The notes under the pieces were generated by a model. That model made no database searches and was not told the DNA's origin. It saw only the letters and a program-made list of their open reading frames with translations. A stretch of 29,752 nt of DNA. Source: Limnochordia bacterium. Lineage in GTDB: Bacteria; Bacillota; Limnochordia; Darwinibacteriales; B1SED10-159. Each line of letters starts with the position of its first letter. Within the stretch, counting starts at the first letter, position 1. The stretch is taken from the NCBI GenBank assembly GCA_007132255.1, contig SLOZ01000015.1, forward strand, positions 1 through 29,752, in the 5' to 3' direction. The position numbers and the translations under genes were made by a program. Of the stretch, positions 1-29,752 are shown piece by piece.

Positions 1-1305
1 GAAAGCACCCGCTTCATTGTCAATGGCAAACGCAACGCTTTCTGTGGGATGAACGTTAACCACAGACACGTGAGTCTGGCCGTCCTTCGTCGTGGCTGCC
101 GCATCCAAAGTTGGAAGCGAATAGCCATAGAGCTCCTGGGGTCCAGCGCTGACTTTGACGTTCAACCGGACAGCATCCTGATGAACGTTCATCATCTTGA
201 ACATGTGGTACGAAGGAGTCAATATCATCTTGTCGCCCTCGGTGAGGATCATCGCCTGCAGCACATTGACTGTCTGGGCAATATTGGCCATGCGCACACG
301 TTCAGCATGCTTTTGGAAAATATGCAGATGCAGGGCCACCACAAGAGCATCGCGCACTGTGTTCTCCTGATAAAGCAGACCTTTGGCGCCGGCGTTTTTC
401 GGTGCGAACCAAGTACCCCATTCATCGACCACCAAGTTAACGCGCCGCTGCGGGTCATACGTATCCATGATCGCAGAATGCTTCGTAATCAACTCATCCA
501 TACGGATAGCTTTGATCATGGTTTCGCACCATTCCGCTTCGGTCCAGTGTGTATCGAAGCCTTTGTCGTCCCAAGTGCCTGGGAATGTATAATTGTGCAG
601 ACTCAGACCATCAAAGTGCCCACCGGCATCGCGCATCAGCACTTCCGTCCAGTGGTAGTCATCCACATTGGCCCCACAGGCAATCTTCGCGGTCTTTTCT
701 TCATTGAAGGACATGGCATACAGACTGTAGCGCCGATAGAGCATAGCGTAGTATTCCGGCGTCATATTGCCACCGCAACCCCATGATTCATTGCCGACGC
801 CAAAGTAAGCGATCTGCCAAGGCGTCTTGTGCCCGTTGCTGCGGCGCTGTTCAGCCAAGGTCGAGTCACCAGAGTATGTCATATACTCTAGCCATTGGCT
901 CATTTCGGCAGGTGTTCCGCTGCCCACATTGCCGCAGATATATGGTTTTGCGCCAATGGCCTCGCAAAGCTCCATGAACTCGTGCGTGCCAAAGTGATTC
1001 GTTTCCACAACCTTCTCCCAATGACGGTTAACACGACGAGGTCGCTGTTCTAGGGGGCCAATGCCATCTTCCCAATGGTAATCATCGGCAAAACAACCTC
1101 CCGGCCAGCGCAAAACCGGGATATCCAACTCTCTCAGCGCCTGGAGAACATCACGGCGAATGCCGTTCTCATTGGGAATGGCGGAATCCTTCCCCACCCA
1201 GATGCCATCATAGATGCAGCGGCCAAGATGTTCCACAAACTGTCCGTACTGTTCCTTCGGGATCTTTACTTCTGTCTTCTCCTTGGCAATCTCCAAATGG
1301 ATCAT
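1..1305 (-). CDS. abf2: GH51 alpha-L-arabinofuranosidase, Abf2/AbfB type (3'-partial, runs off the left edge; absent from the ORF track)
   Basis: Manual translation from ATG at 1305 (ATGA overlap with the upstream stop): MIHLEIAKEKTEVKIPKEQYGQFVEHLGRCIYDGIWVG...LRWPGGCFADDYHW...GVGNESWGCGGNM...VDEWGTW. Both catalytic Glu motifs are present (GNE, DEW). No signal peptide. Confidence 0.93.
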   Translation of the reverse strand, partial: MIHLEIAKEKTEVKIPKEQYGQFVEHLGRCIYDGIWVGKDSAIPNENGIRRDVLQALRELDIPVLRWPGGCFADDYHWEDGIGPLEQRPRRVNRHWEKVVETNHFGTHEFMELCEAIGAKPYICGNVGSGTPAEMSQWLEYMTYSGDSTLAEQRRSNGHKTPWQIAYFGVGNESWGCGGNMTPEYYAMLYRRYSLYAMSFNEEKTAKIACGANVDDYHWTEVLMRDAGGHFDGLSLHNYTFPGTWDDKGFDTHWTEAEWCETMIKAIRMDELITKHSAIMDTYDPQRRVNLVVDEWGTWFAPKNAGAKGLLYQENTVRDALVVALHLHIFQKHAERVRMANIAQTVNVLQAMILTEGDKMILTPSYHMFKMMNVHQDAVRLNVKVSAGPQELYGYSLPTLDAAATTKDGQTHVSVVNVHPTESVAFAIDNEAGAF

Positions 1306-3176
1306 TTGCTGGTCACTTCCTTCCTTGGTTCATGGTTTTCTACCACGGGCATGAATACGGCATAGTGCCCGCGCCGCAGACCTTGATTGGCGAATGGCAG
1401 CAGAACAGCTTCGACGTCTTCCGCTGCCGGAAGTTCGGTGTTTGCCTCAGGATTGGCAAACATCGGGGCCTTTGCCCGGCGGCGGGCCGGCAGCCGCAGT
1501 ATCGGCCCTAGGGCGTTTTCAGGCGCTGCTTCCCAGGTCAAAGCCTGTTCCCAGTCCTCACCCAGCTTGAGCTGCACATCCTGAGGATACGCTCCCTGGA
1601 TCCACTCAAATTGGCCGTCATTGTCCTGCCACTTCTGGAAGTAACAGTAGACCAAGGGGCCTTTGGAAAGAGCTGCTTCACCATCACCGTGATGCACACG
1701 CAGCGGAAGCGTGGTTTTGACATGGATTCGGTCTTCGCTAGACCACGTCCGAGTCATGCTAAGATATTCGCCGGCCACTGCACCTGTCACAACCTCACCG
1801 TTTACCGCAACCGCTACGTCCCGCGCAAAGGAAGGAATTCGAAGATGCAACGTGAACTCAACACTGGCATCACACTGGAGCGTCAGATGCAGACTGCCTT
1901 CACTCGGATACTCGGTCTCTTGCTGCAAAACTATATGACTGCCCCGGTGAGTCCAGTTGACGACGGATGGAACCCATTGGTTCACCATCAACCCTTTATC
2001 CATTTCGCTGTAGAATGTGGTGGGAAGACGCGCCAAAATGCGATGGCCCGAGGCATTGCAGCAGTTAGGTCCCGACGGCTCTTGGGCTCGGCCATTCATG
2101 GGCGTCATGTAGCTCCAGTTGCTGCCATCGGCCAGTTGTGCCGCCAAGAGGCTGTTGAACATTGTTCGTTCCATTTCTTCGGCGTATTTGGCCTTACCGG
2201 TCCACTGCAGAGCGTGCTCAAGTAAGAGAATCCAGGTATGCTGAGGGCAAACTTCGATTTCGTTATTCGGGTGATAATAGGGATACTGGACATAACGTTC
2301 TCCAGCACTCATTCCACCGGTCAGAAAGACAAAACGCTCGGCGATGGCATCAACACACCCTAACACTGTTTGACGATACTGCTCTTTACCGGTGGCTTGG
2401 TACATGGCCGCTACCCCGAGCAACGTCATATGCAGCGTGTGAGCATGGATATTCCGCCGTATTTCATGAACGTCCGCCTCGCCTGCGGCAACAGCCTTCA
2501 TGAGTTTATACGATCCGGTATGGGTGCTCATGGGATACTGGTCGCACCAAGTGTCCCAATGCTCCAGGGTCTCTTGACCCCACGTGATGAACTCCTTCTC
2601 AGCGGCTGCTATTCCTAATAATGCCATGGGCTCCAGAATCAAGGTCCCCTCACCACCCGTATGGCCGTTGCCAGGAAAGGGTCCTTTGAGGGCGAACTGG
2701 TGGGGATGAACACCCCATGTCTTGACAATGAATCGCCCGAGACGCACAGCAATTCCGAGGGCTTTTTGTGAGTGCAGGAGTTCATGGCATTTCAAAAGCC
2801 CGTGGAGAACATAATACCATTCATAGAGCTGCATGCCCCGCACCGGTGTCCGCTGAACAACGTTGGTAATTCCGATATAGCCATCAGCTTCTTGTGTTGC
2901 TTCGAGACGGTCCAATACTCCCCTGACATCGTCCTGCAGCTGCTGATCGTCGTTAATCAACGCTGCATACGCTGCAGCTTCCAGCCATTTGCCCAGCTGT
3001 TCACCCATCCAAAACCAATCGGAATAGTCTTTGCGTTCGTGCAGACCGATGAACTCCTCGCGAAAACGATGATTTTTCAACCTCTGGTCAACACTGGCCT
3101 GAAACCGCTGTCCGAAAAAGCCACCCAAGCCGCTCACGGTTTGCGGAGCCGACGACACGGCCATTCGCTTTGGCAC
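1302..3176 (-). CDS. GH127/GH146 (DUF1680) beta-L-arabinofuranosidase-like glycoside hydrolase
   Basis: GKWLEAAAY, HAHT, AGE...EVC and NCCNASG motifs match the Glu/Glu-x-Cys/Cys-Cys Zn-thiol active site of this clan. The ORF is open to 3209; GTG at 3176 is preferred because it lies 7 nt after GGAGG. No signal peptide. Confidence 0.85.
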   Translation of the reverse strand: MPKRMAVSSAPQTVSGLGGFFGQRFQASVDQRLKNHRFREEFIGLHERKDYSDWFWMGEQLGKWLEAAAYAALINDDQQLQDDVRGVLDRLEATQEADGYIGITNVVQRTPVRGMQLYEWYYVLHGLLKCHELLHSQKALGIAVRLGRFIVKTWGVHPHQFALKGPFPGNGHTGGEGTLILEPMALLGIAAAEKEFITWGQETLEHWDTWCDQYPMSTHTGSYKLMKAVAAGEADVHEIRRNIHAHTLHMTLLGVAAMYQATGKEQYRQTVLGCVDAIAERFVFLTGGMSAGERYVQYPYYHPNNEIEVCPQHTWILLLEHALQWTGKAKYAEEMERTMFNSLLAAQLADGSNWSYMTPMNGRAQEPSGPNCCNASGHRILARLPTTFYSEMDKGLMVNQWVPSVVNWTHRGSHIVLQQETEYPSEGSLHLTLQCDASVEFTLHLRIPSFARDVAVAVNGEVVTGAVAGEYLSMTRTWSSEDRIHVKTTLPLRVHHGDGEAALSKGPLVYCYFQKWQDNDGQFEWIQGAYPQDVQLKLGEDWEQALTWEAAPENALGPILRLPARRRAKAPMFANPEANTELPAAEDVEAVLLPFANQGLRRGHYAVFMPVVENHEPRKEVTSK

Positions 3177-3245
3177 GTTCATTCCTCCCTCCATGGAACC
3201 CATCCTCATTCTGAATACCTTGAGCGCTGCCTTGCGTCCTATCTG

Positions 3246-4604
3246 TTAAAAACCTTGCCGCAGCTGTTTTCCCCAAACCGCTTGGCCCCATTGATCCAGG
3301 CCAGTAAACACGATCGTTGGATTCCAGCACTCATGATCCCAGGCCACGGATAGCTTCGCCTGGATCAAGGGCGCTTCGGTGGACTCCAGCATAAGCGTGT
3401 CGCTTCGCAGCTGCCAACGGGCCAGCGGCTGCCCTTCCGAACTCGTCACGGTACCATCGGACCTCCAAATCTCCGTTTGGCTGTGTTCCATACCATGATT
3501 CGATGATCGAAAGCGGATCACATCCCAGATACCAGCCACCGACTCACTGGGAATATTTTGGTCTTGTTCACCGGCATAGCGCTGAGGAGACAGCAGGGGC
3601 CAACCGTCATCGGTCCACAAAACCTTGCGTACATGCAGATAGGACCAATCCTGAAAATTACGCGCTCCTGTTCGGGCATGGTGGGCGATGTAGAAGCTTT
3701 CACCTTCCTGAAGAATGCTGTTGTGCCCTGGACCGATCCAGCCGGCATCATCACCGAAGGCATAGCTTCCCGCTAACTTCGTGCCCACTGCATGTGGGTC
3801 AGGATACTCTATGTCGGTCAGGGCGCGTCCGAGGTAATCCACATACGGACCATTTACCGAACGGGAGCGCCCAACGCGGATATTGTATGTAGAAAAGAGC
3901 GAGTCATACGACAAAAACAAGTAATAATACTGGTACTTAGGATTATAGACAACATAAGGCCCTTCCAGGGCCCGATCCACCGAACGCGGCCGTCTCGCCA
4001 AACAGTTCCCCAATCCAAGTTCAGTACATTTGCCGGTTTGAGGATCCAGCTGTTTGATGTACAACCCACCAAAAAACGATCCATAAACAAGCCACGGTGC
4101 CCCATGAGCATCCCAAACTACATTGGGATCGATGGCATTCGGCCCTTCTGTTCCGGCTTCACTCTTGATAACTTCACCCAAATCCTGCCAAGGACCTTCC
4201 ATGCTCGTCCCGCGCAGGACCCCGATATAGGATTGGGTCTTTCCGAACTGCGAAGCTGCGTAATACAGATAATAGTGCTTGCCGATCTTGGCGGCATCGG
4301 GAGCCCATAGCCCTCTGCAGTTTGTCCACGCTGCGGCTTCTGAGGGAATACCATCCAGTGCCTGGCCGTGCCATCGCCAATGAATCAAATCGTCCGATGT
4401 TCTCACCTGAATCCCCGCCCGAAACGGAACCGACTGTTTTGGCCCTAGCGCGCGATCGGTGGAAAATACGTAGTACGTTCCACCGTCGCTGACCAGAGCT
4501 GGATCATGTGTGTTATTGATCGACCACAGTGAGCTATCGTCCAGATCGGCTCGTTCTCCAACGGGGTAGTGAGGTGGTTCCAGGGGAAACCGCACAGAAT
4601 CCAC
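3246..4604 (-). CDS. GH43 endo-1,5-alpha-L-arabinanase with C-terminal accessory domain, probably intracellular
   Basis: HDP, WAPD, IDP and EGP beta-propeller catalytic motifs, GPGHNS, an extra C-terminal domain of about 100 aa, no signal peptide, and arabinan gene context. Confidence 0.88.
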   Translation of the reverse strand: MDSVRFPLEPPHYPVGERADLDDSSLWSINNTHDPALVSDGGTYYVFSTDRALGPKQSVPFRAGIQVRTSDDLIHWRWHGQALDGIPSEAAAWTNCRGLWAPDAAKIGKHYYLYYAASQFGKTQSYIGVLRGTSMEGPWQDLGEVIKSEAGTEGPNAIDPNVVWDAHGAPWLVYGSFFGGLYIKQLDPQTGKCTELGLGNCLARRPRSVDRALEGPYVVYNPKYQYYYLFLSYDSLFSTYNIRVGRSRSVNGPYVDYLGRALTDIEYPDPHAVGTKLAGSYAFGDDAGWIGPGHNSILQEGESFYIAHHARTGARNFQDWSYLHVRKVLWTDDGWPLLSPQRYAGEQDQNIPSESVAGIWDVIRFRSSNHGMEHSQTEIWRSDGTVTSSEGQPLARWQLRSDTLMLESTEAPLIQAKLSVAWDHECWNPTIVFTGLDQWGQAVWGKQLRQGF

Positions 4605-4625
4605 TTCCTTCCCGCTGTCGATAGT

Positions 4626-6131
<1,506 letters not shown>

Positions 6132-6191
6132 TTACGTCCTCCTAGATTCTTTGTGCCTTCAACAGAACTTCCGGAAAGGTTTACGGTACCT

Positions 6192-6220
6192 ATATTCTTG
6201 GTTTTTTAACAGTTTCCTTC
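6192..6220 (-). promoter_or_regulatory. sigmaH-like promoter candidate for the abfA operon
   Basis: Minus strand GAAGGAAAC-N11-CAAGAATAT (AGGA-N17-GAAT), about 60 nt upstream of abfA; resembles the B. subtilis sigmaH consensus. Confidence 0.5.
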
Positions 6221-6227
6221 TACCGTA

Positions 6228-6239
6228 ACCAATATTCCC
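6228..6239 (-). promoter_or_regulatory. Putative regulator box GGGAATATTGGT (copy 1)
   Basis: Identical 12-mer also at 8583-8594; both lie 7-8 nt upstream of a sigmaH-like -35 element. Confidence 0.45.
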
Positions 6240-6341
6240 TGATGTTTTTCCAACCGAATGTTCAAATTCAACTGACTGCCCTGTGGTTTGCGCAAGGTTG
6301 GTTGTCCCTCTATATCCGTCCTGCAAACGAGCAGCGCGCCA

Positions 6342-6365
6342 AGGGACGGGCCATTGCCCGTCCCT
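6342..6365. other. Stem-loop between the GH42 gene and the abfA promoter
   Basis: Perfect 10-bp inverted repeat AGGGACGGGC-CATT-GCCCGTCCCT. Only two T follow it on the transcribed strand, so it is not a classical intrinsic terminator. Confidence 0.5.
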
Positions 6366-6448
6366 AAAAACACACTCAGCTGCGATGCACTTGTTGCGGC
6401 CGATTTCGTTTAGAAGCTGTTTTTTAGGCTGCTGCCGGTTCGTTCTCT

Positions 6449-8497
6449 TTAAAACGTCGAGGTTCCGTTGTCTGCAAATACCGCCGCCTGCCGTGGCTGC
6501 AGTGTGAAACCACCATCCGCCGACTCTTGACTGACCATCTCTGTGGACCAGCGCTGTTCCAGGGCGACTCGGACTGGGTAGTCATTGTGGTTCAACACGA
6601 ACAAAAAGGACCCTTTCTCCGACTGACGCATTGTGCATTCCACACCAGGCTGCTTCTCACCCAAAGTCTCCAAACCCGCTTCGGCTGCAGCGTGCTTCAC
6701 CCACTGCGCTGCGAATCCAGATTCAACACTGGTCGCGGTATACCAAGCCTGCCCGCTGCCGAACGCATTCCTGGTTACAGCCGGTGTGCCAGCGAACATC
6801 CCATTGTCATAGGACGCCACAGCTTCGGCACCCTCCAAATGTACTCGCTCATACACGGTATGGCCGTGATGACGGCCTTGGATCGATGGCGACGGGTCAC
6901 TGACCGTGAAGGTCACGTGGTCATCAGGAAGCAGCACATTCAGTTCCTCTGCCCAGATACCTAGGACATCCCTGAGTTCACCGGGATAACCCTTGAGGGT
7001 CACACGATCGTTCTCATCCACAACACCGCCCAGGTACGTAGTGAGGAAAATACCGCCACCAGCTACGAACTCACGAATCTTTGCTGCCGTTTCCTCAGAT
7101 ACCATGTACAGCAGAGGTGCCACAAGCACCTTGTACTGTGACCAATCTGCCAGGACGGATGTTACCGCCACCGGGATATTCTGATCATAGAATCCTTTGT
7201 GATAGCGGCGCACTTCCGCGACATAATCGATATCGCTGCTGGGTCCACTGGAATAATCCAGAGCCCACCAGTTCTCCCAATCAAAGATGATCCCGGCCTC
7301 CGCAGGAACTCTGCTGCCCAAAAGCGCATCGCCGAATCCTTCCAGCTGTTTACCAAGCTCTCGACACTCTTCAAATACGCGCGTATGCTCGTGTCCGACA
7401 TGATCAATGACTGCACCATGAAACTTCTCACATCCGGCCTGCGAACGGCGCAGCTGGAAGAACATCGCCGCATCTGATCCATGCGCCACAGCCTGCATAC
7501 TCTGCAGGATCATGCCACCCTGGGGCTTCAGCGTGTTGTATTTCTGCCAATTGGTCTGACTGGGCGTCTGTTCCAAAAGCAAAAACGACTGCCCATCCTT
7601 TAGGCCTCGCATCAGATCATGATTGAAAGCCGTATCCGCCGGATCGGTACCGGCCCTGGGATAGCTATCCCAGGTGATGACGTCAAGCTGCGGTGCCCAG
7701 CGGAAATAATTTAAAGGCTTATACACTTCCATGAAGTTCGTCGTCACTGGGACATCGGGGGTGTGTCTCTTGAGTTCATCGCGTTCTAGTTTGTAGCACT
7801 CTAGAAGGCTATCCGACATGAATCGGCGGTAGTCCAAGGAAAGACCCTGGAAGGCCGTTTGATCCGGATTGTGGGGATCCCCGTGTTCACTGAGCAGATT
7901 GGGCGGCACAATTTCGTCCCAATCATAGAATACATGACTCCAGAAGCTCGTATTCCACACCTCATTAACCCGCTCCAAACTGCCGTAACGGCTGCGGAGC
8001 CAATCGCGAAATGCAGTGGCGCAGCGAGGGCAATAGCATTCGCCACCATACTCATTGCTCACATGCCACAACACCAACCCAGGATAGTCCTTGTAACGCT
8101 GGGCCAACTTACCGGCAATGCCGACGGCAAACTCACGATACGATGGACTGTTCGGACAAAAGTTGTGGCGCATCCCGAACTCCCGCTGCCGACCTGCAAA
8201 ATCCACGCGCAGGACATCCGGGTAGCGTTTCGCCATCCAAGGTGGTACAGCAGCTGTCGCAGTTCCTAAGCAAACTTGTTTTTTGTTTCGCTGCAGCAGA
8301 TCCAACAGATCATCCAGCCAGCCAAACTCCCATTGATCTTCGGCCGGCTGCAGACGCGACCAGGCAAACACGCCCACAGTTGGCGTATTGATATGGGCTA
8401 GTTCAAACAAACGCATGTCCTCATCCCAGACTTCCCGCGGCCATTGCTCTGGATTATAGTCGCCGCCATACAGCATCGTCTTCCAAGGCATTTTCAT
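6449..8497 (-). CDS. GH42 beta-galactosidase
   Basis: YGGDYNPEQW, WHVSNEY (acid/base Glu), CYCPRC Zn motif, LLEQ (nucleophile Glu), EKFHGA and a trimerisation domain; 682 aa. RBS GGGAG. Confidence 0.95.
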   Translation of the reverse strand: MKMPWKTMLYGGDYNPEQWPREVWDEDMRLFELAHINTPTVGVFAWSRLQPAEDQWEFGWLDDLLDLLQRNKKQVCLGTATAAVPPWMAKRYPDVLRVDFAGRQREFGMRHNFCPNSPSYREFAVGIAGKLAQRYKDYPGLVLWHVSNEYGGECYCPRCATAFRDWLRSRYGSLERVNEVWNTSFWSHVFYDWDEIVPPNLLSEHGDPHNPDQTAFQGLSLDYRRFMSDSLLECYKLERDELKRHTPDVPVTTNFMEVYKPLNYFRWAPQLDVITWDSYPRAGTDPADTAFNHDLMRGLKDGQSFLLLEQTPSQTNWQKYNTLKPQGGMILQSMQAVAHGSDAAMFFQLRRSQAGCEKFHGAVIDHVGHEHTRVFEECRELGKQLEGFGDALLGSRVPAEAGIIFDWENWWALDYSSGPSSDIDYVAEVRRYHKGFYDQNIPVAVTSVLADWSQYKVLVAPLLYMVSEETAAKIREFVAGGGIFLTTYLGGVVDENDRVTLKGYPGELRDVLGIWAEELNVLLPDDHVTFTVSDPSPSIQGRHHGHTVYERVHLEGAEAVASYDNGMFAGTPAVTRNAFGSGQAWYTATSVESGFAAQWVKHAAAEAGLETLGEKQPGVECTMRQSEKGSFLFVLNHNDYPVRVALEQRWSTEMVSQESADGGFTLQPRQAAVFADNGTSTF

Positions 8498-8544
8498 CCA
8501 ATCACTCCCAATAAAAATATGAACAGCGTCGCTGTATCCAAGAC

Positions 8545-8574
8545 ATGTTCAAGGATCGGCCTGCTTTTACCTGC
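8545..8574 (-). promoter_or_regulatory. Degenerate sigmaH-like promoter candidate for the GH42 gene
   Basis: Minus strand GCAGGTAAA-N12-CTTGAACAT (AGGT-N18-GAAC), 47 nt upstream of the ATG. Confidence 0.35.
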
Positions 8575-8582
8575 TTCCGCTG

Positions 8583-8594
8583 ACCAATATTCCC
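8583..8594 (-). promoter_or_regulatory. Putative regulator box GGGAATATTGGT (copy 2)
   Basis: Exact match to 6228-6239, in the same position relative to the promoter-like element. Confidence 0.45.
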
Positions 8595-8622
8595 GAAAGA
8601 GAACGGTATCCCGAAAGAGAAC
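8591..8622. repeat. Tandem 14-bp direct repeat
   Basis: TCCCGAAAGAGAAC at 8591-8604 and 8609-8622, separated by GGTA (18-bp period). Confidence 0.85.
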
Positions 8623-8655
8623 AGCCGGCGGTGGGCGCGAAGCATTACGACCATG

Positions 8656-8690
8656 GAAAGGACTCCCCCAAAATCCGGAGGAGTCCTCTC
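8656..8690 (-). terminator. Stem-loop/terminator downstream of the solute-binding protein gene
   Basis: Minus strand GAGAGGACTCCTCC-GGATTTT-GGGGGAGTCCTTTC (14-bp stem with G-U pairs), about 30 nt after the stop codon; weak U tail. Confidence 0.55.
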
Positions 8691-8722
8691 GCAATGATGA
8701 ACACAATGCCCAAAATAGGACC

Positions 8723-10630
8723 TTACCGATCCAGCCAGAACTGCTCCGGGCTGTAGCGCATAGTGTATAACGTGTCCCAAAGCCAGAGACCTGTCTCGGG
8801 TACATTGCGGAGATCGTTGTTCACGATGACCGGCTGCGGAGCTTGCCCCACCGTACCGATAACCCAAAGATTTTCGGCTTGCGAAGCCAAAATCTTGTGA
8901 GCCAGCTCATCGCGCCGTGCTTGATCGGGCTCGGCTAAGACGTCCCGATACCACTGATGCAGCTCTTTAATGTGTTCCGGAGGTTCTTCACCAGAAGCAC
9001 CTTCAGAAGCAAACCAGCTCTCCCACGCCGGCCAAACTGAACGTTCCCAACCGGTGGATATAGGAACAATAAACTCCGGATCACGGGGGAAGTACATGTC
9101 TGTTGCCTTGTCTCCGTGCCACATTGTGGCATCCATCAGATTCGCCGGCGCTCTTTGCGTCTGCAGTTCCCCAGACACGCTGCGGCTGCGAACATCAATG
9201 CCCAATTCGCGCCATTGCTGCGAAACCAACTCAACGTTCGGCGTTTTTGGTGTCTCGATGTCGGCATACTCGATGGTAAACATCAGCCGTTGCCCATCGC
9301 TGCGCAGTCGATAGCCTTCACCATCGCGCTGCGTCAAACCGATTTCATCGAGAAGTTCATTGGCCCGAACAGGATCATACTCAATGTAAGCTTCTGCGTA
9401 TTCAGGACGGAATAGGTTACTTTCATTGATTACGGTATACTGACGGGGTATGGCCTGACCAAAGTAGATCGTGTTGCTGATTTCATCGCGATCGATACCC
9501 AGGGATAGCGCTCGTCGAAAACGCACGTCTTGGAAGATCTCACGCAGTACAGGATCCTGATGGGTTAGGTTCAGTTGGTAGATAACGTCGCTGCCCATCC
9601 CGGTTTCCCACAACAGCGTTGTGAAATTACCTGCCTCTTCGAAGCTACGGTAGAGCGGATAGTTCTGGACATCGGCCATATTGCCGACAAAATCCAGTTG
9701 ACCACTTAAGATCATGCCCTGAACCACTTCCAAATCCCCGGCTATTTCGGTTTCCACACGGTCAATGTATGGCAGCTGGTTGCCTTCCGTGTCCACCTTG
9801 TAATAGTAGGGATTGCGAGTCCAAATGCGACGGTCGCCAGTGGCTGATTCTAGAACATAGGCAGCCAATGTCGGAATGTCATGATTCAAAGGCCATCCCC
9901 AGACATGATCCCAGCGATGAGCACCGTAATACTGGATCCAATTGTCATGGCCAGCAGCCCGGAAACGTTCTTCCAGCTCATCCATGGGAACATAATCCGG
10001 ATGGAAATTGGACAAATAATGCTTGGCAATGAGCATCGACCAAACGCTGTCATGGACCAAGTGCTTGGCAAAGAACGGTTTCGGAGCTACGAAACGGAAC
10101 TCCACCGTGTAAGCATCCAAAGCTTCGACTTCCATCCACTCGCCGTTGGCTGTCCACTGCCGCGGCAGCCAAGACGTGTACTCTTCGTTGCGCAGTTCAC
10201 TCTCGTACCAAAACAGAATATCCTCGGTGGTGAACGGATGTCCATCGGACCAACGCAGACCTTCCCTGAGTTCCAAGGTCCAGACGGTGGCGTCTTCGTT
10301 GGAATAGATGTTCTTGGCCACTTCCGGCTGAATCTCTGTGCCGTCTTCGTTGGACACGAACAGACTTGGGAAACTGGCCACCATGGTGTCATCGCCATAT
10401 CCTGTAGGACTTAACGTTACGGTACGCAGGGTGCCTCCATAACGACCAATGCTTTCAATGGGCTCCACGACGTACACATCCGCAGGCAAACGCTCGTCGA
10501 CGGGTGGGAGTTCTCCACGTTCTACCAAACCATCGAGCATCGGTGACTGGCTGTATTGAGCCGCGCCAGCAGAACTTGCCAAAACAACCACCATCATAAC
10601 AAATAGCATAGTTCGCAACCAAATTCTCAC
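8723..10630 (-). CDS. ABC transporter solute-binding protein, family 5 (Opp/Dpp fold), oligosaccharide-binding type
   Basis: SQSPML...LPPVDERLP, IGRYGGTL, WSDGHPFTTEDILF, RNPYYYKVDTEGNQLPYID and FRRALSLGIDR, typical of sugar-binding family-5 proteins. Sec signal ending ASSAGA with no lipobox Cys. The ORF is open to ATG 10663; GTG at 10630 follows GGAG. Confidence 0.9.
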   Translation of the reverse strand: MRIWLRTMLFVMMVVVLASSAGAAQYSQSPMLDGLVERGELPPVDERLPADVYVVEPIESIGRYGGTLRTVTLSPTGYGDDTMVASFPSLFVSNEDGTEIQPEVAKNIYSNEDATVWTLELREGLRWSDGHPFTTEDILFWYESELRNEEYTSWLPRQWTANGEWMEVEALDAYTVEFRFVAPKPFFAKHLVHDSVWSMLIAKHYLSNFHPDYVPMDELEERFRAAGHDNWIQYYGAHRWDHVWGWPLNHDIPTLAAYVLESATGDRRIWTRNPYYYKVDTEGNQLPYIDRVETEIAGDLEVVQGMILSGQLDFVGNMADVQNYPLYRSFEEAGNFTTLLWETGMGSDVIYQLNLTHQDPVLREIFQDVRFRRALSLGIDRDEISNTIYFGQAIPRQYTVINESNLFRPEYAEAYIEYDPVRANELLDEIGLTQRDGEGYRLRSDGQRLMFTIEYADIETPKTPNVELVSQQWRELGIDVRSRSVSGELQTQRAPANLMDATMWHGDKATDMYFPRDPEFIVPISTGWERSVWPAWESWFASEGASGEEPPEHIKELHQWYRDVLAEPDQARRDELAHKILASQAENLWVIGTVGQAPQPVIVNNDLRNVPETGLWLWDTLYTMRYSPEQFWLDR

Positions 10631-10825
10631 TCGTCTCCACACTCCTTGATGAAATTTTTTCATTTCACACGTGGTTTACTCAATCTCCGTCCCAACTCTT
10701 GCTGCATCACCTCTTTCAAACGATCCGCTACAACCTATCAGCTCGGTCCACTGGTGGTCCTACATCTGTAACCAAATCGACCAACGCCACTGGCTGACGA
10801 CTGTGAAGAAGAAGGACTTCTCGTT

Positions 10826-10853
10826 AGCGAAACGGTTAGCTAACCGCTTCGCT
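10826..10853. promoter_or_regulatory. 28-bp palindrome made of two overlapping LacI-type operator-like sites
   Basis: AGCGAAACGGTTAGCTAACCGCTTCGCT; each half fits GCnAAnCGnTTnGC. It lies just downstream of the predicted promoter of the binding-protein gene. Confidence 0.6.
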
Positions 10854-10893
10854 GAGCCACGAAAACAACAACCATTTTTTTGGCCTATGTTAT

Positions 10894-10922
10894 ATTTTCG
10901 TCACGCCTTTGATAAATCCTGC
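10894..10922 (-). promoter_or_regulatory. sigmaH-like promoter candidate for the binding-protein gene
   Basis: Minus strand GCAGGATTT-N11-GACGAAAAT, immediately followed by ATAAC (the -10 region overlaps TATAAC). Confidence 0.5.
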
Positions 10923-10977
10923 CGAATCGCCGAATAAATAACGCCTCGTTACGGAACCAAGCCGAAAGCGGTTCTGG

Positions 10978-11035
10978 AATAAAATCCCACACACCTGGTA
11001 CTAGGAAGATTTTTCCTGTTACCAGGTGTGTGGGA
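10978..11035 (-). terminator. Rho-independent terminator of the dppABC-like operon
   Basis: Perfect 16-bp stem TCCCACACACCTGGTA/TACCAGGTGTGTGGGA with an inner AGGAA/TTCCT helix, followed by TTTTATT on the minus strand, 27 nt after the dppC stop. Confidence 0.85.
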
Positions 11036-11062
11036 ATCACTTCCAAGCATGCGCCACTCCAT

Positions 11063-11923
11063 CTAACCAGTGGGCTTTCCTTTGGGGTCCAAAGCGTCGC
11101 GCAGACCGTCGCCCATGAGATTGGCGCCGAGGACAACAAACATGATAAACAAGCCCGGAAAGACCTGAAGCCACCAACTGTCCGGCAAAAACCGCCGCCC
11201 CGAGCTAAGCATCTCTCCCCAATCTGATGTGGGGGGCTGTACACCCAACCCCAAAAAGCTCAACCCTGCCAATGACAGAATAGCGAACCCGATACTCAGA
11301 CTGGACTGCACAATAATGGGTGACATCGTGTTGGGTAGGATGTAGCGGCGCAGGATGCGTACTTCGCTGGCACCAATGGCCCGGGCCGCTTCCACATACT
11401 CCATCTCTCGCAGACTAAGCGTTTTCGAACGAACAATACGAGCATAGGCTGGAATGGACACCACGGACACTGCTAAGACAGCATTTCGCCAACCAGGTCC
11501 CAGCGTACCCACAATGGCCAAGGCAAGAAAAATCGATGGCAGTGACAGAAGGACATCCATACTGCGCATAATCAGGGAATCTACCTTTCCGCCAGCGTAC
11601 CCAGACCAGACCCCAAGCGTCGTTCCAATACTAGCACCGAACAACACTGGCAGCAGCCCGGACAACAGTGATACCCGGCCTCCGTAGAGCACGCGACTCA
11701 ATACACAACGACCAAACTCGTCGGTTCCAAATGGATACTCCATTGATGGACCTTCCAATCGGCGAAACCAGTTCTGAGCATTGGGTTCATGTGGTGCTAT
11801 CCAGGGCGCGGCTAGACTCAAAAACAGCACGACGGCCAGAAGTACGAATCCAGTGATAGCTACTTTGCTGTGCCAAAACCGTCGCCACGCTCTCGTCCCA
11901 GGGGACTGTCCCTTTGCGTTCAT
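11063..11923 (-). CDS. dppC: Peptide/nickel ABC transporter permease, DppC/OppC type
   Basis: PFGTDEFGRCVLSRVLYGGRVSL and EAA motif (EYVEAARAIGAS). Start set at the ATG after GAGGTGA. Confidence 0.92.
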   Translation of the reverse strand: MNAKGQSPGTRAWRRFWHSKVAITGFVLLAVVLFLSLAAPWIAPHEPNAQNWFRRLEGPSMEYPFGTDEFGRCVLSRVLYGGRVSLLSGLLPVLFGASIGTTLGVWSGYAGGKVDSLIMRSMDVLLSLPSIFLALAIVGTLGPGWRNAVLAVSVVSIPAYARIVRSKTLSLREMEYVEAARAIGASEVRILRRYILPNTMSPIIVQSSLSIGFAILSLAGLSFLGLGVQPPTSDWGEMLSSGRRFLPDSWWLQVFPGLFIMFVVLGANLMGDGLRDALDPKGKPTG

Positions 11924-11933
11924 AGATTTCACC

Positions 11934-12863
11934 TCATTCATAGCGGATGCGTGGATTCAGGACAGCGTAAAGTAGATCGACCATAAGATTAATCAAGGTA
12001 AACAGTACCGCAACGAAGAGAATGCTGCCCTGGATCACGGGCAGATCTCTGGCAAGAATGGCCTGCACAGTCAAACGACCGATACCAGGCCACGCGAAGA
12101 TAGTCTCCGTAAGTACGGCACCGCCAAGCAGCGAGCCAAATTGCAGACCGATCGTTGTAACGATGGGAATGGCTGCGTTGCGCAGTCCATGCCGAATCAC
12201 CACAACTCTAGAACGCAGTCCTTTGGCCCGAGCCGTGCGGATATAGTCTTCACCCAGAACATCTAACATACTCGAACGCGTCATGCGGGCAATGAATGCA
12301 ATGGAAGACAACCCGATTGCCATGGCTGGCATTACCAGATGTCTCCAAGTGCCACTGCCCGACGCCGGCAAGACTGGCCAGTAATAGGATAATCCCATCA
12401 TCAAAAGCAAGCTCAGCCAGAACACAGGTATCGATACCCCTAGCAGCGCCAAGAATGTTATGGCATAGTCTATTTTCGTGTTTTGTTTGAGTGCCGAAAC
12501 AATGCCCACTGGCAGCCCAATGCTCACTGCCGCTGCCAGCGACGTTATGGCTAATACCAGCGTGTATGGAAATCGAACCCACAGTTCCTGGGCAACCAGG
12601 CGATTCGAGCGAAACGAACGTCCCAAATCACCTCGCACCACACCACTAAGAAATGTCCAATACTGCTGATGCAGAGGCTGATCCAAGCCAAGATTAGAGC
12701 GAACTGTTTGTAGCTGCTCCTCACTGGCTCCCTGCCCCATTTCACCCAAAAGAACCCGGACGGGATCGCCGGGTGTCAACTGCATGATACCGAATACCAA
12801 GATGGTGACGCCCAATAAGACGGGTAGCAGAGTTATGATGCGTTTCAACAAGTAAGCGGTCAA
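11934..12863 (-). CDS. dppB: Peptide/nickel ABC transporter permease, DppB/OppB type
   Basis: PGDPV, GDLGRSF, RMTRSSMLDVL-EDYIRTARAKGL, ETIFAWPGIG and LNPRIR. TTG start after AAGGTGA; the ORF is open to 12914. Confidence 0.92.
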   Translation of the reverse strand: MTAYLLKRIITLLPVLLGVTILVFGIMQLTPGDPVRVLLGEMGQGASEEQLQTVRSNLGLDQPLHQQYWTFLSGVVRGDLGRSFRSNRLVAQELWVRFPYTLVLAITSLAAAVSIGLPVGIVSALKQNTKIDYAITFLALLGVSIPVFWLSLLLMMGLSYYWPVLPASGSGTWRHLVMPAMAIGLSSIAFIARMTRSSMLDVLGEDYIRTARAKGLRSRVVVIRHGLRNAAIPIVTTIGLQFGSLLGGAVLTETIFAWPGIGRLTVQAILARDLPVIQGSILFVAVLFTLINLMVDLLYAVLNPRIRYE

Positions 12864-12929
12864 GCGCGTCACCTTCTTCAGCGGAATTGCTAAGTTTGCC
12901 GTGGACCAGTGCACAACGGCATAGTAACG

Positions 12930-12982
12930 CAGCTGGCCCGGTTAACGAGCCAGCTGGTCATCACGTGAAAATCGGCACGTGA
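12930..12982 (-). other. Two stem-loops between dppA and dppB
   Basis: CAGCTGGCTCG-TTAAC-CGGGCCAGCTG (12930-12956) and TCACGTG-N8-CACGTGA (12961-12982). No U tail; probably mRNA-stabilising structures. Confidence 0.5.
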
Positions 12983-12993
12983 CGGTAATTCGG

Positions 12994-14502
12994 CTAATCC
13001 AAGGTCACATTAGCTACATCCAGGTTGATCCAGGAGAACGGAATATTCTCACCCTGAACACGAGCTTGTTTGGCATAACTAAAGAGGGGATAGTAGACCG
13101 TGGCAATGGGAGCCTCTTCATGGATGATTTCTTGGATTTCATGATAGACAGCCAATCTGCGCTCCATATCAGCGGTTGCTCGCCCTTCTTCAAGAAGTTG
13201 ATCGACCCGTTCATTCCGATAAAACGTGCTATTATTCTCAGGAATTTCCGAGGAGTGGAGCAGTGCATAGAGCGTATAGTCGGCATCTAGGGTCACTGTT
13301 CCCCAGCCGCTGAGAAACAGATCATAGTCACCGCCACTGGTTCGGCCTACGTAGGCACCATAGTCCATCATCTGAACGGTGAGTTCCACACCAATCTGAC
13401 CCAACAGAAACTGCATGGCTTGGGCCAATTGGTAAAGTTCGTCGTTTTGGTACGTCACCAACGTCAGCTGTAGTCCGTCAGCATAGCCCGCCGCTTCCAA
13501 CAGGTCCTCGGCCAAGTCCAAATCGAAGCTATACGGTTCTAGGTCGGCGTGAGCACCCCACACGGTTCTGGGGATCAATGCGGCCGCTTCTTCAGCCATA
13601 CCGCTGCGCAGTTGATGGACAATGGAATCCCGATCCAACGCATGCAGGATCGCTTGACGAACCCTTTGGTCACCGGTGGCTTCGCCTTCAGTGTTGAAAC
13701 CAATGAACGTGGATCCCCAGCCCAGCTCTTTAAACACTGAGATGTTAGGGTTTCGTTCTATGGTCGCCAACTGATCCGGTGGTACATGGAACATGATGTC
13801 AATGGAACCAGACTGAAGTTCCACCAGCTGGGTGCTGACTTCCGGAATAACTCGAATAAGCAAGTTCTCAACGGCAGGTGCTCCACCCCAATAGGCTGCA
13901 TTAGCCGCCAAATGCACGTCATCCCCGGAGCTCCAACGTTCGAAAACAAATGGACCCGTTCCTATAGGGTTCTGACCAATATCTTCCCCAAACGTCTCCA
14001 CAGCATTTCTGTTGACGATAGCCGTTACAGGATGGGTCAGATGGGCAAGCAAGGGAGCAAAGGGGCGTTCCGTATGAATGTCCACAACGAACTCACTAAC
14101 CACTTCCACACTGGAGACAGCACTCAGCACAAAAGCGCCAGCTGCGGCCGTTTCCGGAGCGATTAGTCGTTCAATACTGAATTTCACACTTTCAGCATTG
14201 AAGGTATCGCCGTTGTGAAAGGTAACGTCCTCACGCAGGGTGAAGCGCCAAGTGGTCTCAGCTACCATGTCCCAAGATGCAGCTAATCTCGGCAGGAAGC
14301 CTTCGGCATCTTTGGTGACCAGGGTGTCAAACACCTGGTTGGTTACCAAGAATGAATAACCGTTGAACGTTTGCTGAGGATCCAATGTTGTTGGTTCACC
14401 GGACGAAGCGACGGTCAATGTATTGGCCGCTGCCGGGCCAGCAGCACCAAGGCCAGCAAGAACGAGTACAGCAGTAACAAGCAAAGTTACGAACCGTTTC
14501 AC
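12994..14502 (-). CDS. Peptide/glutathione ABC transporter solute-binding protein (DppA/GsiB-like, family 5)
   Basis: PTTLDP, LREDVTFHNG, PIGTGPF and RVRQAI. Sec signal ending PAAA with no lipobox. GTG start after AAGGAGGT. Confidence 0.92.
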   Translation of the reverse strand: MKRFVTLLVTAVLVLAGLGAAGPAAANTLTVASSGEPTTLDPQQTFNGYSFLVTNQVFDTLVTKDAEGFLPRLAASWDMVAETTWRFTLREDVTFHNGDTFNAESVKFSIERLIAPETAAAGAFVLSAVSSVEVVSEFVVDIHTERPFAPLLAHLTHPVTAIVNRNAVETFGEDIGQNPIGTGPFVFERWSSGDDVHLAANAAYWGGAPAVENLLIRVIPEVSTQLVELQSGSIDIMFHVPPDQLATIERNPNISVFKELGWGSTFIGFNTEGEATGDQRVRQAILHALDRDSIVHQLRSGMAEEAAALIPRTVWGAHADLEPYSFDLDLAEDLLEAAGYADGLQLTLVTYQNDELYQLAQAMQFLLGQIGVELTVQMMDYGAYVGRTSGGDYDLFLSGWGTVTLDADYTLYALLHSSEIPENNSTFYRNERVDQLLEEGRATADMERRLAVYHEIQEIIHEEAPIATVYYPLFSYAKQARVQGENIPFSWINLDVANVTLD

Positions 14503-14548
14503 AAAACTACCTCCTTAAATACCGATCGTTTTAGTCGGATTTTATTTC

Positions 14549-14577
14549 ATACTATCACTCTCAGTTATTACTGTCAA
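14549..14577 (-). promoter_or_regulatory. sigmaA/sigma70 promoter of the dppABC-like operon
   Basis: Minus strand TTGACA-17 nt-TAGTAT with an extended -10 TG, 46 nt upstream of the start. Confidence 0.8.
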
Positions 14578-14727
14578 TGTAATTCTAAGCGGTCGCACTT
14601 CTATCAATAGGCTTACCCTCCTGGCTGTGCGAGGTTTCGTTTGGAGTCGTCGAGAGACATGACCCCCCTTGGTCTTAGGCACACAAGCAAAGCGGCGTTG
14701 CGTCGCCGAAACTAGAATTTCCAATGC

Positions 14728-14755
14728 AAAAAAATAGACGCCCACAGGCGTCTAT
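14728..14755 (-). terminator. Rho-independent terminator after the SDR gene
   Basis: ATAGACGCC-TGTG-GGCGTCTAT followed by six T on the minus strand; the SDR stop codon lies inside the stem. Confidence 0.85.
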
Positions 14756-15495
14756 CCCATATACTGTCCACCATTCACAAACAAATTCTGTCCCGTTACA
14801 TAAGTGGCCTCATTCACCAAGAAGCTGGTCATTCGGAAGATGTCACGGACTGTCCCTAACCGCCCCTGCGGAATACGCGCTTCCATCTGCTCGCGTTTCA
14901 CCGGGTCGTGAAGCTGAAATCGTTCCATAACCTCTTCGGTTTCCATAAAGCCGGGTATCACACAGTTCACGGCAATTGTGGGAGCCAATTCTTGCGCAAG
15001 ACACTTGGTAAGGCTGATAACTCCGGCCTTAGCGCTGCAGTAATTAGCACCGTTTTTCCGCCCGTGGAGAGCTGTAGCCGCTCCCATATTAATGATCTGC
15101 CCACGAGTTCCTTGAAAGCGTTTGGCGTATTCCTGCGAGCAGATGAATGTACCGGTCAGCACAACATCCTGCACCTGCTGCCACTGGTCATCAGTCATGG
15201 TCAGAAACGGTCCATCCAAGTTGATCCCGGCGTTGTTGATGAGAACATCCACCATTCCCCAGCGGTCAGCAACAGCTGCGAACATTTGGCGAACCGAGTC
15301 CCGCTGCGCCACATTGGCCTGGCAGCACATTATGTCGCCTGGCTCGTCCTTAAGCGCTGAAGCCACCGCTTCGGCCTCATCGCCGCTGCGTGAATAATTG
15401 AGCACCACCCGATGGCCCTGTGCAGCGAAGCCTCTGACTAGTTCTTCTCCAATGCCGCGGCTCCCACCGGTAACAAGGATCGTCTTAGCATCCAT
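14752..15495 (-). CDS. Short-chain dehydrogenase/reductase (FabG-like fold, catalytic Ser position is Ala)
   Basis: TGGSRGIG, NYSRS (NADP-type), INNAG, YCSAK and VNCVIPG; has NMGAA where NxSS is expected. Confidence 0.9.
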   Translation of the reverse strand: MDAKTILVTGGSRGIGEELVRGFAAQGHRVVLNYSRSGDEAEAVASALKDEPGDIMCCQANVAQRDSVRQMFAAVADRWGMVDVLINNAGINLDGPFLTMTDDQWQQVQDVVLTGTFICSQEYAKRFQGTRGQIINMGAATALHGRKNGANYCSAKAGVISLTKCLAQELAPTIAVNCVIPGFMETEEVMERFQLHDPVKREQMEARIPQGRLGTVRDIFRMTSFLVNEATYVTGQNLFVNGGQYMG

Positions 15496-15507
15496 ATACT
15501 CACCCTC

Positions 15508-16347
15508 CTAACGTACTCGAATTATGGTTCGCTGTGCCCGTCCATCCAAAAGATGGGAAAGCCGATAGCGCGAATCACCGATAATCACCGTTGTCCCCTG
15601 CAGAATGGGTTCATGCAAGAATTGCAGCTTGGCCTTCATGCCATTGGCACCCAAGCGACTGCTGCCATTGCAGTATTGCTCTAAGAACTGCAATTGATCG
15701 ACAACCTCTTCGGGGTTCTTCCCGCTCACTTCCGGAATCAACGATGTCCTATCGTCAGGATCCCGCAAGATGCCTGGCGCCGACGTTAGTAAGAGAAGAA
15801 CCCGGGCCCTTACCAGAAGTGCGATTTGAGCAGCTGTTTCATCATTGTCGACACACTCCACTACTTTGCCGCTGTTCTGCCGCAGATTCATGAGTTCCAT
15901 CTTGCGAACCTCTTCAATGCTTACAGTGTCATTATAATTGACAATTGGAATCGCCCTCTGCTGCCGCGCTCGCATCAGGATTCCTCTGATATGAGCGCGG
16001 CGTTCCGGATCGTTGAAATGTGTGTGTTCCACAAGCACCTGTCGTACAGAGTACCGTGGATCCGTAAACCGGCGATAATTTTCCATCAAGATACTCTGTC
16101 CCTGAGCTGCGTAATCGGCTTTGGCTTCCTCGGACTCTGAATGTTCGAGTTCGCGGCCATCATTGTGCTTTCGATAGTCCAAACGCCCAATTTCCACAGC
16201 CCCGGAACTGACCCAAACAAACTCCGGTGTCAACTCAGCTCCCAAGCGACTGAAGACATTGTAGTCAATATCGTTGTCGTCCCGGCGTACCAAGGCCATC
16301 GAGCCAATCTTGCCAACAATTTCGTGATCAAACTGCAATTTACTCAC
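15508..16347 (-). CDS. Amino-acid-kinase family protein, divergent glutamate 5-kinase (ProB)-like, no PUA domain
   Basis: GKIGS, VSSGA, AAQGQ..LM, PIVNYND, DNDETAA, LLLTS and GMKAK parallel the ProB motifs KxGS, VSSGA, AAVGQ, NEND, DND and GGMxTK. Confidence 0.75.
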   Translation of the reverse strand: MSKLQFDHEIVGKIGSMALVRRDDNDIDYNVFSRLGAELTPEFVWVSSGAVEIGRLDYRKHNDGRELEHSESEEAKADYAAQGQSILMENYRRFTDPRYSVRQVLVEHTHFNDPERRAHIRGILMRARQQRAIPIVNYNDTVSIEEVRKMELMNLRQNSGKVVECVDNDETAAQIALLVRARVLLLLTSAPGILRDPDDRTSLIPEVSGKNPEEVVDQLQFLEQYCNGSSRLGANGMKAKLQFLHEPILQGTTVIIGDSRYRLSHLLDGRAQRTIIRVR

Positions 16348-16368
16348 CTCACAACCACCCTACAACCA

Positions 16369-17424
16369 TCAATACGGATGCATGCCAAAGAAGTCCAACC
16401 CGGTTCGTTCATCCAGTCCAAAGAGCACATTCATGTTCTGCACACCAGCCAAGGCTCCGCCTTTGCCGACGCTATCCAGAACGCTGAAAATCACGACGCG
16501 GCCTCGCTCTTCGTCTACATCCAGCCCAATATGACAGAAATTCGTTCCAGACACTGCGTTAACCCACGGGTAAGGACGATGCTGCCAAGGTGCATTGGGA
16601 TCACGGGGCAGGTCGTAGACTTTTACGAAGTATTCACCGTCATAGAAGTTTCGATAGATCTCAAGCAAATCATTGCGGGATACGTCGCTCTGCAGAAAAC
16701 CGTGACCAACGGCCAAAATTCCCCGAGTAATAGGCACATAGTGGCTTGTAAAATGGACTTGCACGGGGTCATCGGTCAAAAAGCCCAGTTCCTGTTCCAT
16801 CTCAAACGTATGGCGATGGCCAACCACGTTATACGGTACGATGTTATTGCCAATCTCTGGGTGATGAATGGATGTGTCCGTCTCGGCACCGGCACCTGCG
16901 GTCCCGGAAAGCCCATCCACAACTAACTTTTTGCTGTCAACTAAGCCTTCGTTCACAAGAGGCGCAAATCCCAGAATCGCTGCCGAAGAAAAGCAACCGG
17001 GGTTGGCCACAATGCTCGTCTCTTTCAACTGTTCCCGATGTAGTTCAGGAATCCCGTACACTGCTTCCGCCACAAGGCTAGGCTGCGAATGCGTCTTTCC
17101 ATAGACACGGTTCCACTGTTCAATGTCTTTGAGTCGGAAATCCGAACCTAGATCAATAACCTTGGTCCCGTCGGCCAGCATATCCGGTGCCAGCTCCATA
17201 ATGTTACCTGTTGGTAGAGCTGCGAAGACCACGTCCACCGGCGTGATTTTATCCGGATGAATGAAATGTACTCCAGCCTCGTATAGATTACGGTGTACCA
17301 TCTCGGCTTTTTGCTCAGTGCGGCTCGTGGCCCAGATCAACTCTGCCTCTGGGTGCCGGAGCAGTATTCTAAGAGCTTCGCCCCCCATATAACCCGATGC
17401 GCCTAAGACTCCAACACGAATCAT
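16369..17424 (-). CDS. argC: N-acetyl-gamma-glutamyl-phosphate reductase (ArgC/LysY)-like protein
   Basis: GASGYMGGE, IDLGSDFRL, YGIPEL, ANPGCF (catalytic Cys), HRHTFEM, RGIL and QNMN. Start set at the ATG after AGGAG. Family assignment is firm, exact substrate is not. Confidence 0.85.
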   Translation of the reverse strand: MIRVGVLGASGYMGGEALRILLRHPEAELIWATSRTEQKAEMVHRNLYEAGVHFIHPDKITPVDVVFAALPTGNIMELAPDMLADGTKVIDLGSDFRLKDIEQWNRVYGKTHSQPSLVAEAVYGIPELHREQLKETSIVANPGCFSSAAILGFAPLVNEGLVDSKKLVVDGLSGTAGAGAETDTSIHHPEIGNNIVPYNVVGHRHTFEMEQELGFLTDDPVQVHFTSHYVPITRGILAVGHGFLQSDVSRNDLLEIYRNFYDGEYFVKVYDLPRDPNAPWQHRPYPWVNAVSGTNFCHIGLDVDEERGRVVIFSVLDSVGKGGALAGVQNMNVLFGLDERTGLDFFGMHPY

Positions 17425-17466
17425 ACCATCTCTCCTCTCCAACACTCTTTCTCAGCTCGTGCTGCG

Positions 17467-18858
17467 TTACTGTCCGGCATTTATCCGAATCTGATCCAAC
17501 AGCCGTTCCATTTGCAGGTCGCTGTCGGTTGCCACGTCAGCTGCGGTAATTGGCAGTTCCCAATCCGGATATAGACTGTCGCTGGGGTCCCGATTGGGAT
17601 GGGGCCTCACGTAACGCTTGTGGGCTACGGTGAGCAGCAATCCCGAATTCGGTAACGTAAACTCCAGGGAATCTCCATAGCCCGTCGGTCTCTGCCCCGT
17701 GGGTTCACCGGCGACGATTCCTAAGTCATTATCTTGAATCACCACAGCAAACCAGTGGGCCGTGCCTGCCGTCATCGGAGATGTCAGCAAATACAATTGC
17801 CCTTCATAGGACGGCGTATCCAAAGGACGCGGTGGCAGATTCATGGTGTAACCGCCGAACAATCGCGTCAGATGAGTGACGCGTTTCACACCCGTCGTCT
17901 CTTCATAACCTCGTTGCTGTGCGGCTTGTTGAGAATAGCGAATCTCGCCCGCATAGCCTTCAATCCGCTGTTCTGGGAAAAACCGCAGGAACTCAGGGAT
18001 AACATCCACGTTGCCGCCAACATTCCAGCGCAGATCCAAGACCACGTGTTCTATTCCATGCTCAACGACAGCTCGGAAAAAGCGCTGCAGCTCTGCGCTG
18101 TAGCCTTCTTTTTGATCAGCGCTGTCCAAGAAGAACACACCGATGTCCTCTTCATCAACAATTCGCCAGCCCCAAGCTGGACGAAGCGGGACCAAAGAGT
18201 TCACCGTGACCGGTACGCTCAGTGGAACCGCCGTGACAAGACACTCGTCGTTGCGGCAGAAGGTCAGTTCCACATGCCCATCCACCACTGCCCCAATTTG
18301 GTGCAGAAAGGATCCCGAATGCAGCTGCCGTGCTGTGCGATTCTTCAGATTGTGCTCATTCTCTGTGGGGAGAACCGCATCGGCCTTGCTCAATATTTCC
18401 TCCGGTGTCTGTCCACCTAATTCCCGCACGAGCCACCCCGGCTCGACGTCTATTCTCGCCGTAGCTCCTGCAACCACCAACCCGTCTTGGGACCACCAAA
18501 ATCGCAGAGGCAGCTCATTGGACTCGTGTTCGAAAAGCAACGTCGTGTGGCTGTCTTCCAACAGCGCCGCCAAACTCAATGTCAGATAATAAAACGCCTC
18601 GATGGGCTTAGGTTCTTCCACAGAACGCCTAGCTTGAACGAACGAGCGCACGAACGTGTCCACACCCACCGCATGGAACGGTTCGGGGTGTACCTGTCGG
18701 ATTGTGGTTTCTAGAAACTCTAGATCGTCGACCATATCAGCCGGCGCCAAGAGCTTACTCAGGGCACCGTGAATGGGCTGTGCCGAGATCAATACCACCA
18801 GCAGGATGACCGGCCCGACAAGGGTCACTAGACCAACTGGGAACGGGTGTCGCCTCAA
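17467..18858 (-). CDS. S41-family (tail-specific protease-like) exported protein; catalytic Ser appears replaced
   Basis: N-terminal hydrophobic segment, D.H.T, VLDLRWNVGGN, LYLLTSPMTAGTAHWF, GEPTG, LPNSGL and PD. Confidence 0.75.
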   Translation of the reverse strand: MRRHPFPVGLVTLVGPVILLVVLISAQPIHGALSKLLAPADMVDDLEFLETTIRQVHPEPFHAVGVDTFVRSFVQARRSVEEPKPIEAFYYLTLSLAALLEDSHTTLLFEHESNELPLRFWWSQDGLVVAGATARIDVEPGWLVRELGGQTPEEILSKADAVLPTENEHNLKNRTARQLHSGSFLHQIGAVVDGHVELTFCRNDECLVTAVPLSVPVTVNSLVPLRPAWGWRIVDEEDIGVFFLDSADQKEGYSAELQRFFRAVVEHGIEHVVLDLRWNVGGNVDVIPEFLRFFPEQRIEGYAGEIRYSQQAAQQRGYEETTGVKRVTHLTRLFGGYTMNLPPRPLDTPSYEGQLYLLTSPMTAGTAHWFAVVIQDNDLGIVAGEPTGQRPTGYGDSLEFTLPNSGLLLTVAHKRYVRPHPNRDPSDSLYPDWELPITAADVATDSDLQMERLLDQIRINAGQ

Positions 18859-18921
18859 ACCATAACCCCCCTTTTGTGCGTCAATCCTAGAAAGCGGTTC
18901 TCAACGTCAAGATTGAAAACT

Positions 18922-18951
18922 ATCTTCGCCGCAGGCCAAACCAAATCCTTC
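18922..18951 (-). promoter_or_regulatory. sigmaH-like promoter candidate for the S41-argC-kinase-SDR cassette
   Basis: Minus strand GAAGGATTT-N12-GGCGAAGAT (AGGA-N18-GAAG), 63 nt upstream of the TTG start. Confidence 0.45.
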
Positions 18952-19024
18952 ACGGAACCGTGTGTCAGCCAAAGGCAAGCTTAGGCGGCGATCTCCAAAT
19001 ACAGCTGCCGGCTTAGGGTTCGTA

Positions 19025-20185
19025 TCAAATTTTATCTATACTCAATGCCTTTAGTTTCACGCCCAACTCAATGGCACCAGCCAGCCGCAGCCCAGCGTTC
19101 ACTGTCAGATGTTCAGCGTCTTCCATAGCGGTTCGCAGATCCATAACACCGTCTACGATGGGCAGTGTCAGGACAATACCCGCATTTCGGAACTCGGCTA
19201 ATGATCCAGATATCTGGCCAGCCACCGCCACGGTGGGAATGCCCCGTTTCTTGGCCATCTCAGCAGCGGCCACTGGAACTTTGCCGTAGAATGATTGGGC
19301 ATCCATACTACCTTCGCCTGTAACCAACACGTCGGCTTGGGCTAAGGCTTGCTCCAGCCCTACGAACTCCGCAACCACATCAAACCCACTCCGCGTCTGA
19401 CACTGGGCAAAACAACTCAGCGCAAACCCAATGCCGCCAGCTGCTCCCGCACCGGGACAAGAGCGCACGTCACGGCCGGTCTCTGCCTGCAGCAGTTCCG
19501 ACCAAGACTCCATGCCGTGCTCGAAAGCTTCTATTTTACTGCTCTGCAAACCCTTTTGCGGTCCAAATATGTGAACCGCTCCTTCTGGACCCAGTAAGGG
19601 ATTGGTTACATCGGATGCCAAGATGATCTCTACATTCGCAAGTTCACTGCGCAAACCGGAAGCATCCAAACGTACTATGCGATCCAAAGGACCGTCTAAC
19701 CAATCCATTTCGCCGCTGTCTGTATAGAACACCATGCCCAGTGCCTGCAGACAGCCATATCCACCATCCATGGTGGCACTACCGCCAAGACCCAAAACAA
19801 TTCGACGGGCACCCTGGGTCAAGGCATCAGCGATCAGTTGACCCGTCCCATAGGAAGAGGCCCGAGCCGGGTCTCGTTCCTCTTCAGACAGAAGTGGCAG
19901 TCCCGATGCTTGTGCCATCTCAATGACCGCCAACGAATCTTCAGGAAACCAAGCGTAGTCCGCTTTGATACGACGACCCAGCGGGTCGGTAACAGCCACC
20001 GAGATTCGCTGTCCGCTTTGCCCAAAAAGGACGGCGTCGACGGTCCCTTCACCGCCATCTGCCAACGGCAGCAAAGTACATCGCAAACCGGGATTCCACG
20101 CTGTGATCCCAGCTTTAAGGGCTTCGGCTGCTTGAGTACTTGTAAGAGATCCCTTAAAGGCATCTGGTGCTATAACGATCTTCAT
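19025..20185 (-). CDS. glxK: Glycerate kinase
   Basis: MKIVIAPDAFKGSL, LADGGEGT, SSYGTGQLI, LGLGGSATMDGG, DVTNPLLG..GA..FGPQK, GAGAAGG and TGEGSMD.QS..GK. Confidence 0.95.
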   Translation of the reverse strand: MKIVIAPDAFKGSLTSTQAAEALKAGITAWNPGLRCTLLPLADGGEGTVDAVLFGQSGQRISVAVTDPLGRRIKADYAWFPEDSLAVIEMAQASGLPLLSEEERDPARASSYGTGQLIADALTQGARRIVLGLGGSATMDGGYGCLQALGMVFYTDSGEMDWLDGPLDRIVRLDASGLRSELANVEIILASDVTNPLLGPEGAVHIFGPQKGLQSSKIEAFEHGMESWSELLQAETGRDVRSCPGAGAAGGIGFALSCFAQCQTRSGFDVVAEFVGLEQALAQADVLVTGEGSMDAQSFYGKVPVAAAEMAKKRGIPTVAVAGQISGSLAEFRNAGIVLTLPIVDGVMDLRTAMEDAEHLTVNAGLRLAGAIELGVKLKALSIDKI

Positions 20186-20197
20186 GCGGTTTCCTCC

Positions 20198-21133
20198 TCA
20201 AGCCGGGGGGCCTTGGCGTGCCAACTGTCGCTGACGTCTCGCCGAACGGGCACCGAAATAGTTGGCTCCCCAAACACCGGTAATGATCATCCCTCCGCCA
20301 AGCCAATGGTACCAATACAAGACCTCGCCCAACAGTACAACACTGGCAATAACCGCCACCAATGTCGTTAAGCTCGGGAACGCACTGACCTGACTAGCCC
20401 GCAGACGTGACAGAGCAAAATTCAGCAAAAAGAAGGCCGCAACACTGGACAACACCCCCAGGTACACCACACCACCCACCACTTCCGGGATGACTAAGGG
20501 CGCTAGAAACGAATTCAGTTCCCCGGCAACAAGATGCTGGACAATACTGGCAGGGAAAAAGATAGCGGCACCGAAGTGCATCATCACAAAGGTCATTTCT
20601 AGCGGACGAAATCGCTGCGAAAGATGGCGAGAAAGAACAGAGAAGCTCGCTCCAGCCAACGGTGCCCCCAAGAGAATGACTAGACCTAAAACATTGGTTC
20701 CGAGGGCTTCGGATGCCTGCATGATTCCGATGAGGAGTACGCCAAGCACGGACATGACGACGGCGCCAATCTGCAGCGGCGTCGGATGTTCCTTCAGAAA
20801 AACTCTAGCAAAGAAAATGGTAAATATGGGAATAACGGCCACCATCATACCTGCTTCCGATGCCGATGTCATCTGGATCCCCACAGTCTCACAGATGAAA
20901 TACATGAATGGCTGAAAAAAACCCAGCAGTAGAAGGGATTTCCACTGGTGGGCATTGAGTTTGACGCGAATCAAGCCCAAAACACGTAAACCCTGCATAA
21001 CGGCGGTGGCCAGGATGAATCGCAGGGCTAGCAAATGCAGTGGATCAATATGTTGAAGGGCCGTGCGTGCGAACGGAAACGAAAACCCAAAAATAAGTGC
21101 AAAACCAACGGCTGCTGCAATGGGATAGTTCAT
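20198..21133 (-). CDS. EamA/DMT family transporter
   Basis: About ten hydrophobic segments in two EamA-like halves (G.SF...R..L, LLALRF, AS.AG). Start set at the ATG after GGAGGAGG. Confidence 0.88.
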   Translation of the reverse strand: MNYPIAAAVGFALIFGFSFPFARTALQHIDPLHLLALRFILATAVMQGLRVLGLIRVKLNAHQWKSLLLLGFFQPFMYFICETVGIQMTSASEAGMMVAVIPIFTIFFARVFLKEHPTPLQIGAVVMSVLGVLLIGIMQASEALGTNVLGLVILLGAPLAGASFSVLSRHLSQRFRPLEMTFVMMHFGAAIFFPASIVQHLVAGELNSFLAPLVIPEVVGGVVYLGVLSSVAAFFLLNFALSRLRASQVSAFPSLTTLVAVIASVVLLGEVLYWYHWLGGGMIITGVWGANYFGARSARRQRQLARQGPPA

Positions 21134-21266
21134 GGACTCTTCCTCCTCCACTTTGGGTTCGCCCTGCAGGGCAAAATCCCTTCTCTGCCACGGACTTTTC
21201 CCTTACGACGCCGTCGAATGATGTACCGAATGTACTACATAGTAGACTTATGGGAGGTTGATTGTA

Positions 21267-22034
21267 TTGAAGCAACGTCATCGCATTGCTGTTGTTTTCT
21301 TGGTGACACTCTTTATTCTGGCTGCGTCCCTGCCGGTCAATGCAGGCATATTTCAGAAAACATTCTTGTTGGAAGCCAACGCCAGCTACGAAGTGAGTGT
21401 CTATATTCAAGCGGACCTTGAAGGTTCGCCCGCGTTGGCTTCTGTCTATATTCACAACGAACACGGCGAGTATCTGCGTTCTACAAAGCTTTCCCGTGGT
21501 GTGCCAGCGCGCAACGGTGAATGGCACAAGGTTTCCGTACTCGTGACTACACCTCCCGGTGCTCAAAGTGCCACAGTCATGGTCACAACTGACGAGGATG
21601 TGGAGTTGACCTGGGATGACTTTCATATCCGACGCATCGAGATGTCGGAAACGCTCAACGGTCTTGAGCCTGACAAAGTCTATACGGGCTTGATCGTAGA
21701 TGCTCGGGGCCTGGCACTGCAGCGCGGTATGAGCCCGCGTGTTTGGTCTGAGTCCGGACAGTTGATCTACGCTGGTGTTGTAGCACAACAGGCATTTATC
21801 CAAGAGCGCGGCATCGCTTCCTATGGCGCGGAACTATCGCCGGAACTGGTGGAACGGCTAAAAAGCCGCGGCGCCGACACTGAGGTCACCCCGCTGGTGG
21901 TAACCCCACTGCGCATCACTGGTAACCCAGAAAATAGTGTCGTAATCTCCGATGCCGACGCCGAGAAGATTCTCGAATCCCTTAATCACCATGACTTTCT
22001 GGCTCGTTATTCTGTGGTCTTCTTGGTCGACTAA
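21267..22034 (+). CDS. Secreted hypothetical protein: CBM-like N-terminal domain plus a YTGLIVDARG domain as seen in LPP20-family lipoproteins
   Basis: TTG start 9 nt after GGAGG and a Sec signal ending PVNA. Domain resemblances are from memory and were not searched. Confidence 0.7.
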   Translation: MKQRHRIAVVFLVTLFILAASLPVNAGIFQKTFLLEANASYEVSVYIQADLEGSPALASVYIHNEHGEYLRSTKLSRGVPARNGEWHKVSVLVTTPPGAQSATVMVTTDEDVELTWDDFHIRRIEMSETLNGLEPDKVYTGLIVDARGLALQRGMSPRVWSESGQLIYAGVVAQQAFIQERGIASYGAELSPELVERLKSRGADTEVTPLVVTPLRITGNPENSVVISDADAEKILESLNHHDFLARYSVVFLVD

Positions 22035-22104
22035 TTGCGAACAGGTCGTAACTTGAAGTCGCTGAAGGCGAATGTAGAGACGACGGACTGGAGGGAAGGC
22101 TGGC

Positions 22105-22665
22105 ATGGAGCTTCGCATCTTGGGCCCAAGGGTGTACCTTGGCCATCACCGGGACCCTCAAGCCCTTCTGCGCCTATGGAATGATCCCAACGTAATGACA
22201 TCTGTGGGCTGGCCCAAAGGCTTGGGTGTTTCCCCGGATTATGTGCAGCAATGGATCGCTTCTAGTTATCCGGTACGCGATCCCGCCCGGCAAAATTACC
22301 GTTTGGCCATCTATGACCAGGCTGCAGATGCGTTTATGGGCGAAACAGCTCTCGGTTACTTTGGCCGCCAAGCTGACACAGAACCTGACCTCAAATTGCT
22401 ACCAGAGTATTGGGGGCAGGGCTATGGTACCGAAGTGGTCAACTTGGTAACGGATTTTCTGTTCACAATGACAGCCTGCCCGGCCATTCGATTCACACCG
22501 AACATCCACAACAAAGCCGCGATTCGAGTCTACGAAAAGTGCGGATTCATCGACACCGGTGAGCGCATTACCTGGGAGCCTCCGCCAGAGGCTGCAGGTG
22601 CGGTGGCTGTGACGGCCGCTTGCCTGCGCCTGACCAAAGCAGACCATTTGTCAGTCTATGCGTGA
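22105..22665 (+). CDS. GNAT N-acetyltransferase, RimJ/RimL type
   Basis: LWNDPNVM, LLPEYWGQGYGTE and N.AAIRVYEKCGF. RBS GGAGG. Confidence 0.88.
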   Translation: MELRILGPRVYLGHHRDPQALLRLWNDPNVMTSVGWPKGLGVSPDYVQQWIASSYPVRDPARQNYRLAIYDQAADAFMGETALGYFGRQADTEPDLKLLPEYWGQGYGTEVVNLVTDFLFTMTACPAIRFTPNIHNKAAIRVYEKCGFIDTGERITWEPPPEAAGAVAVTAACLRLTKADHLSVYA

Positions 22666-22671
22666 TATCAC

Positions 22672-22705
22672 AAAACGACGGTTCCTTCACGGAGCCGTCG
22701 TTTTT
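22672..22705. terminator. Bidirectional terminator between the convergent GNAT genes
   Basis: AAAACGACGGTTCC-TTCAC-GGAGCCGTCGTTTTT. Confidence 0.85.
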
Positions 22706-22756
22706 CGCTTCTCACACCCAGGCGCAAGTGTTCGAGCCGCGAACCCGCATCTACGG

Positions 22757-23263
22757 CTACAGCAACTTGGCCATATAGAACTCGTCTACATATTGACCGT
22801 TCACCCACAGCGAATCGCGCTTGGTTCCCTCCACTTCAAACCCCATCTTTTGGTACAGCGTCACAGCACCCCGATTGTGCACCATCACAGTGAGTTCCAA
22901 GCGATGAAGCCCAGCCTTGCGGGCCCACTGTTCCATGATCAAAAACAGCTGGGTGCCAATCCCTCGGCCATAATGAGACTCCTGCATGGCTGCAACTACG
23001 TAGCCACAGTGTCGACTACGCCTGTATCCGCCGCCATAGACAGCGAGGTAGCCCACTAAACCACTGGCAGCTTCGGCCACAAAAATCATCTGATTATCGC
23101 GAGTCAGCAACTGCTTGATTCGCTGTCTTTGGTACTCCACGTCCTTCGACCGTTCCTCAGGCTCCAAAAGCAGAAACTCCGTTTCTTCATCAATCGCCAG
23201 ACACAGATTGAGGTATGCCTGTGCGTCCTCTTCGCGGATTCTCCGAATAACTATCCCTTCCAT
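22757..23263 (-). CDS. GNAT N-acetyltransferase
   Basis: YGRGIGTQL, LHRLELTVMVHN.GA..LYQKMGF..EG and VDEFYMAKLL. ATG after AAGGAGTG. Confidence 0.9.
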   Translation of the reverse strand: MEGIVIRRIREEDAQAYLNLCLAIDEETEFLLLEPEERSKDVEYQRQRIKQLLTRDNQMIFVAEAASGLVGYLAVYGGGYRRSRHCGYVVAAMQESHYGRGIGTQLFLIMEQWARKAGLHRLELTVMVHNRGAVTLYQKMGFEVEGTKRDSLWVNGQYVDEFYMAKLL

Positions 23264-23317
23264 GGGATCACTCCTTGCCCCTATTATCGCCAATTTTATG
23301 AACTGACATGGCTTTTG

Positions 23318-23347
23318 AAAGGATTTCAAACGGGAAGTGTGGAATAT
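23318..23347 (+). promoter_or_regulatory. sigmaH-like promoter of lemA-DUF2207
   Basis: AAAGGATTT-N12-GTGGAATAT, a full match to RnAGGAwww-N11/12-RnnGAATww, 30 nt before the lemA ATG. Confidence 0.65.
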
Positions 23348-23377
23348 GGCAGGTAAACTACACGATTGAAGGGATGA

Positions 23378-23935
23378 ATGCAGATGTTATGGGTCCTATT
23401 GGTCATCGTTGCGGTGATTCTCTACGTTATTGTTCTCTACAATGGTTTGGTTACGCTTCGCCAACGTGTCAAGAATGCTTGGGCGCAGGTGGATGTGCAG
23501 CTGAAGCGCCGTTATGATTTGATCCCAAATCTCGTGAACACGGTCAAAGGCTACACCACCCATGAACGGGGAACCTTTGAAGAGGTGACCAAGGCTCGCA
23601 CCCAAGCCATGTCCGCATCAGGACCAGCCGAAGCCAGCCAAGCAGAGTCCGCCCTCACAGGAACACTGCGCACGCTGTTTGCAGTGGCTGAAGCCTATCC
23701 GGAATTGAAGGCCGACGCTAACTTTCGTGAACTGCAAAAAGAGTTGTCTGACACAGAAGGCAAAATCGCCTTTGCACGGCAGTTCTATAACGACACGGTT
23801 CAGAAGTTCAACATTCGCATCCAAGTATTTCCAGCTGTTTTGATCGCCGGTATGCTGGGATTCCAAAACCAACCCTTTTTCACATTGGATGATGCATCAC
23901 AGGAACGGCAAGCCGTCACTGTGGACTTCTCTTAA
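23378..23935 (+). CDS. lemA: LemA family protein
   Basis: N-terminal TM segment, YNGLV.LR..V.NAWAQVDVQLKRRYDLIPNLV, YPELKA..NF..LQ.EL..TE and R.FYND.V..FN. Confidence 0.95.
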   Translation: MQMLWVLLVIVAVILYVIVLYNGLVTLRQRVKNAWAQVDVQLKRRYDLIPNLVNTVKGYTTHERGTFEEVTKARTQAMSASGPAEASQAESALTGTLRTLFAVAEAYPELKADANFRELQKELSDTEGKIAFARQFYNDTVQKFNIRIQVFPAVLIAGMLGFQNQPFFTLDDASQERQAVTVDFS

Positions 23936-23994
23936 TCCTTGGCCGCTGCATGCTGCCTGCCATGAACTCGAATGCTAAAGGGGATGTGAATCAC

Positions 23995-25842
23995 ATGCAC
24001 AAGTGCCCACTATGGAAAATGGCTCTATTAGCTGTGCTCATGCTGCTGCTGTTCGTTCAGCCAAGCCTTGGACGCAGTCATACATTTGAATCCTTGTTTA
24101 TTGAAGCATGGATCCGCCAAGACGGAAGTCTCCAAGTAGAAGAACACCGTCGAGTCCGCTTTGATGGGCAGTTTACCGGACTCTACCAATGGATCAATAC
24201 CTCTGGAGGCCTTGTAGTCCGTGACATTGCTGTCCGTGAAGACGGTCAGGAATACCAGCGAAATCCGCAACAAGAGATTGGCCCTCCTGGAACATTCTTC
24301 GTACGTGAGGACCCTAATTCGGTCTACATCGATTGGAGTTACTCCGCACGCAACGAAACCCGAACGTTTATCCTCGCCTATACCTTAGAACATGCAGTGC
24401 GCTTACACAATGACACAGGTGAACTTTACCTCCAGTTTGTTGGGGATGAGTGGGACCAGCCCACCCAATCAGTACAGGTACTCCTGCACCTGCCCGAAGG
24501 CGCGAACACCGGTGATCTACGAGCTTGGGGGCACGGACCACTGCACGGATCCGTCGAAATCCTGGATGACCAAACAGTTCGTTGGACGGTATCCCCGCTG
24601 CCCGCCAATACCATGTTAGAAGGGAGGGTTGCATTCCCCACGCATCTATTGGCAGCCTCACCGCAAAACGCAACCATAACCAACCGCGATGCACTGGACT
24701 CCATTCTCGCGGAAGAACAGCGTTGGGCCCGTGAAGCCAATTTCCAACGCTGGCTGGCCCGAGTCAACTGGGTTTTAGCTATCCTGATCCTAGTTGGTTC
24801 ATTGTTCTGGGCCATCCGCACGTACCTGCATTGGGGTAAAGAGTTCAAACCAGAGTTTGACGGGGAGTACTACCGCGAACTCCCCGAGCCTTACTCTCCG
24901 GCGGAGATGTCCGTGCTATACACAAAAGGTACCATCGCCACAAAGGATTTGACGGCTACGGTTCTCGACTTAGCCCGCCGTAAATGGATCAAAATCGAAG
25001 AGACAACCACCGAACGCAAGGGACTTTTGCGGCGAGGAACCCAAACAGATTACGTCATGTCCCCGCTGGAAGGTGACGGTGAGCGGCTGGCTCCACACGA
25101 ACAAAAGCTAATGGATTTCTTTTTTAAGACTGTGGATCAGCGAAATGATGGCAGCGTCAGCTTCAGGGACCTAGAGGACTTTGCTAAAAAACGCCGCACG
25201 ACCTTTGCTAAGTTCTGGAACGAATGGAAAACATCGGCGTCTGACTTTGCCAAGCGGCATGGATTCTTCGATACCACCAACGCCGGGCCTCGAAAAAAGA
25301 CAGCTCTTTTGGGTGTAGTGATCGCTGTGTTGGCCGTACCGGCCTTCATGATTCAGTGGCTAGCTACAGCCTTCGCTTGTTTAGCCGGTGGTGTGATCTT
25401 GATTCTCACTGGGGCCATCAGCAACCGCCGCAGTCGCAGGGGTGCCGAAGATTATGCAAAGTGGCGAGCCTTTCGTCGCTTTCTCCTGCACTTCTCGGAA
25501 ATGCAGCGACATGAAATCCCATCACTGATCATCTGGGAACATTATCTGGTCTACGCGGTGACGTTAGGGATTGCCAAAGAAGTAATTAAACAGCTCAACT
25601 TGGTCTATCCTAACTTAGAAGACAATGGCTACCGGTTCGGCTATGGTTGGTACTACATGGGTGCCCGCGGGATGGGCAACTTCGAGAGCAGTCTCAGCCA
25701 ATTGACTACGTCCATGCAAAGCAGCTTCCAGCAATCGGTCTCCACAGCCACAAGCCAATCTTCTTCCGGCAGCGGTGGCGGTGGTGGCTTTTCCGGTGGC
25801 GGCGGTGGTGGCGGTGGTGGTGGCGGCGGCGGTGTTCGCTGA
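23995..25842 (+). CDS. DUF2207 domain membrane protein
   Basis: Signal peptide, an extracellular domain (DGSL.VEE, WGHGPL.G), TM helices, W.AFRRFL, WEHYLVYAV.LG and a Gly/Ser tail; the usual neighbour of lemA. ATG after AAGGGG; the ORF is open from 23950. Confidence 0.9.
   Translation: MHKCPLWKMALLAVLMLLLFVQPSLGRSHTFESLFIEAWIRQDGSLQVEEHRRVRFDGQFTGLYQWINTSGGLVVRDIAVREDGQEYQRNPQQEIGPPGTFFVREDPNSVYIDWSYSARNETRTFILAYTLEHAVRLHNDTGELYLQFVGDEWDQPTQSVQVLLHLPEGANTGDLRAWGHGPLHGSVEILDDQTVRWTVSPLPANTMLEGRVAFPTHLLAASPQNATITNRDALDSILAEEQRWAREANFQRWLARVNWVLAILILVGSLFWAIRTYLHWGKEFKPEFDGEYYRELPEPYSPAEMSVLYTKGTIATKDLTATVLDLARRKWIKIEETTTERKGLLRRGTQTDYVMSPLEGDGERLAPHEQKLMDFFFKTVDQRNDGSVSFRDLEDFAKKRRTTFAKFWNEWKTSASDFAKRHGFFDTTNAGPRKKTALLGVVIAVLAVPAFMIQWLATAFACLAGGVILILTGAISNRRSRRGAEDYAKWRAFRRFLLHFSEMQRHEIPSLIIWEHYLVYAVTLGIAKEVIKQLNLVYPNLEDNGYRFGYGWYYMGARGMGNFESSLSQLTTSMQSSFQQSVSTATSQSSSGSGGGGGFSGGGGGGGGGGGGGVR
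25768..25833 (+). repeat. Low-complexity GGY-codon run encoding the poly-Gly tail of DUF2207
   Basis: (GGC/GGT)n encoding GSGGGGGFSGGGGGGGGGGGGG. Confidence 0.85.
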
Positions 25843-25882
25843 TTCCGCCGACCATCGATCCAATCCGCTTAGACGGCAAACA

Positions 25883-27664
25883 TCAAAATGACAGGTCCAC
25901 AGAGAAGCGCACTGTGGGCCTCTTTTTTTCAATGTCGTAAGCAACATAGCCATCAAACGACGACGGCTTGAGACCTAAAAGCCGCAGAGAAAAGCGCGCC
26001 CCGGCGCCAAGAGTCAAGCCAGCTGCTTCGGATGACGTTTTCCCAACGAACTGGTAGAGCTCCATGCCGGAAAACTGAAGAATCTGCAACAACTCCTTCG
26101 TATATTCCCATTGGATATCGTAGATCAGCTCACCGCTCCACTGCCACTGCGGAACATCGTCTAACTCAATCCCCCGGTGAAGCATGGGAGCCAACGGGTA
26201 CTCCCCCAGCCTATAAACGGCAGTTCCCTGAACCTGCCAGGGATGAAATGCCGGAAACGTCATCTGACCGACGGCATAGCCTGCCAGCGGAACGGTTAAG
26301 CCCCGCAGCATTACCTCGCCATTTACCCAGCCATCGGAAACAGCACCTCGTACAAACGGTGCCAAACCATCCTCTTCAAACCACAATGCACCTGTTTGGG
26401 CCAGCATGCTCGAATCAGCATACTGTACAGCACCGCCGGCCCACAGAGAATTCTGTCGCAATCCACCAGCCACCACAGCATCTAACTCGGCCGTAAGCTT
26501 CTTCCAACGAGCCGTTGCCTGGAGCGAAGGAATACCTACCGAACCCAAGAGATCCACCGCCATGGGTCCTGTTTCAAATCCGAAACCCAGCTGCCAATAA
26601 CGGCCCGCAGTCGGGAACAGCACCGGCGCAGCAAAATTGCGTTCCCAGCTGAGATAACCCAAGGGGCGAATCACAGGCAGCGAATAATGAAGGCGGTCGC
26701 GGCGGAGATCCTCAATGACCCGTTCGATCTGTGGACATGCTGGGGTTGACCGCGGCTGCAGATCTATTCCTAACTCAGCCAGTGTCTGCAAAATACCAGG
26801 CAGCTCTTCCTGAGTTCGCTGGTAACCATAGTCAATAAACATCTGCGAAAGATGGAAATCCATCAAAGAATGCTGACCCACATCAAACTCAATAACGGCA
26901 TCACTGTATTCATGGACGATAGGCAGCGAATAGTTCTCCTTAATTAGGTTAATCATCCGAGTCCAGGAGCGAATCGGGCTGCCGTATTCGGTATAAGGTA
27001 ACTCATCGAAGGCCGTGGTGGTTATAACCACCTGTGCCCCCATCTCCCGGGCCGCCAGCGCTGGAGCTAACTCTTGAATGCCGGCATCCAAGAGGAAGTA
27101 CTCATCCATATGGATTCCAGGAAACACTCCAGGAATGGCGTATGGTCCTTGAATTGCCTCTGACACCGGACCCTTGGTATGGACATACTTAACCCCTGTA
27201 TTAAGATCAAAGCTTAATACCGCAGTCGTTATGGGGAAATCCTCCATGCGCTTGTACGGCACCACCGCCTCAATGGCCGCGTTGAAGCGTCGACCATCCA
27301 ACAAAGATTGTGTGAAAGGAACATTGAGATGAAAGAATTGTGACAAGTCCACGGCCGTCACGAGCCGCTCCATCTGTTCAACGGGCATGCCGCTGCCATA
27401 GAGTATGGCCACAAGAGCACCCATACTCGTACCCGTAACCAAATCCAAGGGCACACCAGCCTCGTCAAGGGCTTTGAGAACACCAACATTGACCAGCGCC
27501 CTTGCACCACCGCCGGCCAACGAAACAGCCACCCTCGGTGGCTCATCCCACTGCAAAATGCCGGGATCATCAAACACATAAGGGATAGCCTCATGGGCAC
27601 TCCAAACCACTGAACTGGACACCAAAACAAGGAAAATAACAAAGCTGAAGACCGACTTTTTCAT
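25883..27664 (-). CDS. Patatin-like phospholipase with a C-terminal beta-barrel-like region (PlpD-like)
   Basis: Sec signal MKKSVF...VWSA, GGGAR, GTSMG nucleophile elbow and DAG (for DGG). The C-terminal ~290 aa contain alternating hydrophobic strands and end in ...RFSVDLSF. The ORF is open to 27736. Confidence 0.82.
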   Translation of the reverse strand: MKKSVFSFVIFLVLVSSSVVWSAHEAIPYVFDDPGILQWDEPPRVAVSLAGGGARALVNVGVLKALDEAGVPLDLVTGTSMGALVAILYGSGMPVEQMERLVTAVDLSQFFHLNVPFTQSLLDGRRFNAAIEAVVPYKRMEDFPITTAVLSFDLNTGVKYVHTKGPVSEAIQGPYAIPGVFPGIHMDEYFLLDAGIQELAPALAAREMGAQVVITTTAFDELPYTEYGSPIRSWTRMINLIKENYSLPIVHEYSDAVIEFDVGQHSLMDFHLSQMFIDYGYQRTQEELPGILQTLAELGIDLQPRSTPACPQIERVIEDLRRDRLHYSLPVIRPLGYLSWERNFAAPVLFPTAGRYWQLGFGFETGPMAVDLLGSVGIPSLQATARWKKLTAELDAVVAGGLRQNSLWAGGAVQYADSSMLAQTGALWFEEDGLAPFVRGAVSDGWVNGEVMLRGLTVPLAGYAVGQMTFPAFHPWQVQGTAVYRLGEYPLAPMLHRGIELDDVPQWQWSGELIYDIQWEYTKELLQILQFSGMELYQFVGKTSSEAAGLTLGAGARFSLRLLGLKPSSFDGYVAYDIEKKRPTVRFSVDLSF

Positions 27665-27757
27665 CAATGTCCGGCAGGAGCGTTCGCAAAACACATCTGC
27701 CATATCCTCCATTTCTCCTGTCACAAATCGGAACAATTCGCGACATTAGTTCTAAGT

Positions 27758-27787
27758 ATATTCGACGAATCCAGGAACAGATCCTGT
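27758..27787 (-). promoter_or_regulatory. sigmaH-like promoter candidate for the patatin gene
   Basis: Minus strand ACAGGATCT-N12-GTCGAATAT (AGGA-N18-GAAT); the -10 region also overlaps TATACT. Confidence 0.55.
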
Positions 27788-27928
27788 TTGTCCGATCATT
27801 CATATCAGATTTTCGCTGCATCACATCGTTTTGAGCCATGCTTGTTCATGGCCATCTGTTCTTTATGTTCATTTGCTTTTTTCCCTTTTTGACCTGGTAT
27901 GTGGTAATAATTCCCAAACCACCAAATC

Positions 27929-27968
27929 AAAAACCGAGCGTGACCCTTCGGGTCTAAACTCGGTTTTT
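27929..27968. terminator. Terminator downstream of the nitroreductase gene
   Basis: AAAAACCGAG...GACCC-TTC-GGGTC...CTCGGTTTTT; a two-part stem with A/T tails on both sides. Confidence 0.75.
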
Positions 27969-28082
27969 AGTAGGCATATAGATACGCCTGCAGAAACTCC
28001 TTGTATTGGCCAATGAAGGTACGTCGATCATGCGATCGCCTTACCCCAACGACGTGGGTATTCTATTTCGCGAAACCCACAG

Positions 28083-28829
28083 TCAGTCAATCGGAAAACC
28101 TACTGGTGCAGCATACACCACTAGCTCATGAATACCATCAACACCGAGAAGTCCGTCCAAAGCGTCCTGATCATAGAGCCCTATGGTGCACGTTCCGGCA
28201 CCGATCGATTCTGCAGCCAGATATAGGTTTTGAGCAGCGTGTCCGGTATCTAATACAATCAACTTCGAAGCCAACGGTCCATAACGCCATTGGCTGCGCT
28301 CTGGACGAACCGTCCAGAGGAAACAAACCGGTGCAGCACCCACAAACGCTTGACCAAGGCAACCACTGGTCAACTGATCTTTGAGTGACGACGCCTCGGC
28401 CGCAGCAGGCAAAGTCGCCAGAGCATGCCGTTCCACTTGATAGCGATAAATGCCTGGAGGCAGCGAGTTCACTCCACTACACGCTACATACGTTTCCAAA
28501 GGGTGGCGAGCGCCAGCCGAAGGTGCCGTCCGTTTGCGATGGTCGCCACCAGAGATTCCCTGCACAGACCAGAGTAGAAACGCAAGTTCCTCCAGTGCCA
28601 ATGGTTGATCTGAGAATCTCCGGCGGCTTCGGCGCTGTTGCAGAACGTCCCTCACAGACACGGTCCCAAGCTCAGCAGACGGTTCCGGAAGCTGGATCAT
28701 TTGGGCTTCATCCTGGACAACGTTGTACCATGGTGGTTCCGGTTGACCTAACCGTTGTGCTGTATCCAACCCTTTCCAACCCAACCAATCTCCGGCCTGC
28801 AAAAACTTACGTCCCTCGTCACCCTCCAC
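28083..28829 (-). CDS. SagB/ThcOx-family nitroreductase-like FMN-dependent oxidoreductase
   Basis: RRSRRRF, LEELAFLLWSVQG, RTAPSAGARHPLETY, PGIYRY, DTGHAAQNLYLAAES and ELVVYAAPVG. GTG start 8 nt after GGAGG; the ORF is open to 28844. Confidence 0.9.
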   Translation of the reverse strand: MEGDEGRKFLQAGDWLGWKGLDTAQRLGQPEPPWYNVVQDEAQMIQLPEPSAELGTVSVRDVLQQRRSRRRFSDQPLALEELAFLLWSVQGISGGDHRKRTAPSAGARHPLETYVACSGVNSLPPGIYRYQVERHALATLPAAAEASSLKDQLTSGCLGQAFVGAAPVCFLWTVRPERSQWRYGPLASKLIVLDTGHAAQNLYLAAESIGAGTCTIGLYDQDALDGLLGVDGIHELVVYAAPVGFPID

Positions 28830-28967
28830 GGTGCATCCCTCCATCGGTCAAAGATCTGATGCAGTCAGCTCCCACAACAGGCTGCGTGTTCGTGCGTGAT
28901 CTGGACTCGTGAGCCACGTGCCCCAAAGCGGGCTCCAACTCAAGCCACCAACCCACGCAACGTTCCG

Positions 28968-29752
28968 TTAAAGGCTATCCCCGAAGTCTTTCTTGAACTG
29001 GTCAGCCAAATCTTGCTGCCACGATGAAACTGGCTCCAGCTTGCCAAAGAAGAAGCGCAGGTTCTTGGGCTCATCCACGAACCGTAGTCCACCCACCAAA
29101 CGGCGATGTTCATACAACCATACCAGGCGATCCACAACGTACTTAACCTGGGATGCTGTGAAAACACGTCTTGGTAGAGCCAGTCGGAGAAGTTCCATGT
29201 TAGCGAGCGGTTCGACTCCATTGGCGTCGCGCTGTTCGGATACGGTTCCGCGTTCCATACCGCGAATTCCACCAGCGATAAACAAAGCTGAACCCAATGC
29301 TCCGGCCGGATATTGGTTCTGCGGTACATGATCGATAAATCGCATGGCATCGACGTGGCAGCCCAAACCTCCAGCTGGCGTTACCACAGGTACGCCATAT
29401 TTCTGCAGTTCGTCAACCATATACTCGATGAAGATCGGCCCTTGGTTAATCATGTTCTCGTCCATAGTCTCATCAAGCCCAACCGTGATCGCCTCCATTT
29501 CACGCACAGACATGCCGCCGTACGTTGAAAAGCCTTCATAGAGAGGTATCAATTCCCGAATCTGTAAAAAGAGTGCTTCATCATCAAAACACATGCCGCC
29601 GCCCCGAGCGCAGCCTAGTTTGCGAGCAGAAAAATAGATAATGTGACAGGCATCGGAGATCGCTTTGGTGATCTCCCGGATACTCATAGTACGGCATGCT
29701 TCTTCCCGTTCTTTGATGAAGTAAAGGTTATCCGCTAACAAACTGGCATCCA
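28968..29752 (-). CDS. Tyrosine phenol-lyase/tryptophanase family PLP beta-eliminating lyase (5'-partial, begins beyond the right edge)
   Basis: DASLLADN, YFSARK (PLP Lys), LYEGFSTYGGM, GGLGCHVDA, GIRGMERG, ELLRLALPRRVFT and EPKNLRFF. The frame is open to the window edge. Confidence 0.9.
   Translation of the reverse strand, partial: DASLLADNLYFIKEREEACRTMSIREITKAISDACHIIYFSARKLGCARGGGMCFDDEALFLQIRELIPLYEGFSTYGGMSVREMEAITVGLDETMDENMINQGPIFIEYMVDELQKYGVPVVTPAGGLGCHVDAMRFIDHVPQNQYPAGALGSALFIAGGIRGMERGTVSEQRDANGVEPLANMELLRLALPRRVFTASQVKYVVDRLVWLYEHRRLVGGLRFVDEPKNLRFFFGKLEPVSSWQQDLADQFKKDFGDSL

What the first reader, a model, noticed from the sequence alone, without database searches (positions are those of the whole stretch)
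14752..18858. Candidate undescribed pathway: ProB-like kinase + ArgC-like reductase + Ser-less SDR (+ S41-like protein) in one cassette
Seen: four co-directional genes with short gaps (42, 21 and 12 nt using the starts above), one promoter candidate upstream and one terminator downstream; no argJ/argB/argD, proA/proC or lysW/lysX nearby. Established: ArgC normally pairs with ArgB on N-acetylglutamate, and ProB with ProA and ProC. Both routes are kinase then acyl-phosphate reductase, and an unprotected glutamate semialdehyde cyclises to an imine. Inference: this mixed set could form a non-orthologous proline-like route (acid to acyl-phosphate to semialdehyde/cyclic imine, reduced by the SDR) giving proline, pipecolate or an analogue. 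It could also give an amino alcohol, or run oxidatively to yield ATP and NAD(P)H. All three enzymes carry atypical motifs, consistent with a non-standard substrate. The adjacent Dpp-type importer might supply that substrate.
Basis: partly seen in the sequence, partly recalled or inferred. Interest (0 to 1): 0.75.

Follow-up and report, generated by a model that had tools for sequence, protein, structure and literature searches.

The report
Alternative three-gene proline synthesis cassette
Three tightly packed genes (an odd glutamate-kinase relative, an odd ArgC-type reductase and a serine-less short-chain reductase) most likely make proline in a bacterial family where none of the normal genes proB, proA and proC was found, so a large group of genes now labelled "ArgC" may really work in proline synthesis.

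Summary
On the minus strand lie an S41-like gene, an ArgC-like gene, a ProB-like kinase gene and a Ser-less SDR gene, with gaps of 42, 21 and 12 nt and a strong terminator.

The ArgC-like–kinase–SDR trio is kept in three genomes of two genera. No canonical proB, proA or proC was found in any of the three, and the window's own genome carries a separate ordinary argC–argB.

- **ArgC-like protein.** It belongs to a distinct, well-supported clade, mostly 351 aa. The catalytic Cys and HRH motif are kept, but the substrate channel is rebuilt. In unrelated lineages without proA, clade members sit beside canonical proB, and in two loci proC follows.
- **Kinase.** It keeps positions conserved across canonical glutamate 5-kinases. 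In one clostridial order it occurs only in the five genomes that have proA but no proB.
- **SDR.** Its role as pyrroline-5-carboxylate reductase is inferred only from its place in the operon, its distribution and the missing proC.
- **S41-like protein.** It has lost its nucleophile serine and is probably unrelated to the pathway. The ABC importer is not conserved beside the trio.

Best reading: a non-orthologous glutamate-to-proline route. All evidence is comparative; nothing is biochemically shown. I found no paper describing it.

The parts
16369..17424 (-). ArgC-like acyl-phosphate reductase (351 aa, P0002); proposed gamma-glutamyl-phosphate reductase, i.e. a ProA analogue
   Evidence: TIGR01850 scores 360.5 bits. 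The protein falls in a separate clade of 87 rows with support 100. The catalytic residues are kept, but the canonical K172, R180, L229, Y241 and N318 are replaced. Clade members lie beside canonical proB/proC in L039, L042, L120 and L121.
15508..16347 (-). Divergent ProB-like amino-acid kinase (279 aa, P0001; the true start may be the TTG at 16338); proposed glutamate 5-kinase
   Evidence: AA_kinase hit; proB TIGR01027 scores 83 bits, below the cut-off. Residues at E. coli ProB positions K10, S50, G51, N134, D137, N149, D150 and K217 are invariant in alignment A1. The family is phyletically complementary to canonical proB in 39 genomes. Structural neighbours in the Atlas are glutamate 5-kinases.
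14752..15495 (-). Ser-less, Asn-less classical-type SDR (247 aa, P0004); proposed pyrroline-5-carboxylate reductase, i.e. a ProC analogue (inferred)
   Evidence: adh_short scores 182 bits. Ala139 replaces the Ser in 109/120 homologues; Tyr152 is invariant and Lys156 is kept in 105/120 (Arg in 15). Val112 stands at the tetrad Asn position. Within the order, an orthologue was found only in the three cassette genomes. proC was not found in those genomes.
17467..18858 (-). S41-peptidase-like protein (463 aa, P0003) with a hydrophobic N-terminus; probably catalytically inactive and probably not part of the pathway
   Evidence: Peptidase_S41 scores 53 bits. The family nucleophile Ser (53/56 homologues) is Gly365 here. 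In G002 a DUF6544 gene separates it from the trio.
14731..14758 (-). Intrinsic terminator closing the cassette
   Evidence: 12-pair stem with 5 GC pairs, followed by a T-run (sequence).

Best explanation
The ArgC-like, kinase and SDR genes form an operon for a non-orthologous glutamate-to-proline pathway.

Step 1 (supported): the divergent ProB-like kinase phosphorylates the gamma-carboxylate of L-glutamate.

Step 2 (supported): the ArgC-clade reductase uses its conserved Cys and HRH motif with NADPH to reduce gamma-glutamyl phosphate to glutamate-5-semialdehyde. That product cyclises spontaneously to pyrroline-5-carboxylate. The enzyme does ProA's job with an ArgC fold whose N-acetyl/side-chain channel has been rebuilt.

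Step 3 (inferred): the Ser-less SDR reduces the C=N bond of pyrroline-5-carboxylate to give proline, doing ProC's job.

Each of the three genes belongs to a family that is normally stand-alone and phyletically patchy. They appear to have been brought together in the ancestor of this bacterial family, in which no canonical proBAC was found. The S41-like gene and the neighbouring ABC importer are probably bystanders.
For: 1. Missing canonical genes. proB, proA and proC were not found in G000 (79% complete), G001 (95%) or G002 (98%), all of which carry the trio. In the same order, proB, proA and proC are otherwise present together or missing together: all found in f2, f3 (9/9), f5 and 1/27 of f4.

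2. Separate arginine genes. Canonical argC (436.8 bits) and argB lie on another contig of the window's own genome, so the ArgC-like gene is not needed for arginine synthesis there.

3. ArgC-like clade next to proline genes.
- Peregrinibacteria MAG L039: ArgC-like, then proB (308 bits), then proC (214 bits), with overlapping stop/start codons.
- Metagenome L121: the same arrangement. L120: ArgC-like then proB, cut by the contig end.
- Christensenellaceae MAG L042: proB (297 bits) then ArgC-like.
- No proA was found in either named genome.
- Of 20 genomes with the clade, 19 have proB over the cut-off, but 8 have no real proA: four have no match at all and four only weak matches of 19-62 bits.

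4. Clade identity and pocket. The clade is monophyletic (support 100). The proB-linked members branch first, although that order rests on supports of only 81-82. Cys144 and His203-Arg-His205 are conserved. The canonical K172, R/K180, L229, Y241 and N318 become L, A, Y, H and S. Positions 172, 175 and 180 flank the channel residues defined in the DaArgC crystal-structure paper, PMC10170137.

5. Kinase. Residues at E. coli ProB positions K10, G12, S50, G51, N134, N136, D137, E143, N149, D150 and K217 are invariant, and D148 is nearly invariant. Its structural neighbours are glutamate 5-kinases, including kinase-P5CR and kinase-aldehyde-dehydrogenase fusions. In the order of G357 (39 genomes), 31 have proB and proA without this kinase; 5 have this kinase and proA without proB; 3 have none of them.

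6. SDR. Its orthologue has the same distribution as the kinase within the order: 3/3 in f1 and 0/38 elsewhere. It sits 12 nt after the kinase gene.
Against: - Everything is comparative; no activity has been shown.
- Most ArgC-like clade members are orphans in unrelated contexts: about 50 loci, including five contexts from the window's own subclade. Eleven of 20 host genomes have proA over the cut-off, and a twelfth (G344) holds proA fragments. The clade therefore need not have one function.
- In five genomes the clade member is the only ArgC-type gene. There it may still reduce N-acetylglutamyl phosphate.
- The kinase coexists with canonical proB-proA in Mobilitalea. Its closest relatives follow gpsA, not proline genes.
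- The five complementary genomes may be one clade, and so a single evolutionary event.
- SDR homologues elsewhere are stand-alone, with no proline link.
- Known imine-reducing SDRs keep the Ser (PMC7540600), so lacking Ser is not a mark of imine reduction.
- proBAC was also not found in 26/27 genomes of sister family f4, so its apparent absence in f1 could simply mean auxotrophy.
- G001 has an ornithine cyclodeaminase-family gene. The newer AgrE-type cyclodeaminase family was not searched.
Confidence: 0.55

Rival explanations
1. The kinase and the ArgC-like enzyme do make glutamate-5-semialdehyde / pyrroline-5-carboxylate, but the SDR is not the pyrroline-5-carboxylate reductase. Either another unrecognised enzyme finishes proline, or the semialdehyde is used differently. 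It could be transaminated to ornithine, or the SDR could reduce it to an amino alcohol.
For: The evidence for steps 1 and 2 holds. The SDR has no proline-linked context outside f1. Known imine-reducing SDRs retain the Ser.
Against: No proC was found in three genomes. The SDR is the only reductase in the operon, lies 12 nt from the kinase gene, and within the order was found only in the genomes that carry the kinase. The window's genome holds canonical argC and argB, so it probably already has the acetylated ornithine route. An SDR lacking both the Ser and the Asn should be a poor carbonyl reductase (established SDR mechanism, as restated in PMC7540600).
Confidence: 0.2
2. The cassette acts on a substrate other than glutamate, such as 2-aminoadipate (giving pipecolate), a substituted glutamate, or an N-acyl or peptide-bound glutamate. 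Its product would be a specialised metabolite or compatible solute rather than proline.
For: All three enzymes are atypical:
- The kinase scores below the proB cut-off and has two insertions, one of 16 aa between E. coli positions E143 and D148.
- The ArgC-like channel is strongly rebuilt, with an extra W-Q-Y/H-x-P insertion.
- Orphan clade members often sit in non-amino-acid contexts.
Against: The glutamate 5-kinase positions are conserved in the kinase. The kinase replaces proB where proA is kept. The ArgC-like clade pairs with bona fide proB and proC. No tailoring, NRPS, carrier-protein or export genes are conserved beside the trio.
Confidence: 0.15
3. The adjacency has no pathway meaning. 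The ArgC-like gene is a spare or bifunctional N-acetylglutamyl-phosphate reductase, the kinase has an unrelated housekeeping role (as suggested by its gpsA linkage in Clostridia), and the SDR is an ordinary reductase.
For: Each family is mostly stand-alone elsewhere. The ArgC-like protein scores above the argC cut-off and is the sole ArgC-type gene in five genomes.
Against: Tight spacing and the same gene order are kept at 76-92% protein identity across two genera, while both flanks changed. Kinase-ArgC-like pairing recurs independently with canonical proB in other lineages. The canonical substrate-channel residues are lost.
Confidence: 0.07

Closest known systems
ProB-ProA-ProC proline pathway (glutamate 5-kinase EC 2.7.2.11, gamma-glutamyl phosphate reductase EC 1.2.1.41, pyrroline-5-carboxylate reductase EC 1.5.1.2)
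   Same: The proposed chemistry and the number of steps are the same. The kinase is a distant homologue of ProB with the ProB-conserved positions intact. The operon is laid out as a compact pathway unit.
   Different: The second enzyme has the ArgC/Asd semialdehyde-dehydrogenase fold, not ProA's aldehyde-dehydrogenase-superfamily fold. The third is an SDR, not a ProC-family protein. The kinase scores 83 bits against a 186-bit cut-off, lacks the PUA domain and carries two insertions.
ArgB-ArgC steps of arginine synthesis (N-acetylglutamate kinase plus N-acetyl-gamma-glutamyl-phosphate reductase, TIGR01850)
   Same: The logic is the same: a kinase followed by an acyl-phosphate reductase. The reductase has the same fold, the catalytic Cys and the HRH motif, and scores above the argC HMM cut-off.
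   Different: It forms a separate clade. The near-invariant canonical channel residues K172, R180, L229, Y241 and N318 are replaced. It is partnered with ProB-type rather than ArgB-type kinases. The window's genome has its own canonical argC-argB.
LysZ-LysY / LysW carrier-protein system (aminoadipate pathway)
   Same: LysY is an ArgC homologue that works after an AA-kinase-family enzyme. The PDB LysY entry 5eio is the second-best solved relative, at 219 bits.
   Different: There is no LysW, LysX or LysZ gene and no room for a small carrier ORF (gaps of 12-42 nt). The kinase resembles ProB far more than LysZ: 83 against 34 bits.
Classical FabG-type SDRs and SDR-type C=N reductases
   Same: Rossmann TGxxxGxG, NNAG and YxxxK motifs are present. 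The protein is about 40% identical to FabG structures, with 4jro the best at 173 bits.
   Different: The catalytic Ser is Ala, a trait of its whole subfamily, and the Asn is Val. A distinctive G-R-K-N-G-x-N-Y-C-S-A-K loop is present. Characterised imine-reducing SDRs keep the Ser. From memory and unchecked: dihydropteridine reductase has Ala at this position.

Membership tests
Glutamate 5-kinase ProB (TIGR01027) | Score above the curated family cut-off (186 bits) | tested here: not met
   83.2 bits; 80.5 bits in the genome search.
Glutamate 5-kinase ProB (TIGR01027) | Residues conserved across canonical ProB at E. coli positions K10, S50-G51, N134, D137, D148-N149-D150 and K217. Their catalytic and glutamate-binding roles are recalled from the E. 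coli G5K structure literature and were not checked here. | tested here: met
   All are invariant, or nearly so for D148, in alignment A1 of E. coli ProB, three further canonical ProBs and six family members.
Glutamate 5-kinase ProB (TIGR01027) | Fills the ProB role in genomes (phyletic pattern with proA) | tested here: met
   In 39 genomes of one order, the 5 with this kinase have proA but no proB, and the 31 with proB lack this kinase. Counter-example: Mobilitalea has both.
Glutamate 5-kinase ProB (TIGR01027) | ATP-dependent phosphorylation of L-glutamate | not testable with these tools
   Needs an enzyme assay.
N-acetyl-gamma-glutamyl-phosphate reductase ArgC (TIGR01850) | Score above the curated cut-off; catalytic Cys and HRH motif | tested here: met
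   360.5 bits against 233.6. C144, H203 and H205 are at least 95% conserved in both groups.
N-acetyl-gamma-glutamyl-phosphate reductase ArgC (TIGR01850) | Canonical substrate-channel residues (K172, R/K180, L229, Y241, N318 in window numbering), which are near-invariant in 83 canonical ArgCs | tested here: not met
   They are replaced by L, A, Y, H and S in at least 94% of 176 clade members. The channel is defined in PMC10170137.
N-acetyl-gamma-glutamyl-phosphate reductase ArgC (TIGR01850) | Groups with canonical ArgC in a tree and is linked to argJ/argB/argD | tested here: not met
   It forms a separate clade with support 100. No arg genes are adjacent. Canonical argC-argB lie on contig C286.
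Gamma-glutamyl phosphate reductase ProA (TIGR00407) | Homology to the aldehyde-dehydrogenase-type ProA family | tested here: not met
   The Pfam and NCBIfam scans of the four cassette proteins list no ProA or aldehyde-dehydrogenase family. A genome-wide proA search gives 0 matches in G000-G002. The claim is 'works like', not 'is a member'.
Classical SDR (catalytic tetrad Asn-Ser-Tyr-Lys) | Complete tetrad | tested here: not met
   Tyr152 and Lys156 are present. The Ser is Ala139 (109/120 homologues). The Asn is Val112 here, although Asn stands there in 89/120.
Pyrroline-5-carboxylate reductase ProC (TIGR00112) | Homology to the ProC family (F420_oxidored plus P5CR_dimer) | tested here: not met
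   The SDR has no such domains. No proC was found in G000-G002.
Peptidase S41 (C-terminal processing peptidases) | Nucleophile serine in the conserved T-F-S-S-A motif | tested here: not met
   Gly365 here, against Ser in 53/56 homologues. The Pfam domain hit itself is met, at 53 bits.

The most novel reading that the evidence does not exclude
A fully non-orthologous proline pathway exists in nature, made of an ArgC-fold gamma-glutamyl-phosphate reductase and an SDR-fold pyrroline-5-carboxylate reductase downstream of a divergent glutamate 5-kinase. On this reading, the widespread ArgC-like clade (mostly 351 aa) is a misannotated gamma-glutamyl-phosphate reductase. The clade holds thousands of sequences across CPR bacteria, Bacillota, Binatia, Pseudomonadota, Chloroflexota and others. 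It would explain genomes that have proB but no proA. In lineages where it is the only ArgC-type gene, it may serve both the arginine and the proline pathway.
Probability: 0.4. Interest if true: 0.8.

Novelty: new variant of a known kind. Interest (0 to 1): 0.7.

Why it matters
Proline synthesis from glutamate is treated as a fixed ProB-ProA-ProC pathway. Genome-based predictions of auxotrophy, such as GapMind or gut-microbiome reconstructions, use ProA and ProB as its signature (PMC9026213).

If the ArgC-like clade is a gamma-glutamyl-phosphate reductase, three things follow:
- Many genomes now scored as proline auxotrophs, or as having a gap, would in fact be prototrophs.
- Thousands of genes annotated "N-acetyl-gamma-glutamyl-phosphate reductase" would be misnamed.
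- Nature would have run the reverse of the well-studied laboratory recruitment of ProA to replace ArgC (PMC6941894 and related papers).

An SDR acting as pyrroline-5-carboxylate reductase would add a new natural imine-reducing scaffold. The cassette is small and easy to test by complementation.

Tried and rejected
- **RNA elements.** Rfam at gathering thresholds found nothing, including no T-box or riboswitch, in the window or in the G001 and G002 loci.
- **Transporter link.** Rejected. The binding-protein gene is absent beside the trio in G001, and nothing is syntenic in G002.
- **S41-like gene as a pathway member.** Rejected as unlikely.
- **LysW-type carrier system.** Rejected. There is no room for a carrier ORF and no lysX/lysZ.
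- **Phylum-wide sampling for the kinase.** Two samples of 300 genomes found only the seed genomes, and both drew on the same phylum. This shows the family is rare there but gave no co-occurrence statistics.
- **SDR homologue contexts.** Two look-ups showed no proline genes.
- **Further ArgC-like contexts.** Five look-ups showed orphan genes: next to a PFL-like glycyl-radical enzyme, a thioesterase, an RDD protein, HAD hydrolases and a CYTH protein.
- **Literature.** Searches for an ArgC-type proline enzyme, for ArgC paralogues and in the GapMind 2026 preprint found no prior description. A search for papers on the glutamate 5-kinase residues found nothing usable, so their roles rest on memory.
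- **Ser-less as a mark of imine reduction.** Weakened by PMC7540600.
- **Atlas search of the S41-like protein.** It failed because the machine was busy and was not repeated.
- **Not run.** No structure prediction or complex prediction was made. Neither would have discriminated between substrates.

Full report
**What is there.** The minus strand of 14752-18858 carries four co-directional ORFs (sequence).
- An S41-peptidase-like protein (17467-18858, 463 aa) with a hydrophobic N-terminus.
- An ArgC-like protein (16369-17424, 351 aa). It scores 360.5 bits on argC TIGR01850, above the 233.6 cut-off.
- An amino-acid-kinase-family protein (15508-16347, 279 aa). Its best named match is proB TIGR01027 at only 83 bits, against a 186-bit cut-off.
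- A short-chain dehydrogenase (14752-15495, 247 aa).

The gaps are 42, 21 and 12 nt. A 12-pair terminator follows the SDR stop codon. The scan found no consensus promoter upstream of the S41-like gene. Ala139 replaces the catalytic Ser, and 109 of the 120 nearest homologues share this, so it is a trait of the subfamily. The window's protein also has Val at the tetrad Asn position.

**Genome background.** The window is contig C276 of a 3.27-Mb MAG, 79% complete. That genome has a canonical argC (436.8 bits) on contig C286 with argB about 1.4 kb downstream. The cassette gene is therefore a second, different ArgC-type gene. Family searches found no canonical proB, proA or proC in this genome. They also found none in a same-genus genome (G001, 95% complete; record title "Clostridiales bacterium CSSed10_292") or in a genome of another genus of the same family (G002, 98% complete).

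All three genomes carry ArgC-like, kinase and SDR in the same order and with tight spacing, at 76-92% protein identity, while the flanks differ. In G001 the solute-binding-protein gene next to the SDR is missing. In G002 the ABC transporter is not syntenic, and a DUF6544 gene lies between the S41-like and ArgC-like genes.

Within the order, proB, proA and proC are all-or-none. All three are present in families f2, f3 (9/9), f5 and one f4 genome. None of the three was found in 26/27 f4 genomes or in f1. The kinase and the SDR orthologue were found only in f1. An ornithine cyclodeaminase-family gene occurs only in G001.

**The ArgC-like protein.** Its homologues form a large group, mostly of exactly 351 aa and 55-67% identical across very different phyla.

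In a tree of 170 sequences, this group is one clade of 87 rows (support 100, stem length 0.57), apart from 83 canonical ArgCs. The genome's own canonical ArgC falls among the latter.

The clade keeps Cys144 and His203-Arg-His205. These correspond to C149 and HRH 208-210 of the crystallised Denitrovibrio ArgC. PMC10170137 assigns them to covalent catalysis and to binding the phosphate and carbonyl groups. It replaces residues that are near-invariant in canonical ArgC:
- K172 becomes L.
- R/K180 becomes A. This residue lies directly after the GAG channel motif.
- L229 becomes Y. This is probably L233 of that structure.
- Y241 becomes H.
- N318 becomes S.
- A W-Q-Y/H-x-P insertion is added.

So the catalytic machinery for an acyl phosphate is kept, but the channel that holds the N-acetylated side chain is rebuilt.

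Gene context gives the substrate clue.
- In a Peregrinibacteria MAG (L039) the order is ArgC-like, proB (308 bits), proC (214 bits), with overlapping stop and start codons.
- A metagenome contig (L121) has the same three genes, and L120 has ArgC-like then proB up to the contig end.
- In a Christensenellaceae MAG (L042), proB (297 bits) directly precedes the ArgC-like gene.
- The ArgC-like gene sits where proA normally sits, and no proA was found in either named genome.

Of 20 species genomes with the clade, 19 have canonical proB, but 8 have no real proA: four have no match at all and four only weak matches of 19-62 bits. The proB-linked members branch first in the clade, although that order rests on supports of only 81-82.

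Against a single clean function:
- About 50 other loci show the gene as an orphan in unrelated contexts.
- Eleven of the 20 genomes have proA over the cut-off, and a twelfth holds proA fragments.
- In five genomes (FCPU426, Binatia and one deltaproteobacterial MAG) it is the only ArgC-type gene.

**The kinase.** It belongs to a rare family of about 275 aa. None was found in 300 sampled genomes of its phylum, although there are 3317 database hits, mostly clostridial.

Aligned with E. coli ProB and three other canonical ProBs, the family keeps K10, G12, S50, G51, N134, N136, D137, E143, N149, D150 and K217, and nearly always D148. I recall these as the catalytic and glutamate-binding residues of E. 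coli glutamate 5-kinase; I could not retrieve the primary paper. The family lacks the PUA domain and has two insertions. The Atlas's structural neighbours are glutamate 5-kinases, including natural kinase-P5CR and kinase-aldehyde-dehydrogenase fusions.

The strongest evidence is phyletic. In the order that contains G357 (39 species genomes):
- 31 have canonical proB plus proA and lack this kinase.
- The 5 with this kinase have proA but no canonical proB.
- 3 have none of these.

This complementarity is perfect, but the five genomes may be one clade, and so one event. One counter-example, Mobilitalea, has both proB-proA and this kinase. The closest relatives of the window's kinase follow gpsA, which I cannot explain.

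**The SDR.** It is FabG-like overall, with 173 bits to its best PDB relative. It belongs to a subfamily with Ala at the Ser position and a distinctive G-R-K-N-G-x-N-Y-C-S-A-K loop. Elsewhere its homologues are stand-alone, with no proline link.

Its assignment as the pyrroline-5-carboxylate reductase rests on four points:
- It is the third gene of the operon.
- Within the order it was found only in the three genomes that carry the kinase and the trio.
- proC was not found in those three genomes.
- An enzyme lacking both the Ser and the Asn should be a poor carbonyl reductase.

The published survey of imine-reducing SDRs shows that they keep the Ser (PMC7540600). Lacking the Ser is therefore not positive evidence for imine reduction.

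**The S41-like protein.** Its family has a conserved T-F-S-S-A motif, with Ser in 53/56 homologues. The window's protein has Gly365 there. With an export-type N-terminus and looser synteny, it is probably an inactive, extracytoplasmic bystander.

**Conclusion.** The best-supported reading is a non-orthologous glutamate-to-proline pathway. I put about 0.7-0.75 on steps 1 and 2 taken together, and about 0.45 on the whole three-step assignment including the SDR. The overall confidence in the best explanation as worded is 0.55.

The three families are each patchy and normally unlinked. Their assembly into one operon in a lineage where no proBAC was found is itself an argument for functional coupling.

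I found no description of an ArgC-fold gamma-glutamyl-phosphate reductase or an SDR-type pyrroline-5-carboxylate reductase in the searchable literature, including the 2026 GapMind update. The known precedent runs the other way, with ProA evolved in the laboratory to replace ArgC. This is a new variant of a known kind of pathway. It needs complementation tests and enzyme assays, both of which are straightforward.

Noticed in passing
window 17467-18858 (minus strand): The S41-peptidase-like protein has Gly365 where 53 of 56 homologues have the motif serine (T-F-S-S-A). It is a probable pseudo-protease with a signal-anchor-like N-terminus. Two other aligned homologues also have Gly there.
   Followed up: partly
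window 8723-14502 (minus strand): The peptide/nickel-type ABC importer genes (two family-5 binding proteins and two permeases) have no ATPase genes next to them. The first permease scores just above the cut-off of the 'Opp2B nickel ABC transporter permease' model (353.9 against 350 bits). In the same-genus genome G001 the binding-protein gene next to the SDR is absent.
   Followed up: partly
L040, L041, L043, L050, L051 (genomes G337, G338, G340, G347, G348): In FCPU426, Binatia and one deltaproteobacterial MAG, the ArgC-like clade member is the only ArgC-type gene found. No proA was found, while proB is present. This suggests one reductase may serve both arginine and proline synthesis, or that arginine synthesis differs there.
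   Followed up: partly
L024-L026, L029-L031: The closest non-family relatives of the kinase (68-70% identity) sit about 10-35 nt after gpsA (glycerol-3-phosphate dehydrogenase). In L029-L031 a YfbR-like HD phosphohydrolase gene follows. The reason for this conserved linkage is unexplained.
   Followed up: no
L206:3113-5805 and L207:5354-7056: In a Brocadiaceae contig, HAD-family hydrolase genes flank the ArgC-like gene on both sides, the upstream one only 2 nt away. In another contig the ArgC-like gene overlaps the end of a CYTH-domain gene. These are possible hints of phosphate-handling partners other than a kinase.
   Followed up: no
L028:6983-7696 (G002): A DUF6544 gene lies between the S41-like and ArgC-like genes in the other genus, overlapping the S41-like stop codon. 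It is absent from the window.
   Followed up: partly
(ESM Atlas clusters, not in the window): Natural fusions of a glutamate-5-kinase-like domain with a P5C-reductase domain (Minisyncoccota) and with an aldehyde dehydrogenase domain (Bacteroidota and others) appear among the structural neighbours. This shows how variably the proline pathway is packaged in uncultured lineages.
   Followed up: no
window 19025-21151 (minus strand): Glycerate kinase and an EamA-family transporter lie upstream of the cassette. Both are also upstream in G002, so this flank is partly conserved, although an alpha-amylase-family gene is inserted there in G002.
   Followed up: partly
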